A stretch of 64,000 nt of DNA, from the IMG/VR virus record IMGVR_UViG_3300003086_000115. One strand, written 5' to 3'. A model generated the notes under the pieces. That model was not told the origin of the DNA. It searched no databases and worked only from the letters and a program-made list of their open reading frames with translations. The DNA is from a virus (lineage: Duplodnaviria > Caudoviricetes). This document shows, one piece after another, positions 1 to 64,000 of the stretch (positions are counted from its first letter, which is position 1; each line of letters begins with the position of its first letter). The translations under genes were made by a program, and so were the position numbers.

Positions 1-122
1 AATAACCTTATAGGTGCAAGTATATTTAAGACATAACGATTTTTACCTTAGGACTGAGGTGAATGGCCAGGTGCTAGCTACCCATAGACACTAAACTTAC
101 TCTTGTCTATAAAGTGAGACTC

Positions 123-130
123 TATAAATA
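123..130 (+). promoter_or_regulatory. T4-like late promoter (TATAAATA)
   Basis: Exact T4 late consensus 6 nt before ATG 137; TAAATA recurs before many structural genes. Confidence 0.6.
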
Positions 131-136
131 TCCGTA

Positions 137-1144
137 ATGTATTCCTTTAACGAAATCAAAAGAGTTCATCTTGAGCTATCATCATTATGCAATGCTAGAT
201 GCCCAGGCTGTCCGAGAAATTTCTATGGATATCCATTTAATGATGGATATATCGAACGTAATCTATCTCTAGTAGAAATACAAAAAATCTTCTCAGATGC
301 ATTCCTACACCAGCTAACACATATTAGAATTAACGGAAACTTCGGTGATTTTGTTTCAAATAACGAGTCCCCCGAGATAGTTAAATGGTTGTTATCTAAA
401 AACAAAAACCTAAAAATACACGTTAGTACTAATGGATCTGCTCAGAGTAAAAGATTTTGGGAAAGGTTAGGAAAAACTAGTATAGTTGTTGAGTTTTGTA
501 TCGATGGGTTAGAAGATACGCATACCTTGTACCGCCAAGGAACAAACTTTAATAGAATTCTAAAAAATGCAACTACCTTTATTAATAGCGGTGGGGTAGC
601 ACATTGCAAGATGATAGAGTTCGACCACAATAAAGATCAGAAGTCGCTCCTTAAAAAAGTAGCACATAAACATGGATTTGCTAAGTTCAAAGTTATAAAG
701 AATACACGAGGTGCATTACCTGCTTTTGATAATAAAGGTAATTTAGTACATGTTATAGATAATTCAGACAGTATTAGATTTGATGAAGCATTTAACAAAC
801 GGGAAATCGATGAAGTCCTGCTAGAAGATATCGTTGACGAACGCACACCTAACTCAATTAACTGTGAAGTTAAAAAAACAAAGGAAATCTATATATCGTC
901 AACTGGTGATATTTATCCTTGTTGTTATATGGGATTTGAGCCAAAAACTTACGGACATGGCAATTATCACCAGCCTGTAAATGCACAGTTCAAAGATACT
1001 ATATCACATAATAATGCTATTAAGTATCCGCTTGAGGAATGCATACAATGGTTTAACACAATTGAGGAAACATGGAACATCAAGACATTTGAAGAAGGTC
1101 GCCTTATAGTATGTAATGATAACTGTAGTACGTGTTCTGAGTAA
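137..1144 (+). CDS. Radical SAM protein with C-terminal SPASM/Twitch-like domain
   Basis: CxxxCxxC (CNARCPGC), STNGS, FCIDG, C-terminal GDIYPCC...CNDNC. Confidence 0.85.
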   Translation: MYSFNEIKRVHLELSSLCNARCPGCPRNFYGYPFNDGYIERNLSLVEIQKIFSDAFLHQLTHIRINGNFGDFVSNNESPEIVKWLLSKNKNLKIHVSTNGSAQSKRFWERLGKTSIVVEFCIDGLEDTHTLYRQGTNFNRILKNATTFINSGGVAHCKMIEFDHNKDQKSLLKKVAHKHGFAKFKVIKNTRGALPAFDNKGNLVHVIDNSDSIRFDEAFNKREIDEVLLEDIVDERTPNSINCEVKKTKEIYISSTGDIYPCCYMGFEPKTYGHGNYHQPVNAQFKDTISHNNAIKYPLEECIQWFNTIEETWNIKTFEEGRLIVCNDNCSTCSE

Positions 1145-1152
1145 ATAGTATT

Positions 1153-2721
1153 ATGGGATTCCAATCAGACGGTAGCGAGTTAATACGCAAGCCACATATA
1201 AAAACAGCATACACAGATAAAGAGTTAGAAGACTTTGTAAAGTGTGTTGACCCAGAAAAAGGAATCTATTATTTTATTAGTAATTTCTTTTGGATACAAC
1301 ATCCAGTACAAGGAAAAATACAATATCAACCGTATGATTTTCAAAAAGAGTTAATACATAACTACCACGAGTATCGATTTAGTATAAACATGCTATCTCG
1401 ACAAACAGGTAAAACTACTACTGCGGCAGGATACTTACTTTGGTACGCAATGTTTAGTCCAGATAAGACTATATTAGTTGCGGCACACAAATATGATGGT
1501 GCACAAGAGATTATGCAACGTGTAAGGTTTGCATATGAAAGTTGTCCAGATCATGTACGTGCAGGTGTAACAAGCTACAATAAAGGTTCAATAGAATTTG
1601 ATAATGGTAGTAGAATTATATCACAGACAACTACTGAAACAACAGGTCGTGGTTTATCTATCTCGCTATTGTACTGTGATGAGTTTGCCTATGTAAGGCC
1701 AAATATTGCCGCTGAGTTTTGGACATCGATTTCACCTACATTAAGTACTGGTGGTAATGCGATTATTACAAGTACACCAAATAGTGACGAAGATCAATTT
1801 GCTTTAATATGGAAAGGTGCTAATAAGTGCGAAGATGAATTCGGCAACGAGACTAAATTAGGCGTTAACGGATTTAAAGCGTACAAATCGATATGGCACG
1901 ATCATCCAGATCGTGATATAAAATGGGCAGATGAAGAAAAGGGTCGTATAGGTGAAGAGCGTTTTCGTAGAGAGCATTTATGCGAGTTCATTATTAATGA
2001 TGAAACACTAATTAATGCGTCTAAGCTATTTGATTTAGAAGGTATAGATCCGTTGTATAAGAACGGGCAAGTACGCTGGTTTAAGAAACCAGAAAAAGGT
2101 AAGATTTATTGTATAGCACTTGACCCTAGCTTAGGCACAGGCGGAGATCCTTCAGCAATTCAAGTATTTGAGGCGAATACAACAACACAAGTAGCCGAAT
2201 GGCGACATAACAAAACCCCGATTCCTGTACAAATTAGGATCATGCATGAAATTATTACATATATTAATGACATAATAGATGATTCAACAAGTATATATTA
2301 TAGTTTAGAAAATAATACACTTGGTGAAGCGGCCTTAATAAGTTTAGCAGAGTTTGGTGAAGATAGGTTCCCTGGAATGTTATTGAGCGAAGGCAAGAGA
2401 GCCGGACACGTAAGATCGTATCGTAAAGGTTATACTACGACAAATAAAAGCAAACTAAGTGCGTGTGCTAAGTTAAAGACACTTGTAGAAACAGGTAAAA
2501 TGACTATTAATAGTAGAAGTCTTGTATCTGAGTTTAAGAACTTTGTAGCAATAGGTACTACTTACGCGGCAAAGCCTGGATCAACGGACGATTTAGTTAT
2601 GAGTACAGTGTTAATAGTAAGAATGCTACAAACCTTACAAAATTACCATACAGACTTAGATAATCAGATAAGAGATTATGATGATTTCACGGTAGAGCCT
2701 ATGCCCTTCATACTTTTTTGA
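1153..2721 (+). CDS. terL: Terminase large subunit (T4 gp17-like)
   Basis: Walker A SRQTGKT, Walker B LLYCDEFA, ITSTPN coupling motif, nuclease ALDPSLG and DDLVMS. Confidence 0.95.
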   Translation: MGFQSDGSELIRKPHIKTAYTDKELEDFVKCVDPEKGIYYFISNFFWIQHPVQGKIQYQPYDFQKELIHNYHEYRFSINMLSRQTGKTTTAAGYLLWYAMFSPDKTILVAAHKYDGAQEIMQRVRFAYESCPDHVRAGVTSYNKGSIEFDNGSRIISQTTTETTGRGLSISLLYCDEFAYVRPNIAAEFWTSISPTLSTGGNAIITSTPNSDEDQFALIWKGANKCEDEFGNETKLGVNGFKAYKSIWHDHPDRDIKWADEEKGRIGEERFRREHLCEFIINDETLINASKLFDLEGIDPLYKNGQVRWFKKPEKGKIYCIALDPSLGTGGDPSAIQVFEANTTTQVAEWRHNKTPIPVQIRIMHEIITYINDIIDDSTSIYYSLENNTLGEAALISLAEFGEDRFPGMLLSEGKRAGHVRSYRKGYTTTNKSKLSACAKLKTLVETGKMTINSRSLVSEFKNFVAIGTTYAAKPGSTDDLVMSTVLIVRMLQTLQNYHTDLDNQIRDYDDFTVEPMPFILF

Positions 2722-2777
2722 TATATTAAAATCTTAACTTAGCATAAGTAAGAGTATCACACAGTCCACTAAAATAC

Positions 2778-4067
2778 ATGCAAGAAAACACATCTAAAAA
2801 GCTATTTGATATATTAATAAGTAAAGGATTTGACCCTAAGACTCTTAACTCAGAGGGCAAATCGATTATTAATATAGACAAAGCAAGCATCTTTAGTTTT
2901 GATTACCAGCCAAACAAAGACAACTATGGTACAGTTGTTATACTGTTAGATGATGAAGAGAACTTCGACATCTTTTACGGTGATAACATTGGTAAGAGTA
3001 TGGATAGAGATTCCAAAAATGATTGGTATGAGCTATTAACACAGTTACGTTACTTTGCAAAGCGCAACTTATTGAGTTTCTCGTTAAAGAATATCAACAG
3101 ATTAAAGTACTCAATGCAAGGTATGGCCGCTATTAAAGAAGGGCTATACGAAGGATGGAATGGTACTAGCAAAACAAGTTATAACCCGCAGAGAAAAAAC
3201 ACACGTATTATTGCTAGACATAGTAAGAGAATAGGTGAAGGTGATCAACGTTTCCGTAACATTAAATCATTATTCATTGAGAATGCAGACGGTGAGCGAT
3301 TTAAGTTACCGTTTGTTAATATAGGCGGTGCTAGAGCAATGGCACGACATGTATCAGAAGGTGGCAACCCATACGATGTATTCGGACAGCACATTACAGA
3401 AACAGTTAAAGATATAGGCGCATTAGGTAGATTTATGCGTGTTAGATCACTAAACGAAAGTGAAGAAACTAGTAATTTAGTAGAAAATTGCAAAACACAT
3501 TATAAAAAACTACGTGAAAACTTAAAGACAATAGGTAAAGTACGAGGTTATAACAAATACAAAGAGTCATGGTCTCCAGCAGATATAAATGAAGATGATG
3601 CAGTAATTGAGAATATACGCAGTCTGTTACTTCCTGAAGGATCAGATGCAAGAGTAGACGAGGCAATACCTGCTTTAACTAGAGTGTTAGCAGGTAACAT
3701 AACAATACAAGAAGACAATCCATCAATTGGAGATAGCGATAATATGAAAGAGTTAAGAGCGTTTGAAAACTGGGCACAGAATATTAGTGAAGGTACGTGG
3801 GCTATTCCAGATGGTGAAGATGCAGTAAAAGAGTTAAGAATAATGTTAGCGAATGCGTTGCCTGTTGGTGTAGATGCGCTTAATGCTACAGAAGCTTTGT
3901 ATAATGTTATTGGTGACGATAACCTATTTGATAACTTAGATGAATTAGCACAAACAGACCCACAAGCAGATGCTCGACCTCTAATCATAGATTGGCTTAA
4001 AGAGTTTGCTTATAGTTATAATGGTATGGACAACATATTACAAGATCTAGAAATTGATGTCAACTAA
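2778..4067 (+). CDS. Hypothetical phage protein, probable head-associated protein
   Basis: Long ORF after terminase with several (I/L)xE sites (IKE, LYE, LNE, INE, ISE). Confidence 0.5.
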   Translation: MQENTSKKLFDILISKGFDPKTLNSEGKSIINIDKASIFSFDYQPNKDNYGTVVILLDDEENFDIFYGDNIGKSMDRDSKNDWYELLTQLRYFAKRNLLSFSLKNINRLKYSMQGMAAIKEGLYEGWNGTSKTSYNPQRKNTRIIARHSKRIGEGDQRFRNIKSLFIENADGERFKLPFVNIGGARAMARHVSEGGNPYDVFGQHITETVKDIGALGRFMRVRSLNESEETSNLVENCKTHYKKLRENLKTIGKVRGYNKYKESWSPADINEDDAVIENIRSLLLPEGSDARVDEAIPALTRVLAGNITIQEDNPSIGDSDNMKELRAFENWAQNISEGTWAIPDGEDAVKELRIMLANALPVGVDALNATEALYNVIGDDNLFDNLDELAQTDPQADARPLIIDWLKEFAYSYNGMDNILQDLEIDVN

Positions 4068-4473
4068 ACTAACAGAAGACGATATAAAGATAATACTAGA
4101 AGGTGCTGTTCTTGATAAATTAAGAAAGCCCGAAACATTATCGTGGACTAAAGAATTGAGCAAACGAGTATTACCACAAAAGATGTTTGACTATTTTAGT
4201 CAAAAATTACACGATGGGCAGTACAAAATGGCAATGAAAATCTATGCTGAGCTAATGCGTGCAAATAGACTTGCTCCGCCGCGTTTCTCTGAACATCCTA
4301 AAGATAGACTGCCAATGACACATAGACAGCGTGTTTATACTGCGGCAAGAATTGCAGGCGTGCAACCTAGAGAGTTCTCTAACGTGTTTAATCAAATAAT
4401 AGACGACTATCAAGAACAGTTCGCAGATGATGCTGAACTAAACAAAATCAAAGGTTTAGCCGGAACAGAATAA
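4054..4473 (+). CDS. Hypothetical protein with C-terminal ELNKIKGLAG motif
   Basis: Coupled ORF; motif shared with 30505 and 32226 proteins. Confidence 0.5.
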   Translation: MMSTKLTEDDIKIILEGAVLDKLRKPETLSWTKELSKRVLPQKMFDYFSQKLHDGQYKMAMKIYAELMRANRLAPPRFSEHPKDRLPMTHRQRVYTAARIAGVQPREFSNVFNQIIDDYQEQFADDAELNKIKGLAGTE

Positions 4474-4631
4474 ACGGCTAAACGCCCTATTCTTTTTAAC
4501 CTTCTTCTTATATAAAGTATATATAATATTCGTATGTGTATAAATAAATCGCATTGAGCAGTTTAAGAATGCATATTTTAAATTCCCGCGAAGGGTGTTT
4601 AACTTTTGGATAATATATAGGAGTAGTAAAA

Positions 4632-5594
4632 ATGGCTAGTTTAGCAGATATCAGAGCCCGTTTAGCGGCACAAGACAACAGATCATCAAGTAACACAGGC
4701 GATGGATTAGTATACACACATTGGAATATAGACGACGGCGCACAAGCAGTTTTAAGATTCTTACCCGACGCAGATACAAGTAACCCTTTCTTTTGGGTAG
4801 AGAGACAAGTAATTAAGTTACCTTTTCCAGGCGTAGTAGGTGGTGACCAAAAAGAAGTAATAGTACAAGTTCCTTGTATGGAAATGTACGGACCAAACGA
4901 ATCATGTCCAGTTTTAGCAGAAGTTCGTCCTTGGTTTAAAGATAAATCATTAGAAGATATGGGTCGTAAGTATTGGAAGAAGCGTACAGCAATTTTCCAA
5001 GGCTTTGTACATGCAGATCCAACTAATGAAGATGCACCAGAGAACCCAATCAGAAAGTTTATGATTAGTCCTTCAATTTTTAATATCATTAAGGCAAGCT
5101 TGATGGATCCTGAGATGGAAGACTTACCAACAGACTACGATAATGGCTTAGACTTTAGAATTGCTAAGACAACTAAAGGACAGTATGCAAACTATGATAC
5201 TAGTACTTGGTCACGCAAGGAATCAGCATTAACTGTTGATGAGTTAGAAGCTATTGAAAAGCATGGCTTAAACAACTTATCAGATTGGTTACCTAAGAAG
5301 CCTACTGACGTTGAACTTAAAGCTATCTTTGAAATGTTTGAAGCAAGTGTAGATGGACAACAGTACGATCCAGAGAAATGGGGTCAGTACTACAAGCCAT
5401 ACGGTTTAGAAGTTAAGAAACCAGTTAATGAAGTTACACCTGTAGCAGACGTTAGCGATGTAGGTGATAGTCCTTTTGCTGATACTGCAAATGATGTAGT
5501 AGAAGTTAAGACTGAAACAGTTGCGGCACCAGCATCAACAAGTTCTAAAGCTGAAGACATCTTAGCACAAATTAGAGCAAGACAAGCAGGTTAA
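4632..5594 (+). CDS. ssb: Single-stranded DNA-binding protein (T4 gp32-like)
   Basis: AVLRFLP, CPV zinc region, KYWKKR, YANYDTS, acidic tail; strong SD AGGAG. Confidence 0.9.
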   Translation: MASLADIRARLAAQDNRSSSNTGDGLVYTHWNIDDGAQAVLRFLPDADTSNPFFWVERQVIKLPFPGVVGGDQKEVIVQVPCMEMYGPNESCPVLAEVRPWFKDKSLEDMGRKYWKKRTAIFQGFVHADPTNEDAPENPIRKFMISPSIFNIIKASLMDPEMEDLPTDYDNGLDFRIAKTTKGQYANYDTSTWSRKESALTVDELEAIEKHGLNNLSDWLPKKPTDVELKAIFEMFEASVDGQQYDPEKWGQYYKPYGLEVKKPVNEVTPVADVSDVGDSPFADTANDVVEVKTETVAAPASTSSKAEDILAQIRARQAG

Positions 5595-5609
5595 CACTAG
5601 CTAGAACAA

Positions 5610-6503
5610 ATGCAGTATTGTATTGATTACAGGAACGGGGGTATGGGAAACACTGTGTTAGCTCATATACTTTATTCCTGTAACCAGGTAGATCTCGATC
5701 TAGATACCTTTTTTTCTGACGTTGCAGATGCACATCTAATCAACAAATACAACGACACTGCATTGACCTCAATGCACTTAGATGAAAGTAACGATAGTTA
5801 CAAATGTCTAATTACGTTGTATGCTGATGATTTCTATGATCTGCTAGTGCTTAAACTGTCTTATAGTAAATGGCACAAGAGTTTTCCGATGCTTAGTAAT
5901 TATAAGGCGTTTTTTTCTAGTAACTTTGAAGTTGCTGATACTACCTGGTTAGATTTCTACACGGCTGTTAAAGACCCTTCGTGGCCTATGTGTAATAGTT
6001 TAGCTGATGTAAAGTACCTGCCTTCTTATATACAGAAAGAAGTAGCACAGTATAAAGAACCCAATGATACAGTATCAACCGATGATATTCTTTTGCAGTT
6101 CTTAACACTGTCGTATTATGATATGTTTAGTTTTAGTCATATTGTTCCGGATCAATGTAAAGATGCAGTTAAGTATAAACTAAGCTCATATTTAACCGGT
6201 GACTTTGATGTACTTGCAACTACAGTACACAAGCAATTCGATTGGAACTTTAGCAAGAGTAGAAGTGAGCAATTCTACGGATATGTTAAAGAAAAGAATA
6301 GACTATACCTGCTATGGTTCGAAAAAGTTTTAAAGATTTATAATGGAATAACTAGCTTTAACTCAGTGGATGTTACGTTGTTAGATACATGGGAAAAAGC
6401 TAGTATTTTAGCAAAAGTATGTTACACCCGAGATTTACATCCTGCAAAGCTAAAGTGGGATACTATAAACACAGGTATAATAAATTTAAAGGAGATAATA
6501 TAA
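5610..6503 (+). CDS. Hypothetical protein (P-loop-like N-terminus, DPSWP motif)
   Basis: IDYRNGGMGN start; YTAVKDPSWPMC motif shared with the 15140 protein. Confidence 0.5.
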   Translation: MQYCIDYRNGGMGNTVLAHILYSCNQVDLDLDTFFSDVADAHLINKYNDTALTSMHLDESNDSYKCLITLYADDFYDLLVLKLSYSKWHKSFPMLSNYKAFFSSNFEVADTTWLDFYTAVKDPSWPMCNSLADVKYLPSYIQKEVAQYKEPNDTVSTDDILLQFLTLSYYDMFSFSHIVPDQCKDAVKYKLSSYLTGDFDVLATTVHKQFDWNFSKSRSEQFYGYVKEKNRLYLLWFEKVLKIYNGITSFNSVDVTLLDTWEKASILAKVCYTRDLHPAKLKWDTINTGIINLKEII

Positions 6504-7549
6504 TGGCAAAACCATTTGACGTATCGAAATTCAGAAAGAGTATAACAAAATCAATAGAAGGATTATCAGTAGGGTTTCATGATCCTACTGATTGGATTTC
6601 AACAGGTAACTACGCACTTAACTACCTAGTGTCGGGTGACTTCAACAAAGGAATACCGTTAGGTAAAGTAACAGTATTTGCAGGTGAGTCTGGTGCAGGT
6701 AAGAGTTATTTTGCGGCAGGTAACATTGTTAAGAACGCACAAGATCAAGGTATCTTTGTAGTGTTAATTGACACTGAGAACGCACTAGACGAAAAGTGGC
6801 TAGAAGCATTAGATGTAGATACAGACCCTAGCAAGTTATTAAAGCTTAGTATGTGTATGATTGATGATGTTGCTAAAACTATTAGTACGTTTATGCAAGA
6901 CTACAAAGCAATGGAAGAAGAAGAACGTCCTAAAGTGGTATTTGTTATTGATTCATTAGGTATGTTACTGACACCAACAGATGTTAAACAGTTTGAAGCA
7001 GGTGATATGAAAGGTGACTTAGGTCGTAAGCCTAAAGCATTAACATCATTGGTACGTAACACAGTGAACATGATAGGTACTTACGATAAGATCTCCGGTG
7101 GACAAGGCTTTATTTACGCTAGTAGCATAGTAGTAGCAATGCGTAAACTCAAGTTAAAAGAAGATGCAGACGGCAATAAGGTAACAGATGTGCGTGGTAT
7201 TAGAGCGGCATGTAAAGTAGTTAAGACACGTTACGCTAAGCCGTTTGAAGCTGTGCAAGTTAAGATACCATATGATACAGGTATGAATCCATACAGTGGG
7301 CTAGTAGACTTATCAGAGAAGAAAGGATTGTTAACAAAGCAAGGCAACCGTTTAAAGTACACTACTAAAGCAGGCGAAGAGTTGATAATGTTCCGTAAGG
7401 CTTGGGAACGCAATGAAAGCGAAGCGTTAGACAAGTTAATGCTAGACATTAGCTCAGAGGACGAAACTGAAGAGTTAGTAGCGCAGTTAGACATCAGCGA
7501 GATAGAAGCTGAAGCAATTGCACAGTTAGATGCAGAGATGGGGGAATAA
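6503..7549 (+). CDS. uvsX: RecA-like recombinase UvsX with an apparent internal in-frame deletion
   Basis: Walker A GESGAGKS, IDTENA, Walker B VFVIDS; SD AAGGAG before ATG 6503; NH/NQ-loop 2 segment absent at 7084/7085. Confidence 0.9.
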   Translation: MAKPFDVSKFRKSITKSIEGLSVGFHDPTDWISTGNYALNYLVSGDFNKGIPLGKVTVFAGESGAGKSYFAAGNIVKNAQDQGIFVVLIDTENALDEKWLEALDVDTDPSKLLKLSMCMIDDVAKTISTFMQDYKAMEEEERPKVVFVIDSLGMLLTPTDVKQFEAGDMKGDLGRKPKALTSLVRNTVNMIGTYDKISGGQGFIYASSIVVAMRKLKLKEDADGNKVTDVRGIRAACKVVKTRYAKPFEAVQVKIPYDTGMNPYSGLVDLSEKKGLLTKQGNRLKYTTKAGEELIMFRKAWERNESEALDKLMLDISSEDETEELVAQLDISEIEAEAIAQLDAEMGE

Positions 7550-7782
7550 TGAGCTTAGAACTGAACTTAGATATATGGGAGGCATTACGAGAACATGTGT
7601 CTGATATAAAAGACGCGGCTGATGACTTTGTAGAAGTCCTAATAGAAAATGGTATCGATGCAGAAAAGATAGCAACCGCTACAACAGATGAAGATGTTAG
7701 AAAAGCATTAATAGATTATGATGTTGAAGTAGAAGTCGATGAAGAAGAAGATGATTTTTCGTATTTTAATGAAGATGACTAA
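7549..7782 (+). CDS. Small acidic hypothetical protein
   Basis: Translationally coupled between uvsX and uvsY. Confidence 0.6.
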   Translation: MSLELNLDIWEALREHVSDIKDAADDFVEVLIENGIDAEKIATATTDEDVRKALIDYDVEVEVDEEEDDFSYFNEDD

Positions 7783-8234
7783 TGTGGTACACTAAAGTAA
7801 CGCAAAATCTTTCCAACATACCTGGGTTTATTAGCCATTATGAGAAAGAGCTAGAAGAAGCAAAAAGAGAAATTGCTATACACGGTCATGTCGAAACTAA
7901 CATTAAAGAACTGCCAGGTGTTACTGAACAACGTTTCTATCAATTACAAGAGATAGAAGCTGTTTTAGAGTTTCTCAATATAGAACTACGTAGAATTAGA
8001 CGTAAACATTTTAAAAAATATTTAGAAGCATACGCTAAAGCATTGAGTAGCCGTGATGCAGAGAAGTATGCAGATGGTGAAGATGAAGTAATAAATTTCG
8101 AAATACTAATTAATGAGGTTGCGTTGTTACGTAATAAATGGTTAGGTATTATGAAAGGGCTAGATTGTAAGCAGTGGCAGTTAGGACATATCGTTAAGCT
8201 TAGAACTGCAGGTATGGAAGATGTAGTAGTATAG
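7782..8234 (+). CDS. uvsY: Recombination mediator UvsY-like
   Basis: 150-aa helical protein, SRDAEKYADG...KGLDCKQWQLGHIVKLR, next to uvsX. Confidence 0.75.
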   Translation: MWYTKVTQNLSNIPGFISHYEKELEEAKREIAIHGHVETNIKELPGVTEQRFYQLQEIEAVLEFLNIELRRIRRKHFKKYLEAYAKALSSRDAEKYADGEDEVINFEILINEVALLRNKWLGIMKGLDCKQWQLGHIVKLRTAGMEDVVV

Positions 8235-8242
8235 TTCCGACA

Positions 8243-9265
8243 ATGAATAACATTATATGGTTTAAACAATTTCAAACTTCAAATGTATATACAGCATGGG
8301 CTAATAGATGTTATTCTTTTACTACAAATACCTTTTATGATGCTTTTATTTCACAAGCGTATAAAGAAGATATACCAATAGTAAACAATGCAAAATTCAT
8401 TTTTAACTGTCTTAATGAAGGTTTAGGCTCTAAAGAGATTAACTTCTCGATTCAAAGTTTGCGAGACAACGGAATCGAACTTGATATTCGAGTATTGTTT
8501 AATAGTATAATTACCCAAGATTTACCATATCGATATAGGTGTTTACCTACTCATATGATAGCTCATTGCAGGTTCCTTCGGCATGTCAATAATCTAAACG
8601 TAAATTGGAAAAATATAGAAGTTAATCGATACTTTATTTGTTTAATGCGACGACCATCTGTTGGGAGATCACAGTTCGCTAAACAGTTATTAGATAGGTT
8701 TAAACAAGAGGATTTTTTGCTTAGTTGCGGATGTAGTTCGAACTACAAAGCAATAGTGAAAGATGTACAACAAGCAATACACCCTTATGAAATGCCAATT
8801 TTGATTGATGGGAAAATTGGCACGGATTTTTCACAGCACCATCATACAAATGAAGAATTTTTTAAATGTTTTATTAATATAATAGTTGAAACTAGTTCGC
8901 AAATAGACGAACAAAGTTGGAGTGAAATTTTCCTTACTGAGAAGACATTTAAAGCATTTGCGTATAGACAATTGCCTATATGGTTTGCTGTTCCTGGAAC
9001 AGTAAAAGAGGTGCGCAACTTAGGCTTTGATTTGTTTGAGGACATAATTGACCATGGATATGATAATATACAAGATCATCACACACGAATAGAGGCTGTG
9101 GTAAAGACTTTACGAAATTTTGTTGATTCTTATAGCTACGCTGATTTACAAAAGTTACGGAATGACTTATGGCCGAGAATAATGTTTAATGTATCAATGC
9201 TACAGAAACTAAATAATGAAAATGATAAGAAAAAACATCAACTTATGTTAGAGTTAGCAGAATGA
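8243..9265 (+). CDS. Glycosyltransferase-like 'FLTEKT' family protein
   Basis: NIIVET...FLTEKTFK...GFDLFEDIIDHGYD; paralogue of 11513 and 18212. Confidence 0.55.
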   Translation: MNNIIWFKQFQTSNVYTAWANRCYSFTTNTFYDAFISQAYKEDIPIVNNAKFIFNCLNEGLGSKEINFSIQSLRDNGIELDIRVLFNSIITQDLPYRYRCLPTHMIAHCRFLRHVNNLNVNWKNIEVNRYFICLMRRPSVGRSQFAKQLLDRFKQEDFLLSCGCSSNYKAIVKDVQQAIHPYEMPILIDGKIGTDFSQHHHTNEEFFKCFINIIVETSSQIDEQSWSEIFLTEKTFKAFAYRQLPIWFAVPGTVKEVRNLGFDLFEDIIDHGYDNIQDHHTRIEAVVKTLRNFVDSYSYADLQKLRNDLWPRIMFNVSMLQKLNNENDKKKHQLMLELAE

Positions 9266-10011
9266 ATTTTAATTTTTCATCATCTGAGAATAGCCACGAA
9301 CATAGCTTAGAAACCTTAAGTTTACTTTACAAGTACGATACGTTTATGGAAAGTATTGATACTGTATGTGACTTAGGTTGCGGCAGAGAAGCTCTCGATT
9401 TAGAATGGTGGGCGACATGCGAGGTAGACACTGATGAAGCACATATACCGTTAGACATTAAGTGTACAGGCATCGATTTATACGACGATATAGTTCTAGA
9501 GCATAAAAATGTTAATTATGTTAAGCAAAATTTAGAAGAACCTGTAGATCAAGTGTTTGATGTACTATGGTGTCATGATACATTTCAATACATGATAAAC
9601 CCTTTGCAAACATTAAAATATTGGAATAGTATGCTAGCTGAAAGTGGCATGCTTGTAATAATTTTACCACAGACGACTAATATTAGTTATAGTAAACAAG
9701 ACTTTACTCAACCTAATAATCATTATTTTAACTATACTATTTCTAACTTAATATATATGCTAAGTGTAAATGGGTTTGATTGTAGATCTGGGTTCTTTCA
9801 ACAAGACCTTAATACCAACTGGATAAAAGCAGTTGTGTACAAGGGAGATATTGCACCGATGAATCCGAGAGAAACATCGTGGGTGGATTTAGTTGATACT
9901 GGGTTACTACCTAATTCTGTAGTTGATAGTATTAATCGCCGCGGATATGTTAACCAACAAGAGGTAACGTTAACTTGGTTAGATAAAACCAACCAATGGT
10001 TCGGGAAATAA
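9262..10011 (+). CDS. Class I SAM-dependent methyltransferase
   Basis: VCDLGCG motif I, GIDL, FDVLWCHD, LAESGMLVI. Confidence 0.8.
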   Translation: MNFNFSSSENSHEHSLETLSLLYKYDTFMESIDTVCDLGCGREALDLEWWATCEVDTDEAHIPLDIKCTGIDLYDDIVLEHKNVNYVKQNLEEPVDQVFDVLWCHDTFQYMINPLQTLKYWNSMLAESGMLVIILPQTTNISYSKQDFTQPNNHYFNYTISNLIYMLSVNGFDCRSGFFQQDLNTNWIKAVVYKGDIAPMNPRETSWVDLVDTGLLPNSVVDSINRRGYVNQQEVTLTWLDKTNQWFGK

Positions 10012-10039
10012 ATATGCTATATAAACTAGAGGATTATAT

Positions 10040-10819
10040 ATGAATGTAGCACTAGTTACCGGAGGATTCGACCCGATACACAGCGGTCATCTTGCTTACT
10101 TTAAAGAAGCACACAAAATCGGCAGACTTGTAGTCGGTGTTAACAGCGATGAATGGTTAGCACGAAAGAAAGGCCGTGCGTTTATGCCGTTGACAGAACG
10201 TGTTGAAATATTACGTAATATCAGAGGTGTAAGTGATGTAATAGTATTCGACGATGCCGACGATACTGCTTGTGATGCTATTGCAATAACAGCACGTATG
10301 TACTATGATGCAACTATACATTTTATTAATGGCGGCGATAGAACAAAAGAAAATATTCCAGAAATGAGTTGTAACCATGTCCATAACTGGACAAATATTG
10401 AGTACCATTTTGGTGTTGGAGGAAACGATAAAAAGAATTCATCGTCATGGATACTAGAAGAATGGAAATCACCTAAAACAGAACGTACTTGGGGTTATTA
10501 TCGTGTAATACACGAAACAGATACACATAAAGTAAAAGAGCTAACAGTAGATCCCGGTAAAAGTCTAAGTTTACAAAGACATCAACATAGAAGTGAGTTT
10601 TGGTTTGTGTCAGAGGGAATAGCAACTGTTGAACAAAGTAGCCAGGATGGTCTCGACGACCTAATTAAGAAAGAATTAAATGTGTACGACTCAACTAGTA
10701 TACTAATAGATGATTGGCATAGGCTTAGTAATAATACACTTCAGCCAGTTAAAATTATCGAAATACAGTACGGTGATCAATGTGTTGAGGAAGATATAGA
10801 ACGAAAAGATTGCGACTAA
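10040..10819 (+). CDS. Cytidylyltransferase fused to mannose-6-phosphate isomerase-type cupin
   Basis: TGGFDPIHSGH (HxGH), NGGDR; C-terminal RTWGYY...LSLQRHQHRSEFW...EIQYG...EEDIER. Confidence 0.85.
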   Translation: MNVALVTGGFDPIHSGHLAYFKEAHKIGRLVVGVNSDEWLARKKGRAFMPLTERVEILRNIRGVSDVIVFDDADDTACDAIAITARMYYDATIHFINGGDRTKENIPEMSCNHVHNWTNIEYHFGVGGNDKKNSSSWILEEWKSPKTERTWGYYRVIHETDTHKVKELTVDPGKSLSLQRHQHRSEFWFVSEGIATVEQSSQDGLDDLIKKELNVYDSTSILIDDWHRLSNNTLQPVKIIEIQYGDQCVEEDIERKDCD

Positions 10820-10820
10820 A

Positions 10821-11504
10821 ATGATTAGAATGTTTATAGGGTATGACAGGGATATACCTGTTATATACCATGCGCTATGTCACAGTGTAATACGACATAG
10901 TTCAGAACCAGTATCGTTTACTCCAATAGCAAGGCATCATGTTAGTGATGTGTACACAAAGCCGACATCAGATATAGAAGCTACAGAGTTTAGTATGACC
11001 CGATTCCTTACCCCGTACCTATCTAATTATGAAGGGTGGTCTATTTTTACTGATAATGATATGATAGTTACAGCAGATATAGCTGAGCTATGGGCTCTCA
11101 GAGATGATAAGTACGCCGTAATGTGTACTAAGCATGACTACACAGTGTCAACAGCAACAAAGTTTCTAAATAGAAAACAAACAGCGTATCAGAAGAAGAA
11201 TTGGTCTAGTGTTATGATGTTTAATAATGCTAGATGCAAAGCACTAACACCTGACGTAGTAAACACAGAGTCGGGGTTATTTTTGCACCAGTTTAAGTGG
11301 TTAGAAGATGATAGTTTAATAGGTGATATACCATTAGAATGGAACTTCTTAGTAGATGAGATAGCGAAGCCAGAAACCATACCTAAACTAATACATTACA
11401 CATTGGGTGGTCCTTACTTTAACGACTATATGGATACCCAATACGCAAGCGAATGGCTTAAAGAATATAAACTAATGAATAACGCCGCACAGGTAAAAAA
11501 CTAG
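10821..11504 (+). CDS. Glycosyltransferase (GT-A, GT8-like)
   Basis: FIGYD, TEFSMTRF, DxD (DND), KNWSSVM, HYTLGGP. Confidence 0.8.
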   Translation: MIRMFIGYDRDIPVIYHALCHSVIRHSSEPVSFTPIARHHVSDVYTKPTSDIEATEFSMTRFLTPYLSNYEGWSIFTDNDMIVTADIAELWALRDDKYAVMCTKHDYTVSTATKFLNRKQTAYQKKNWSSVMMFNNARCKALTPDVVNTESGLFLHQFKWLEDDSLIGDIPLEWNFLVDEIAKPETIPKLIHYTLGGPYFNDYMDTQYASEWLKEYKLMNNAAQVKN

Positions 11505-11512
11505 ACGGTATT

Positions 11513-12502
11513 ATGATAGATTACAAGGAATACACGAATCGTCACGAAGAATGGAAGAACTTAGGACTAGATAAATTAAAGTGTGCTTTATGGTATATAG
11601 ACTATGAGATCGAATCATTTAGCGGATCGAGAATTGCACCCCATAATACTAGTCTTCATTGTATATCAATTGATTATTTAAAAACCAAACAATGTTGGAA
11701 TATTAGTCCTTATATCTTTATAGTGGATGTAGAAGGGAATTCTTCGCATTGGGTAAATTATAAAGATACTATATATGTATGGGATGCCTCTTTCTTAGAT
11801 AGTAAACAGTTTACTCCTTATTTTTGGTGGATGAACGAAACTGCTAGAGTAGAGAAAAGTGTAAATTACGCAAGCCGATTAATTCCGTGTAATAATAATT
11901 CAAAAACATTTGACTGTTTGTTAGGGAGCAAACACACCCATAGAGATTACATCTACAATGCGTTAAAGGATAATCCAGCTGTCTTGCTCACCTATTTCGG
12001 GGCTGATAATAAGTGGATTAAAGGTAACGAAAATGATAATTTTGTTGAGTGGGATTCATCTGAACAAAGAATCTACAAAGGTAAGAACGTTACAGTTAAT
12101 ATTAGTTGCTTTATTCCTTGGCAGATTTACAATAAGACTTGGTTTAGTATTATTGCTGAGACTGATCCTAATAGAACATTTCTTACAGAAAAGACAGCAA
12201 AGCCAATAATGGCTAGAAGGTTGTTTATTACAATTGGTGCTAAAGGAATGCTGAAAGGGTTAAGAGGTATAGGATACAAAACGTTTGATACTGTAATAGA
12301 TGAGAGTTATGATGAAGAAGACGATGACCAAAAAAGATGGGATATGGCTATTCAGCAAGTTAGGTACCTATGTACTAAAGATCTGTGTCTAATAACTAAG
12401 GAAATAGAAGATATTACATTGCATAATAAGAAATGTTTAATCGAGTATGCTGAAGATAACCATCTTTCGAATCAGATTAGGGAAATAGTAGGAACAAGTT
12501 GA
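11513..12502 (+). CDS. Glycosyltransferase-like 'FLTEKT' family protein
   Basis: SIIAET...FLTEKTAKP...GYKTFDTVIDESYD. Confidence 0.55.
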   Translation: MIDYKEYTNRHEEWKNLGLDKLKCALWYIDYEIESFSGSRIAPHNTSLHCISIDYLKTKQCWNISPYIFIVDVEGNSSHWVNYKDTIYVWDASFLDSKQFTPYFWWMNETARVEKSVNYASRLIPCNNNSKTFDCLLGSKHTHRDYIYNALKDNPAVLLTYFGADNKWIKGNENDNFVEWDSSEQRIYKGKNVTVNISCFIPWQIYNKTWFSIIAETDPNRTFLTEKTAKPIMARRLFITIGAKGMLKGLRGIGYKTFDTVIDESYDEEDDDQKRWDMAIQQVRYLCTKDLCLITKEIEDITLHNKKCLIEYAEDNHLSNQIREIVGTS

Positions 12503-12527
12503 CACACTTCTTCACCGATGTTATAAT
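12499..12527 (+). promoter_or_regulatory. Sigma70-type early promoter
   Basis: TTGACA-17nt-TATAAT, perfect consensus. Confidence 0.85.
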
Positions 12528-12558
12528 AGTGGTACTTTAACAATAAAGGGAGTTAGGG

Positions 12559-13560
12559 ATGAAGGTAAAGGTATTCAATGGCCATTACGGCAAAAAATCA
12601 GTAAACGGTGTTACATTCGAAGCACTAAGTGAACCAGCGCACGGTAAAGATGGATATTACATTAGTGTAAAGCCAAATAAAACAGTCGGCAATCTAGCAT
12701 GTAAGAGAATTAGAATTAAACTTACTAGCATAGATGATGTTAAGCACTTAGGTAAAAAGCCTACAGTAAACGAATATAAAGAAACAGATTCTCAAGTTAC
12801 TGAGCGCATCACAGAGCGGTTTGATATCTTAACAGAAATGACTAAGGCCGCTATTGCAACAGACGTTAAAGCAATGATTGTATCAGGTCCTCCGGGTATT
12901 GGTAAGTCGTACGGCGTAGAAAAAGAATTAGAAAAAGCGAGCATGTTTGATGTAATTGCAAATACTGCCCCAAAATACGAAGTAGTTAAAGGCGCAATGA
13001 CTGCACTAGGTTTATACTCAAAACTATTTCAACATTCGGGAAACGGTAATGTAATTGTATTTGATGACTGTGATGTTGTCCTACAAGACGATTTGAGTTT
13101 AAACTTACTTAAAGCGGCGCTAGACAGCGGTAGAAAACGTACTGTTTGTTGGAATGCAGATAGTAACTTACTGCGTAGAGAAGGAATTCCAAACAGTTTT
13201 GATTTTATGGGATCAGTGATCTTTATTACTAACCTGAAGTTTGAAAATGTTAAGAGTAAGAAATTACAAGATCATTTAGCGGCATTACAGAGTAGATGTC
13301 ACTACTTAGATTTAACATTAGATACTATGCGTGATAAACACTTGCGCGTTAAACAGATTTATGCAACAGGTGAACTGTTTAGGAATTATAGATTTGGTGA
13401 AGAAATTGGAGATGAAATAATTAAGTTCATGGGAGATAATAAAGATGAACTACGTGAGATGAGTCTAAGGATGGCATTAAAGATTGCAGACTTAGTCTTA
13501 GTTAGTAAAGACAGATGGAAAGTACTTGCTAAGAACACGTGTATGAAAAATAGTTTTTAA
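12559..13560 (+). CDS. AAA+ family ATPase
   Basis: Walker A GPPGIGKS, Walker B VIVFDDCD, FITN sensor, ALQSR arginine finger. Confidence 0.85.
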   Translation: MKVKVFNGHYGKKSVNGVTFEALSEPAHGKDGYYISVKPNKTVGNLACKRIRIKLTSIDDVKHLGKKPTVNEYKETDSQVTERITERFDILTEMTKAAIATDVKAMIVSGPPGIGKSYGVEKELEKASMFDVIANTAPKYEVVKGAMTALGLYSKLFQHSGNGNVIVFDDCDVVLQDDLSLNLLKAALDSGRKRTVCWNADSNLLRREGIPNSFDFMGSVIFITNLKFENVKSKKLQDHLAALQSRCHYLDLTLDTMRDKHLRVKQIYATGELFRNYRFGEEIGDEIIKFMGDNKDELREMSLRMALKIADLVLVSKDRWKVLAKNTCMKNSF

Positions 13561-13567
13561 AGAGTTC

Positions 13568-13667
13568 GTTAGATGCTTGTGTTGCTCCCTTGAGACACTC
13601 CCTAAATAAGCATTTAACAACACCCGGGTTACAAGACATGTTTCCTTTATTGTTAGTCTTGTAACCC
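13568..13667 (+). ncRNA. Tandem 12-bp hairpins with anti-SD loops (candidate regulatory RNA)
   Basis: Stems 13568-79/13607-18 (two G-U pairs favour + strand) and 13626-37/13656-67 (perfect); loops contain CTCCCT and TTCCTTTATTGTTA. Confidence 0.55.
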
Positions 13668-13691
13668 ACCCTATTAAAGAGAAGAGGTAAT

Positions 13692-15149
13692 GTGAAAGCA
13701 ATTATAATTATACAAGACGAAGTTAACTGTGCTGTAAAAGGCGTAGAGTTAGACGTTCGTAAGAAACTTGTAGGTATGTTTAAATATGACATCCCAGGAG
13801 CAAGATATATGCCTGCTTATCGTCTAGGACGTTGGGACGGGACTGTATCTTTTTTCAACTTAGGCGGCACTACGTTTGTTAATTTACTGCCTAAAATTAT
13901 TCCTGTTCTAATTGCTAATCATTATGAAATTGAATTAGATGATAAACGAACACAGACGACACCGATAGATATAGCACCTATTGATGATAGTACATTTCGA
14001 CATATTAAATGGCCCGAGAAGCATGTAGTTGCAGGCGAGCCAATTATTCTACGTGATTATCAAGTTGAGATTGTTAATAATTTCTTGGAAAATCCGCAAT
14101 GCTTACAAGAAATAGCTACAGGTGCAGGTAAGACATTAGTTACAGCGGCACTAAGTGAACGTGCAGAAGCATACGGCAGAAGTATAGTAATTGTACCTAA
14201 CAAGAGTTTAGTAGTACAAACAGAAGCAGACTATATTAACATGCAATTAGATGTAGGTGTGTATTTCGGCGATAGAAAAGACATAGGCAAAACACATACT
14301 ATTTGTACATGGCAAAGTCTTAACATGTTAATGAAGAATACTAAGAAAGGTGTAGCAGAGATTACAATACACGACTTCTTAGAAGATGTCATATGTGTTA
14401 TTGTTGATGAAGTGCATAGTGCTAAAGCAGATGCACTTAAAACATTACTAACAGGACCAATGCGTAACATTCCCTTACGTTGGGGACTAACAGGTACAGT
14501 ACCTAAAGAAGAGTTTGAGTTTGCTTCATTAAGAGTAAGCCTAGGCGAAGTTATTAATAAGGTATCAGCAAGTGAATTGCAAGACAAAGGTGTGCTTGCT
14601 AATTGTCATGTGAATATTGTGCAGTTACTTGATCACGCTCAGCACAGTAACTATCAAAGTGAGTTGAAGTACTTATTAAGTGACCCTGATCGTTTGGATA
14701 CGATGGCAAATCTTGTACGTAAGGCTAATGAAACTGGCAACACTCTTGTGCTTGTAGACCGTGTACAAGCAGGCAAAGATTTAGTAGAACGCTTAGGAGA
14801 AGATGCTGTGTTTGTTAGTGGTGCAACTAAAGGAAAAGACAGACAAGAGCAGTATGATGAAGTTGCAGATTCAAGTAACAAGATTATTGTAGCAACGTAC
14901 GGTGTTGCGGCAGTAGGTATTAATATCCCTAGGATATTTAACTTAATGCTTATTGAACCCGGTAAGTCTTTTGTGCGAGTAATACAGTCTATAGGACGAG
15001 GTATTCGTAAAGCACAAGATAAAGACGAAGTACAAATATGGGATATTACTAGTAGCTGTAAGTTTGCTAAACGGCATTTAACTAAACGTAAGAAATTCTA
15101 TAAAGAAGCAGAGTACCCTTTCTCGTTAGAGAAATTAGAATGGAAGTAA
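13692..15149 (+). CDS. uvsW: SF2 DNA/RNA helicase UvsW
   Basis: LRDYQ, ATGAGKT, DEVH, GLTGT, QSIGRGIR. Confidence 0.9.
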   Translation: MKAIIIIQDEVNCAVKGVELDVRKKLVGMFKYDIPGARYMPAYRLGRWDGTVSFFNLGGTTFVNLLPKIIPVLIANHYEIELDDKRTQTTPIDIAPIDDSTFRHIKWPEKHVVAGEPIILRDYQVEIVNNFLENPQCLQEIATGAGKTLVTAALSERAEAYGRSIVIVPNKSLVVQTEADYINMQLDVGVYFGDRKDIGKTHTICTWQSLNMLMKNTKKGVAEITIHDFLEDVICVIVDEVHSAKADALKTLLTGPMRNIPLRWGLTGTVPKEEFEFASLRVSLGEVINKVSASELQDKGVLANCHVNIVQLLDHAQHSNYQSELKYLLSDPDRLDTMANLVRKANETGNTLVLVDRVQAGKDLVERLGEDAVFVSGATKGKDRQEQYDEVADSSNKIIVATYGVAAVGINIPRIFNLMLIEPGKSFVRVIQSIGRGIRKAQDKDEVQIWDITSSCKFAKRHLTKRKKFYKEAEYPFSLEKLEWK

Positions 15150-16168
15150 AAAACTTTATTGATTTTCAAGGTGGTGCACATGGTAACTACCTTATGTTTA
15201 TTTGTAATAAGTTTCTATCAAATGTTCCTTCAAACGTTATGGATTTTCTACCGTTCGATGAACATGGATCGTCACACGCTGGTCGTAAGAGGTTAGATTA
15301 CGAACAATACAAAGAGTTTAAATGGGTTCATTCGATTACTTTACCTTTTGCAGAATTTACCAATATGGTAGACGGTAATATTATTCACGTACACATAGAT
15401 ACAGATGATTTACTATTGTTAAACCAAGTTAGTCTAGTGCGAGCTGGTAATCATAACATCACAGATTTAGAAACTAATACATATAACAAACTTAATATAC
15501 CTGATTATAAATGGGTGCTTGATAATATCATAGAATCCTTTTTCTTTAATCAAGTAAAGGAGAGTTATGATGCAGTTAGTGATCCTTTATGGCTAGAAGT
15601 TAATACATTAGAAGAATATAATAGTTTACCAGAGCATATTTTAGAAGAGTGTAAGTCTGTACACGATTTAAAAGTTTTTGATCTATCTGAAGAGTCGCCG
15701 GATTGTCCTAAACACATTCTTAGAGAGTTTTTTAAAATAGGGTTTAAGTACCCAGCATCGCACGGGTTTATGCAAATACAGGACCAAACAACAGAACTAG
15801 AGGTCTATAAGAATAATCGTGTTTTTTATTTTGCATACAATGCGTTCTATGATTTAGACTTGTTCACAACTGAGATAACAAGATTAGCTGAGTTCTTAGA
15901 TTTTCCGTTTTCTGTATCTAGTGAGTTTAATGAAATTCACCAAATGTTTTTAGAAAAACAACCATTTATAGACTCTAAGAAAAGATGCGATGCAATAGTA
16001 GATAGCATATTGCATCAGAACGAAACGTTGGACTTAAATGTTACATTGCTAGAAGAAAGTTATATTAATGCACAATTAGAATTGCTAACTAACAAAGAGA
16101 TGCCAACTAATCAAGATCAATATTTTAATACAATACAGGACATACAAGAGTATCTTAAAAATGCATAA
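15140..16168 (+). CDS. Hypothetical protein (P-loop-like N-terminus, DPxW motif)
   Basis: IDFQGGAHGNYL; YDAVSDPLW...LPEHILEEC resembles the 5610 protein. Confidence 0.5.
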   Translation: MEVKNFIDFQGGAHGNYLMFICNKFLSNVPSNVMDFLPFDEHGSSHAGRKRLDYEQYKEFKWVHSITLPFAEFTNMVDGNIIHVHIDTDDLLLLNQVSLVRAGNHNITDLETNTYNKLNIPDYKWVLDNIIESFFFNQVKESYDAVSDPLWLEVNTLEEYNSLPEHILEECKSVHDLKVFDLSEESPDCPKHILREFFKIGFKYPASHGFMQIQDQTTELEVYKNNRVFYFAYNAFYDLDLFTTEITRLAEFLDFPFSVSSEFNEIHQMFLEKQPFIDSKKRCDAIVDSILHQNETLDLNVTLLEESYINAQLELLTNKEMPTNQDQYFNTIQDIQEYLKNA

Positions 16169-16176
16169 TTAGTATT

Positions 16177-16524
16177 ATGGTAAATTGCATAATTATTATT
16201 ATGCATTTAGAAAGATACTACGGACATTTAGCGGACGTAAGCGGAGAATATCATAAGGTCGAACTAACGCCTTTTGGTTTAGAGGTAATAGTGTGTTACT
16301 CCGGTTGTTGCCGAATCTTAATGAACCACGCAAGAGATAGGTTAGAAAAGCCCGGAATGAAATGGGCAACAGATAACTGTCTTGACCAAACGGTGTATAT
16401 TAAAATGAAAGAGTATATCGGAGAACATGGGCATAATCTGTTGCATTACAGGATCATAACTTACATGAAACCACGGGACGTTACATTCTGGAAGTTAACG
16501 TATCCTAATAGCCTTGCATTTTAA
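16177..16524 (+). CDS. Hypothetical protein (possible distant member of the C-terminal FxLKW family)
   Basis: Ends MKPRDVTFWKLTYP; true start uncertain. Confidence 0.4.
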   Translation: MVNCIIIIMHLERYYGHLADVSGEYHKVELTPFGLEVIVCYSGCCRILMNHARDRLEKPGMKWATDNCLDQTVYIKMKEYIGEHGHNLLHYRIITYMKPRDVTFWKLTYPNSLAF

Positions 16525-16593
16525 AATCACCAAAGACAGATTAAAGACATAGTTATTGGTTAGCTTTAGGTTATCTTCATATATAATACACTT

Positions 16594-17094
16594 ATGAAAA
16601 TACACACACTTGAAGACACAGCATACGAATTAGATGAATTACCTGAGAAGATAGATGATTTAAGATTTTCTATTTTTGACAACAGCAATCCTAAGGACCC
16701 AGACTATTTTTATATTCCTTTAATCTTTTTAGAAAGCTTTACTGCACCTGCGCTTGTTTTAAGAATCGGCGATAAAGTTCTTAAAATGCCTATGGACTGG
16801 CATCTATTAATAGGCGAATACGAAACAGGCGATTTAGAAGCATTGCAATTAACAAGTATAAATGATAGAGATTTCAAAGCGTTTGAATTTAACAGTCTAA
16901 GTGGTTACAGTGCTGACTTTTTACCTGTAGAAGTATTAGATGTATATAACGAAGTACAATGGTATAATCCTAAGTTAAAAAACGGGCAGTATTTAGCCGT
17001 GCCGATAGATGAAGGTTCTAAACCTAGAGTAGTGTATTTTATTAAAGATGTGTCTAGAAATTGTCAAATAGTAGATTACTCACAGGCCTGGTAA
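16594..17094 (+). CDS. Hypothetical phage protein
   Basis: Clean ORF heading a coupled replication block; TATAAT 6 nt before ATG. Confidence 0.6.
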   Translation: MKIHTLEDTAYELDELPEKIDDLRFSIFDNSNPKDPDYFYIPLIFLESFTAPALVLRIGDKVLKMPMDWHLLIGEYETGDLEALQLTSINDRDFKAFEFNSLSGYSADFLPVEVLDVYNEVQWYNPKLKNGQYLAVPIDEGSKPRVVYFIKDVSRNCQIVDYSQAW

Positions 17095-17541
17095 ATGGCA
17101 CAAAAGTTAGATATATTTAAAGTATTACGAGCAGTTGATAAGAAGGATTATGCATTCTACGACACGTTAACAGACGAAGAGAAGAAAGGTTTTACGGCAT
17201 TTTTAGGGTTAAAGTGGGGTGCAAGCGTAGAAGGTAACCAAACGATACAGCACTACTACCTAGCAAGTATGAACCATCATGCAAACAAACACTTGTTCAA
17301 CATTAGTAAACACCCTAAGTTACAGTGGCTAACATTAGCGGCAGGCAGTCCTAATTTTGGACAGCAACGACATAATTGGATAAAAGGTAAAAAGAAAATA
17401 TCTACTAAAAAACAAGACGATATTAAGAAAGAATTGATAATGTTATATCCATCCTACAAAGAAGATGAGATAGAATTGCTAAGTACAATGGTTACAAAAA
17501 AAGAGATAAAGCAGTATGCTAAAGACAGCGGTCAAGTCTAA
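17095..17541 (+). CDS. Possible clamp-loader small subunit (gp62-like)
   Basis: Size and helical pattern, MN...HPKLQWL...RHNWIK, in replication block; weak recognition. Confidence 0.4.
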   Translation: MAQKLDIFKVLRAVDKKDYAFYDTLTDEEKKGFTAFLGLKWGASVEGNQTIQHYYLASMNHHANKHLFNISKHPKLQWLTLAAGSPNFGQQRHNWIKGKKKISTKKQDDIKKELIMLYPSYKEDEIELLSTMVTKKEIKQYAKDSGQV

Positions 17542-18211
17542 GCTTGAATGTAGGTTTTGCGGCAAAGTTTACAAGCGCGAGAAAGCATTTGTAGTACATG
17601 TTTGCGAGAAGAGAAAGAGATGGGAAGAACGAAAGGAAAAAGGCGTAAGACTAGGATACAATACATTCTTAAAGTTTTACAAATATACGCACGTCGCAGG
17701 AAAAGAAAAAAGCCATGAAGAGTTTATACATAGTCCATACTATAAAGCGTTTGTTAAGTTTGGTAGGTACTGTGTAGACATTAATGCTATAGGTGTTAAT
17801 AGGTTTGCTGATTATGTTATACAGAGTGGCAGAAAGCTAGACTATTGGTGTAGTGATGTAGTATACACAGAGCATTTAGAGAAGCTACTAAGAGTAGAGA
17901 ATCCAACAGATGCATTAGCAAGAGCCATACAGCATGGCATTAAATGGGGAGAAGTGAATAATGCAAATGAATATGACATGTTACGATATGGTAAGACTAA
18001 TGAAGTCTGCTATTCAATAGATAATGGGCATATTAGTCCTTGGGTTGTATATAGTTGCGATAGTGGTGTTGCTTATTTAAGTAGCTTAACTACAGAGCAA
18101 ACACGTATAATATGGGATAAGATCAATCCAGACATTTGGCAACCTAAATTTGCAAAGTACAGAGAAGAAAAGGAATTTCTAGAAAAAATGCTAAAAGAGG
18201 CAGGCTGGTAA
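17516..18211 (+). CDS. Hypothetical protein with N-terminal zinc finger
   Basis: CRFCGKVYKREKAFVVHVC. Confidence 0.55.
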   Translation: MLKTAVKSKLECRFCGKVYKREKAFVVHVCEKRKRWEERKEKGVRLGYNTFLKFYKYTHVAGKEKSHEEFIHSPYYKAFVKFGRYCVDINAIGVNRFADYVIQSGRKLDYWCSDVVYTEHLEKLLRVENPTDALARAIQHGIKWGEVNNANEYDMLRYGKTNEVCYSIDNGHISPWVVYSCDSGVAYLSSLTTEQTRIIWDKINPDIWQPKFAKYREEKEFLEKMLKEAGW

Positions 18212-19267
18212 GTGCTAAAAATTAATAGTAAAGGAAGTTCGGTACATGGATACCTAGAGCAGTATAACGTTTGGGTAGATTGGTATAATTTTTATGTAGA
18301 AAAGCATTCTCCTGTTGTTAGTTTGAGTCATAATGGGATTCCAGTTCTTCAATACTTTGATATAGAAAATATTAATAGTGCAACAAGTTCGATTGTATTC
18401 ATTGATTGCTGTACTGAAGGACTTCATTCGATAGAATACTTTAACCAGTATAGGAAAGATCATTATTATGTTATATTCAGTAATGGCTGGTGGGATCAGA
18501 ATAAAATAAAATTAGGTATAGAGTATGATCTAGTTTGGTATCCTTTTTTCTTATATGATATGAATAATGTGTATTATAATCCGTATAAATTTGCATTTTA
18601 TTTAGACAAAGCTTATTCTGATGACTATCCAAAGCCCTTTATATTTGTTTCTACAACCGGAAATACTAGACCAGAACGAGATTTATTGATTGATAGTATT
18701 AAAGCGAATATAGAGTATGATAATTTTATATTAAGATATAGCGGTGTTGATTTTAAAGCTGATTCTAAAGAATATGATATAATTGAGTTTGAAGTTGGTG
18801 AATTTGATCCTTATACAGCTGTCTTAAAAAAGCATTACCATACGGTTAGTCAATCTGTGCCTATTGATATGTATAACCGAGCGTATTTTAATTTAGTTGT
18901 AGAAACAGATCTAGATCTTCAAGATTGTTTTTTCTTGACAGAAAAAACAATCAAGGCAATCTATACAGGGATACCATTTATAATAGTAAGTACACCATAT
19001 TTTTTAAAACATTTAAGAGAGCTAGGATTTTGCACATATAATGATTTATGGGACGAATCGTACGACACTGAATTAGATTTTAATAAAAGAGTTGATAAAA
19101 TTGTGAAATTATGCAATGAATTGCAGTATTTTGATTGGAAAGGCAATAAAGATAAGTTAGCATTAGTGCGTTACAAAAACTTTGAAAATGCGCATCGACT
19201 TAATAGGTTAGCAGATACCGGATTCAAAAAGTTCGAAGAAATAATAAAGAGAATAGAGACAAGTTAG
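18212..19267 (+). CDS. Glycosyltransferase-like 'FLTEKT' family protein
   Basis: NLVVET...FLTEKTIK...PFI...GFCTYNDLWDESYD. Confidence 0.55.
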   Translation: MLKINSKGSSVHGYLEQYNVWVDWYNFYVEKHSPVVSLSHNGIPVLQYFDIENINSATSSIVFIDCCTEGLHSIEYFNQYRKDHYYVIFSNGWWDQNKIKLGIEYDLVWYPFFLYDMNNVYYNPYKFAFYLDKAYSDDYPKPFIFVSTTGNTRPERDLLIDSIKANIEYDNFILRYSGVDFKADSKEYDIIEFEVGEFDPYTAVLKKHYHTVSQSVPIDMYNRAYFNLVVETDLDLQDCFFLTEKTIKAIYTGIPFIIVSTPYFLKHLRELGFCTYNDLWDESYDTELDFNKRVDKIVKLCNELQYFDWKGNKDKLALVRYKNFENAHRLNRLADTGFKKFEEIIKRIETS

Positions 19268-19269
19268 TG

Positions 19270-19378
19270 GAAGAGATACGCTATAAAAATTTTAAATGCT
19301 ATGCGACTTAATAAAGTAGCGAGTAAGAGCTTTAAAGAGTTTGAAAATGCATTAAGGGGAATAGAGAGTGCGAATTGA
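19270..19378 (+). pseudogene. 3' relic of a paralogue/allele of the 18212 gene
   Basis: Reads IRYKNF/(frameshift)/NAMRLNKVASKSFKEFENALRGIESAN*, versus VRYKNFENAHRLNRLADTGFKKFEEIIKRIETS* directly upstream. Confidence 0.7.
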
Positions 19379-19952
19379 TGCTGATATTGATATTGACTTT
19401 CCAGATAGAGAAGCAATACTTAAATTAATAAAACATACGCCAGCAAGGCAAGAGTCTAATGTAGAATCTAAACAGCATAATAGTGGTGTTTACGTCACGG
19501 ATATACCGTATGATCCTGTGCATAAATGTGCAAATATAGACTATAAAGAAGCAGAAAACCGTAGTTACTTTAAGATAGACTTCTTAAATGTATCGGTGTA
19601 TACTTACATTAGAGATCAAGCGCATTATAATAAGTTGCTAGAAAAAGAACCAAATTGGAGCAAGTTGCAAAGTAAAGAGTTTTGCGAGCAACTAATACAC
19701 ATTAGCGATCATTACAGCTTGGTACAGAAAATGAAGCCAGATAGTATTACTAGGATGGCTATGTTCTTAGCTATTATAAGACCAGCTAAACGATATTTAA
19801 TAGGCAAAGACTGGAAAGATATTGCTAAGGAAGTTTGGATCAAGCCTAACGATGATTCTTATTACTTTAAACAAGCACACGCTATCTCGTACTCAACATT
19901 AGTAGCGTTACACATGAATATTATTGATCAGGATTTCTTACAAGAGTTATAG
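19368..19952 (+). CDS. Miniature DNA polymerase III alpha (DnaE)-like protein
   Basis: ADIDIDF (PDxDxD), HNSGVY, FKIDFLN, IIRP, FKQAHAISY. Confidence 0.75.
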   Translation: MRIDADIDIDFPDREAILKLIKHTPARQESNVESKQHNSGVYVTDIPYDPVHKCANIDYKEAENRSYFKIDFLNVSVYTYIRDQAHYNKLLEKEPNWSKLQSKEFCEQLIHISDHYSLVQKMKPDSITRMAMFLAIIRPAKRYLIGKDWKDIAKEVWIKPNDDSYYFKQAHAISYSTLVALHMNIIDQDFLQEL

Positions 19953-20301
19953 ATTTTCTTTTAGATCGTTTATGAGTGATGTTATCTAAGCTAGTGCATG
20001 GACCACTTAATAACTCTACAGTTTTGTTAGTAAACGTTAGTCTATAACTCTTAAATTGCGCGAACTCTTTCTTTAAGAATAAGTTTATAGGTACGCTTCT
20101 ATTTGCTTCCCACCACCATGTTTCCCCTAATTCTAAGAACAGTTGTTTCTTTTTTTGGTCTTGTATATCACCAAAGTTATACATAGTAGTAAAGAGCTTG
20201 TCCTGATTCATTACTATTCCTATATATTCAACCCCTGCATAACGAACTATTGACAAAAATGGATATTTTTCGGATACCTTTTGAAATAGTTCATTTTCCA
20301 T
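19921..20301 (-). CDS. Hypothetical phage protein
   Basis: Fills the gap between + genes; KYPFLS...YIGIV...GETWWWE; TATAAATA on - strand just upstream (~20332-20339). Confidence 0.65.
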   Translation of the reverse strand: MENELFQKVSEKYPFLSIVRYAGVEYIGIVMNQDKLFTTMYNFGDIQDQKKKQLFLELGETWWWEANRSVPINLFLKKEFAQFKSYRLTFTNKTVELLSGPCTSLDNITHKRSKRKSITLVRNPDQ

Positions 20302-20313
20302 ATAAATATACAC

Positions 20314-21132
20314 ATGTATTCAACTAAAGTCTATTTATACAACCAACACAAACGGGTCATTATAGTCGACCCGGATTTAGAATTAAACAGCATCTATCGA
20401 GCGAGGTATTCAGAAGTGTATTCTTATAACTTAAAAGCACATAAAGGAGTAGATACTACTTTACTATTCCAATTTCTTAACCAAGATCAAAAACCTATTA
20501 ATTTAGGTAGCACAGTATTTACTTTTAGGATATTATCCAGAGAAGGAGACGAGCTATTGTTAAGTAAAGATCTAACAATAACAAACGTAGAGAAGGGCAA
20601 AGCGAAAATAGTACTATCGGGAAGTGACTTAGATAACATTGAGAGTCAACGAGCACACTATAGTATAGAGCGTAGCTTTAATTCGTTATTTGATCCTACG
20701 TTTATGGACGATGATGCTAATGCTAGAGGCAATTTAGAGATATTAGATAGCGTGTATCCTAAATTTGTTGATAGTGTTAATGTAACAGTACCGGATTTAT
20801 TCAATTTTAGTAGACCACCAAGGTCTGATCCAATAGTTACTAGCCAAGTAGAAACCAAAGATCAGTTATTGCATACGTTCCAAGTAGATATAACTGACTT
20901 CGTAGGAGCATTACAACTACAAGGCTCAGTAGTAGGCGGTTCTAACCCGTTAGAATGGTATGATATTGTACCTGATGTAGGAAGTTCTGCAACAATTTTC
21001 AGCACGACAACGACTAGCAATAACTATTATAATATAACAGGAACACATCCTTTTTTAAGAATAAAAATAGAAGGAACACCAACAAGTATATCACCAATCG
21101 AGGGCACAATTGATAAAATACTATACAGATAA
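20314..21132 (+). CDS. Probable virion structural protein (beta-rich)
   Basis: Late promoter TATAAATA 20301-20308; FQFLNQDQKPINL, ends IDKILYR. Confidence 0.5.
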   Translation: MYSTKVYLYNQHKRVIIVDPDLELNSIYRARYSEVYSYNLKAHKGVDTTLLFQFLNQDQKPINLGSTVFTFRILSREGDELLLSKDLTITNVEKGKAKIVLSGSDLDNIESQRAHYSIERSFNSLFDPTFMDDDANARGNLEILDSVYPKFVDSVNVTVPDLFNFSRPPRSDPIVTSQVETKDQLLHTFQVDITDFVGALQLQGSVVGGSNPLEWYDIVPDVGSSATIFSTTTTSNNYYNITGTHPFLRIKIEGTPTSISPIEGTIDKILYR

Positions 21133-21138
21133 ACTTTA

Positions 21139-21849
21139 ATGTCAGCAAACAATAAATTTAGTGGCGCTAGCGTCATAGCTAAACAACATTTAAAACTAAT
21201 TGATGTTAAAGCAATAACAGAAGCACAACAATCATTCTTTGATAATTACGATAGCGGGAAATCGCAGTTGTTATTAGGCTTTCCGGGAACAGGTAAAACA
21301 TTCTTAAGTTTATACAAAGCATTCCATGAGATAATCAACGGTAAGACAGAAGTATCAAGGATTATTATTGTTAGAAGTGCAGTTCCAACACGCGACATAG
21401 GCTTCTTACCAGGCGATTTAAACGAAAAGTCACAGATATATGAACTTCCATACAAACGAATATGCTCTGAGCTGTTCGGACGCGACGATGCATACGAGAT
21501 ATTAGTAGCAAAAGGTGTAATACAGTTTATGATTACATCTTATGTACGCGGTATTACGTTAACTAATTGTATTGTAATAATGGATGAATTTCAAAACTGT
21601 ACAGCACACGAAGCAGACTCGGTATTAACTAGACTAGGCAGAGATTCCAGAGCAATGTTCTGTGGTGATTTTATGCAAACTGACTTTACTAAATTAAAAG
21701 ACATGGATATCGGTAAGTTTGTTGAAGTGTTAGAATCGATGGTCAACTGGTTTAGTATAAATGAATTTGGTGTAGAAGATATTGTACGATCCGGGCTAGT
21801 TAAAGCATACATCCAAGCTAAGTATTTAAAGCATCAAGACGGTTATTAG
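21139..21849 (+). CDS. phoH: PhoH-family ATPase
   Basis: GFPGTGKT, RSAVPTRDIGFLPG, RGIT, DEFQN, GDFMQTD, DIVRSGLV. Confidence 0.92.
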   Translation: MSANNKFSGASVIAKQHLKLIDVKAITEAQQSFFDNYDSGKSQLLLGFPGTGKTFLSLYKAFHEIINGKTEVSRIIIVRSAVPTRDIGFLPGDLNEKSQIYELPYKRICSELFGRDDAYEILVAKGVIQFMITSYVRGITLTNCIVIMDEFQNCTAHEADSVLTRLGRDSRAMFCGDFMQTDFTKLKDMDIGKFVEVLESMVNWFSINEFGVEDIVRSGLVKAYIQAKYLKHQDGY

Positions 21850-22124
21850 TGAAGAATGATACAAGTTTAAAATTTGATGAGGTTACTGAAGAGAATACGC
21901 AAGCATTTAAAGACAAATTTGCTACTGATGTCGAACATACTAGTGAATGTATAACTGAAACAGTAGAAGCTATGGGAGAGTTAATAGCAAAAGTATGTAA
22001 AAGTCAACAATCAGATTTACAGAGCGTATTAGCTTCGATAACTATAGAAACATTTGATGAACATCTTAGAGAAATATTAGCAGGGAAGAAATGCAATTGC
22101 AGGAAAACGAAACACCTGAATTAA
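21849..22124 (+). CDS. Hypothetical protein
   Basis: Coupled ORF. Confidence 0.5.
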   Translation: MKNDTSLKFDEVTEENTQAFKDKFATDVEHTSECITETVEAMGELIAKVCKSQQSDLQSVLASITIETFDEHLREILAGKKCNCRKTKHLN

Positions 22125-22819
22125 AGAATTTAGTATCGTTTGGTTGCAGTTGGGCGTTCGGTGATGAACTATTAGATCCAGACTTAGAAAAGAAAAATAT
22201 TCCTAGTCATTACACACAGAATGACGAATATCGATTAAGTCGTTGCTACACAGGAATACTTGCTAAACAGTATAACCTAACTCAAGAAAATCTAGCATTC
22301 CCTGGCTCAAGTTTACAGTCGATGCAGTGGAATCTTATGTGGTGGTTAGATAATCATAATGAAGAATACATTAAAGACTCTATTTTGCTAGTAGGACTAA
22401 CAGATGAAAGTAGGATTAGCTGGTATGACCCTAACCATGACGTTGGCAGAGATGACCCTGATTGGAATAGATACTTGCATGCACAATGGTTAGATTGTGC
22501 AGGACCTAACGTACCCGATGGATGGCATAAGCTACACAAGTACCATACAGCAATGTCTGCTTGTAACGAATTAGATAAATTACGCTATAAAACAACAGTT
22601 AGAATGTTTGATGGCGTATCAGCAAGTTACAATATACCTGTAGTGCAGTTTAATTTACTAGCTAGAACATTTATAAAATGTAATACCTTGCATAACTTGC
22701 AGATTCGTGATGTACTTAATGAAGAGAACCAGTATTTTCCAGTTTTTAAACCAGGCGGACACCCAAATGAACTCGGACATGTAATAATTGCAGAAACACT
22801 TGATGAGTATTTAGAATGA
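22091..22819 (+). CDS. SGNH/GDSL-like hydrolase or acyltransferase
   Basis: FGCSWAFG block I, NLAFPGSS block II, GHPNELGH block V. Confidence 0.7.
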   Translation: MQLQENETPELKNLVSFGCSWAFGDELLDPDLEKKNIPSHYTQNDEYRLSRCYTGILAKQYNLTQENLAFPGSSLQSMQWNLMWWLDNHNEEYIKDSILLVGLTDESRISWYDPNHDVGRDDPDWNRYLHAQWLDCAGPNVPDGWHKLHKYHTAMSACNELDKLRYKTTVRMFDGVSASYNIPVVQFNLLARTFIKCNTLHNLQIRDVLNEENQYFPVFKPGGHPNELGHVIIAETLDEYLE

Positions 22820-22827
22820 AGTATAAT
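22800..22827 (+). promoter_or_regulatory. Possible sigma70 promoter for the non-coding element
   Basis: TTGATG-16nt-TATAAT. Confidence 0.45.
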
Positions 22828-22828
22828 A

Positions 22829-23190
22829 GTTGATATGCAGTTAGTTGTTACCGACTAATGTTAGGTGTTGGTTGTCGCTTACATGCATGATATCAACCCT
22901 AAAGTGACGGTCCTTTATTACTTTAGAGTTATTCGGTAATACTGAAACGTATTATGTTAACGGATAGCGATACGTAGCTTTGCGTATTTCCAAAATTAAA
23001 GTAGTGTCTAAGACTTCTAGTCTAATTGACTATGCTTAGAAAAGGTGGCGAGGTATTCCGTAACATAACGCCATGCACAAAAGTATTATGTTAGCGCAGG
23101 GTTTTTTAGTAATAGTTTTGTTTATACCCTCATAACTTGCTAGTCCGACAGGTGTGCGATTCGGACTTTTCATTCTAACCTAGCATTATT
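22829..23190 (+). ncRNA. Candidate large structured non-coding RNA / leader upstream of primase
   Basis: ORF-free ~390 nt with at least 8 helices, many with G-U pairs on the + strand. Confidence 0.55.
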
Positions 23191-23209
23191 TTTACTATAT
23201 AATAATATA

Positions 23210-24178
23210 ATGCTAGATATCGTATCCTACTTACCCCCAAAAAGAAAAAAAACAAGCAGTGGCTGGATAAGTTTCAATGCGATTTGCTGTACATACAACG
23301 GCGAGTCACGAGATAAACGCGGTCGCGGTGGGGTAATGCTAGATAGCACAACTGATTGGCATTATCATTGTTTTAATTGCGGATACAAAGCAGGTTTTAC
23401 ATTAGGTCGTCCTGTGACACTCAAAGCAAGATGCTTGTTAGGTTGGTTGGGTGTAAGTAGTATTGATATAGACTGGCTTAATTTAGAAAGTTTAAGACAC
23501 AAGAGCATTACAGATATATTAGATGACAGAACTGTCCAGCGTAAGAAGATAGAGTTTAAGGAAATAGCATTACCTGAAGAGGCACGCGCAATAACACAGC
23601 ATGATAAAAAGTTTGTTAGTTATTTAAAAGGAAGAGGATTAAAGTACGACGAGTACCCGTTTATGATTACTCCTAGAGGCAAAGCACGTTACAAGAATAG
23701 GATAATCATACCATACACAAACGATAATAAGATAGTAGGATATACATCGCGTTTCTTAGATGACAGATTACCTAAGTACTTAAACGAGCAACAACCTGGT
23801 TACGTGTTTGGATTAGATTTGCAGAAAGAGAATTGGCAGTATGCTATAGTTACAGAAGGAATACTTGATGCGATAAGTATCAATGGATTAGCAGTCCTGC
23901 ATAATGAAATTAGCAACGATCAAGCACAGCAGTTAAAACAACTGTACAGAGAGATTATAGTCGTGCCAGATCAAGATAAAGCGGGACTAAAGCTAGTAGA
24001 AAAGGCTATTGAGCACGGGTTTAATGTAAGTATACCAAAGTGGGATGATAAGGTTAAAGATGTAAACGATGCTGTACAGAAACATGGTAAAATAGCTACA
24101 ATGCTGTCTATAGTTAATAATAAACAAAGCGGATTTAAGGCAGAAGTACTAACGAAATTTAACAACAAGTTTAAGTGA
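23210..24178 (+). CDS. DNA primase (T4 gp61-like)
   Basis: Zn-binding CC...YHCFNCG, RIIIP, TOPRIM VTEGILDA, PDQD, KDVND. Confidence 0.9.
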   Translation: MLDIVSYLPPKRKKTSSGWISFNAICCTYNGESRDKRGRGGVMLDSTTDWHYHCFNCGYKAGFTLGRPVTLKARCLLGWLGVSSIDIDWLNLESLRHKSITDILDDRTVQRKKIEFKEIALPEEARAITQHDKKFVSYLKGRGLKYDEYPFMITPRGKARYKNRIIIPYTNDNKIVGYTSRFLDDRLPKYLNEQQPGYVFGLDLQKENWQYAIVTEGILDAISINGLAVLHNEISNDQAQQLKQLYREIIVVPDQDKAGLKLVEKAIEHGFNVSIPKWDDKVKDVNDAVQKHGKIATMLSIVNNKQSGFKAEVLTKFNNKFK

Positions 24179-24200
24179 ACGAATACGGTAAAAAGTTTAA

Positions 24201-25583
24201 GTGAAAGAATACGGTAAGGATATACAAAAGTTTTTCTTAGAGATGATGCTTGGCGATGCTGAGAGTTATATTCGGGTACAAAATATTTACAATGTTGAGA
24301 ACTTCCATGCTGATTTACAAGAAATTGCAGAGTTCATAAAGACACACTCAGATAACCACGGTACGTTACCGACCTATGAACAAGTTACAGCCACTACAGG
24401 TCTTAAAGTAGAACCTGTATCAGAATTAACTGCCGGGCATTATGATTGGTTTTTAACAGAGTTTGAAGGATTTACACGTAGACAAGAATTAGAACGTGCA
24501 ATACTACAAAGTGCAGATTTATTAGAGAAAGGTGAGTATGATCCTGTAGAAAAAATTATTAAAGATGCAGTACAGATTAGCCTAACTAAAGACATGGGCA
24601 CTGATTACTTTGCAGATCCTAGAGCTAGACTCTTAGCAATTAAAGAAAACAACGGACAAGTTAGTACAGGATGGCCGATGCTTGATAAGAAGTTGTACGG
24701 TGGGTTTAATAAAGGCGAGTTACAGATATTTGCAGGTGGATCTGGCTCCGGTAAGTCGTTGTTTATGCAGAATTTAATAGTTAATTGGGTAGAGCAAGGA
24801 CTTAATGGAGTGTTTATAACACTAGAATTAAGTGAGAATTTATGTAGTTGGCGTATAGATTCTATGATGACAGACACAGCAACTAAGCAAGTATTCAGAG
24901 ACTTAGATAACGTTGAGATGAAAGTTAAGATGCTAGGAAAGAAGTACGGTAAGCTACGTATTAAGTACATGCCAGCACAGAGTACAGTTAATGACATTAG
25001 ATCTTACGTTAAAGAACTAGAGATACAACATGGCATAAAGATGGACTGTATGTGTATTGATTATTTAGACTTATTAATGCCAGTTGGTACTAAGGTTAGT
25101 CCTGAGAATTTGTTTGTTAAAGACAAGTACGTATCAGAAGAGATAAGAAATCTAGCAAAAGAGCTAGACATTATTATGGTAACAGCATCGCAGTTAAACA
25201 GGTCAGCAGTAGAAGAAATAGAGTTTGATCATAGTCATATTTCGGGTGGTATTTCTAAAATTAATACAGCAGATAATGTATTCGGTATTTTTACAAGCAG
25301 AGCAATGCGTGAAAGAGGAAAGTATCAAATACAGTTAATGAAAACACGTTCTAGTTCGGGTGTAGGACAAAAAGTAGAACTAGAGTTTGACATGAATACT
25401 CTAAGAATTACAGACGAGGGTGCAGAACTTGAAGATACACCGACATCAAGTGAGATAATGTCAAAAATTAAAATAGGAGCTCCGAGTATACCTCCAGAGA
25501 ATACACCAAAAGTAAAAGCAAATACATCAAATACGCAAAGTGCTAAATTGCAGAGCATGTTGAATAGCATTAAATCTAAATAA
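24201..25583 (+). CDS. Replicative helicase (T4 gp41/DnaB-like)
   Basis: STGWPMLD, GGSGSGKS, ITLE, IDYLDL, TASQLNR, MKTR. Confidence 0.92.
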   Translation: MKEYGKDIQKFFLEMMLGDAESYIRVQNIYNVENFHADLQEIAEFIKTHSDNHGTLPTYEQVTATTGLKVEPVSELTAGHYDWFLTEFEGFTRRQELERAILQSADLLEKGEYDPVEKIIKDAVQISLTKDMGTDYFADPRARLLAIKENNGQVSTGWPMLDKKLYGGFNKGELQIFAGGSGSGKSLFMQNLIVNWVEQGLNGVFITLELSENLCSWRIDSMMTDTATKQVFRDLDNVEMKVKMLGKKYGKLRIKYMPAQSTVNDIRSYVKELEIQHGIKMDCMCIDYLDLLMPVGTKVSPENLFVKDKYVSEEIRNLAKELDIIMVTASQLNRSAVEEIEFDHSHISGGISKINTADNVFGIFTSRAMRERGKYQIQLMKTRSSSGVGQKVELEFDMNTLRITDEGAELEDTPTSSEIMSKIKIGAPSIPPENTPKVKANTSNTQSAKLQSMLNSIKSK

Positions 25584-25608
25584 ATACAGCAACTACTAGG
25601 GGTCATTA

Positions 25609-25866
25609 ATGCAAAAACGGACAAGAAGCATTCTTGAAGAACTTGAGAATTTTCATATTGAAAGTGATAAGAAACATATTATTAGGAGTCGTGCCGATAG
25701 CCTTATTGAAAGCGCAGGTAGATTGTTAGATTTAATTTCTGAAACTTATACTAATGAAGAAGCTGAGAACTTATCCCGTAAGTTATTGAATTCGATAAAA
25801 AGTGGTGATAATCGTAAGTTTCAACGTAGTCTAAGGAAAATAAATGAGGGTAAAGGAAGTAATTAA
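25609..25866 (+). CDS. Hypothetical protein (late cluster)
   Basis: TAAATA upstream; MQKRTRSILEEL. Confidence 0.55.
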   Translation: MQKRTRSILEELENFHIESDKKHIIRSRADSLIESAGRLLDLISETYTNEEAENLSRKLLNSIKSGDNRKFQRSLRKINEGKGSN

Positions 25867-26596
25867 CGAAGGTCTAATGGACCATGTCAGACGGTTTGTT
25901 GGCTCTATTAAAGGTAGTGGATTCTTAAATGCTTTTAAAGAAGCAAAGCAAGACAGCAAGATTCGTGATGCCGCAGAAGGATGGCTTAATACTTGGAAGT
26001 TCCGTTTGGCCGACATAATAAAAAGGAACAAAGGTCAAGTCCCATCACAACAAATAATACAAGCAGAGTTATCACAGTTTATACACGGTGATATGCAAGT
26101 GCCGCAGAGTAGATACTCACAAAAAGGAATACAAGAATTAGTAGATTATAGTACTAGTGGACAAATAGGTACCAATAAGTCATTGAACTATATGACAGCA
26201 TTGTTTACATTAAGCTTAGTACCGGTAGAAGAGCTCGAACCAACACCTACAGTAAGTGCAGAGATGCCAGCAGTACAAGCAGTAGTACCGTTTGGAGAAG
26301 AAGTACCAACAAGCGAGAAGCGTCCTGGTAATATTGTACCTGTTAAAGCTGTAAAAGCAGACGGTGCAATATTTGTTAAGTTTGACGGAGCATGGTTCTA
26401 CGATATGGATGGATCCGGCATTAAGTTTAAGTTAAGTCCGACCCCAATAGAAAATCCAGTCGGATTAGAAATGGAAGATGCAACGGAAATGCCTGTTAGG
26501 ATTGGACCGTCGGGTACTAGAACGCTAAGACGATTAAATCCAACACAAGCACAGCAATGGCTAGGTGGGCGCATGCAACAAGCAAGAGGAGAATAA
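25844..26596 (+). CDS. Probable internal head protein
   Basis: N-terminus MRVKEVINE resembles a cleavable capsid-targeting leader. Confidence 0.45.
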   Translation: MRVKEVINEGLMDHVRRFVGSIKGSGFLNAFKEAKQDSKIRDAAEGWLNTWKFRLADIIKRNKGQVPSQQIIQAELSQFIHGDMQVPQSRYSQKGIQELVDYSTSGQIGTNKSLNYMTALFTLSLVPVEELEPTPTVSAEMPAVQAVVPFGEEVPTSEKRPGNIVPVKAVKADGAIFVKFDGAWFYDMDGSGIKFKLSPTPIENPVGLEMEDATEMPVRIGPSGTRTLRRLNPTQAQQWLGGRMQQARGE

Positions 26597-26597
26597 G

Positions 26598-26750
26598 ATG
26601 GAAGAAGAGAACATTAATGAAACTGAGAGCGAAGTTTATTTTTTAGCACGGTTAAGAGATAAAATAATCTCTACAGGTAGTGAAGTAATATTTGAAACAG
26701 ATGATGATGCTGAAGAAGAGCCTGTTTACTTAAAGATGCATGATGAGTAA
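26598..26750 (+). CDS. Small acidic hypothetical protein
   Basis: SD GAGGAG before ATG 26598. Confidence 0.45.
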   Translation: MEEENINETESEVYFLARLRDKIISTGSEVIFETDDDAEEEPVYLKMHDE

Positions 26751-27309
26751 TTTCTCTTTCCTACAAGACCTAACTGAAGCAAGAGTATTCAGACGTTTAT
26801 CTGAAGTTAAGAATATGGATGTTGATCAAGTAGCGTTAATAATGCTGAACTACTTTTATGCGCTTATGATATTGTGGCATGAAGACCAAAAGACAGCAAT
26901 AAAATATGCTAAGTCCATAATGGTATATCCTACGTTTAAAGAGTTTAAAGTATCGCAACCAGACTTATATAATGCAATGGTTATGCTAATGCAACAAGAG
27001 AAGTACTTCGGTAAGCAGTCTAGTTTCTCATTACCTGAGTTACGTATAAGAAGAATATTGCGAGATATGGCTAACGGTAGAGTAGATGAACGTGATTTCT
27101 ATCAGCTAATGCTAATATTAATGCGGGAGACTAAAGGTACTAACGATATGCATCAGAAGTTAAGAAGACAAATGCATGACTACGATAGAGCAAGCGTATT
27201 TGATAGAATACGTAATATTAGACATCTACTGTTGGCAATACGTAAAGGTGTTAGTATATATCCTGATCTACATGCCCCACTCCAGAAAGCTTTGAACAGA
27301 CTGACATAA
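26740..27309 (+). CDS. Hypothetical protein (probable head-associated)
   Basis: FSFLQDLTEAR N-terminus. Confidence 0.5.
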   Translation: MMSNFSFLQDLTEARVFRRLSEVKNMDVDQVALIMLNYFYALMILWHEDQKTAIKYAKSIMVYPTFKEFKVSQPDLYNAMVMLMQQEKYFGKQSSFSLPELRIRRILRDMANGRVDERDFYQLMLILMRETKGTNDMHQKLRRQMHDYDRASVFDRIRNIRHLLLAIRKGVSIYPDLHAPLQKALNRLT

Positions 27310-27366
27310 ATAAGTGTAAGATACAACGGTTGTTGTCTCTACAAACAAAGAATAAAGGAGTCTATT

Positions 27367-27645
27367 ATGGCATCAGTAACTAAAGTACATGGTAATCATG
27401 GCGCATTTGAAGCAGTCGGTCGTGACATTGCTATTTCAACATTTTCTAAATCTAACATGACACAAGCAGAATTAAATGATGTTTGTGATTTTGTCATGAC
27501 AACTAACACTATTACAGCAGTTGGTACATTTGAAGCAGGCGTAACTGACGTAGTTACGGTTATTACTGAAGGTCCGGCAATTGCGGCAGGTTCTAACTTC
27601 GGTGGCGTAACAGGTGTTACATCAGCGGCATTAGCTAACTACTAA
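27367..27645 (+). CDS. Small, probably abundant virion protein (decoration-like)
   Basis: Own TAAATA, strong SD AAAGGAG, G/A/T/V-rich, own terminator. Confidence 0.5.
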   Translation: MASVTKVHGNHGAFEAVGRDIAISTFSKSNMTQAELNDVCDFVMTTNTITAVGTFEAGVTDVVTVITEGPAIAAGSNFGGVTGVTSAALANY

Positions 27646-27676
27646 GAGTTAATCTTACGTAGTGCTTTAAGCACGT

Positions 27677-27709
27677 AAAAAAGCCTGGTTTTTTAGCCAG
27701 GCTTTTTTT
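27677..27709 (+). terminator. Intrinsic terminator (bidirectional)
   Basis: AAAAAAGCCTGG-loop-CCAGGCTTTTTTT. Confidence 0.85.
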
Positions 27710-27726
27710 ATGACGTAAATAGCGAC

Positions 27727-27957
27727 ATGGATAATTTAAAAGACGTTAAAACAATTTACGAAAGCCCAGATGGCGGCAAGACTGTTTATGCTAGGCAAAT
27801 AGGTTCTAAGGAACGTAGATTAATTGTAACAGACGACACAGAGAATTGGCGTTACTATCTTAGATACAAGGATTGGGATACCTTAGCAATAGAAAACCCG
27901 GCTATAAGAGAAACATTAGAACAACTTAAAATCTTAGAAACCCTTTGCAACACGTAA
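27727..27957 (+). CDS. Hypothetical phage protein
   Basis: IYESPDGGKTVYAR; TAAATA 5 nt before ATG. Confidence 0.6.
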   Translation: MDNLKDVKTIYESPDGGKTVYARQIGSKERRLIVTDDTENWRYYLRYKDWDTLAIENPAIRETLEQLKILETLCNT

Positions 27958-28409
27958 CAGTATATTCTCTATTTGATATTACTGAGACTGCTGTAGTTAG
28001 AAGTTTTAGGATTGATCAACTACCACTTGTTACTAAAACAGGTATAGAGATTACTAACGAACAAGAGTGGAGATTTCGCCGCAGACAGCAAAGTAACTAT
28101 GAGGTATTATTACAAGTACTGTCGTTAAGGATACAACCGTTGATGTTAGGAGGTCCTAAAATAAAGACTAACCAATTGCTTTCTAAATATAAATTTGATA
28201 AGAAATACAAAGGTAAGCATACAGTTTGGACATTAGAGTTTGAGTTTGAATCAGTAGGTGCATTAGCAATTGCGGATGATACTGTAGGTGCGTTATATCA
28301 GGATTGTAATAATGTTCCTATGTTACAAGATTTAACCGAAACAGTACAGGTTAACGGACACTTTAATTGTAAAGAGCGTAACATATACTTTGAATCAGGT
28401 AATAAATAA
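27945..28409 (+). CDS. Hypothetical phage protein
   Basis: LFDITET...RRQQSNYE...VPM; coupled. Confidence 0.55.
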   Translation: MQHVTVYSLFDITETAVVRSFRIDQLPLVTKTGIEITNEQEWRFRRRQQSNYEVLLQVLSLRIQPLMLGGPKIKTNQLLSKYKFDKKYKGKHTVWTLEFEFESVGALAIADDTVGALYQDCNNVPMLQDLTETVQVNGHFNCKERNIYFESGNK

Positions 28410-28932
28410 CAGTATGAAAAAGACTTTCAGTAAGGTTAAACGCAAACTTAAAAAGCTAGTTAAAAAAGAGTTCACAGCTGATTCTAATGAATTGATTTCA
28501 AAGATAGGCGACACGTACATTGTTTATAATCAATATCAGATTATTCCAGATGATAATAAGTTTAACATTTACGAAAAGAATGGTAAGCTAAAACATCTAG
28601 TTACTACATATACATCAGCTAGTGCAATATCATGGTGCATAGCAGACAAGAAAGAAGAAATAGAGTTAGCAAACAACATAATAGCATGTGACAATAAAAT
28701 AGAATTCTTACTAGGTGATATTACACATACCAAACAAGTATTAAAGAATACTCCTTCATCTCATCGAGAAGGTGTGCTATTAGCAAGACTTCAAGAATAC
28801 AATCTTAAACACTACAAGTTAAAAGGCAAGTTACATAAATATATACAACGAGCTAAATACATCAAAAAATTAGGATTGGACAATGAATCTAAACGAACTA
28901 GCAGAAAAAAACACGTCATCGAAGTACGCTAA
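28390..28932 (+). CDS. Hypothetical protein
   Basis: Coupled ORF; start uncertain. Confidence 0.5.
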   Translation: MNQVINNSMKKTFSKVKRKLKKLVKKEFTADSNELISKIGDTYIVYNQYQIIPDDNKFNIYEKNGKLKHLVTTYTSASAISWCIADKKEEIELANNIIACDNKIEFLLGDITHTKQVLKNTPSSHREGVLLARLQEYNLKHYKLKGKLHKYIQRAKYIKKLGLDNESKRTSRKKHVIEVR

Positions 28933-29842
28933 CACTTATAAAGCGCAATTCGGAGTAGATATCAACCTTGATGCTCTTACTCTTAAAGAAACCTCTAAAT
29001 TATTAGTCAAGTCACAAGAGCTTATTAGTGAATTTAGACACTCACATAAATTTCACACCAGCCAGAACGATTCGTCGTACATGCAAATGTTAATGCTTGC
29101 AGAAACATTAACTGCAAAAGTACTAGAATTAAATGAAGCAGGCGATCCTGGATCGTTTGGTGGCAACAACACAAATACAGGAAAAAGTATGAAACCAATT
29201 ATTCCGGGACAGATGTCAGGCGAGTATGCTAACGCCTTAAAGAAAACAGCAATGGGAGAAGATATTTCCGCAAAGGAATACAAGAAACTTAAAAAACGTG
29301 GCATTAGTGAAAGTTTACTAACTGTATTAGACAGTAAAGATACTGCTAGAGCATTTATGCGTAAGATTGTAGAGTCTAAGCGTGTACTAAACGAAGATGA
29401 AGTTTCATCAGCACAAGTTGTACTAGCGGCACAAGATATGGTCGACAGAGTACAAAAGATGGTAGAGGACATGGTTGATTTACAACACAAAGATGTTCCA
29501 GCATTAGCAGACACTATGAAATCAGAAATTGGTGTTGATCAAGCTACACAGTTTAAAGACACAATGTCAGCGGCATTGCAGACATTGTCAGACACATTAA
29601 GTGATACTAAAACTCAAATGGATGGCGCTGTAGCAATAGTTACAGGTGAAGGCAGTCTAGCAGATCCAATGGGTGAGTTAGCAGGTGTAGACGCAGGCAT
29701 GCCGCCAATGGACGAATTAGGCATGGATGACATGGATATGGGTGCAGATTTAGATGGCGACGGTATTCCAGATGATGCTCCAGTAGAAGAGCCAATCCCA
29801 GTACCAGGCGGTGATATGGAATTAGGAAGAGAGAGAAGATAA
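28883..29842 (+). CDS. Probable prohead core/scaffold-like protein
   Basis: MNLNEL start, repeated LNE/ISE/IVE, coiled coil, acidic M/D/G tail with DLDGDG. Confidence 0.45.
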   Translation: MNLNELAEKNTSSKYANTYKAQFGVDINLDALTLKETSKLLVKSQELISEFRHSHKFHTSQNDSSYMQMLMLAETLTAKVLELNEAGDPGSFGGNNTNTGKSMKPIIPGQMSGEYANALKKTAMGEDISAKEYKKLKKRGISESLLTVLDSKDTARAFMRKIVESKRVLNEDEVSSAQVVLAAQDMVDRVQKMVEDMVDLQHKDVPALADTMKSEIGVDQATQFKDTMSAALQTLSDTLSDTKTQMDGAVAIVTGEGSLADPMGELAGVDAGMPPMDELGMDDMDMGADLDGDGIPDDAPVEEPIPVPGGDMELGRERR

Positions 29843-30171
29843 TGTCAACCCTGATGGAAGACATTAGGTCTGACTTAGTTAATATATTTTCAGAACGTAA
29901 AGAGCAACCGGTCCAAGACGTAAGTAACTTTAATGTTGATGAAGCACGTAACGCAATTAATGAAATGCAACATAAACTTAATAACTTTACTAATGAGTTA
30001 GAGGCAGTAATTGTACAGTACATGAAGCCAGAAGTTGCCCAACATTGGCAACAAGCTGGTCTAGCAGATTTAAGAGTATTAGTTGGCGCAGGAGCAGGCG
30101 GTTTAGATGGCGGCGTATTAGAGAGTTTGCAAGAGTTAGTAGATAAAGCCGAAGAGTACGTAAAGAAATGA
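29842..30171 (+). CDS. Hypothetical protein
   Basis: Coupled ORF in late cluster. Confidence 0.55.
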   Translation: MSTLMEDIRSDLVNIFSERKEQPVQDVSNFNVDEARNAINEMQHKLNNFTNELEAVIVQYMKPEVAQHWQQAGLADLRVLVGAGAGGLDGGVLESLQELVDKAEEYVKK

Positions 30172-30503
30172 AAATCAAAGAGCTATACGAATCTGAAGAA
30201 GAGAAATTAACTGCATTAAGTCAGTTTTTAATCGGAAGAGCCGACGATGAGGATTCTGCATCTACGTTAAGTGTAGATGCTTTTGTATCAATAGCAGATA
30301 GAATGGGTATGTCATTAGACTATGACTCATTAAGTGATATGATTGAAAGAGGTGCTTTAAGTAATGTTGTAAGAGACATAGATAAAAATAAAATAACATT
30401 CTCAAGCGAAAAAGAAATTACAGATCAGGGTATGTCAGTAGACAAAGCCCGTAATACAGTTAATAACATGGCGAAAAGGGCTATGAATAAAAACAGAGGG
30501 TAA
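30168..30503 (+). CDS. Probable internal head protein
   Basis: MKIKELYE start. Confidence 0.5.
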   Translation: MKIKELYESEEEKLTALSQFLIGRADDEDSASTLSVDAFVSIADRMGMSLDYDSLSDMIERGALSNVVRDIDKNKITFSSEKEITDQGMSVDKARNTVNNMAKRAMNKNRG

Positions 30504-30504
30504 T

Positions 30505-32211
30505 ATGAAACAACGTTCAGAATTTGAAGCATTAATGAGAAATGCAGGTTTAGACATGCTTAAAGAGTATGATGCTAAAGATATTTATAAAGGCGGATAT
30601 AAAGACGGCAAATATCCAGACGGAAGTGAACCTAAAGGTTATGACAAAGACGGCAACTATCCAGACGGAAGTAAACCTAAAGGTTATATCGATACTCTTT
30701 CACACGAAGAACAACATGGACTTGTTAGACTACCTGCAGATGACCCAGTAACTGAAGCACATGACGAACCGGAGAAATGGAGTGACATAGAGATGTCACC
30801 GCCAGAAGAGTGGTTGGGAAATATTTTAACCGCATTAGGTATATCTAGCGATGATAAGTTGCCAACAGCTAAAGCAGATGAGCAAGCAGATGAGCAAGTA
30901 GACGAAGACCATACAGACAGCTGGCAAGATAGATATATGCCATTCTTTAGTTTTCCGCATAGTCGACAAACTAAAGCCAGAGATGCAATGGCTAAAGCAT
31001 TGGATAGATATGGAAGCAATCCTTTTGATAAAAAGCCTGTAGAGAGAACCCCACAAGCAAAGCAAGACGGACCCTTAGAATGGATACAAAAATACGGTAA
31101 AGAAGCCGCTCAAGACATGATGCGAACATTATCTACTGGCAAAAAGACATGGGACGATTATACAGATAGTGCACCAATAAAGGAAGATGAACAAATAGAC
31201 GAAGACTGGTGGGACGATCTTACAAGTAATTTTAGTGCACCAAAAGAGGAAGAGACAGTAGATTACGATGCAGTTAATTTATCACGTTATAGACGTGCAA
31301 TGAGAGATGGTAATTTAGGAAATGTTGGCCCTGTTGGCCCAGATGGCACAAGTTTTAGTCCTGATCGCTGGGACAAGTATGCTCAAATGGCAGACGATCA
31401 AGATGTTGATGATGCAAATTACTATGTAGATGAAATTGGCGCAGAGATGCCAGATGATGAGTATTATGCACCAATTCCATCTGATGATACTGATCCTGAT
31501 GCAGAATATGAGGCGGCTAAACAAGCACAAGCACATAGACAAGCACAAGCAAGAGCAGATGATATACAAGCAGATAAGCGCACAGAATGGGACGTACGTA
31601 GAGCAGATGACCAGTTTGATAATTTAGATGCAGAGTATGATGCAGATTATGATTTAGATCAACAAGCAAAAGCACAAGCAAGAGCAGATGCTAAAGCGGC
31701 TAAGTTAGCACAAGCAAGAGCTAAGAAAACAGGCAACAAAGTGAAACCTCAAATGGATACTGCTCCAGCTGATGTAGATTTAAGCCCAGATCAACTAGAC
31801 ACACGTAGAAAAGTACAAGACAAATACGGTCTAGATAAAACCAAAGCTGTACAAGATCTAAGTGCTATAGACGGTGATCAACAAGATGAGTTAATACGAG
31901 CAGTAAACAAGCCAAAAGCAGGCGTAGGAGTTCCAGGAGTATCAGGAAGTTCAATATCAGGTAATGCTACAATGGCTGATCCTACGGTAACCAAAGGCGC
32001 ACAAAACACAGACGACTTTGGTTACGACTTAGATGCTGATTCAAACTTTACAGGACAAACAAGATCTCCAGAAGGTATGGAGAAGCAAAGAGCTTTACGT
32101 AACAAACAGCTAAACAGAAATGCCGGCATGGGATGGGACGAAAGTGTTGAAAATAATGCAGAAGTAATGACTGAAATGGACAGAATGCTTAGGATTGCAG
32201 GCCTTAGATAA
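30505..32211 (+). CDS. Acidic low-complexity probable internal head protein
   Basis: Begins LMRNAGL, ends MDRMLRIAGLR; internal repeats; LKE/VTE/IKE sites. Confidence 0.5.
   Translation: MKQRSEFEALMRNAGLDMLKEYDAKDIYKGGYKDGKYPDGSEPKGYDKDGNYPDGSKPKGYIDTLSHEEQHGLVRLPADDPVTEAHDEPEKWSDIEMSPPEEWLGNILTALGISSDDKLPTAKADEQADEQVDEDHTDSWQDRYMPFFSFPHSRQTKARDAMAKALDRYGSNPFDKKPVERTPQAKQDGPLEWIQKYGKEAAQDMMRTLSTGKKTWDDYTDSAPIKEDEQIDEDWWDDLTSNFSAPKEEETVDYDAVNLSRYRRAMRDGNLGNVGPVGPDGTSFSPDRWDKYAQMADDQDVDDANYYVDEIGAEMPDDEYYAPIPSDDTDPDAEYEAAKQAQAHRQAQARADDIQADKRTEWDVRRADDQFDNLDAEYDADYDLDQQAKAQARADAKAAKLAQARAKKTGNKVKPQMDTAPADVDLSPDQLDTRRKVQDKYGLDKTKAVQDLSAIDGDQQDELIRAVNKPKAGVGVPGVSGSSISGNATMADPTVTKGAQNTDDFGYDLDADSNFTGQTRSPEGMEKQRALRNKQLNRNAGMGWDESVENNAEVMTEMDRMLRIAGLR
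30601..30687 (+). repeat. 45-nt tandem duplication (KDGxYPDGSxPKGY x2)
   Basis: aaagacggcaaatatccagacggaagtgaacctaaaggttat / aaagacggcaactatccagacggaagtaaacctaaaggttat. Confidence 0.9.
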
Positions 32212-32225
32212 GGTAAAATAACAGC

Positions 32226-32852
32226 ATGATCCTTTCAGAACTAGACAACATTTTAAAGAATGCAGGCGTTAAGATTTTCGTAACTGAAGACCGTGACGCA
32301 TCACTTGATTACAAAGAAAAAGAAGTTAAAGGCATTCTTGATAAAGTTCAAGTAGAACTTTCTAAACAACACAGTTCAGCTTATACTAGGTTAGCGCAAC
32401 GATATCGACAACTCGACGAACAAGCTAAAGAGTTAAAAGAAGCAAGAGATGAATTAAATAACACAGTTCGTGATAAGGCACTAGATTTGTTTGATGCTGA
32501 AGATGAGATTATGACTAGAGTAGTCGAAACTGCTAGCATGACAATTAATATCAGTAAACGTACAACAGTTACTACACAAAAAACAGATTATGAAGCTATG
32601 CTTGAAGCGTTAGTAGATCAATTAAGTGATAGAGTTCCTGAACTAACTCAGATGTTAGAGGGATTAGAAAAGACCTACACAACTATTATAGAAAAAGAAC
32701 GCAAACCTGCATTAAGAGTTAAAGTAAAAGAAGAAGAAAGCGACTCTTACATTGCAGATATTAGTGCTAAAGTGTCACAATTTGTAGATAGATTTATAGC
32801 AGGGTTTGACAGCAAATTAGACAGTATCAAATACATACTTGACAGGGCATAA
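32226..32852 (+). CDS. Coiled-coil hypothetical protein (head-associated?)
   Basis: ELDNILKNAGV N-terminal motif followed by VTE. Confidence 0.5.
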   Translation: MILSELDNILKNAGVKIFVTEDRDASLDYKEKEVKGILDKVQVELSKQHSSAYTRLAQRYRQLDEQAKELKEARDELNNTVRDKALDLFDAEDEIMTRVVETASMTINISKRTTVTTQKTDYEAMLEALVDQLSDRVPELTQMLEGLEKTYTTIIEKERKPALRVKVKEEESDSYIADISAKVSQFVDRFIAGFDSKLDSIKYILDRA

Positions 32853-32867
32853 GTAACCTGTTATAAT
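32839..32867 (+). promoter_or_regulatory. Sigma70 promoter giving a probably leaderless mRNA
   Basis: TTGACA-17-TATAAT, 6 nt before ATG 32874, no SD. Confidence 0.8.
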
Positions 32868-32873
32868 ATACTA

Positions 32874-33593
32874 ATGTCATTATTAGTAGAAAGATATCTA
32901 TACTCTGAACTTTCCAGAAAATCCATAGATGGCAAACGCCTATACAATACCCCGACAGGTGCGTTACCGTCAGTAACCACGATTTTATCAGCAACTAAAG
33001 ATGAAAAAGATAAAGCAGGTCTTGAAAACTGGCGTAAAGCAATAGGTGAAGCAAGGGCAGACGCTATTTGTAGAGAAGCGGCCAACCGAGGTACTAGGAT
33101 GCACAAATACCTTGAAGATTATGTTATTGACGGCAAGCTTAAGAAAGCAGGTACTAATCCGTTTGCAAAAGAAGCACACATAATGGCAGAAGAGATTGTT
33201 AATAAAGGTATGTGTAATGTTAACGAATGTTGGGGTACAGAAGTACCGTTATACTACCCAGAGATATATGCAGGCACTACTGACTTAGTAGGAGAACACG
33301 ACGGACACCCTGCTATTATGGACTTTAAGCAATCAAATAAACCAAAAACAGATGAACGTGTGCAAGACTATTGCATACAGCTAGCGGCTTATTCAGCGGC
33401 ACACAATGCTATGTTTGGCACTAACATACAGCGCGGTGTTATATTAATGTGTGTTAAACCAAATCAACCTACCCCCGGACTCTTTGAAGGACAGAAGTAT
33501 CAAGAATGGGTCATTGAAGGTGAAGAGTTTAAAAAATGGGACTATGTTTGGTGGAAAAAAGTAGAGCAATACTACGAAAATAATATCGCATAA
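32874..33593 (+). CDS. PD-(D/E)xK exonuclease
   Basis: PSVTTIL, RGTRMH, EVPLY, AGTTDL, IMDFKQS, QLAAY. Confidence 0.85.
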   Translation: MSLLVERYLYSELSRKSIDGKRLYNTPTGALPSVTTILSATKDEKDKAGLENWRKAIGEARADAICREAANRGTRMHKYLEDYVIDGKLKKAGTNPFAKEAHIMAEEIVNKGMCNVNECWGTEVPLYYPEIYAGTTDLVGEHDGHPAIMDFKQSNKPKTDERVQDYCIQLAAYSAAHNAMFGTNIQRGVILMCVKPNQPTPGLFEGQKYQEWVIEGEEFKKWDYVWWKKVEQYYENNIA

Positions 33594-33624
33594 ATAGTTA
33601 AAAGCATTTAACTAGAGGTATCAC

Positions 33625-35262
33625 ATGGCGATCACGCAAATCTCCAGAATTACACACCGTAAAGGATTACAAGAAAACTTACCACAATTGACAGGCGCAG
33701 AGCTTGGATGGTCGTTAGACGAAAGACGTCTGTTTATCGGTAACGGTAAACTTGTTGATGGTGCACCTATTATTGGTAACACAGAAATTCTAACACAGTT
33801 TAGTAATATACTATCGATATCAACAGGTTACACGTATAAAGGTACGTTAGCAGGTTACGAAGTCGTAACAGGACCTATACCTAGTACACCTGTAAATAGA
33901 ACGCTACAAGAAAAGTTTGATGATTTTGCTAGTGTAAGAGATTTTGGTGCAGTAGGAGATGGAGTAACTGATGATACTGATGCTATTAACAGAGCATTAT
34001 TTGAATTATTTGCTAGAGAAACAAATACTGAAGTTAGAAGAAGTTTATTTTTTCCAGCTGGCACATATAGAGTAACCGGATGCATAGAAGTTCCATCTTT
34101 TGCTAAGTTATGGGGAGAAGGTGCAAATAGTTCTACTATTAGATACGAAGGTTCGATTGTTACTTGCGCAATGAGAACTGCAGATAGCAAACAGCAAACC
34201 GGCTCTGGTATCGGTAACTTTGGTGCTATTCCTCCGTCGAATATAGAGATCAGCAGTCTTACAATCCAATCTACAGTACACCATGATGAAGCGATAATGT
34301 TTGTAGAACAAGCAACTGAATGTTACTTTGATAGTGTACATTTTGCAGGTCCTGGAACAACAGCAGACATTACAGTCGCTGACTCAGACGCGGCAGTTAC
34401 TATTAGAAGTACAGCCGCAGTAGTAACAAAGAATATAACATTTGATAAGTGTAGCACATCGGGAACCGGCATTGGCTTAGACATTAACGCTGAATGTAGA
34501 GGTATTACTTTTTCAAATGGGCGATTTGATACACATTACAAAGGTGTAGTTATAGGCGAATCACCAGTTGATGGTGGTCCTACAGGTGTTAGAATTTCAC
34601 AAAATACGTTTGATAATATATCTAGACAAGGCATCATAATAGGCATGCCTGGTCATTTTATTGAGGTTTCATTTAACATATCAGCATTTAACATGTTCTA
34701 TGATGTTGGCAATACATTTGGTGGTGCAGGTTCTCCAACATTTCCTATAGTTGACATTCACGCTAAGAACAATGCTAGCTACGGCGACATGTTTAACCGT
34801 AATGATACTGATAATGTTACGTTTCCTAGGATAGCACTAAACGAAACAGGCTCTATTGGATTTGATGCAAGTAATAAAATTGAATTAGGCACGTATGTTC
34901 GCGACGTAGGTAGAACAGTAATATTAGCAAATGCAACGGCTGTAGCTACGTCAATAATTGATATTAATTTGCTAGATTCAACTACATTAGATGTACAGCT
35001 TAATGCGTTTAATATAAATTACACTATTAGACGTAATAATAATGCTGGAGTTAGCACAATACGTACAGGAGTTATAAATGTAGCTACTGAGTCGAATAAT
35101 TGTGCAATAACGTACAACGATACGTTTACAGAAAATGCATCTACTGGCGTTACACTTACCGTAACACAAACAGGCACAGATGTAGATGTAAAATATACAA
35201 CTACAGATATTACCGCTACGACAGATGCTACTATGAGCTATTCACTCGTTCGATTATATTAG
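33625..35262 (+). CDS. Tail/baseplate protein with pectate-lyase-like beta-helix
   Basis: N-terminal LPQLTGAELGWSLDERRLFIGNG; SVRDFGAVGDGVTDDTDAI, LFFPAGTY. Confidence 0.75.
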   Translation: MAITQISRITHRKGLQENLPQLTGAELGWSLDERRLFIGNGKLVDGAPIIGNTEILTQFSNILSISTGYTYKGTLAGYEVVTGPIPSTPVNRTLQEKFDDFASVRDFGAVGDGVTDDTDAINRALFELFARETNTEVRRSLFFPAGTYRVTGCIEVPSFAKLWGEGANSSTIRYEGSIVTCAMRTADSKQQTGSGIGNFGAIPPSNIEISSLTIQSTVHHDEAIMFVEQATECYFDSVHFAGPGTTADITVADSDAAVTIRSTAAVVTKNITFDKCSTSGTGIGLDINAECRGITFSNGRFDTHYKGVVIGESPVDGGPTGVRISQNTFDNISRQGIIIGMPGHFIEVSFNISAFNMFYDVGNTFGGAGSPTFPIVDIHAKNNASYGDMFNRNDTDNVTFPRIALNETGSIGFDASNKIELGTYVRDVGRTVILANATAVATSIIDINLLDSTTLDVQLNAFNINYTIRRNNNAGVSTIRTGVINVATESNNCAITYNDTFTENASTGVTLTVTQTGTDVDVKYTTTDITATTDATMSYSLVRLY

Positions 35263-35340
35263 GTTAAAAATAAGAGTTATTCTAACCTGCGCTCTGTATA
35301 ATTCGATACATACATAACAAGTATCAATAAATTATAGAAC

Positions 35341-37611
35341 ATGAGTATAATAGTCACTAAGCGCAACGGTACCAAAGAAGAATTAGACATAGAAAAATTA
35401 CATAGAGTTGTAATCTGGGCGACAGAAGGCATTACTGGCGTTAGTGCAAGTAATATTGAGATCAAAAGCCATATACAGTTTTACAACGGCATCAGCACAC
35501 GTGATATTCAAGAAACGCTAATTAAAGCAACTGCTGATTTAATAACAGATGAAACCCCAAATTACCAGTTCGTTGCAGGCAGACTAATCAATTATCACTT
35601 ACGTAAAGAAGTATACGGTAAGTTTACTCCGTGTCACATTTATGATATTGTTGATAAGAACACTAATAGAGGATTTTATGATCCGTTGCTATTGCAAGAA
35701 TATAGCGAAGGTGAATGGAATTATATTAATAACTTTGTTAAGCATGATCGTGATAATGATTTTACGTATGTTGCTATGGAACAGTTACGTGGAAAATACT
35801 TAGTACAGAATAGAGTTACTAAAGAGATATTCGAAACACCGCAAGTATGTTATGCGTTAATTGCCGCAACACTATTCGCACATTATCCAAAGAAAGGTAA
35901 AAAGACTAGATTGCATTGGGTTAAAGAATATTACGATGCAATTAGCTTGCATCAAATAAGTCTACCTACTCCTGTAATGGCAGGTGTAAGAACACCACAG
36001 CGACAGTTCAGTAGTTGTGTATTAGTAGAAACAGACGACAGTTTAGATTCTATTAATGCCACAACAAGCAGTATTGTTAAATACGTAAGTCAGAAAGCTG
36101 GAATAGGTATTGGTGCTGGTAGAATACGAGCAATTAACTCTCCTATTAGAAGCGGAGATGCTTACCATACAGGTGTTATACCCTTCTATAAATTGTTTAC
36201 TACGGCGGTCAAATCTTGCTCACAGGGCGGTGTTCGTGGAGGAGCCGCTACTCTGTATTACCCTATTTGGCACTTAGAAGTCGAAGATCTTCTTGTTCTA
36301 AAAAACAACAAAGGCACAGAAGAAACTAGGATCAGACAGCTTGATTATGGCGTACAGTTTAACAAGTTAATGTACGAGCGTTTACTTGCAGGCGAAGATA
36401 TTACGCTGTTTAGTCCTAATGATGTGCCTGAACTGTATGATGCATTTTATGCAGACCAAGACAAGTTCAAAGAGCTGTATGAAATATGCGAGCGTAAGAC
36501 TTCTATACGTAAGAAAAAGGTACCAGCGTTAGAATTGTTTCAGTCATTTGTGCAAGAACGTAAAGACACAGGTAGAATTTACTTAATGAACGTGGATCAC
36601 GCTAACGAACATAGTTCATTTAAAACAGATGTTGCTCCTATTAGGATGAGTAATCTATGTTGTGAGATTGATTTGCCTACTAAACCGCTCAGTAGCCTCG
36701 ATGACGAAGAAGGTGAAATTGCACTTTGTACATTATCGGCAATTAATTGGGGTGCGTTCAAGAACCCAGAGGACATGCAAAGTGCTTGTAATTTAGCAGT
36801 AAGAGGTCTGGATTCATTGCTAACATACCAACGGTATCCTGTTAAAGCCGCACAGAAAGCAACCGAAAAACGCAGGCCTTTAGGTGTAGGCATTATTAAC
36901 TTAGCGTACTTTTTAGCAAAACACGGTACTGGTTATAATAGTAAAGAAGGATTAGAATTAGTAGATACATGGGCACAGCACTGGAGTTATTACTTAATAC
37001 ACGCAAGTAACGAGTTAGCACAAGAGCATGGTGCATGTCCGGGCAACAACGAAACCAAATACAGCGATGGTATATTACCAGTAGACACGTACAAGAAAGA
37101 AGTAAACGAACTAGTTAAGCATAAGAACAAAGTAGATTGGAAAGGACTAAGAAAAAATCTTAAAAAATACGGTATTAGAAACTCTACATTAATGGCGTTA
37201 ATGCCTGCAGAAACTTCAGCACAAATTAGCAACAGTACAAACGGTATTGAACCGCCTAGAAGTTATGTATCTATTAAGCAAAGTAAAGATGGTGTAATGG
37301 CACAAGTAGTACCAGAATACAGACACTTAAAGAGCAAATATGAACTGTTATGGGATCAACCAGGCCCGGAAGGGTACTTAAAAGTCATGGCAGTATTGCA
37401 AAAGTATATAGATCAAGGTATTAGTGTTAATACAAGTTATAATCCTACACAATATGAAGATGAGAAGATACCAATGAGCGAAATGCTTAAACATATTGTT
37501 ATGTTTTATAAGTACGGTGGAAAACAGATGTACTACTTCAACACGTTTGATGGTGCTGGCGAGATAGATGTACATGCAGATGACGAAGATTGCGACAGCT
37601 GTAAAATTTAA
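35341..37611 (+). CDS. nrdA: Ribonucleotide reductase class Ia alpha subunit
   Basis: ATP cone VTKRNG, FSSCVL, QGGVRGG, SNLCCEI, MPAETS, YY, C-terminal CDSC. Confidence 0.97.
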   Translation: MSIIVTKRNGTKEELDIEKLHRVVIWATEGITGVSASNIEIKSHIQFYNGISTRDIQETLIKATADLITDETPNYQFVAGRLINYHLRKEVYGKFTPCHIYDIVDKNTNRGFYDPLLLQEYSEGEWNYINNFVKHDRDNDFTYVAMEQLRGKYLVQNRVTKEIFETPQVCYALIAATLFAHYPKKGKKTRLHWVKEYYDAISLHQISLPTPVMAGVRTPQRQFSSCVLVETDDSLDSINATTSSIVKYVSQKAGIGIGAGRIRAINSPIRSGDAYHTGVIPFYKLFTTAVKSCSQGGVRGGAATLYYPIWHLEVEDLLVLKNNKGTEETRIRQLDYGVQFNKLMYERLLAGEDITLFSPNDVPELYDAFYADQDKFKELYEICERKTSIRKKKVPALELFQSFVQERKDTGRIYLMNVDHANEHSSFKTDVAPIRMSNLCCEIDLPTKPLSSLDDEEGEIALCTLSAINWGAFKNPEDMQSACNLAVRGLDSLLTYQRYPVKAAQKATEKRRPLGVGIINLAYFLAKHGTGYNSKEGLELVDTWAQHWSYYLIHASNELAQEHGACPGNNETKYSDGILPVDTYKKEVNELVKHKNKVDWKGLRKNLKKYGIRNSTLMALMPAETSAQISNSTNGIEPPRSYVSIKQSKDGVMAQVVPEYRHLKSKYELLWDQPGPEGYLKVMAVLQKYIDQGISVNTSYNPTQYEDEKIPMSEMLKHIVMFYKYGGKQMYYFNTFDGAGEIDVHADDEDCDSCKI

Positions 37612-37755
37612 ATGTTTCAGAGTTTTTTGCTTTACTCAATCAACGGTAGTACTAAACGCATTAGGGCAATAGATAGGCGAGATGCTGTTAAGCAATATGT
37701 ACAACAAGGTGGTAATACACGTGAAATTAGATCAGTTTTTAAGGTTAGTCAATGA
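37612..37755 (+). CDS. Small hypothetical ORF between nrdA and nrdB
   Basis: 47-aa ORF abutting the nrdA stop and overlapping the nrdB start (ATGA). Confidence 0.4.
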   Translation: MFQSFLLYSINGSTKRIRAIDRRDAVKQYVQQGGNTREIRSVFKVSQ

Positions 37756-38879
37756 GTGTAATAAATTTAAATAAAGATAAAAGTCACATAGACAGTCCTA
37801 TGTTTTTAGATCCTAACGGAAGTATGGGTATACAGCGTTTTGAAACGCTAAAGTATGAGAAGATAGACAAGCTTACAGATAAGCAAATGGGATTCTTTTG
37901 GCAACCACAAGAAGTTGATGTAACACGAGATATTAAAGACTTCCGTGCATTAACTGAACACGAACAGCACATTTTTACATCTAATTTAAAGCGACAAATA
38001 CTATTAGACTCAGTACAAGGTAGAAGTCCTAGTCTTGCGTTTTTACCTATTGCAAGTATTCCTGAGTTAGAGTCTTGGATTAGTCTATGGGCATTTAATG
38101 AAACAGTACACAGTAGAAGTTACACCCATATCATTAGAAATGTGTACTCTAATCCTAGTGAAGTGTTTGATGAGATGCTAGACATACAAGAGATTGTAGA
38201 ATGTGGTGCTAATGTTAGTAAGTACTATGATGATTTAATTGAGTACAGCAATTACTACCAGTTATTGGGATATGGTACGCATACAGTTAATGGAAAGAAA
38301 CTAGAAATTACAGAGTATGAATTAAAGAAGCGGTTATGGCTTGCGTTATTAAGTGTTAATGTATTAGAAGGTATACGTTTTTATGTATCATTTGCTTGTA
38401 GTTGGGCATTTGCTGAGATTAAGAAGATGGAAGGTAATGCCAAGATTATTAAATTGATATGCCGTGACGAAAACTTGCATTTAGGATTTACACAAACAAT
38501 GATTAAGTTATTACCAAAAGACGACCCTATGTTTGCTAAGATACAAGAAGAGACAAAAGAAGAAGCAACTACGATGTACTTAGATGCTGTACAGCAAGAA
38601 AAAGATTGGGCTAAGTACCTGTTTAAAGACGGTTCTATTATTGGACTAAATGAGGAATTGCTCGGACAGTATGTTGAGTTTATTGCTAACAAGAGAATGC
38701 GGGCAGTTGGTTTAGACTCGCCGTTTGTTGGAGGATCTGACCCGTTACCCTGGACAGGTAAATGGATATCGGGTTCTCAAGTACAGGTAGCACCACAAGA
38801 AACAGAGATTACGACATACATTGTAGGCGGTGTTAAGCAAGATGTTGATGAGAACACATTAAAGGGATTTAGTTTATGA
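37752..38879 (+). CDS. nrdB: Ribonucleotide reductase class Ia beta subunit
   Basis: FFWQPQE, LDSVQGR, ETVHSRSY, EGIRFY, RDENLH, VAPQETE. Confidence 0.97.
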   Translation: MSVINLNKDKSHIDSPMFLDPNGSMGIQRFETLKYEKIDKLTDKQMGFFWQPQEVDVTRDIKDFRALTEHEQHIFTSNLKRQILLDSVQGRSPSLAFLPIASIPELESWISLWAFNETVHSRSYTHIIRNVYSNPSEVFDEMLDIQEIVECGANVSKYYDDLIEYSNYYQLLGYGTHTVNGKKLEITEYELKKRLWLALLSVNVLEGIRFYVSFACSWAFAEIKKMEGNAKIIKLICRDENLHLGFTQTMIKLLPKDDPMFAKIQEETKEEATTMYLDAVQQEKDWAKYLFKDGSIIGLNEELLGQYVEFIANKRMRAVGLDSPFVGGSDPLPWTGKWISGSQVQVAPQETEITTYIVGGVKQDVDENTLKGFSL

Positions 38880-39133
38880 TTACAATTTATGGAAAAGCAG
38901 GATGTGGATTCTGTATTAGAGCAAAAGATTTATTGATAGAACACGATATTGACTTTATAGAGGTCAGGATCGATGAAGATGACAAGGCAAGAGATTTTAT
39001 AGTAGCAGAAGGACATAAAACAGTACCACAGTTGTATGTTAACGGAACTCTGTTAGTAGAAGGTGGGTACACTGGGTTAGCGGCAGTACCAAAACCATTA
39101 TTAGAGTCTAGGATTAACGAATTAAAAGGATAG
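38876..39133 (+). CDS. Glutaredoxin
   Basis: CGFC, TVPQL, GGY; follows nrdB. Confidence 0.88.
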   Translation: MITIYGKAGCGFCIRAKDLLIEHDIDFIEVRIDEDDKARDFIVAEGHKTVPQLYVNGTLLVEGGYTGLAAVPKPLLESRINELKG

Positions 39134-39134
39134 C

Positions 39135-39437
39135 ATGAATATAAAGAAAGGTAAGATATACGGGTTTAAGTTAAACAGTGGCGAAGAAGTTATTGCTAGA
39201 GTAGATAGTGTCGACGGCAATATTGTAAAAATTATAAAACCGTTGAGCCTAGCATTTGGACAACAAGGTCCTAGCTTAATGCCTAGCATGGTATCAGCAG
39301 ACTCTGAGAAGTCAGTTAGTCTTAACTTAGATGTCTGCTCGTTAGTTGCTAGAGTAGGTGATGATGTAGAAGGACATTACCTTAGAGGTATATCTGACTT
39401 AGACCTACCACCAGAGAAGCAGATCATAACAGAATAA
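39135..39437 (+). CDS. Small beta-barrel (Sm-like) phage protein
   Basis: FKLNSGEEVIAR...IIKPL. Confidence 0.5.
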   Translation: MNIKKGKIYGFKLNSGEEVIARVDSVDGNIVKIIKPLSLAFGQQGPSLMPSMVSADSEKSVSLNLDVCSLVARVGDDVEGHYLRGISDLDLPPEKQIITE

Positions 39438-39445
39438 ATAACTGC

Positions 39446-39745
39446 ATGGGAAGCGCAGTTTCAAGAGTAGGAGATACAATATCGGTTCATGAGTGTGGCG
39501 TTGTACCAACAGCGGCTACAGGCTCTGCTGATGTTCTTACTAACAACATACCCACACACAGACAAGTCGACTCTAATACATCGCATCCAAGTGTCCCTGC
39601 ACCACCTTGCACACCCCACGTAACTACACTAACGACCGGAAGTACTTCTGTGTTTGTTAACAGTAAAGGTATTGCACGTATAGGCGATAACTATGGGTGC
39701 AGTATCGTGCTAACATCGGGTAGTCAATCAGTGTTTTCAGGTTAA
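39446..39745 (+). CDS. PAAR-like baseplate spike tip (gp5.4-like)
   Basis: SRVGD..H, GSTSVFVNSKGIARIGD, GSQSVF. Confidence 0.85.
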   Translation: MGSAVSRVGDTISVHECGVVPTAATGSADVLTNNIPTHRQVDSNTSHPSVPAPPCTPHVTTLTTGSTSVFVNSKGIARIGDNYGCSIVLTSGSQSVFSG

Positions 39746-39808
39746 ATTTAACCTTTCATGCTCTCTAAAAGTTATATACTGAACTATAAATACTACTAGA
39801 GGAGAACA

Positions 39809-40063
39809 ATGGAATTAGCAGTAAATGACCACAAACTCACCATTATGAATGCTATGTCGCATTCTTATCAGGGTTATACGTCTAGCTATAAAAGCTCTAG
39901 AGTATTTCAAGATATCTTTGAGACTGAGCATAACTGTAAGGTCATAAAAAACTACTCTACTACAGGTTATTTTGTAACTGAAGGTGTTAGCACTAAATTC
40001 TGGCAATCCCTCAAATTTAAAGATTCTAATGAGGTTACTATGTTTTTATTAAAGTGGGCATAA
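39809..40063 (+). CDS. FxLKW C-terminal family member 1
   Basis: Ends LKFKDSNEVTMFLLKWA; TATAAATA and SD upstream. Confidence 0.7.
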   Translation: MELAVNDHKLTIMNAMSHSYQGYTSSYKSSRVFQDIFETEHNCKVIKNYSTTGYFVTEGVSTKFWQSLKFKDSNEVTMFLLKWA

Positions 40064-40317
40064 GGGTAGAAACTCGACATTTATTAGGGTATGCAAATGC
40101 CTATGACCATGTGTATAACAAAGTATCAGAAGAAAAAGGATGTAGGATATTACATAATGCTGTAATAATTACTGAACTTGAGAAAATGTGTAAGTGCAGA
40201 GTGACTAAACAGTGTGAAGCTATGTTATTTTTACCCACACAAATGTATCATACGATATCTGAACTAGAATTTCACACAAAAAGAGATCTAACAATGTTTT
40301 TACTGAGGTGGGCATGA
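40054..40317 (+). CDS. FxLKW C-terminal family member 2
   Basis: Ends LEFHTKRDLTMFLLRWA. Confidence 0.7.
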   Translation: MGIRVETRHLLGYANAYDHVYNKVSEEKGCRILHNAVIITELEKMCKCRVTKQCEAMLFLPTQMYHTISELEFHTKRDLTMFLLRWA

Positions 40318-41251
40318 GCAAGGTAGTTACAATAATTACAGATCCAGCAGTAGGAGGAACGTTTTTGACATGGAGCCTTCATTATCTTGCAGGACATACA
40401 ACGTACTTAACAACATCTGGCAAATACGTAGATTTACCAGATAATCCGATGCAAAAACATAATGCAGATGGGGACAATGCGCATGGGTTCGAAACAATTA
40501 ATACAGGTAGCACATATAAAAGAGTTAAAACTGCAATTGAACTTTTAGATAATCCAGAGAGAGAAAGAGAAAGCAAGAATTTATTTAATGTATTGTATGT
40601 GCATTCAGGCAATTATCATTTAGATAAACACACAGAATGGCACAGAGCATTTAACCTAATGCTAGAAAAGAAGTACCCTGTTATACTAGTACGATTGCCA
40701 AAGGCTCAGGTCCTATATCACTCACTCTTACAATTCCGAAGAAGCGAACAGACTCATGATGATATATTAGAATGTTATTTTAGTCACTCAACTGAGCAAC
40801 AGAAGAAATCAATTTTAGCAAACGTATATGATAAGCGGGAATTTATAGCATTAAATTATAAAAATCCATTTGATTTTGATGAATATGCAACACTGTTTAA
40901 CTCATTACCGGATAGAAATGACATTTTACACCTTCTTTCTATAGATGTATGGCAAAATTTAGATAATACTATACATGATATCATGAAGTTTATAGATATT
41001 CCGATAAATTCAAAAAGATATGGCGTATTATGTGGTGTTGGTATTTTGATACTATTATAGAATACATATTAAAAGGCTATAGCATGGACTTAGAACGGTT
41101 CGACCTCGACTTATATCAAGAAGCAGTTATTCAGCATGTGTTGATTTATAAATATGGTTTAAATCTTAAGACTTTTGAATTGTATAAGTTTACTAATACT
41201 AAACAATTACATGATTTGTTAGAACCTACCTCGCATCCTTTTGAGTTATGA
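40314..41251 (+). pseudogene. P-loop/sulfotransferase-like accessory gene split by a frameshift near 41020
   Basis: ITDPAVGGTFLTWSL start; protein-like reading continues in another frame (RIMWCWYFDTII...) to 41251. Confidence 0.45.
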
Positions 41252-41556
41252 AGATACGTAGGAATCCAGACACATTGATAGGTTTTGACAATGCAGTAAG
41301 GCATGCTGTTGAGGTAGCCTGCAATGACCCAACAAAAACAGTTTGCTCAGTGCTTAAAGAGATATGCGGGTGTACAGTAATTAGTACAATAGATGATCCT
41401 GAAAGCCTTAACTCAGGGTATAGCTTAATAGATAAAGAAGCATCTCAGATGCAACACAACTTTAATTTTTATTCAGGTATTTTACTTGGTTATATAACAT
41501 CGGTAGAGTTTGCATCAGAAGAAGACCTAGTGATGTTTACGTTAAAGTGGGCATAA
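41248..41556 (+). CDS. FxLKW C-terminal family member 3
   Basis: Ends VEFASEEDLVMFTLKWA. Confidence 0.7.
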   Translation: MKIRRNPDTLIGFDNAVRHAVEVACNDPTKTVCSVLKEICGCTVISTIDDPESLNSGYSLIDKEASQMQHNFNFYSGILLGYITSVEFASEEDLVMFTLKWA

Positions 41557-41895
41557 ATGCCAGCAATAGTTAAGCACTTAGAAGATATACCAGGCTTTAG
41601 AAATGCTTATGAGAAAGCATACAAAGTAGCTATGAAAGAAGCTGTAAGCTTTGCAGTTGGCACTACCCCATTTGTAGTAACAATATCAATTGAACTTGCT
41701 AGAATCATTGAAGAAACGCACGATGTTGAGTTATTAGTAATTGATGAAGGTTGGCAACCAATAGAAGAACATAAAGACTTTATTCTTAATACGAGCTTTC
41801 AGAGAATACCACAGTACAACGATAACTTTTCTTTTAATGCAGTTAAATTCAAGTCTGAAAAAGACTTAACAATGTTTATATTGAAGTGGGCTTGA
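41557..41895 (+). CDS. FxLKW C-terminal family member 4
   Basis: Ends VKFKSEKDLTMFILKWA. Confidence 0.7.
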   Translation: MPAIVKHLEDIPGFRNAYEKAYKVAMKEAVSFAVGTTPFVVTISIELARIIEETHDVELLVIDEGWQPIEEHKDFILNTSFQRIPQYNDNFSFNAVKFKSEKDLTMFILKWA

Positions 41896-41920
41896 CAAGA
41901 ACAACCTTTTATAGTATAAT
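41892..41920 (+). promoter_or_regulatory. Sigma70 promoter giving a probably leaderless mRNA
   Basis: TTGACA-17-TATAAT, 6 nt before ATG 41927. Confidence 0.8.
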
Positions 41921-41926
41921 GATGGC

Positions 41927-42196
41927 ATGATTACTAAACATCTAAACGAACTAAGTTGTGTTGGAAAGGTATATGACATAGCGGTAAGCAATGCTCGAAA
42001 AAAGATCGAAAAGAACTCTAAAAGTGGAATATACGTATTACATAACAAAGAAATACGCAATGAGTTCCAATCGTTAACAGATGCAGAGTTAATACAAGTA
42101 GGGCCAAAACCTAATAAGTTCTTACCGGAACCGTTTAATAGTGTTCGTTTTAAGTCAGAGTCAGACTTAACTATGTTTTTATTAAAATGGAGTTAA
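41927..42196 (+). CDS. FxLKW C-terminal family member 5
   Basis: Ends VRFKSESDLTMFLLKWS. Confidence 0.7.
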   Translation: MITKHLNELSCVGKVYDIAVSNARKKIEKNSKSGIYVLHNKEIRNEFQSLTDAELIQVGPKPNKFLPEPFNSVRFKSESDLTMFLLKWS

Positions 42197-42197
42197 A

Positions 42198-42479
42198 TTG
42201 CGCAACACAATAACATTAGAATGGAAACAATTAGAATCAGCATGGAATGCTTCGTCTGATAAGCGTCATGCTAACTGGTTAGTAGAGACTAAAGACAATT
42301 CACCGTGTATTCTTCACGAAGACGGTTCTGATGCACTTACTAGGTATGAATATTTTGAAAAAGAATACAATGTTTGTATGGAACCACCACCTATAAACAC
42401 AAACGGTAAGTACACGCTTAGGTTTAATACACCCCAAGATTTAACATGGTTTTTACTAAAGTGGAGTTTTAAACACTAA
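42198..42479 (+). CDS. FxLKW C-terminal family member 6
   Basis: Ends LRFNTPQDLTWFLLKWSFKH. Confidence 0.7.
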   Translation: MRNTITLEWKQLESAWNASSDKRHANWLVETKDNSPCILHEDGSDALTRYEYFEKEYNVCMEPPPINTNGKYTLRFNTPQDLTWFLLKWSFKH

Positions 42480-42509
42480 CCCACTTCTAAATAGCATAAA
42501 TACACAACA

Positions 42510-44264
42510 ATGCTATTTAATTATATAACACTATTCACAGCACTGAGCATTTCTGCAGTTGCTATATTCTATTCAGTATCGGGCTTGGCGGCTATATTTG
42601 CCGCGAGTGTTGTACCTATTATTATAATGGGGTCAGTGTTAGAAGTAGGGAAGTTAGTAGTAGCAGTGTGGCTACATAGAAATTGGCAGAAAGCAGTCTG
42701 GTGGCTTAAAACTTATCTAACTATTGCTGTGATAATCTTAATGTTTATAACGTCATTGGGAATCTTTGGTTTCCTTAGTAAATCGCATATTGAGCAGACA
42801 TCAGCATCGGACGAGCAGATAGCAAAGATAGAAGTTGTAGACGAAAGCATACTACGTCTTAAGACTAAAATTGCTAATTGGGATAACGAAATACTACGGT
42901 TCTCTACAGGAAATGCTGATACACGTGTTGATAACTTAGTAGCACGAGAAGAAGCATCGTTAGATAAGATTAACAATAACATTAATAAAGAGAAAGATCG
43001 TTATAGAGAGCAAGCAAACACTGATATTGTTTTAATAAACAGCAACATACAACAAGCACAGGATTCGTTAGATAAAGAACTCACATTATTAAATGCACAG
43101 TTAAAGAATTGTTTCTCTTGTAATGACGAAAGACAGCAAATAGCAGATGCTAAGTTTAGTTTTAATGCCAAGGAGACACGATACAATAACGAAATTACTG
43201 TTATTAGAACACAGTTAAAGGAAGATTTAATATCAGTTGATACTAAGCACCAGCCCCAGGTTAATACTATTAATACAAGGATTAATGAGTTAAAGAATCA
43301 AAGCACTATTAAGACTGAAGACATTGACAACAAGATACTACAGTTAGAACAAAAAATCGTAGACTCGCAAGTTGTACTAACAAGTCGAGTAGAAGATAGA
43401 ACAGTTCTTGAGAGTAGATTTAGAAAATTAGAAGCAGACGTAGGACCTGTAAAGTACATAGCTGAGTTCATATATGGCGAAGCTAATAGAAGTATTTTAG
43501 AAGATGCAGTACGGTTGGTTATTGTGGTAATTATTTTTGTATTCGATCCGTTAGCAGTACTGTTGCTAATAGCGAGTCAATACTCATTTGAACAGAGTAG
43601 GAAGAAACCAGTGAGAACTATAGAACAAGCAGAACAATTAGAAGATGATTACGTTAATATGGTCGGCAAGTCCTTCCTTGGTAACTGGCACCCGTCAGAT
43701 GGCATTGTAGATCATATTAATAAATCGGAATCTAAGGTCGAACCCATAACCCCTAAAAAAGGTGTTAAGAAAGTAGCAAAAAAAATTAAACCAACTGTCA
43801 TTAAGGTAGAAAAGATAGCCAAAATAACAGATGTTAATGTTGCGGTGATCACTGCACTAATTTTAGAAAAAGACCCAAGAGCATATATTAGTTACAAAGG
43901 TAAGAGCCATAGAAAGAGTGCATTACAAATAGCACATCCAGAACTCATTACAGATGTTAAGAGCACTGTAGAGTTTGGAATAGAATTCCCAGAGAATATG
44001 TCTAATGCTAAGTTGTTTATTAGGACTGATTATTTGCCGACAAAACTTTATAGATTTAATAGTGAAAGTTGGATACAATTAGATAAAAATGTATTACCAG
44101 AGAGTGCATATAGTAGAGACTATACTAAGCACTTAATAAAAAAGCTTAACGATCACAATTATGATCCTTTGTTGCTTGAAGCAATACTAGACGAGGGGAT
44201 AGGCGCTGATTCTAAAACATTGCTCAATGATACTGAATTAAAAAATATAAACGATTATAAATAA
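42510..44264 (+). CDS. Membrane protein with long coiled coil
   Basis: Three N-terminal TM segments, coiled coil, VGPVKYIA...IFVFDPLAVLLL TM. Confidence 0.65.
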   Translation: MLFNYITLFTALSISAVAIFYSVSGLAAIFAASVVPIIIMGSVLEVGKLVVAVWLHRNWQKAVWWLKTYLTIAVIILMFITSLGIFGFLSKSHIEQTSASDEQIAKIEVVDESILRLKTKIANWDNEILRFSTGNADTRVDNLVAREEASLDKINNNINKEKDRYREQANTDIVLINSNIQQAQDSLDKELTLLNAQLKNCFSCNDERQQIADAKFSFNAKETRYNNEITVIRTQLKEDLISVDTKHQPQVNTINTRINELKNQSTIKTEDIDNKILQLEQKIVDSQVVLTSRVEDRTVLESRFRKLEADVGPVKYIAEFIYGEANRSILEDAVRLVIVVIIFVFDPLAVLLLIASQYSFEQSRKKPVRTIEQAEQLEDDYVNMVGKSFLGNWHPSDGIVDHINKSESKVEPITPKKGVKKVAKKIKPTVIKVEKIAKITDVNVAVITALILEKDPRAYISYKGKSHRKSALQIAHPELITDVKSTVEFGIEFPENMSNAKLFIRTDYLPTKLYRFNSESWIQLDKNVLPESAYSRDYTKHLIKKLNDHNYDPLLLEAILDEGIGADSKTLLNDTELKNINDYK

Positions 44265-44265
44265 C

Positions 44266-44406
44266 CGTCTACAAACGTTTGATTTAGCTGAATATGTAGA
44301 AGTACAGAACGCAGTTGTGCAAAATGGCATACTTACTATCTCATTAGAACGTATTGTGATAGAAACCTTAAACCCCAAGCATATTGAAGTAACTTACGCG
44401 AACTAG
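44266..44406 (+). pseudogene. 5'-truncated small heat-shock protein (Hsp20/IbpA) relic
   Basis: TFDLAEYVEVQNAVVQNGILTISLERIVIETLNPKHIEV matches the alpha-crystallin C-terminal half; no start codon; TATAAATA at 44256-44263. Confidence 0.8.
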
Positions 44407-44500
44407 CACTTAAAAACGGCGAGATTAGCATTGACTTTTCTCGACGTTACAGTTATAGTAATGTATAAATAATGATAATAACTTCACGAGAGGAGATAGC

Positions 44501-44815
44501 GTGTCAAACACTGAGATAATTACTAAACCGACAACCGAATTAAACACAAAGATAAAAGAACCATCGATGTATAAAGTCATCTATATTAATGATGAACAAA
44601 CTAGTATGCAGTTTGTTATGGACAGCTTAATGGATTATTTTTCATATACTGAATTAGCGGCGGAAAAAATCACAGAAGATATCCATGTTGATGGGTCTGC
44701 TGTAGTAGCAGTGCTACCATACGAAATTGCTGAGCAAAAAGGCATTGAGGTAACTGTAGACGCTAGAAGCAGTGGTTACCCATTGCAAGTTAAATTAGAG
44801 GAAGATCCTGCTTAA
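44501..44815 (+). CDS. clpS: ATP-dependent Clp protease adaptor ClpS
   Basis: PSMYKVIYINDEQTSMQFV...IHVDGSAVV...EIAEQK...YPL. Confidence 0.9.
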   Translation: MSNTEIITKPTTELNTKIKEPSMYKVIYINDEQTSMQFVMDSLMDYFSYTELAAEKITEDIHVDGSAVVAVLPYEIAEQKGIEVTVDARSSGYPLQVKLEEDPA

Positions 44816-45168
44816 TGTATATTGTATTTGGTGAAGAAGCACAGTCTCTAAAGAATAAATATTTAGTCTTAGAGTTAGATACATTTCAAGTTAACGATGA
44901 TCTAGTACCTACGTACTGTGTAGTTGACTCTGAACATATACCGTTGACTGAATTCTTAACGTTAGAAAACCATAAAGACTTGCATAAGAACTTGATTAAG
45001 AACTACAAGTTAAAAAACTGGAAGTACTGTGAAGATGCGATTACGCATTTAACTGGTAAGTTCAGCGGTGAATTAGATAGTTTCTATGATATATTATCGA
45101 CTAGGATTGTAGAATTAAAAGAATCTGAGTTAGATGATACATGGAACGGTGTTGTTCAAAGTAAGTGA
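44815..45168 (+). CDS. Hypothetical phage protein
   Basis: Coupled to clpS; ends WNGVV. Confidence 0.55.
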   Translation: MYIVFGEEAQSLKNKYLVLELDTFQVNDDLVPTYCVVDSEHIPLTEFLTLENHKDLHKNLIKNYKLKNWKYCEDAITHLTGKFSGELDSFYDILSTRIVELKESELDDTWNGVVQSK

Positions 45169-45313
45169 CTATACTTTTTAATAATTTTTCTGCTTAATAA
45201 AGCATCACATATCGGTTCTTGACCCGCCATCAAAATTCCTAAAGATTACATTTTTTCATTAACATGTTAATAGTAGCGTAAATAGTCGTAAAGATGACTA
45301 GGAGCGTACATAA

Positions 45314-46522
45314 ATGCATATAGGTATGATAGGGTTAGGCAAATTAGGCATGGACGCGGCGGAAGTGTTTGCGGAAAAGTATACTGTGCATGGGTTTGAT
45401 ATTTACCCAAGGGAATCCAACACAGTAAATGTTTGTAGCACTGTAGAAGAGTGCATTAATAACAGTGATTGGATTTTTATTGCAGTTGAAACGCCGCATA
45501 GCAAAGAATATGATGGTAGTGTTCCTAGTGCGCATTTGAAGCCTAAGGATTTTAACTACGATGTAGTTAAGTCGGTACTAAGTGAGATCAACACACATGC
45601 AGATGCTACTAAAAATATTGTACTAATTAGCACAGTATTACCGGGAACAACACGTAGAGAGTTCGATCACTTATTAGATAATCATACACTAATTTACAAC
45701 CCGTATTTGATTGCAATGGGCACTGTTAAATGGGATATGATTAATCCTGAAATGCTTATTATTGGTAGTAAGAACGCAGATGACCCGCGTGTTCCAGAGC
45801 TTATTAGCATGTATGAAGAAGTAATGGAGAACAACCCACGTTATGAAACAGGCACATGGGAAGAAGCAGAAGCTATTAAGATATTCTATAATACTTACAT
45901 ATCAGCTAAAGTAGGCATTGTTAACATGATACAAGATTTTGCTATGAAAATCGGCAATATGAATGTTGATGTTGTAACAGATGCATTAGCAAATAGTACT
46001 ATGCGACTACAGAGTCCTAAGTATATGACAGCAGGTATGGGTGATGCAGGTGCTTGTCACCCTAGAGATAATATTGCATTGCGTTGGTTAGCAGAAGAAT
46101 ACGAAATCGGATACGATATGTTCAGCACCATAATGGGAGCTAGAGAAGTACAAGCAAAAAACTTAGCAGACTTCTTAGTTGTAGAAGCAAACAAGCATCA
46201 ATTGCCAGTAGTGATACATGGCAAAGCATACAAACCAGATATTCCGTATACAATTGGCAGTTATAGCACGTTAGTTGGGCATTATATTGAAGAACAAAAT
46301 GTAAGAGTAATGTATGCAGACCCGTTAACTGGCGATCATTTAGGACCAACCGTTGCGGTCGTATTACTAGCACATAATAGAACTGTTACATATGGCAAAA
46401 CAGAGAAGGCGTACTATTTTAAGTTCCTTCCGGGCAGTGTTATTGTTGATCCGTGGAGAACAACAGATATAGATAATGATCAATATACAGTAATACATTA
46501 CGGGAACACTAGACAAAAATGA
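45314..46522 (+). CDS. UDP-glucose/GDP-mannose dehydrogenase family
   Basis: GLGKLG Rossmann, IAVETP, ISTVLPGT, EAIKIFYN, GACHPRD, GKAYKP. Confidence 0.88.
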   Translation: MHIGMIGLGKLGMDAAEVFAEKYTVHGFDIYPRESNTVNVCSTVEECINNSDWIFIAVETPHSKEYDGSVPSAHLKPKDFNYDVVKSVLSEINTHADATKNIVLISTVLPGTTRREFDHLLDNHTLIYNPYLIAMGTVKWDMINPEMLIIGSKNADDPRVPELISMYEEVMENNPRYETGTWEEAEAIKIFYNTYISAKVGIVNMIQDFAMKIGNMNVDVVTDALANSTMRLQSPKYMTAGMGDAGACHPRDNIALRWLAEEYEIGYDMFSTIMGAREVQAKNLADFLVVEANKHQLPVVIHGKAYKPDIPYTIGSYSTLVGHYIEEQNVRVMYADPLTGDHLGPTVAVVLLAHNRTVTYGKTEKAYYFKFLPGSVIVDPWRTTDIDNDQYTVIHYGNTRQK

Positions 46523-47535
46523 AAATACACAGTAATAATGAATGGGGAAAGTTGCGCAGTATAGTTGTAGGTACTGCTCTTAATGCAAACTTTCCAGCAC
46601 ATGATTATCTATATTTTAAGTCTATGGAAGGTGGAGCATGGAAAGATACATTACCTCCAGTAGGTCCTCCACCTGAACAGGTCATAGAGGAATCAGAAGA
46701 AGATTTAGATTTATTAATACATACCTTAGATAGGTTTGCTGTTACGGTATACAGACCTGATACTATAGATTTTACCAAAAAAGTATCAACTTCTGATTGG
46801 GAAACTGATAGCCAATATGGATATTGTCCTAGAGATACCCATTTAGTAGTCGGTGATACAGTTATCGAAGCACCAATGACTACGCGAGCTAGACAACACG
46901 AAGCAATACTTTTAGATAAAGTTAGACGACAAGCAATTGCAGACGGTGCAAAATGGATTAGTGCACCGAGACCTCGCTTATTAGATGAAGAAAATGTAAT
47001 AGATGATAAATTCCAACTGAATAACCTAGAACCAGCGTTTGATGCCGCTAATGTATGTAGACTAGGCAAAGATTTACTGTATCTAGTTAGTTGCAGTGGT
47101 AATAAAATAGGCGCACAGTGGCTACAAAACGTATTAGGCAGTGAGTACAAGGTACATATTTGTGATATGTATAACAGTAGTCACATTGATAGTACTATTG
47201 TGCCAATAGCAGAAGGAACAGTAGTTTTAAACGGTACTAGGGTTAATCCAGATAACATACCGGACGTATTTAAAGACTGGGATCAAATATACATGCAAGA
47301 TAGCGACATCTACCCTAGGGCATTCCATGAATACCCGTATGCTAGTAAATGGATTGGCATTAACATGTTATCGATAAATCAGAATACAGTTATAGTAGAT
47401 GAAATGCAAGACGCATTAATAACTACATTAGAAAAGAAGAACTTCACTGTAGTGCCATTGCCGTTAAGGCACAGCAGAACACTAGGTGGTGGGTTTCATT
47501 GTGCTACCTTAGATTTATGGAGGGAAGATGCGTAA
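46519..47535 (+). CDS. Amidinotransferase (glycine/inosamine-phosphate type)
   Basis: SNNEWGKLR, CPRD, FDAAN, HIDST, LGGGFHC catalytic Cys. Confidence 0.88.
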   Translation: MKIHSNNEWGKLRSIVVGTALNANFPAHDYLYFKSMEGGAWKDTLPPVGPPPEQVIEESEEDLDLLIHTLDRFAVTVYRPDTIDFTKKVSTSDWETDSQYGYCPRDTHLVVGDTVIEAPMTTRARQHEAILLDKVRRQAIADGAKWISAPRPRLLDEENVIDDKFQLNNLEPAFDAANVCRLGKDLLYLVSCSGNKIGAQWLQNVLGSEYKVHICDMYNSSHIDSTIVPIAEGTVVLNGTRVNPDNIPDVFKDWDQIYMQDSDIYPRAFHEYPYASKWIGINMLSINQNTVIVDEMQDALITTLEKKNFTVVPLPLRHSRTLGGGFHCATLDLWREDA

Positions 47536-48380
47536 TGTTATTGCTCGATTTTGATCATCACTTTTTTAAACACTTTTTGTATGCTGATCATCAGAGAGAA
47601 ACAATACACGAAGATATACAAGGTCGACAGAATTTACTAGTTACCATCGGCGATAGTTGGACTTGGGGAGATAGCTTATGCGGCATTGTTGTAGAAGATG
47701 GTATATATGATAATCCGGAGCGCACTAACTTGGTGTATGGCGCCCATATGAGAGATAATCTAGGCAATTACGATTGGATTAATATCGGATATCCAGGAAC
47801 AGCAAATCTTTGGATTGTTGATGTTGCGGCAAGATTTATTGAGCTAAAGAAAAAGTTGGATTATGCACATATACTAGTAGTATGCACGTTAACTGACATA
47901 ACAAGAGATGTTAATACACTCAACGAACTTGACAAACAAGAAAACAATAGCACACTATTAGATCTGGCAGAAAGAACAGAAAGACATAGGTTTAACACAC
48001 TAAGTAAATTAGATCATGTAGACGGTTTAGACCTAATAGTTGCTAGAAATTTCACACATACCTTTCCGAAGAATCAAAGATTAGTAAAACATCATGTAGA
48101 CTCTGAATGGATTGAGCTTAATCGCAAGGAATGGAACAGCGAATGGGAAGAATTTCCGTTTTTTGCAGGGTATGAATGGTTACCGAGACAGCCAAACTTA
48201 TTAGCTGATCAAAAGCGTTGGTGTGTAGAAGAAGGTTTTCCTGCATCGCAAGCTATTGTAGATTTTTTAGATGCGTGCCCATTGCATTATAAGAAAGCAA
48301 CTAAACATCCGACCGAAGAAAGCCATTATTTGTGGGCGAATTACTTAACAAAATATTTTAAGCAAATGGAGAGAAGATGA
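47535..48380 (+). CDS. SGNH/GDSL-like protein
   Basis: IGDSWTWGD, NIGYPGTAN, TKHPTEESH. Confidence 0.65.
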   Translation: MLLLDFDHHFFKHFLYADHQRETIHEDIQGRQNLLVTIGDSWTWGDSLCGIVVEDGIYDNPERTNLVYGAHMRDNLGNYDWINIGYPGTANLWIVDVAARFIELKKKLDYAHILVVCTLTDITRDVNTLNELDKQENNSTLLDLAERTERHRFNTLSKLDHVDGLDLIVARNFTHTFPKNQRLVKHHVDSEWIELNRKEWNSEWEEFPFFAGYEWLPRQPNLLADQKRWCVEEGFPASQAIVDFLDACPLHYKKATKHPTEESHYLWANYLTKYFKQMERR

Positions 48381-49633
48381 TTGACACTAACAGCTTAATT
48401 GATGCTAATGCTATTGAAATATTAGTCAAAGATAAGGTTGCTGAAATAATTGTTGCAGAAGTTGATCATATTTTAACGAATTCAAACACCCTGCATACAG
48501 CAATTAGACGTGATGCATCTACAGAGCTAGTTAAACAGCTAGTACCTATGTACGATGATATCGACATAGAATCAATGGTTTCTGACTATATAAGCAACAA
48601 CATCAGAATTGATGATAGTGTTATAGCAACAGCAATACGTGAACAAATTACAGCACCGACGAGTAAGTTATTAGAAACTGAGTCAGTTTCTAAACTTATT
48701 GAGCAACAGGTAGTGAACCTATTTGTTAAACGCCTAGCAGTACAGTTGAATAGTATTAACATTGAAAAAATGGTTGCTGATAAAGTAGATAACTTATTTA
48801 ATGACCACGTTAAAAACACAGAATACACAGGGTTAGTTGATAAAGCCAAAAAAACAGAATTAACTATCTTAGATGACACTGTTGTAGTAGAAAACGAGTT
48901 CGTTGCAAGAACTATTAAGTCTATGGGCAACGTAGATGCTAATGGCACGTTAACAGTTAAGAAGAATTTTATATTACATGGAGATATTAACGTAGATGCT
49001 AGAGGTTGGGTTAAGTTGTCAAGTAATATAGAACGTAACGTGCTAAAGAACTTTAAAGAACAAATAACAGAAGAACTAAAAAAGTCTGTGTTAGAACATG
49101 CTAAGACAGAAGTCATTGATTTTTCGTCAGTAACTATCAATGGTAAAGAATTAATAGAGGATAATGCGTTAAATAAGTCAATCGTTAAGTCAAACTTGAA
49201 GAAAGTAGGGCAGTTAGATAATTTAAATGTCAAAGGTGAAGCTGAAATACACGATACGCTATTTGTAGGTAACAAACGTATAGGTATTAATACCACACAG
49301 CCTAGTATGGCACTCGCAGTATGGGACGAAGAAGTAGAATTAATAGCAGGGAAATCTAAAAATCAAACAGCATTTATAGGAACGAACCGTAAGCAAGCGT
49401 TAGAGATAGGTATTAATAGGAAAGCAGAGATTACAGTACAAGATGATGGACTTGTTGTTATTAACCGTTTAAGACTTGGCAAGAACATGCTTAGTTATGA
49501 TACTAGCTTACCAGGATACTTAGGTGGCAAAGGCGATATGGTGTTTAATGTTAATATAAGCCCTGGGAATCCGATATTTGCTTGGGTTTGTATAGGCGGA
49601 CATAAGTGGATGCCATTAAAGGCAATAGTATGA
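48377..49633 (+). CDS. Probable virion (tail-associated) protein
   Basis: Helical N-terminus, SNLKKVGQLDNLNV, RIGINTTQP motif typical of tail fibres. Confidence 0.5.
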   Translation: MIDTNSLIDANAIEILVKDKVAEIIVAEVDHILTNSNTLHTAIRRDASTELVKQLVPMYDDIDIESMVSDYISNNIRIDDSVIATAIREQITAPTSKLLETESVSKLIEQQVVNLFVKRLAVQLNSINIEKMVADKVDNLFNDHVKNTEYTGLVDKAKKTELTILDDTVVVENEFVARTIKSMGNVDANGTLTVKKNFILHGDINVDARGWVKLSSNIERNVLKNFKEQITEELKKSVLEHAKTEVIDFSSVTINGKELIEDNALNKSIVKSNLKKVGQLDNLNVKGEAEIHDTLFVGNKRIGINTTQPSMALAVWDEEVELIAGKSKNQTAFIGTNRKQALEIGINRKAEITVQDDGLVVINRLRLGKNMLSYDTSLPGYLGGKGDMVFNVNISPGNPIFAWVCIGGHKWMPLKAIV

Positions 49634-50187
49634 AGGTTTGTTGGGTAATAAGTGAAAAATCTAAAAAAGCAGTAACAGAGTCGGATGCTTTAAAGCGGGT
49701 CGCACCTACATGGGGTAGTTGTTTAATTTATGATATGTATAATATGGACAATATTGTATGTAATGATTTTAAACTTGCAGATCGATTAATTAAGCATAAT
49801 GTGCAGAAAACTAGTAATTTCTACATAACAGCAACTGACTATATTGCATTAGGTAATCCATCGGATGTTAAAGTTTTTCAAGGTGAGTTTAAAGATACTA
49901 ATATTAACAATAAAGATGATATAGTTGCTCTTAATATAGCAATGCAGACATATGATATTGTATTGCTACTTGGATTTAGTTTTGCTAAGTCAAAGTCTAA
50001 GGACGCATTGAAAAAACATAACCAAGAGGCGTATTTGTACAATATTAGGACTATTATTAAAGAAACCCCTGATAAACAATTCGTGCTAGTGAATTACAAA
50101 GGTAAACTTAGTAAAGACTTTACTGCATTAGAAAATTTAACACGCGATTCTCTAACTAATGTGTTAGCGTTAGCACAGCAGATCTAA
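49630..50187 (+). CDS. Hypothetical protein (Rossmann-like)
   Basis: CWVI...TWGS...IVLLLGFSF. Confidence 0.5.
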   Translation: MKVCWVISEKSKKAVTESDALKRVAPTWGSCLIYDMYNMDNIVCNDFKLADRLIKHNVQKTSNFYITATDYIALGNPSDVKVFQGEFKDTNINNKDDIVALNIAMQTYDIVLLLGFSFAKSKSKDALKKHNQEAYLYNIRTIIKETPDKQFVLVNYKGKLSKDFTALENLTRDSLTNVLALAQQI

Positions 50188-50205
50188 AAATATCTTCTAA
50201 AACAC

Positions 50206-50234
50206 TTGACCTTTTATTCTTGTCTGGTTATAAT
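50206..50234 (+). promoter_or_regulatory. Sigma70 early promoter cassette
   Basis: TTGACC-17-TATAAT followed by TAACAATAAGGAG leader. Confidence 0.8.
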
Positions 50235-50263
50235 ACATGTATTATAACAATAAGGAGAGCGAC

Positions 50264-50458
50264 ATGGGAATAGTAATTACTAAAGAAGAGTTCGAAGCTA
50301 TCAAACTCAGTAAAAATGGAACAATTCAAGAGTTAATCTATACGACTAATGAAATTTCAGGTGGTCAGCGCCACATAACTATACTATGCACTGAAAAAAT
50401 GGTAGTAGTTGCAGGAAAAACAGTTACACAAAACGAAACAGAGTACGAAAGGGTATAG
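50264..50458 (+). CDS. Hypothetical early protein
   Basis: SD AAGGAG before ATG 50264. Confidence 0.55.
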   Translation: MGIVITKEEFEAIKLSKNGTIQELIYTTNEISGGQRHITILCTEKMVVVAGKTVTQNETEYERV

Positions 50459-50474
50459 TAAAGGAGGAAATATA

Positions 50475-50756
50475 ATGAAACACACTAACACAGTGTTTAA
50501 AACACAAACAGTCACATATAAAACTAACTTTATAGTAGAAACTATTACTGTACTAGTTGTAGTAGCATTATTTGTTTTTAGTTATCCAAAAACATTACAC
50601 GCTCACTCTAAGTTATACCATGATAATGTACATATATTAGATACTAAAGATAATAAGGAGACGATATTATGGCAACGGAAGACACAAATTGATACAGAAG
50701 TTACGATGGCTAGGTGCATTTACAATGACTGTAGCCGTAACTTTACACACACTTAA
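50475..50756 (+). CDS. Hypothetical membrane protein
   Basis: SD AAGGAGG; one TM segment. Confidence 0.45.
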   Translation: MKHTNTVFKTQTVTYKTNFIVETITVLVVVALFVFSYPKTLHAHSKLYHDNVHILDTKDNKETILWQRKTQIDTEVTMARCIYNDCSRNFTHT

Positions 50757-50907
50757 TATATACCCATGGAACGTATACGTACAGATGATAGGTGCGGTTG
50801 TATGGATATATGCAGGCACTAAAGAGAAAGATTGGGCACTAGTAGCTAATTTCGTCCCACAATTAGTTATTATGACAATCGGCATGGTTTACTTGACTTA
50901 CACGTAG
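50689..50907 (+). CDS. Small three-TM membrane protein
   Basis: WLGA...NIYPWN...KDWALVANF. Confidence 0.55.
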   Translation: MIQKLRWLGAFTMTVAVTLHTLNIYPWNVYVQMIGAVVWIYAGTKEKDWALVANFVPQLVIMTIGMVYLTYT

Positions 50908-51072
50908 AGTAGACTACTTTGTAACGAGCCGTTCTTAGGTAAACGGTTAAATGAATAGTGCATTTAGTTGCGTATTATTTTTAAAGTATGTATAATGCCG
51001 CAACATATTAAACAGGAAGTTTAGTATTTTATAATATAACAATTAAGTAATATAACCGTAAAGGAGAAACAT

Positions 51073-51492
51073 ATGAACAAATGGGAAAGAGAAGTATTTT
51101 TACCGAAGTTAGGCAAAAAATTAATGTCAGATAAAGAGTTTATGAGAGTGTCGAGAGAATACGATCGTAAATCACATGACGTAACAAGACAAGCGTTTAA
51201 TGATATCCATACTACTGTAGATACAATGAAAAAGGTTCAATGTTTAGCAGAAAACGTAAACCTTTTAATTAGTCTTAAAGTACAAAATTCACACGAGATG
51301 AAAGACAAGTGGACAAAGAAAGGCTACCTTAAAGAGTTGTCATCAGGTCCTATGACAGATATACGTTTTGATGACATCATGGAAAATATTGCATCTAGTA
51401 ATACTCGCAAGTTCAGAAAAGAGTACAACGTACAACGTAACGTTGCAAATTCTATCTGGGGCAAAGCAGATGGTGACGCTACTATTGCGTAA
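51073..51492 (+). CDS. Hypothetical early protein
   Basis: SD AAGGAG, own terminator. Confidence 0.6.
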   Translation: MNKWEREVFLPKLGKKLMSDKEFMRVSREYDRKSHDVTRQAFNDIHTTVDTMKKVQCLAENVNLLISLKVQNSHEMKDKWTKKGYLKELSSGPMTDIRFDDIMENIASSNTRKFRKEYNVQRNVANSIWGKADGDATIA

Positions 51493-51550
51493 ATTTGTTA
51501 TGTAGTAATTTAGTGAGGAAAATTACGAGATGCAATATATAAAAGCTAAA

Positions 51551-51579
51551 AGGCTAAGTCGACGGACTTAGCTTTTTTT
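51551..51579 (+). terminator. Intrinsic terminator
   Basis: GCTAAGTC-GACG-GACTTAGC-TTTTTTT. Confidence 0.85.
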
Positions 51580-51674
51580 ATGATTTAATGAAATATAGGT
51601 TGACTTTTAGAACAATTTAAGTTATATTATGCATTGAACAATCTTGTTCGAATACGATATATAGGAGAATATAT

Positions 51675-52148
51675 ATGAAAGATGGTACAAACAGAATACT
51701 TAAGGTAGTTGTAGGCGCTGATATATCAACTGATGAAAAAATGGAACTTATTAAAATCTTAATAGATGCTGATCAAAAGCCTACAGAGACAACAGAATCA
51801 GAACCAACCTTTACAGTAAGACCTAACAGAATGCCGACTGCTACAAAGAAGAGAACAAAGCACAATCTTTCATGGGAACACACCGATCGTGTTAGATTGT
51901 TTGAGCGAATGGTTGAAGTTTGGGGGCCATTTTCATCATGGACCGGCGAAGTAACTCCAGGCACAAATACGTTTAAGGCAGAGTTAGAGATGCTTGGAAA
52001 TGAATTTGGTAGAACACCTGGTGCAATTAAAGCTCAGATGCTATCGGCTATTTCTAAAATGTCAACAGATAAAAACACAGCATCTACAAAAAGATCTGTA
52101 GAGGCGGCTATGATAGCAGGCTTTGTGTCTGACCCAGAAATTTATTAA
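51675..52148 (+). CDS. Hypothetical protein with HTH/Myb-like segment
   Basis: WEHTDRVRL...LGNEFGRTPGAIKAQM. Confidence 0.5.
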   Translation: MKDGTNRILKVVVGADISTDEKMELIKILIDADQKPTETTESEPTFTVRPNRMPTATKKRTKHNLSWEHTDRVRLFERMVEVWGPFSSWTGEVTPGTNTFKAELEMLGNEFGRTPGAIKAQMLSAISKMSTDKNTASTKRSVEAAMIAGFVSDPEIY

Positions 52149-52156
52149 GTAACAAA

Positions 52157-52232
52157 ACAGATCGTACAATCCTCCCTTGAAGCAGTTAGGTGCCGCTTAA
52201 AGTCTAAATTTAACGCACGATCTGTGTTTTTT
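52157..52232 (+). ncRNA. Candidate sRNA element E1
   Basis: 9-bp stem ACAGATCGT/ACGATCTGT enclosing ATCCTCCCTTGA, followed by U-tract. Confidence 0.4.
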
Positions 52233-52332
52233 ATGTTATCATTTTAGACAGCACCAATTCATTCCAGCACAAACGATAAAACATGTCGGTACATGCTACT
52301 AAAATCATATATAATCATTTAGAAGACCGCAA

Positions 52333-52406
52333 TGCTTATCTAGATCTCCGTTGAGTAGAGGGCGTCTACTTTTAAGTTTATGAACGACTAGATAAGCAGG
52401 TTTTTT
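52333..52406 (+). ncRNA. Candidate sRNA element E2
   Basis: 11-bp stem TGCTTATCTAG/CTAGATAAGCA enclosing ATCTCCGTTGA and hairpin AGTAGA/TCTACT; U-tract; TATAAT at 52310. Confidence 0.45.
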
Positions 52407-52471
52407 CATATTTTGTTCATGAGCAACGCCCACCTAATTAGTATAAGTAAATATAGCCACTGAGGAGAGCT

Positions 52472-52639
52472 ATGAAAAACTTATTCATTATAATACATTT
52501 GTCTTCTGTAGCATTAGCGTTGGTATTAGTTGGTTTTTATGCACCAGAAGTTTGGGTGTGTGCTACATACGCTTTGTTTATAGGATCACTAGTCGCATGC
52601 GAAGCATGTAAGTCTGCAATTAAACACAAGATAATGTGA
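52472..52639 (+). CDS. Small hydrophobic protein
   Basis: SD GAGGAG, MKNLFIIIHLSSVALALVLVG..., below the ORF-track cut-off. Confidence 0.45.
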   Translation: MKNLFIIIHLSSVALALVLVGFYAPEVWVCATYALFIGSLVACEACKSAIKHKIM

Positions 52640-52878
52640 TACATCTTGACGATATAGAGAAATTTTGGGTACATGACGAAGAAGTAGAACGTTATGTAAC
52701 CGCAGATGAGTTAGAAAGATATCTGCAATATGGTTGGGAACCAGGCAGAATGCGCGATTGTTGTTGTCATTGCGGACAAGAGTTTAACAAAGTGTATTGC
52801 AAAAACCACGAAGTACGATGTAAGAAGAAACTAACACGCAGACTTATAAAACTTAAATATTTACAGGCAATAAAATGA
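52636..52878 (+). CDS. Small zinc-finger protein
   Basis: YLQYGWEPGR, CCHCG...HEVRC. Confidence 0.5.
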   Translation: MIHLDDIEKFWVHDEEVERYVTADELERYLQYGWEPGRMRDCCCHCGQEFNKVYCKNHEVRCKKKLTRRLIKLKYLQAIK

Positions 52879-52964
52879 TCCAAGGTATAAATGCATGACT
52901 ATCTGTAATAATAGACTTTCTTATCATAGGAGCACCTTTTTTCGAAAATATCCTTAACTAATGG

Positions 52965-52993
52965 TTGACCTTTTTGCCTTTATAGGTTATAAT
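52965..52993 (+). promoter_or_regulatory. Sigma70 early promoter cassette
   Basis: TTGACC-17-TATAAT then AAACAATAAGGAAAG. Confidence 0.8.
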
Positions 52994-53021
52994 ATGTATA
53001 TTAAACAATAAGGAAAGGGAT

Positions 53022-53372
53022 ATGAAAAAGATCATTTTAGCAACGTTATTAAGTGCATCAGTATTTTTAACAGGTGTAGTACAAGCAAAAGAATACAATT
53101 CCGGATTAAAAACAACAATAAGCAAAATTACTGTTACGTTTGAGTTCGTAAAGAATAAAGATGCTGTAAAGAAGCGTTGGCATGAAGAATCAAAAAATAA
53201 TCCATATAGTGCAAAAGCCACTATTCATGCGTTTACTTACTATCCAAATAACGCATTAGACACTTGTTCTATTGTAATGCCTAAGCCTAACAATTGGAAC
53301 GACGGCGATTCTTTTGATTCTATTGGACATGAGATTATGCATTGTTTAGGTGCTGTTCACCCAGGAGAGTAA
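53022..53372 (+). CDS. Secreted minimal zinc metalloprotease-like protein
   Basis: Signal peptide; HEIMHCLGAVH = HExxHxxGxxH. Confidence 0.65.
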   Translation: MKKIILATLLSASVFLTGVVQAKEYNSGLKTTISKITVTFEFVKNKDAVKKRWHEESKNNPYSAKATIHAFTYYPNNALDTCSIVMPKPNNWNDGDSFDSIGHEIMHCLGAVHPGE

Positions 53373-53375
53373 TAT

Positions 53376-53406
53376 AAAAGGTCCCTTTAGTTTAGGGGCT
53401 TTTTTT
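53376..53406 (+). terminator. Intrinsic terminator
   Basis: AAAAGGTCCCT-loop-AGGGGCTTTTTT. Confidence 0.75.
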
Positions 53407-53453
53407 GACTAAAAAATGTTATAATATAGGCTCATTTAATAAAGGAACAGTAT

Positions 53454-53858
53454 ATGATTAAGAAAGTAACTTTTGCGGCAACATTAGTAACATCGGTATT
53501 ATTAACAGGATGTTTTGATAGCGACAAAGCACCAGAAGAAATTGCTCCAGTATCAGAGTATACACTAGAGCCAGTAGTTGAGACAATAGCAGAAGAAATT
53601 GCTCCAGAAATAGTAGAACAGGTATTAACAAACGGCAAAGTAATGTACAACAATTTAGGTTGTTCAGGTTGTCACGGTGCTGGAGGTAACTCAGTGATAC
53701 CATCATACCCTTCATTAGCGGGTAAAGATGCTAGTTGGATCTTTCAACAGTTAAAAGACTTCCAGTCTGGCGCTCGTATAGATGCAACAATGAATGCAAT
53801 GGCACCGATGGCCGAAGGCCATGAGCAAGCAATTGCTGATTACTTATCGAATCAGTAG
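53454..53858 (+). CDS. Lipoprotein class I cytochrome c (c553/c4-like)
   Basis: Lipobox LLTGC; heme motif CSGCH; YPSLAG...QLKDFQSGAR...M axial ligand. Confidence 0.88.
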   Translation: MIKKVTFAATLVTSVLLTGCFDSDKAPEEIAPVSEYTLEPVVETIAEEIAPEIVEQVLTNGKVMYNNLGCSGCHGAGGNSVIPSYPSLAGKDASWIFQQLKDFQSGARIDATMNAMAPMAEGHEQAIADYLSNQ

Positions 53859-53877
53859 ATCTTTCTGACTACTTCGG

Positions 53878-53906
53878 TTGACAACCTGTTCCTTTTAGCC
53901 TATAAT
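53878..53906 (+). promoter_or_regulatory. Sigma70 early promoter cassette
   Basis: TTGACA-17-TATAAT then ACGTAGTATATTAAATAGCAATAAGGGA. Confidence 0.85.
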
Positions 53907-53939
53907 ACGTAGTATATTAAATAGCAATAAGGGAACAAG

Positions 53940-54179
53940 ATGAAAATGAAATCAATTAAAGAATTTAGTGAAAAAACACAAATTAACGCATTTGGTTGTT
54001 TAGAAGCAGACTTAGATTCAGCATTAGACCGTGTGCTATTTTCAGATCCTGTAATGGTTGCAATGAGTGATATGTCAAATGCACAAGAGTTAATGCGAAT
54101 GGGTGAAACGGAAGAAGCTCGTCAGCTTATTAACAGAGCGAAATATTATCTATCAACTGTATTAGAGGAAAGAGTATAA
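53940..54179 (+). CDS. Hypothetical early protein
   Basis: Directly after promoter; SDMSNAQELM...ARQLINRAKY. Confidence 0.6.
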   Translation: MKMKSIKEFSEKTQINAFGCLEADLDSALDRVLFSDPVMVAMSDMSNAQELMRMGETEEARQLINRAKYYLSTVLEERV

Positions 54180-54766
54180 TGATATTTTTAGATAGCGTTG
54201 GTTCTGTAGTTAACAAAGCAGGTACTATGTACCCAGCACTAGCTAGCGTAGACTCTAAATATACTTTAGAGCCAGATTTAGACCAAGGTATTAGCATGAC
54301 AGACCCTGAGTTAAATTGCGAAGTATATAAAAATATGTCGTGGAGCGATAGAGAATTCCTAAGAAAGTTTGTAGGTGACGACTTATTCAAAGAAATGGAA
54401 CGTAATTCTAAAACTAATAGTATTAACGATAACTTTGTTTGGACTACGGAAGATCAACTTAACGCTGATTTAATTGAAGCAACAGACGGAGGCTTACTGT
54501 ATGACGATGTATATCCAGAAGAAACTAGAGAACCAGATGATGTAGAAGAGCATGCGTATGAAATATTCCACGAAGTATACAAAGATGAGTTTAACTATGT
54601 TAAAGAGCATATTAAGAACAAGAAATTAATATTTGATGACATCAGCGATATCGAAGCAGTATGGCATACAGTTGAAGAACTACTGCACGTGGCTGAGTTT
54701 TGGGAGCATGAAGGATTTACCTTTAAATTTACTAAAGATGTTACAAAATGGATAGAAGGTTTATAG
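54179..54766 (+). CDS. Acidic hypothetical protein
   Basis: Coupled ORF. Confidence 0.55.
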   Translation: MIFLDSVGSVVNKAGTMYPALASVDSKYTLEPDLDQGISMTDPELNCEVYKNMSWSDREFLRKFVGDDLFKEMERNSKTNSINDNFVWTTEDQLNADLIEATDGGLLYDDVYPEETREPDDVEEHAYEIFHEVYKDEFNYVKEHIKNKKLIFDDISDIEAVWHTVEELLHVAEFWEHEGFTFKFTKDVTKWIEGL

Positions 54767-54771
54767 ATTAA

Positions 54772-55098
54772 ATGAGCAAAACAAAATATGCTTTACAAGC
54801 AGAAGGTAAAAACACAGTAATTGCATACGTGTTATGGTGGTTCTTAGGAGCAATCGGTGTACACAGAATGTACTTAGGTAGAACAGGATCTGGTGTTGCT
54901 ATGCTATCATTGTTTATAATTGGTATAGTAACAGCGGTTCTTGCTGTAGGGTATATCTTTTTGTCGATAGTTGGTATATGGTGGTTGGTAGACGGATTTC
55001 TTACATACAGCATGGTTAAAGAAGAGAACACGAAACGTGGGTTGTTAAGTTCGGCAATTATTGTAACATCAGAAGAAAATCCACCAAATATAAGTTAA
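54772..55098 (+). CDS. TM2 domain membrane protein
   Basis: KNTVIAYVLWWFLGAIGVHRMYLG...WWLVD. Confidence 0.85.
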   Translation: MSKTKYALQAEGKNTVIAYVLWWFLGAIGVHRMYLGRTGSGVAMLSLFIIGIVTAVLAVGYIFLSIVGIWWLVDGFLTYSMVKEENTKRGLLSSAIIVTSEENPPNIS

Positions 55099-55115
55099 TT
55101 ATAACGGAGAACAGT

Positions 55116-55421
55116 ATGAAAAAATTATTAGCAGTAGCATTACTAACAACAGGATTATCAGCACAAGCAATGTCACCGAATGAGATGTTGGTAATTGTAG
55201 GCGCAGTTAAGTATTACAATGAGAACTGTGCAGGTTTAACATTTGCGGGTGTTAATACGATGAATAAAGGTCTTAGAAGATTTAATATGGACAGAACACC
55301 AATAGCATTCCTTGAATCAACACCAATGGCAGTATCGGGATATAAAACTGCTGAGAAGTTTGGTTGCGAAGGAACTAAAAGAGAAGCGCAAAAAGCAGGC
55401 TTTGGTGCATACGTTAATTAA
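55116..55421 (+). CDS. Secreted hypothetical protein
   Basis: Signal peptide MKKLLAVALLTTGLSAQA; two Cys. Confidence 0.6.
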   Translation: MKKLLAVALLTTGLSAQAMSPNEMLVIVGAVKYYNENCAGLTFAGVNTMNKGLRRFNMDRTPIAFLESTPMAVSGYKTAEKFGCEGTKREAQKAGFGAYVN

Positions 55422-55453
55422 GTAAAGAATATAGATCTTTTTACCTAAAACGG

Positions 55454-55482
55454 TTGACAGATTAACTTTTTGATCCTATAAT
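55454..55482 (+). promoter_or_regulatory. Sigma70 early promoter cassette
   Basis: TTGACA-17-TATAAT then ATGTAGTATAAACAATAAG. Confidence 0.85.
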
Positions 55483-55539
55483 ATGTAGTATAAACAATAA
55501 GAACTGTTTATAACTTTAAATAACTGTAAGGAGAAGTAT

Positions 55540-55758
55540 ATGATTAAATTTTTATTAGGCGGTTTAGTAGCGTTGGCATTAGTTGGCGGAGCAATCTCAT
55601 TTACTGCAACTGAGCACAGTTGGAACCTATCAGTAGATAAAAAACTAGCATTAACTAGTGTTGTAGACGGTGTATCTAAAGTTTATACTGTTGGCAGTGA
55701 GATAGTTGCTGACGTTAAAGAAGCTAAAGAAGCTAAAAAAGACGGCACAGGTTTATAG
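55540..55758 (+). CDS. Small membrane/secreted protein
   Basis: SD AAGGAG; hydrophobic N-terminus. Confidence 0.55.
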   Translation: MIKFLLGGLVALALVGGAISFTATEHSWNLSVDKKLALTSVVDGVSKVYTVGSEIVADVKEAKEAKKDGTGL

Positions 55759-55909
55759 ACCGATTAAACTTTAACAGTATCGCAGAGACAAGTATGAAAT
55801 AGCGGATTTCTTAGTATTATTCGGTAAGAAAATTAACAAATAAATAGTTGAAACAAATAAAGGGCAACTTTATGGCGTCCTTTTTCAATAACTATTTAGG
55901 AATTAATTT

Positions 55910-56305
55910 ATGAAGACTGTTATTACGATATTAGGTACTATATTAATAGTAGGATACACAAACGCCGATCCTAGAAGCACTGCAAAGTACGAATCAGACC
56001 TTAACGTATTGCAAGATGCATCAGTAATAAACTTTCAATGGGGTACACAAAAAGAAGTAAACGAAATATGGCAAGCAAAGTACAACGGCGATGTCCTTGG
56101 ATTTGCACAGTACGATATTCCAGGAGTTCTTTGTACGATTAACGCTGTTAAGCCATCGGATTGGAACGACAAACTTTCAATGGAAGTTATTGGACATGAA
56201 TTAATGCATTGTATAGGTGCTAAACATGACAATGATAACAACGGACTAGAATTAAAAGAGTCTCTTAGCGATGAATTGCACACAGAATCAGAACTAGAGG
56301 AATAG
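55910..56305 (+). CDS. Secreted minimal zinc metalloprotease-like protein (paralogue of 53022)
   Basis: Signal peptide; KPSDWND...IGHELMHCIGAKH. Confidence 0.65.
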   Translation: MKTVITILGTILIVGYTNADPRSTAKYESDLNVLQDASVINFQWGTQKEVNEIWQAKYNGDVLGFAQYDIPGVLCTINAVKPSDWNDKLSMEVIGHELMHCIGAKHDNDNNGLELKESLSDELHTESELEE

Positions 56306-56329
56306 TGGACTGGAAAAATTATAATAAAA

Positions 56330-57940
56330 TTGAAAACTTTTAGCCAAGTAATTAGCAATCTAAACACACAATATGATGTTGATGGTCCTATTGATGTGTC
56401 GTTGTTCTTTACAAAAAACGGTAAAGGTTGGTTATACAACTTACTTAAAAAGCACTATCAAGAAGTATATAAAGATAATTACAGATTAGTTCTCTACTTT
56501 GATAAGGATCAGTACCTTTATGCAAATCAACCTGGTGAATTAATATCAACGTTGCAACAGTACGTTGCAGAGATTGACATATCTCATTTTTTTATTGTGA
56601 TCTTATCGACTAATAGCAATGTTGTTAAAGATTTAGAGACTGTTAGATCATTGTATTCTACTGATACTGTACCTATTACCCATATCCAGGTCAGTGATAT
56701 AGACTGTAAAGTTTATCATACTGATACAAAAGAAGAAGTAGATACGTTCTGTGTTAAGCCATGGACTCATCTATATATAGGTGCCGACGGCAATGTTCTT
56801 CCTTGTTGCGTTGCTAACTATAGACATCCTATAGGAAATATAAAAGATAGCACAATTAACAACATTATTAATTTTGATAAATTTAAAGATATACGGAAAC
56901 AAATGCTTCAAAATGAAAGACCTGTAGAGTGTATTAGATGCTACGAACAAGAAGATACCGGAACAGAGTCACTTAGAATCGTAGCCAATAATAGGGATCC
57001 TGTACTTTCAGAAGAAGTATATAACAATGCTAATACGGATGGCAGTATCTATAATTTTGTACCTAAATCTATGGATATTCGGATTAATAATGTATGCAAT
57101 CTAAAGTGTAGATTTTGCACAGGGTACAGCAGTAGCCGACTTGAAGCTGAAGAGAAAATAACTAAGGTACATGGCGTAGATACTTACAATACATTAACTC
57201 TCCGAGAACGTGATACTGCTCTGCCAGAAATCTTAAAAGCAGTAGATTCGATAGAGTCTATTTATTTTGCTGGTGGAGAGCCGTTAATAATGGAAGAACA
57301 CTATGCGATATTGCAACGGCTTATTGAACTTAATAAGACTGATATTAACATTAGGTATAATACTAACCTTACTAAGCTAACATATAAGCACAACAACGTT
57401 ATAGATTATTGGAAACAGTTTTCGGATATAACAGTAGGTATTAGTCTTGACGCTAGCAATACGTATGCTGAGTATATTCGACATGGAACTAAATGGAGCA
57501 ATATTGAAGAGAACTATAATATTCTTACTAATGATTGTCCACACGTTAATCTAAACATTACATCAACTATCTGTTTGTATAACGTATTCAGGTTAATAGA
57601 GTTTCATCAAGAGTGGCTACATTCAAAGAAAGTTACACCTAGCCAGCTTCGTGTTGAGTTGCTAACAGACCCAGATTACCTATCGATACAGGTGTTGCCA
57701 ATGTTGTATAAGCACCGTTTAGACGATGCAATTAATAACCATATTACATTACTTGAAACTTATAGTGATAGCAAAACAGCAATTGATAAGTGGAAAGAGA
57801 TACAGGTTCACTTATTTGCAGTTGATAATAGTTTCAAGTTAGATAAGTTTTTCAAGTACACCGACACACTCGACACTCATCGCAGTGAGAATTTTGAAGA
57901 TGTGTACTTGGAATTTACAGATTTAAGGCAATACATTTGA
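56330..57940 (+). CDS. Radical SAM protein with SPASM/Twitch-like domain N-terminal to the core
   Basis: FCVKPW...VLPCC...ECIRCY, then CNLKCRFC, FAGGEP, YNTN, ISLD. Confidence 0.85.
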   Translation: MKTFSQVISNLNTQYDVDGPIDVSLFFTKNGKGWLYNLLKKHYQEVYKDNYRLVLYFDKDQYLYANQPGELISTLQQYVAEIDISHFFIVILSTNSNVVKDLETVRSLYSTDTVPITHIQVSDIDCKVYHTDTKEEVDTFCVKPWTHLYIGADGNVLPCCVANYRHPIGNIKDSTINNIINFDKFKDIRKQMLQNERPVECIRCYEQEDTGTESLRIVANNRDPVLSEEVYNNANTDGSIYNFVPKSMDIRINNVCNLKCRFCTGYSSSRLEAEEKITKVHGVDTYNTLTLRERDTALPEILKAVDSIESIYFAGGEPLIMEEHYAILQRLIELNKTDINIRYNTNLTKLTYKHNNVIDYWKQFSDITVGISLDASNTYAEYIRHGTKWSNIEENYNILTNDCPHVNLNITSTICLYNVFRLIEFHQEWLHSKKVTPSQLRVELLTDPDYLSIQVLPMLYKHRLDDAINNHITLLETYSDSKTAIDKWKEIQVHLFAVDNSFKLDKFFKYTDTLDTHRSENFEDVYLEFTDLRQYI

Positions 57941-57986
57941 GTACCATGTGTTATAATAGAGTAACTTTTTATCAGGGGAATAAGTA

Positions 57987-58534
57987 ATGCCAAATTTTGT
58001 ACCAACAGTAATAGAGAAGTCATCTGACGGTGAAAGAGCGTATGATATATATTCGCGCTTATTAAAAGTATTGTATCGCAGTTTTTGTTCTTAGAGAGCC
58101 AAGATCCGGACAAGGATATCTTGTTCTATATTAATAGTCCAGGTGGCAGTGTAACTGCAGGCATGGCTATATACGATACTATGAACTTTATCAGTTGTGA
58201 TGTTAGTACAATTGTTATGGGGCAAGCTTGCAGTATGGGTAGTTTGTTATCAACAGCAGGTGTTAAGGGCAAACGTTACATATTGCCTAATGCACGTCAT
58301 ATGATACACCAACCATTGGGCGGTTCTTCAGGACAAGCAACAGAAGTAGAGATACAGTACAAAGAGTTACAGCGTTGGAAAGAAGTATTAACTAACATAT
58401 ATGTTACGCACACAGGTAAAGACTACGCTACACTAGAAGCAGACATGGATAGAGATAACTTCATGACTGCACAAGAATCTGTAGATTACGGGCTTGTAGA
58501 TGAAATAGTATCTAATAGAAAAAAGTCAGAGTAA
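57987..58534 (+). pseudogene. clpP: ClpP protease, frameshifted by an internal deletion at 58067/58068
   Basis: [27 protein letters not shown] then frame change to IVSQFLFLE...YINSPGG...ACSMG...MIHQP...DRD. Confidence 0.88.
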
Positions 58535-58656
58535 GTATTTAGGTAAAACACAGGTTAAATTAGATTGTCCTAAGGTTAAAATTGTTATATAGTACACACA
58601 TGCACAACAACAAAGCAATACGTTATGCATATATTATAACTAATAGGAGAAGTACA

Positions 58657-58935
58657 ATGTCTAGAACTAAAGCTGGCACTAAGCCTAACTACAAGACAAA
58701 TGGCGCAACTACACAGTTGCAATTTTTACAAAATTATTTACGCGGTACAAACATTTCGATTACTGCTAAACAAGCGAGTAAGATGTTTGGCATCGCGAAG
58801 TTGCATGCTAGATTGTTTGAGTGTAAACAAGCAGGACTGCGCATTAGATCAAAATCTACAGGCAATAATAAAGAATTAGCATATAAGGTGTCAGCACGGG
58901 ACCTAACTGGCTCAAGAGCTAAGTTAGCGTTCTAA
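58657..58935 (+). CDS. Small basic winged-HTH-like protein
   Basis: SD AGGAG; ITAKQASKMFGIAKLHARLFECKQAG. Confidence 0.6.
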   Translation: MSRTKAGTKPNYKTNGATTQLQFLQNYLRGTNISITAKQASKMFGIAKLHARLFECKQAGLRIRSKSTGNNKELAYKVSARDLTGSRAKLAF

Positions 58936-58952
58936 CTTTAGTAACTAATATT

Positions 58953-58977
58953 AAGGGGGCTATAAGTCCCCTTTTTT
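58953..58977. terminator. Terminator hairpin at a convergent gene junction
   Basis: AAGGGGGC-TATAA-GTCCCCTTTTTT. Confidence 0.75.
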
Positions 58978-60153
58978 ATTGGGTAAATCTTCAAATTTAA
59001 TTATTGACGTTTTATCGTACCATTTTATATAATCTAATAACTCAGCATGCAGTTTATCTGAAGGAACAGTATCGTTGATATATCTGATTAGTTCTTTATT
59101 TTTTGTCTTTTTCTTTTCCTCTGCTAACGCATCAGCAGATAATGCTGATAAAGACAGATAATTAGGGTTGCTAACTAAGGTAAGACCAATTGGTAAGTCA
59201 TGTTTTTTGCACCAATCTTCTAAGTCATCGAACCACCCTATGTTTAATGCATGTATAGTGCAAGTTATATAAACTAGCACATTTGACTGCTTTACTAGCG
59301 ATAGTACGTTTTCCTCAATAATGTTCCACTTACTGTGTTTGCGAATATACTCACCGTGAACACCTATGGCATCAATGCTTACTATAACAATTAGCTCTTT
59401 AAATCCTTTTAGCCGGTTGGTATTTTCTATAAGATCAAAGCTACCATTTGTAGTAAATGCTAATCTTATTTTTTCTTTTTTAGCACTAGGAATTTTTTCT
59501 AACATAGACATTAGCTTTTCGTCCATGAATGGCTCTCCACCACGTATTCGTAAGAATGTAATAGGTTGATGCAATATAGTGTTACGAAGGTGATCTCTTG
59601 CTCGTTCATTATTAGACAGTTCTTTTATATTATCAAGGTATAACGGGTCTTGAGCTAACATATTTTTTACTACTGTTGCTGATTGGTCTTTTTTCCACGT
59701 GCTGTGAATTTTAGAGCTATCATCCGGAAAACACATAATACATTCGAAATTACAAAGGTTAGATACCATGCAATCTGCAGTAACTATAAAATCATTGCGG
59801 TAGTCTTTTTTCTTATTAAAATATAGTTTTAACCACGTATTTGAATAATCATCAGATCCTGCTATAGATTTATTATATATTTGTCTTATGCTTCGTATGT
59901 TATATTTCTCTGCTTTCTGACATTTATAACATTCTGACGGCATCTTGTCATTTAACTCTTTGCGCAAGTACTGTAAATATTCGCTGTTTATCCAATCTTC
60001 GTATGTATCTGATGATAAGTTGTAATTAGTCTTACCTTGAAATTGGGACTGACGTGTGTCGATGCTACAACAGACATCAAGTTTATTTCGGTTATCGTTC
60101 CTTGCACTGAACCAGGCAGATGCGCAGAAAGTTTTGCTAGATAAGGGATTCAT
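58960..60153 (-). CDS. Radical SAM protein with N-terminal SPASM/Twitch-like domain
   Basis: FCASAW...VCC...ECYKC, then CNFECIMC, RGGEP, TTNGS, VSIDA; TAAATA 5 nt before ATG. Confidence 0.85.
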   Translation of the reverse strand: MNPLSSKTFCASAWFSARNDNRNKLDVCCSIDTRQSQFQGKTNYNLSSDTYEDWINSEYLQYLRKELNDKMPSECYKCQKAEKYNIRSIRQIYNKSIAGSDDYSNTWLKLYFNKKKDYRNDFIVTADCMVSNLCNFECIMCFPDDSSKIHSTWKKDQSATVVKNMLAQDPLYLDNIKELSNNERARDHLRNTILHQPITFLRIRGGEPFMDEKLMSMLEKIPSAKKEKIRLAFTTNGSFDLIENTNRLKGFKELIVIVSIDAIGVHGEYIRKHSKWNIIEENVLSLVKQSNVLVYITCTIHALNIGWFDDLEDWCKKHDLPIGLTLVSNPNYLSLSALSADALAEEKKKTKNKELIRYINDTVPSDKLHAELLDYIKWYDKTSIIKFEDLPNKKGDL

Positions 60154-60180
60154 GCCTTTATTTAACCTGTATAATTAAAC

Positions 60181-60208
60181 TTGACAAAAAACCTAAAATA
60201 CTTATAAT
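60181..60208 (+). promoter_or_regulatory. Sigma70 promoter
   Basis: TTGACA-16-TATAAT. Confidence 0.7.
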
Positions 60209-60220
60209 AGCGAGTACAGA

Positions 60221-60403
60221 ATGACATTAGAGAACTTAACTAAAGAACAGATAGAAGAAATATTAAAATCATTAAAGGTTAACCCACATGAGTGGACTGA
60301 GCTACGCAATGAAACAATAAACTGGGTAAGACTACAATATAATGAACAAGTTGAAGGAGGCGCATGGAAACGAAGATTAAGAGAACAAGGAAACGTAATA
60401 TAA
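60221..60403 (+). CDS. Hypothetical protein
   Basis: First ORF after promoter. Confidence 0.45.
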   Translation: MTLENLTKEQIEEILKSLKVNPHEWTELRNETINWVRLQYNEQVEGGAWKRRLREQGNVI

Positions 60404-60669
60404 AATATAAGTTCGGTGAAGATAAAGTTATGCAAGATCTAACTAATTACATCGACGACACGTATTCAGGGCACTACACTAATGAGAACAATATGGTCCA
60501 AGCATTAGATATTTTCGAAGCAAGAGGCACATTAAGTAGCACAGCAATTGATAATGCTATAAAATACCTAATGCGTTACGGCAAAAAAGAAGGTAAGAAC
60601 CGTAATGATTTATTAAAAACGTTGCATTACATAATACTAGCAACAGGATTCGAAGACAAGCAAGGTTAA
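60364..60669 (+). CDS. DUF3310-like (T7 gp1.7-like nucleotide kinase) protein
   Basis: HY...VQALD...NAIKYLMRYGKK...DLLKTLHY. Confidence 0.7.
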   Translation: METKIKRTRKRNIKYKFGEDKVMQDLTNYIDDTYSGHYTNENNMVQALDIFEARGTLSSTAIDNAIKYLMRYGKKEGKNRNDLLKTLHYIILATGFEDKQG

Positions 60670-60863
60670 TGGCAAAGAGGCGATCACAAGTTGAAGTAAC
60701 AAAAATTTTAAACACAGGTGAAGAGCTCATTATGGTTAATAAAAACAAGATGAATTCTGAGATGTGCGAAAAAGTTGTTATTAAGCTGACGAACGACTGG
60801 CAAACAAATGCTGATAGTGAAACTAAGATTAAACACATGTATTTCAGGTGTGTTGAGCAGTAA
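60669..60863 (+). CDS. Hypothetical protein
   Basis: Coupled ORF. Confidence 0.45.
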   Translation: MAKRRSQVEVTKILNTGEELIMVNKNKMNSEMCEKVVIKLTNDWQTNADSETKIKHMYFRCVEQ

Positions 60864-60924
60864 GTTAGTAGTATAATATTGTACTATTATAAATGATGTA
60901 TTAGAAGAGTAGAAAAGGGGTGTT

Positions 60925-61356
60925 ATGAGTAGTGTTTGCAGTACAACTAAAAATCCACAGACGTGCGCATGGATACAGACAGTTTCACAAGTAGCAATTG
61001 CCGCAGTAGTTGTATATGCTGGAGTTACAGTTAATCAACACATGGAAGTATGGTCGTCATCTTTCCAGCGCGGATCAGATGATATACATAAGATCCAAGA
61101 TAATATGCAATTCATTAGCGAAAGCATGATATCGATAAACCAGAGTATGAACACAATTGCTTACAGCATGTCATCAATTGATAACGATATGGAAGATATT
61201 AAAATCCAACTGTTACAGATGAACACAGGTATCGATACAATGAATAATAATGTATACGGGTTAGGCAAAGAGATGAGTTACATGAACCGTAGTGTAAGAG
61301 GTGTAGGTAGACAAATAACGCCACAGGGTTTTGTAGACAGTATGATGCCATTTTAA
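60925..61356 (+). CDS. Met-rich membrane-anchored coiled-coil protein
   Basis: One TM segment then heptad M/I repeats; ends PQGFVDSMMPF. Confidence 0.55.
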   Translation: MSSVCSTTKNPQTCAWIQTVSQVAIAAVVVYAGVTVNQHMEVWSSSFQRGSDDIHKIQDNMQFISESMISINQSMNTIAYSMSSIDNDMEDIKIQLLQMNTGIDTMNNNVYGLGKEMSYMNRSVRGVGRQITPQGFVDSMMPF

Positions 61357-61368
61357 CAAGGAGAAAGT

Positions 61369-61764
61369 ATGAAAGTAACAGAGATGAAAGTAGAAAATAT
61401 TATAGATAACGGTGTAGGCGTATCTGATATGCAAGTAACGTTAGATAAGAAGTCAACTAAATTGCTAATCCGCAAGGGTATGAACCAGGTAATGTCTATG
61501 CTGAGCGAACAAGTTGATATAATGCCAGTAGTCGATGAGTTTTCAAAAGAAATAAAGGAATATTGCTTAACTGATAGTGAAGCACAGTTACTGATTCAAG
61601 TAGGTGTATTGTCATCGTTAAGGTCGGGTATAAACGAACATATAGATGATCCTGTGCCGTGTAATAAGCTAGATGAGTCTTGTGTAACAGTAGACGATGT
61701 AGCCGATGAACCAATCAATACTGATATTATGTCAGGCGATTTTTATAGTTTAGATCAAGTGTAA
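61369..61764 (+). CDS. Hypothetical protein
   Basis: SD AAGGAG. Confidence 0.55.
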   Translation: MKVTEMKVENIIDNGVGVSDMQVTLDKKSTKLLIRKGMNQVMSMLSEQVDIMPVVDEFSKEIKEYCLTDSEAQLLIQVGVLSSLRSGINEHIDDPVPCNKLDESCVTVDDVADEPINTDIMSGDFYSLDQV

Positions 61765-61919
61765 GGGGAAAACATGAGTAAGAATAGAATTTCATTCATT
61801 CAAATTAAGAAGAATGCTAACGGTATAATGACTAATAAGAAGTCAACAAGTCACAGTTCTTACCGTTGTAAACGTAAACCAACTTCGCCGTACTGTAACC
61901 CGATGCATCCGTCCAACTA

Positions 61920-62348
61920 GTGAAGGTAGGCATTACCTTTTCTTCGTTTGACTTATTCCATGCAGGACATGTGATAATGTTAAATGAAGCAAAGCAACAA
62001 TGCGACTATCTAATTGCTGGTATACAGACAGATCCTACTATAGACAGGCCAAACACTAAGAACAAGCCTGTACAGTCTATTGTAGAACGACAGTTGCAAG
62101 TATCGGGGTGCAGGCACGTTGATGAAGTAATAGTCTACACTACAGAACAAGACGTAGAAGATATATTATCTGTATATAAGATAGACATACGTATATTAGG
62201 CGAAGAGTACATAAATATACCTTTCACAGGAAAAGACATTTGTGAACAGCGTGGTATAGAGTTATACTACAACGAAAGATCACATAAATTTAGCACGACA
62301 GAATTGAGGAAAAGATTAAAAGGAAATGAAAAAAGAGAGATCACATAA
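61920..62348 (+). CDS. Glycerol-3-phosphate cytidylyltransferase-like
   Basis: FSSFDLFHAGH, VQSIVER, LGEEY, RSHKFSTTELR. Confidence 0.85.
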   Translation: MKVGITFSSFDLFHAGHVIMLNEAKQQCDYLIAGIQTDPTIDRPNTKNKPVQSIVERQLQVSGCRHVDEVIVYTTEQDVEDILSVYKIDIRILGEEYINIPFTGKDICEQRGIELYYNERSHKFSTTELRKRLKGNEKREIT

Positions 62349-62472
62349 ACATGCACTATTAGATACAGAGAAGTGGCTAGTAATTGCACTTAAAAAAAAT
62401 CCTAATTGCAAGTTTTACAAGGGGTATCTTGAAAGTATAAGTATAGAAAAAGAGAAAAGAATGTACATGTAA

Positions 62473-62549
62473 GCCCCTTTAGCTCAGTTGGTTAGAGCAC
62501 CCCGCTCATAACGGGTAGGCCCACAGTTCAAGTCTGTGAAGGGGCACCA
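62473..62549 (+). tRNA. tRNA-CAT, probably Ile2 (lysidine type) rather than Met
   Basis: Cloverleaf, anticodon CAT, C4-G69, C5-G68, C29-G41, A73, encoded CCA. Confidence 0.85.
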
Positions 62550-62554
62550 GTAAC

Positions 62555-62630
62555 GCCGAAGTAGCACAGTTGGTAGTGCAACTGATTTGTAATCAGTAGG
62601 TCGCCAGTTCGAGTCCGGCCTTCGGCACCA
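62555..62630 (+). tRNA. tRNA-Thr(TGT)
   Basis: Cloverleaf, ACTGA-TT TGT AA-TCAGT, TTCGAGT, CCA. Confidence 0.93.
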
Positions 62631-62636
62631 AATTAA

Positions 62637-62728
62637 GGAAGATTGACAGAGCGGCTTATCGTGCTCCCCTGCTAAGGGAGTGTAGTTCTTAAAGACTACC
62701 ATTGGTTCAAATCCAATATCTTCCGCCA
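62637..62728 (+). tRNA. tRNA-Ser(GCT)
   Basis: Long variable arm, CTCCC-CT GCT AA-GGGAG, G73, CCA. Confidence 0.93.
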
Positions 62729-62743
62729 TTTTAAAGAAACCGA

Positions 62744-62772
62744 TTGACAAAAGGTTAAACAGAGTCTATAAT
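62744..62772 (+). promoter_or_regulatory. Sigma70 early promoter cassette
   Basis: TTGACA-17-TATAAT then ACGTAGTATATTAAATAACAAAAAAGGA. Confidence 0.85.
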
Positions 62773-62807
62773 ACGTAGTATATTAAATAACAAAAAAGGA
62801 ATACACT

Positions 62808-63212
62808 ATGGCTTTTAAAGGCACACAATTTACATCACGCAATTTAGACGACTTACGTACAGACATCGAAACATTACTAGAAGCATATGGTGAGCGTGTA
62901 GGTGGCGTTAAGTTTAAGATGGGTAAGATCAAATACAGTGCAGAGTCAGCAACAATTTCACTTGAAGCTAACTTACCAGATTCAACAGGTAAAGTTATAA
63001 CAGCAGAGATGAAAGCGTACAACGTATATGCACAGATGGACGGCATTAACATTGCGTTAGGTGGATTTGCTAACAGCAGAACGCTAGGCAGAGTTAAGAT
63101 GGACGGTTATAAGCCTAGAAATACTAAATATCCATACATCGTAACACAAGTATCAACGGGTAAGTCTTACAAGATGCCTTTGTCAAACGTAAGACAATTA
63201 GTAGCAGAGTAG
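62808..63212 (+). CDS. Hypothetical early protein
   Basis: GYKPRNTKYPYIV...GKSYK. Confidence 0.6.
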   Translation: MAFKGTQFTSRNLDDLRTDIETLLEAYGERVGGVKFKMGKIKYSAESATISLEANLPDSTGKVITAEMKAYNVYAQMDGINIALGGFANSRTLGRVKMDGYKPRNTKYPYIVTQVSTGKSYKMPLSNVRQLVAE

Positions 63213-63245
63213 AACATAATTGTATTTAAAAAATAGGATATAGAT

Positions 63246-63494
63246 ATGGAAAATGCAAAAGAATGGACGAGATCAGTAGTCCATACAGAAAACTTTAAAG
63301 AAGCTTGTATTACAGTTTCACATTACACTAACGGTACAGTAAAGGGGTCTTATACATACAACTTACATTCGGATCGTTTCCCACACCCAGACCCAATTTC
63401 CGCCGGTCGCGGAAGTTCAATTGACGAGTGCGTACAAAAAGCCAAACATTCGCATAGTAGTTTTTGGGGATCAAAAGGAGTTCGTAGGTTGTAA
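63246..63494 (+). CDS. Hypothetical protein
   Basis: SD AGGA. Confidence 0.5.
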   Translation: MENAKEWTRSVVHTENFKEACITVSHYTNGTVKGSYTYNLHSDRFPHPDPISAGRGSSIDECVQKAKHSHSSFWGSKGVRRL

Positions 63495-64000
63495 TGGGAG
63501 AAAAGAATATGAAAAAATTAGCAATGCTTTTCGCTTTTGTAGCAACAGCAACAATAGCAAATACAGATACTGAAACTGTTAATCAGCACATTAACAGAGT
63601 TGATGTATCTATTGCAGATAACTCAGTAAGAGTCACATTAAAGGACAAGCACATCTTTTCGCAAGATTGTAGCGATTATAGTTGTAAACTATTTACACCA
63701 CTATTGCCTGACCCATATATCGAACAAGAAGATGGTTATATTATCGAGTCAGCAGTTATTAAGTTAGTATCTTTAAAAAACGCATCTAGTTTTAGAAGAT
63801 TTGATGATACAATTGTGTTTATTGTTAATAAGGCAAGTGTATCTGGTTTATACTCGTATATTGGTCACTACGCAATTGATACTAATACAGGTTCAGTAAC
63901 AGTTAATATTGTTGAACGTGATGTTTATAAGCATGGGCTACCAGATCAAAAAAAAACAGTAGCACAAGCAATGACTAATGAAACAATAGTAAAGTTTTAA
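63494..64000 (+). CDS. Secreted hypothetical protein
   Basis: Signal-like MKKLAMLFAFVATATIA (true start probably 63509). Confidence 0.5.
   Translation: MGEKNMKKLAMLFAFVATATIANTDTETVNQHINRVDVSIADNSVRVTLKDKHIFSQDCSDYSCKLFTPLLPDPYIEQEDGYIIESAVIKLVSLKNASSFRRFDDTIVFIVNKASVSGLYSYIGHYAIDTNTGSVTVNIVERDVYKHGLPDQKKTVAQAMTNETIVKF

Follow-up and report, generated by a model that had tools for sequence, protein, structure and literature searches.

A conserved RNA element between an ATPase and a helicase gene of uncultured T4-like phages carries motifs complementary to the ATPase Shine-Dalgarno sequence

The 131-nt spacer between an AAA-type ATPase gene and a helicase gene of an uncultured T4-like phage encodes a conserved, independently folding RNA element of the + strand, and unpaired C-rich motifs of this element are specifically complementary to the atypical Shine-Dalgarno (SD) sequence of the ATPase gene. 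The element belongs to a new, covariation-supported family of structured RNAs in uncultured T4-like phages of marine and hydrothermal-vent metagenomes. As for its role, we tentatively favour, with a probability of about 0.4, repression of ATPase translation, the element acting as an icaR-like 3'-to-5' anti-SD fold-back or as a processed RNA. From sequence we infer that the motifs pair with the SD in vivo and that translation is thereby repressed, and likewise the mode of action, in cis or in trans.

The hairpins of the ATPase-helicase spacer

The features of the locus are given below in the coordinates of the window, i.e. the whole stretch of 64,000 nucleotides analysed here.

12499..12527, + strand: sigma70-type early promoter of the ATPase gene (TTGACA, 17 nt, TATAAT, with TG)
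12534..12561, + strand: ATPase leader and translation initiation region (TIR), the proposed target, with TAACAATAAAGG (12538-12549), the SD AAGGGAG (12546-12552), TTAGGGA (12553-12559) and ATG (12559-12561)
12559..13560, + strand: AAA-type ATPase gene, 333 aa, phrog_1250, function unknown
13559..13678, + strand: whole conserved structured RNA element (match to covariance model R1, 77.6 bits)
13568..13618, + strand: domain 1, with P1 (13568-13580/13606-13618) enclosing a weak P2-like stem
13579-13583 with 13594-13598, + strand: weak P2-like stem, whose loop carries CUCCCUU (13585-13591)
13598-13605, + strand: 3' bulge of domain 1, invariant CUCCCUAA
13626..13667, + strand: domain 2 (P4), a perfect 12-bp stem with an 18-nt loop (13638-13655) that has the U/C-rich UUCCUUUAUUGUU
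13664..13675, + strand: conserved tail ACCCACCCTATT, nearly invariant columns, the first 4 nt in P4 and the rest single-stranded
13692..15149, + strand: UvsW/RadD-like superfamily 2 helicase gene, GTG start, directly downstream of the element

A preliminary description of this DNA had reported two hairpins, and both are present. In hairpin 2, GGGTTACAAGAC (13626-13637) pairs perfectly with GTCTTGTAACCC (13656-13667) over 12 bp, as established by direct reading and with a repeat finder, which leaves the 18-nt loop ATGTTTCCTTTATTGTTA at 13638-13655. In hairpin 1, positions 13568-13580 are paired with 13606-13618, G-U pairs included. The region folds better than shuffled sequences on both strands (z about -3.5). 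The two motifs described in hairpin 1, CTCCCTT and TCCCTAA, are also where they were said to be: CTCCCTT (13585-13591) is complementary to AAGGGAG (12546-12552) and CTCCCTAA (13598-13605) to TTAGGGA (12553-12559), both in the ATPase leader. The minimum free energy fold places CUCCCUU in a loop and CUCCCUAA in a bulge, leaving both unpaired. CTCCC occurs four times on the + strand of the window, twice within the element, against 16 occurrences on the other strand. Outside the RNA element and one tRNA, the sense strand shows strong avoidance of anti-SD-like pentamers. We considered P4 as an intrinsic terminator and rejected this assignment, given its 18-nt loop and the lack of a U tract, P4 being followed by ACCCACCCTATTAAAG.

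A conserved, covarying RNA family

A search with the ATPase protein yielded 80 related viral contigs, and relatives with 63-93% ATPase protein identity carry a recognisably homologous spacer. The set of homologues, assembled from pattern scans and protein-guided look-ups, comprises at least 16 distinct related metagenomic phage sequences. A pattern scan of metagenomes contained at least 6 distinct true elements, two of them new to the family (L128 and L206), most of its matches being due to chance. No match to the exact 42-nt hairpin was found in viral contigs; the structure is shared, the sequence is not. The closest relatives (L218-L223, ATPases 85-87% identical) include a hydrothermal-vent contig (ERR1679396), JGI samples and a Logan run, and the vent origin among them hints at the habitat of the window phage.

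From 5' to 3', the members of the family are built of P1, P2, the 3' bulge, an optional P3, a linker ending in CGGG, P4 and the tail. P1 comprises 12-13 bp and P2 is a 7-bp hairpin inside P1 with a CUCCCUA loop, while P4 has 10-12 bp, a variable loop of 15-25 nt and the conserved tail ACC(C/U)UAUU after it. P3 is missing in the window, in L004/L221 and in L218.

Of the 27 pairs found by RNAalifold, 17 have compensatory changes. When 14 sequences were aligned to the model, the 38 pairs of the structure were intact in 96.8% of cells, and changes on both sides were seen in 20 of them; none of 500 shuffles of this alignment reached the observed pairing, and slid registers were 31-48% paired. Covariation is strong in stems P1, P3 and P4, with eight covarying pairs each in P3 and P4 (for P4, eight out of ten pairs), and a search for further covarying helices or pseudoknots revealed none beyond these three stems. 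P2 has a U-G pair in 10 sequences that would be C-A on the opposite strand, and the U-G/G-U pairs of the element fit + strand RNA only. Because the stems covary and U-G pairs occur, the element must be regarded as a feature of the RNA and of the + strand, in agreement with the earlier proposal that its G-U pairs favour this strand.

The single-stranded parts are conserved as well. CUCCCUAA is invariant across the family while the stems drift, the UCCC-containing P2 loop is kept in all members but L004 and L006, and nucleotides of the bulge, the linker and the tail are conserved. With the covariance model, each locus gave a single copy, and the window has no other. No family of Rfam 15 matched at its gathering score, or at E <= 10 for the 301-nt region, where the scores are at chance level (12.6-14.9 bits versus gathering scores of 40-80); the Rfam scan of the window matched only three tRNAs. 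Even if its function proves to be another than the one favoured here, this RNA family is a candidate for Rfam.

Complementarity to the ATPase Shine-Dalgarno sequence

No other of the roughly 90 genes of the window has an SD like the AGGGAG of the ATPase gene, the usual form being A(A)GGAG. All element-bearing relatives of the main clade with a readable leader have UAGGGAG(UA) before the ATPase gene, and the close relatives L218 and L221 have AAGGGAG and AUAGGGAG, respectively. This (U/A)AGGGAG type of ATPase SD is confined to the element-bearing clade; relatives without the element have ordinary ATPase SDs (AGGAG, AAGGGG or AAGGAA). The carriers are all of one clade, so that the association of SD type with the element counts as a single evolutionary event. 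In 11 of the 12 lineages with a readable leader, the lineage's own ATPase SD is complemented by the CUCCCU motifs of hairpin 1, the exception being L084, so that a C-rich motif past the stop codon that complements the SD of the same gene, as in icaR, is found in all of them but one. The 3'UTR fold-back autoregulation envisaged in the preliminary description is consistent with this complementarity, L084 excepted.

In 112 kb of relatives there are 12 copies of TAGGGAG, of which 11 are the ATPase SD, and CUCCCUA is present one to three times per locus, of which one or two are in the element. From their sequences, CUCCCUA and UAGGGAG would form seven Watson-Crick pairs, where the canonical 16S tail would need a G-U. 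Predicted duplexes of the P2-loop and bulge segments with their own ATPase TIR reach -9 to -19 kcal/mol, which 0-4 of 90 background TIRs match. In the window, the ATPase TIR ranks first, second and second of 91 for the three unpaired motifs. It is also the best site along the whole ATPase mRNA in eight of nine homologues.

Whether loop and SD co-vary is ambiguous. L221 has CUCCU in its P2 loop and AGGAG as its second leader motif, the window CUCCCU and AGGGA(G), a difference suggestive of co-variation. The P2 loop may pair with motif 1 or motif 2, and neither register comes out best throughout the three close lineages; L006 and L007 have P2-loop changes without compensation. Partition-function folding of full-length mRNAs predicted SD-element pairing in all nine homologues; the controls were lower for L225 and L221, whereas in the window reversed or shuffled elements pair with the SD as well. 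We do not count this folding as evidence because the window controls are equally high. Relatives also have a potential leader hairpin, CCCUACA..UGUAGGG, which is probably spurious since its 5' arm would be located at or before the likely transcription start.

The P4 loop

The window has just two exact copies of TAACAATAAAGG, one in the ATPase leader (12538-12549, +) and the other at 13644-13655 (-). The P4 loop thus matches the leader as had been noted before, with 12 Watson-Crick pairs in a row and 16 when G-U pairs are included. When one mismatch is allowed, TAACAATAAAGG has 5 sites versus 0.92 expected, and 5 were reached in one of 100 shuffles. The L218 loop, AUACCCCCUUUAUUGUUA, forms 13 Watson-Crick pairs with the same leader, and in L221 the pairing of the P4 loop with the leader is not collinear. 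In seven other relatives the ATPase TIR ranks an unremarkable 9th to 67th of 90 for their own P4 loop. Across the family, this loop keeps the generic motif UUCCUUUU(U)GUU. The pairing of the hairpin-2 loop with the leader that had been put forward is therefore extensive in no more than the window and L218, and the P4 loop is not the conserved core of the system. It may add affinity in the subclade of the window.

Against the TIRs of the window, the P4 loop reaches -12 kcal/mol or better at six, compared with 1.3 +/- 1.4 for shuffled loops, and 4 of 200 shuffled loops were as good. Early TIRs that pair well with it are those of the ORFs at 53940, 62808, 53022 and 53454; the loop had been said to match these early leaders and one at 50245, which is not among the good matches. 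At seven main-clade loci, P4 loops did not pair with neighbouring TIRs above the level of shuffled loops (24-85 of 100 as good), so the excess over shuffled controls holds for the window and not for neighbouring genes in its relatives. AUUGUUA in the P4 loop resembles what we take to be the SELEX site of T4 RegA, and a Pfam search of the ten ORFs downstream of the locus (16177-22819) gave no RegA-like match.

Relatives that break or replace the arrangement

Relatives with ATPase identities of about 57% and below have a canonical terminator at the position of the element, and a sigma70 promoter follows it. Examples are found in L013-L077 (e.g. L066:5023-5160), with an intrinsic terminator and a TTGACA/TATAAT promoter where the clade has the element. 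This exchange looks like the replacement of one module by another.

L007 and L084 have a gene inserted between the ATPase gene and the element, which therefore stays beside the helicase gene and not the ATPase gene. It is always located 20-70 nt upstream of the helicase start, even with a gene separating it from the ATPase gene. The inserted gene (L007:5021-5828; L084:2897-3685) codes for a protein of ~265 aa and lies exactly between the ATPase stop codon and the element. The protein begins with MNILV(T/V)GCSMTYG and is SGNH/GDSL-like by appearance.

In L084 the element is intact and the ATPase leader is unrelated, with an AAGGAA SD, a GTG start and only -5.5 kcal/mol of complementarity. The region 5' of this ATPase gene (L084:1790-1915) comprises a terminator, a TTGACT-17-TATAAT promoter, the AAGGAA SD and the probable GTG start, which suggests recombination at the 5' end of the gene. 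It follows from L084 that SD pairing is not the sole reason for conservation of the element, unless this phage is a recent recombinant.

Discussion

It is tempting to speculate that the element regulates the ATPase gene from the far end of its message. It would be transcribed as a 3' untranslated part of the early ATPase message, which would run on into the helicase gene. Stems P1, P2, P4 and, where present, P3 would form a scaffold that holds the two CUCCCU(A) motifs and the U/C-rich P4 loop single-stranded. The CUCCCU(A) motifs are Watson-Crick complements of the atypical (U/A)AGGGAG SD, to which the window adds complementarity to the neighbouring UUAGGGA and to the A-rich leader. After its own synthesis at the 3' end of the message, the element might pair with the ATPase TIR, either in cis by folding back or in trans, on sister transcripts after processing. 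Such pairing would block binding of the 30S subunit and confine ATPase synthesis to an early burst, and the duplex could perhaps become the target of a double-stranded RNase.

The closest known system is the icaR mRNA of Staphylococcus aureus, in which UCCCCUG in the 3'UTR pairs with the SD UAGGGGG, ribosomes are blocked and RNase III is recruited (PMC3868564). In both, a C-rich anti-SD downstream of the stop codon matches the SD of the same gene (CUCCCUA/UAGGGAG here, UCCCCUG/UAGGGGG in icaR), and the proposed outcome, here from sequence alone, is the same, namely a block of ribosome loading with possible cleavage of the duplex. Unlike that of icaR, the phage motif is duplicated and carried by a conserved multi-stem scaffold, which resides in the intergenic spacer of a polycistronic message rather than in a terminated 3'UTR, and one phage relative, L084, lacks the complementary SD. 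Fold-back inhibition is also exemplified by hok mRNA of the hok/Sok system, whose 3' end pairs with the 5' region (fbi/tac) to make it translationally inert (PMC9841398). Pairing between the 3' end of a full-length mRNA and its 5' region is likewise proposed here; in contrast with hok, the phage element lacks a toxin ORF, an antisense partner and any logic of 3' trimming, and it would pair directly with the SD.

Other readings of the element start from its position between two genes. One of them, which we regard as possible but on the unlikely side, is that of an RNA processing or stability module replacing the terminator and promoter of distant relatives, which occupy this exact position. P1/P2 would then perhaps be a protective 3' hairpin for the ATPase message and P4 a protective 5' hairpin for the helicase message, RNase III or RNase E might cleave in the conserved asymmetric bulge, and the C-rich motifs would be recognition sites for a nuclease or another protein, the SD match being secondary. 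T7 R sites are phage RNase III processing hairpins between cistrons. Like them, the element has a helix of roughly 20 bp (P1 + P2) broken by an asymmetric internal loop, without a terminator between the genes: the clade has neither a terminator-like site nor a strong + strand promoter in the interval corresponding to 13440-14065. The persistence of the element in L084 without a complementary SD, and next to the helicase gene after the upstream gene insertion, also speaks for such a module. However, stabilising hairpins need no invariant single-stranded CUCCCUAA or conserved loop motif, T7 R sites have nothing equivalent to the invariant C-rich motifs or to the second and third hairpins, and the near-exclusive heptamer match between CUCCCUA and the ATPase SD would be a coincidence. 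The constant location upstream of the helicase start, kept when the element is parted from the ATPase gene, is what a regulator in the helicase 5'UTR would show as well; such a regulator would control helicase translation by binding a small ligand or a protein of phage or host origin. The weak or absent helicase SD and AU-rich leaders of most relatives and the conserved nucleotides in bulges, linkers and tail would be in keeping with it. We nevertheless consider it unlikely, as the spacing and sequence between element and start vary, small ORFs intervene in L007 and L008, there is no conserved alternative pairing with the helicase TIR, the searches gave no pseudoknot or extra covarying helix, and no riboswitch or leader of Rfam matched.

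The element might instead act in trans on many messages, as a small RNA or as a mimic of the 16S 3' end. Early or host mRNAs translated from an SD would be silenced as part of an early-to-late switch, whereas nearly leaderless late mRNAs would be spared. Small RNAs of Gram-positive bacteria with UCCC motifs or C-rich loops, such as RsaE and other Rsa RNAs, the hairpins of RNAIII, LhrC and 6C (PMC2790875, PMC4132741, PMC6486639), share with the element several unpaired UCCC-type motifs able to pair with SD regions. The three unpaired C/U-rich motifs of the element, in loops and bulges, recall those RNAs (PMC2790875, PMC4132741), the P4 loop beats shuffled loops on the window TIRs, and NTAAATA is located 5-8 nt before the ATG of many late genes. 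Yet each UCCC small RNA has a gene of its own, with promoter and terminator, and many targets, whereas pattern scans gave no terminator-like site in 9000-18000 and no strong + strand promoter beside the element, which is present in a single copy per genome segment. Its CUCCCUA is tuned to one unusual SD with GGGAG and not to the common AGGAG SDs of the window, and the loops of relatives match neighbouring TIRs like shuffled loops. We thus regard this reading as quite improbable, and the global early-to-late switch and the host targets put forward in the preliminary description are supported by none of the tests. A variant that we find very doubtful is a multi-site mimic of the 16S rRNA 3' tail, a timer RNA released from the ATPase-helicase message as an RNA-only early-to-late translational switch; its bulge GCCUCCCUAA and tail CACCUUAUU resemble CACCUCCUUA, and it would titrate the G-rich SDs of selected early (or host) mRNAs, favouring near-leaderless late messages. 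That the conserved feature is not an RNA at all, being the ribosome binding site and start of a small minus-strand ORF (MSCNPG...) or a DNA element (for instance a late promoter, an origin or an inverted repeat bound by a protein), is scarcely credible. The loop does read as an SD followed by ATG on the minus strand, TAAATA is present at 13603, and TAGGGAG/CTCCCTA inverted repeats flank the ATPase gene. Against this, the genes lie on the + strand and the G-U/U-G pairs fit + strand RNA alone. The minus-strand ORF, which had been named as the case that would overturn the RNA reading, is excluded because it is not conserved: it has 36, 37, 20, 33, 11 or 1 codons or is absent, with no conserved sequence. 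As for TAAATA at 13603, suggested earlier as the start of a late RNA, it is part of the 3' strand of P1 and reads TAAGTA in 4 of 16 sequences, and since this change is compensated in its P1 partner, a conserved late promoter is unlikely there. A T4-type late promoter (TATAAATA-like) at this site was also rejected on the grounds that no ATG follows and the core is unconserved.

The phage regulatory RNAs known to us are few, and most of those from T4-like phages serve as protein operators. If repression of the ATPase gene by fold-back proves true, the element would be the first conserved phage 3'-to-5' anti-SD autoregulator known to us, within a literature that we did not search systematically. 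It would also show how one gene may acquire an SD variant of its own (GGGAG) with an equally private anti-SD to match, and so escape competition from the generic anti-SD of the ribosome.

Genomic setting and neighbouring genes

All long ORFs of the 64-kb window are on the + strand except one (58960-60153). The nucleotide identity of cultured phages to the window phage is at most about 69%, confined to a helicase motif. In a promoter pattern scan, the ATPase promoter at 12499-12527 matched the sigma70 consensus perfectly (12 of 12 positions), and strong promoters precede the ATPase gene in relatives as well. The ATPase family is present in 1308 phage records, T4-like coliphages among them; searches of PDB and NCBIfam for the identity of the protein gave no useful match. 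Homologues in the cultured phages PA5oct, Citrobacter Ci1 and Cronobacter VP8 (records H22, H29, H30 and H36) are labelled 'thioredoxin', a name apparently transferred in error from an adjacent gene.

In a Pfam scan of the ten ORFs downstream of the locus (16177-22819), nine had no significant match; a weak, sub-threshold match to BppU_N was obtained for one ORF. A PhoH-like ATPase gene, of a type typical of marine phages, is located at 21139-21849 (PF02562, E = 1e-40). The three tRNA genes are clustered at 62473-62725 on the + strand. Many genes of the window (at 125, 1142, 20303, 27716, 28403, 39435, 42497 and others) have (N)TAAATA 5-8 nt before the ATG and no SD, which suggests that these sites are T4-like late promoters yielding leaderless or near-leaderless late mRNAs.

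Follow-up and report, generated by a model that had tools for sequence, protein, structure and literature searches.

The window, by which we mean the whole 64,000-nt stretch of viral DNA analysed, comes from a large phage that has nearly all of its genes in the window on the plus strand, with a G+C content of about 36%, and encodes a large terminase, UvsX, a UvsW-like helicase, a ribonucleotide reductase and PhoH. Between an upstream ORF of 242 aa (22091-22819) and the plus-strand gene of a DnaG-type primase (23210-24178), itself followed by the gene of a DnaB-type helicase (24201-25583), lies a gap of 390 nt (22820-23209) that is non-coding, as a sequence-only reading of this DNA had proposed. 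The upstream ORF gave no match in Pfam or PHROG, and is called SGNH-like here on account of SGNH/GDSL-like blocks that were seen by eye only (FGCSWAFG near the N-terminus and GGHPNELGH near the C-terminus); its C-terminus is about six residues shorter than in phages without the RNA element described below. The nearest cultured primases, found in jumbo phages such as Phosso, Atu_ph07 and PA5oct, show 28-37% identity, and the region when used as a DNA query gave no match among 50,697 cultured phage records. Completeness ratings of 29% and 36% for two sister contigs, 103 and 132 kb long respectively, suggest genomes of about 350 kb in this group. The source is an uncultured marine jumbo myovirus clade. 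Elsewhere in the window, a 194-aa ORF (19368-19952) gave a full-length match to PHROG 11778, 'DNA polymerase' (E 8e-61), being very short for a polymerase.

Homologous gaps were gathered by a pattern scan with the conserved core of the element together with protein-guided scans, and were found in contigs of IMG/VR and JGI. This gave 13 distinct sequences (the window, L001, L084, L086, L164, L165, L166, L167, L170, L171, L172, L173 and L176), two of which are partial, and then L184, which was added later. All of the homologues sit between the same SGNH-like gene and a DnaG-type primase, with the primases of the carriers being 61-91% identical to that of the window. Among related loci from IMG/VR and JGI metagenomes, more than 50 have an upstream-ORF homologue that either runs into the start of the primase or stops 20-50 nt short of it, and the large gap, of 347-448 nt or, in L170, 1081 nt, occurs only in a subset of loci. 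In the primase tree, the 13 carriers and two nested non-carriers (L187 and L189) make up a clade with 100/99 support, in keeping with a single gain and, probably, a single loss. The element arose once, and has been inherited vertically since that single insertion.

In the two nested non-carriers (positions 1380-1520 of each locus), 20-30 nt, with a TATAAT among them, separate the upstream stop codon from the primase ATG, and both the RNA and its promoter are missing. These phages are natural deletion controls, and the RNA is dispensable. As the sigma70-type promoter is absent together with the element, promoter and RNA evidently move together as a cassette. The features found agree with a 'moron'-type autonomous phage cassette, here one with an RNA gene, in that it has its own promoter and was inserted between two genes that adjoin each other in relatives; no terminator was detected. 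No second copy of the core was detected with the covariance model R1 in the window, in sister-clade loci or in the two sister contigs, and when 185,579 prokaryote genomes were scanned for a pattern, the first of two scans was without hits and the second had 12. Those 12 were chance matches, because they scored 15-23 bits as compared with 72-93 bits for the core in all of the homologues. In one carrier, L170, RNA element and primase are separated by an additional paralogue of the SGNH-like gene (3143-4259, minus strand of the locus), which has a duplicated start region, TATATAATATTATCA-ATG; the core of this locus is the best-scoring one despite the extra gene before the primase.

The promoter of the element, TTGATG-16-TATAAT on the plus strand (22800-22827), overlaps the stop codon of the upstream 242-aa ORF. 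It had been pointed out from the sequence before, and this assignment was upheld: it has 10 of 12 matches, is the best sigma70-like site in the region, and its position is kept, with TTGACA or TTGATG followed at a spacing of 16 or 17 by TATAAT, TATATT or TATACT in 8 of 12 homologues. The RNA is predicted to start near 22834. At this predicted 5' end, an ATG seven bases past the -10 box opens a mini-ORF of 7 codons (MQLVVTD, 22835-22858), which has 20 codons in L001 and is not conserved in the remaining homologues. No ORF common to the gaps of the homologues was found, and one peptide alone recurs, which is the minus-strand reading of the conserved core and has flanking frames that are not retained. 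A minus-strand ORF of 45 aa (23036-23173) was rejected as a gene, its 'LALCY' being the RNA core, found C-terminally in some homologues and N-terminally in others.

The first part of the RNA is a variable 5' domain (22829-22966, plus strand), which is 51-166 nt long with one to four hairpins in the homologues. In the window it consists of a closing helix around inner hairpins, a hairpin at 22899-22926 and the P0 hairpin (22937-22954) that adjoins the core. The domain is not alignable across subclades, with a hairpin nonetheless located directly 5' of the first core helix, Pa, in every homologue. Two hairpins noted earlier, CTAAAG/CTTTAG and TAATAC/GTATTA, retain their pairing by double changes in L001, the sole alignable relative, and the GTTGATAT/ATATCAAC and AGACT/AGTCT arms, also proposed from the sequence, are located in lineage-variable portions.

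The conserved core covers about 200 nt of the plus strand (22970-23166). It starts with the Pa hairpin (22970-22974/22983-22987), all five pairs of which covary, and the loop of which (22977-22981) pairs with 22998-23002 to form a first pseudoknot, PK1; four of its five pairs covary, and in the alignment count it was 98% paired with double changes in three pairs. A three-way junction follows, closed by Px (23004-23007/23075-23078), with one pair being U-A in six and C-G in five sequences. Within the junction are the variable hairpin Pb (23008-23012/23035-23039; double changes in six of seven pairs) and the helix Pc (23045-23050/23069-23074; two pairs with double changes), with Pc carrying a mini-hairpin, Pd (23052-23059; one pair with a double change). 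A second pseudoknot, PK2, joins AACATAA of the Pc loop (23062-23068) to TTATGTT (23086-23092) over seven pairs that are 100% paired; this pairing is present in every homologue and includes a swap from U-A to C-G at one pair. The linker at 23075-23085 is A-rich and nearly invariant, and the segment 23045-23097 almost invariant as a whole. Beyond it are the Pe hairpin, AGGGT/ACCCT (23098-23102/23126-23130), changing from A-U to G-C at two positions and having a U-rich loop of 4-35 nt across homologues, and a third pseudoknot, PK3, formed by the interleaved strands a (23135-23139/23149-23153; 5/5 pairs covary, 95.5% paired) and b (23143-23148/23161-23166; 4/5 pairs covary), with a conserved loop GTGYRCG.

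This fold retains much of the one first proposed, namely the helices ATACG/CGTAT (Pa), GTGGCG/CGCCAT (Pc), AGGGT/ACCCT (Pe) and GTCCGA/TCGGAC (PK3b), each of which shows compensatory changes across 11-13 homologues. The GTGGCG/CGCCAT helix had been described as crossing a long-range helix; it is real, and lies within a true pseudoknot. The long-range helix itself (22952-22964/23057-23068) had to be given up: L001 lacks its 5' arm, its 3' arm AACATAA belongs to PK2, and it had used an upstream duplicate of TTATGTT (22952-22958), whereas it is the downstream copy (23086-23092) that all homologues keep. The three pseudoknots and the three-way junction had been missed. Two further pairings of our own were also discarded, these being a closing long-range helix between a 5' motif YTTGGTT and a tail motif AACCTA, the complementarity of which was inconsistent across homologues, and a supposed complementarity between the PK3 loop and 16S rRNA, which is retained neither in the window nor in L001.

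An unsupervised MAFFT alignment of the conserved part of about 200 nt, when analysed with RNAalifold, recovered PK1, Px, Pb, Pc and PK3a, thereby predicting PK1 and PK3a independently of our assignments. Counting seven helices in the alignment, PK2 included, gave 36 pairs that were 96.2% paired, as compared with 24-43% with slid partners; 17 of the 36 pairs showed double changes, a number reached in none of 500 shuffles, and the covariation score was 0.374 as compared with 0.186 in shuffles. In a 69-column core alignment 97.5% of cells were paired, with a score again reached in 0 of 500 shuffles. These alignments held about 13 distinct sequences from about eight lineages, with some 35 more primase relatives (58-73% identity; ENA, Logan) standing outside them. 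MAFFT misaligned Pa, Pe, PK3b and part of PK1 and PK3a, and the five helices Pa, PK1, Pe, PK3a and PK3b were hand-registered and then counted by script. In this count 97.8% of 274 cells were paired (30-59% in slid controls) and 20 of 24 pairs had double changes, figures that are to be taken as an upper bound because hand registration favours pairing; the registers are pinned by conserved flanks. The later found L184 fits every helix by eye, with new pair types in Pa and Px.

The strand under selection could also be read from the pairs. The hand-registered helices contained 11 G-U cells and no A-C cell, and in the alignment count pair 123-151 was G-U in 10 of 11 sequences, in line with the plus-strand preference that had been suggested from G-U pairs alone. 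This asymmetry shows that selection is on a plus-strand RNA; duplex DNA or a transcript of the minus strand is ruled out as its target. Folding energies were less telling, with minimum free energies not better than those of shuffled sequences (z -1.33 for the plus strand of the whole gap and -1.23 for the core) and a likewise unremarkable z of -1.92 for the minus strand. An energy of this kind had been named beforehand as speaking against the element, together with a lack of covariation and a match to a known Rfam family; of the three, only the energy result was obtained. Taken by themselves, z values of only -1.2 to -1.9 would suit an AT-rich spacer without function, having hairpins by chance, but such a spacer is contradicted by the covariation statistics as well as by a 68-nt core that has 84% mean column identity beside flanking proteins with 57-73% identity, and we give it hardly any credence. 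The gap contains a real, evolutionarily maintained, plus-strand structured non-coding RNA.

This RNA matches no catalogued RNA family, the riboswitches, ribozymes, group I and II introns, RNase P and 6S RNA of Rfam 15 included. Searched with Rfam 15 at the gathering threshold, the window gave three tRNAs only; the gap region at E up to 10 gave one 15-bit chance match to a miRNA, and seven homologous loci at E up to 5 gave nothing within the element. ARAGORN found three tRNAs only in the window, at 62.4-62.7 kb, and neither tmRNA nor tRNA in the gap. The cluster of tRNA genes (62473-62728) comprises Met-CAT, Thr-TGT and Ser-GCT. The statement of the sequence-only reading that no tmRNA, RNase P or group I motif could be recognised was thereby borne out by Rfam 15 and ARAGORN, as was its proposal of a novel large non-coding RNA, considering the conserved promoter, the plus-strand covariation in 9-10 helices, the lack of a conserved ORF and the lack of Rfam, tmRNA or tRNA matches. 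tmRNA (SsrA) is about 350 nt long, has serial H-type pseudoknots (PK2-PK4) separated by hairpins and is occasionally encoded by phages. The element is alike in size, in its serial pseudoknots with hairpins between them and in its location in a phage; identity with tmRNA was rejected, there being no tRNA-like domain, acceptor stem or CCA, no conserved tag frame, and negative results with ARAGORN and Rfam. With GOLLD, ROOL and HEARO/OMEGA RNA the element has in common that it is borne by a phage, conserved with covariation and found by comparative metagenomics, but it gave no Rfam 15 match and is smaller than GOLLD and ROOL.

Being an insertion with a promoter of its own, and having a pseudoknot-rich and nearly invariant core that resembles the cores of ribozymes in style, the element could also be what remains of a mobile or catalytic RNA (a self-cleaving ribozyme, something intron-like or the RNA component of an RNA-guided system since lost), retained to process the transcript at this junction. 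Past the core lies a short sequence, TTTAACCTA, that looks like the 3' end of the upstream gene as found in L189, which hints at an insertion there. More precisely, the final codons of the L189 gene, TTTTTAACCTAA, resemble CATTTAACCTA, the motif found just past PK3 in carriers, and this likeness may be a trace left by the element inserting into the 3' end of that gene. We nevertheless hold such an origin in a mobile or catalytic RNA to be very improbable, considering that no Rfam ribozyme or intron matched at E up to 10, that there is one copy per genome at a single insertion site, and that no protein gene travels along.

The region between the core and the primase bears on how the two are related. 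A primase -10 box, TATAAT (23198-23203, plus strand), ends 6 nt before the ATG at 23210, and there is no Shine-Dalgarno sequence at this start, which together suggest that the primase mRNA is probably leaderless. The sequence ATATAATA, ending 5-7 nt 5' of the primase ATG, is invariant in all homologues and is also found in L187 and L189. An inverted repeat surrounds the -10 box and covers the AUG (23180-23189/23207-23216, plus strand), so that the AUG would be buried in a read-through RNA and not in an mRNA made from the proximal promoter; inverted repeats of different spelling occur in most homologues, and near-palindromes also in element-less phages. The distance from core to ATG is 44-96 nt among the homologues. 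Within it, the RNA has an unstructured, C-rich and G-poor tail with the conserved motif AACCTA (23167-23197, plus strand). Of 12 homologues, 11 have more C than G in this tail (6 versus 1 in the window), whereas G exceeds C in the genome, and the tail may serve as a Rho-utilisation site and as the 3' terminus of the RNA. No intrinsic terminator was found between RNA and primase. The PK3b hairpin was rejected for that role, having a conserved loop of 12-14 nt and being followed by a U-run in about half of the homologues.

As no intrinsic terminator was found, read-through into the primase is possible, which makes it viable to view the element as a cis-acting leader, i.e. as the long 5' UTR of a primase-helicase operon, the core of which would sense a protein or metabolite and gate transcription or translation into the primase, for example by an alternative pairing over the start codon. 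The location immediately 5' of the primase, fixed in all 13 carriers, agrees with such a leader, and so does the near invariance of the core, which is like that of riboswitch aptamers. In the window, moreover, the segment 23178-23189 can pair either with the start region at 23207-23216 (-12.8 kcal/mol) or with 22855-22866 (-14.2 kcal/mol), the latter being a look-alike of the primase start region (CTAATGTTAGGT) inside the 5' domain that could be a switch, or else a relic duplication of an ancestral stop/start junction, TAATG. L001 has an analogous three-partner arrangement. In the other homologues, however, the three-way complementarity is not found at conserved positions and no conserved expression platform was found. 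Among the marks of a riboswitch, the invariant junction and pseudoknot core are seen; there is neither an intrinsic terminator nor a Shine-Dalgarno sequence that could be sequestered, and the repeat covering the AUG is not tied to the core at a conserved place.

Several findings speak against this leader more directly. L187 and L189, which lack the RNA, have the same TATAAT-N6-ATG start at the primase; element-less phages also carry the inverted repeat that surrounds the -10 box; and in L170 another gene separates RNA and primase. With no Shine-Dalgarno sequence and a -10 box set for a leaderless start, a primase mRNA with a long leader would be poorly translated. The autoregulatory pseudoknot of gene 32 in T4 and T2 is the comparison closest at hand, being likewise a pseudoknotted RNA 5' of a replication gene in T4-like phages. 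That element is one small pseudoknot in the leader, close to the regulated start, whereas the element studied here has a 200-nt multi-domain core and its own promoter, and is separated from the ATG by 44-96 nt or by a whole gene. An operator of the gene 32 type would be a leader pseudoknot adjoining the start and needed in cis, which L170, L187 and L189 contradict. We regard a cis-acting leader as possible though unlikely, and still as a serious rival, because termination before the primase is something that we infer.

The alternative offered by the sequence-only reading, a replication-origin or primer RNA, was not favoured by the results. A transcript of that type would fold, hybridise to the downstream template and be processed into a leading-strand primer. 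ColE1 RNA II and the T4 oriF-oriG transcripts are promoter-driven structured or origin-proximal RNAs that adjoin replication functions, and the element is likewise promoter-driven, structured and located beside replication genes. Its early promoter and structured RNA lead into very AT-rich, palindrome-containing DNA beside the genes of the primase and the helicase. Origins of the T4 type are redundant and restricted to particular lineages, a pattern that a single gain followed by a loss would fit. Unlike in those systems, the tail 3' of the fold is C-rich and G-poor, whereas R-loops are stabilised by the reverse composition, the element is missing from two nested relatives, and no conserved antisense regulator promoter and no inflection of the cumulative GC skew at 23 kb were found. 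Iterons or repeats were not seen either. We also know of no requirement of primer RNAs for an invariant 60-nt core with junction and pseudoknot. An origin or pre-primer RNA appears improbable to us.

What we consider the probable reading, albeit with considerable reservation, is that of an autonomous early non-coding RNA gene with its own promoter, the product of which probably acts in trans. A single insertion, in the ancestor of one clade, would have placed the cassette of promoter and RNA between the SGNH-like gene and the primase. An early promoter of host type (sigma70), located at 22800-22827, would drive a plus-strand RNA of about 300-350 nt in the window and about 270-400 nt in relatives, in which the variable 5' hairpins would lead into a core of about 200 nt made of Pa with PK1, the three-way junction locked by PK2, Pe and PK3. 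The RNA would end in the C-rich, G-poor tail by factor-dependent termination, and the primase would be expressed separately, from a leaderless mRNA started at its own TATAAT box. Independence of the primase from the RNA is seen in L187 and L189, which retain the TATAAT-N6-ATG start in its absence. Acting in trans, the RNA may serve early in infection as a compact folded ligand for a host or phage protein or for a small molecule. A more specific idea, which we hold to be doubtful, is that the invariant junction with PK2 is a sensing or catalytic centre belonging to a new class (riboswitch- or ribozyme-like), or a specific decoy for a host factor, by which an early-infection signal would be passed to the replication module.

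To our knowledge, a role has been assigned to few of the structured RNAs that phages encode, and ocean jumbo phages are almost unexplored at the RNA level. The element offers a clean case, with a single origin, a defined promoter, three pseudoknots, a core of about 60 nt as conserved as a riboswitch aptamer, and natural 'knock-outs' in L187 and L189. If the RNA binds a host or phage factor, it would be an RNA-based takeover or regulatory device beside the replication genes; even without such binding, the homologues provide a ready seed alignment for a new RNA family. A catalogue from 2023 presented more than 10,000 candidate structured RNAs from IMG/VR, in which gene 32 leaders are discussed, including 'csRNAs upstream of GP32' without an Rfam model, and the primase is unmentioned (PMC10690425). 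A full-text literature search gave no description of the element, which may be among the unnamed csRNAs of that catalogue.

Starts without a Shine-Dalgarno sequence were also seen at other genes of the window, namely those beginning at 137, 1153, 16594, 20314, 32874, 35341, 39446, 41927 and 42510, which have instead a T4-late-like TATAAATA or a full TTGACA-17-TATAAT located 5-8 nt before the ATG, and other genes in the window have clear AGGAG-type sites. With such promoter motifs abutting many ATGs, leaderless mRNAs seem to be common in this phage.
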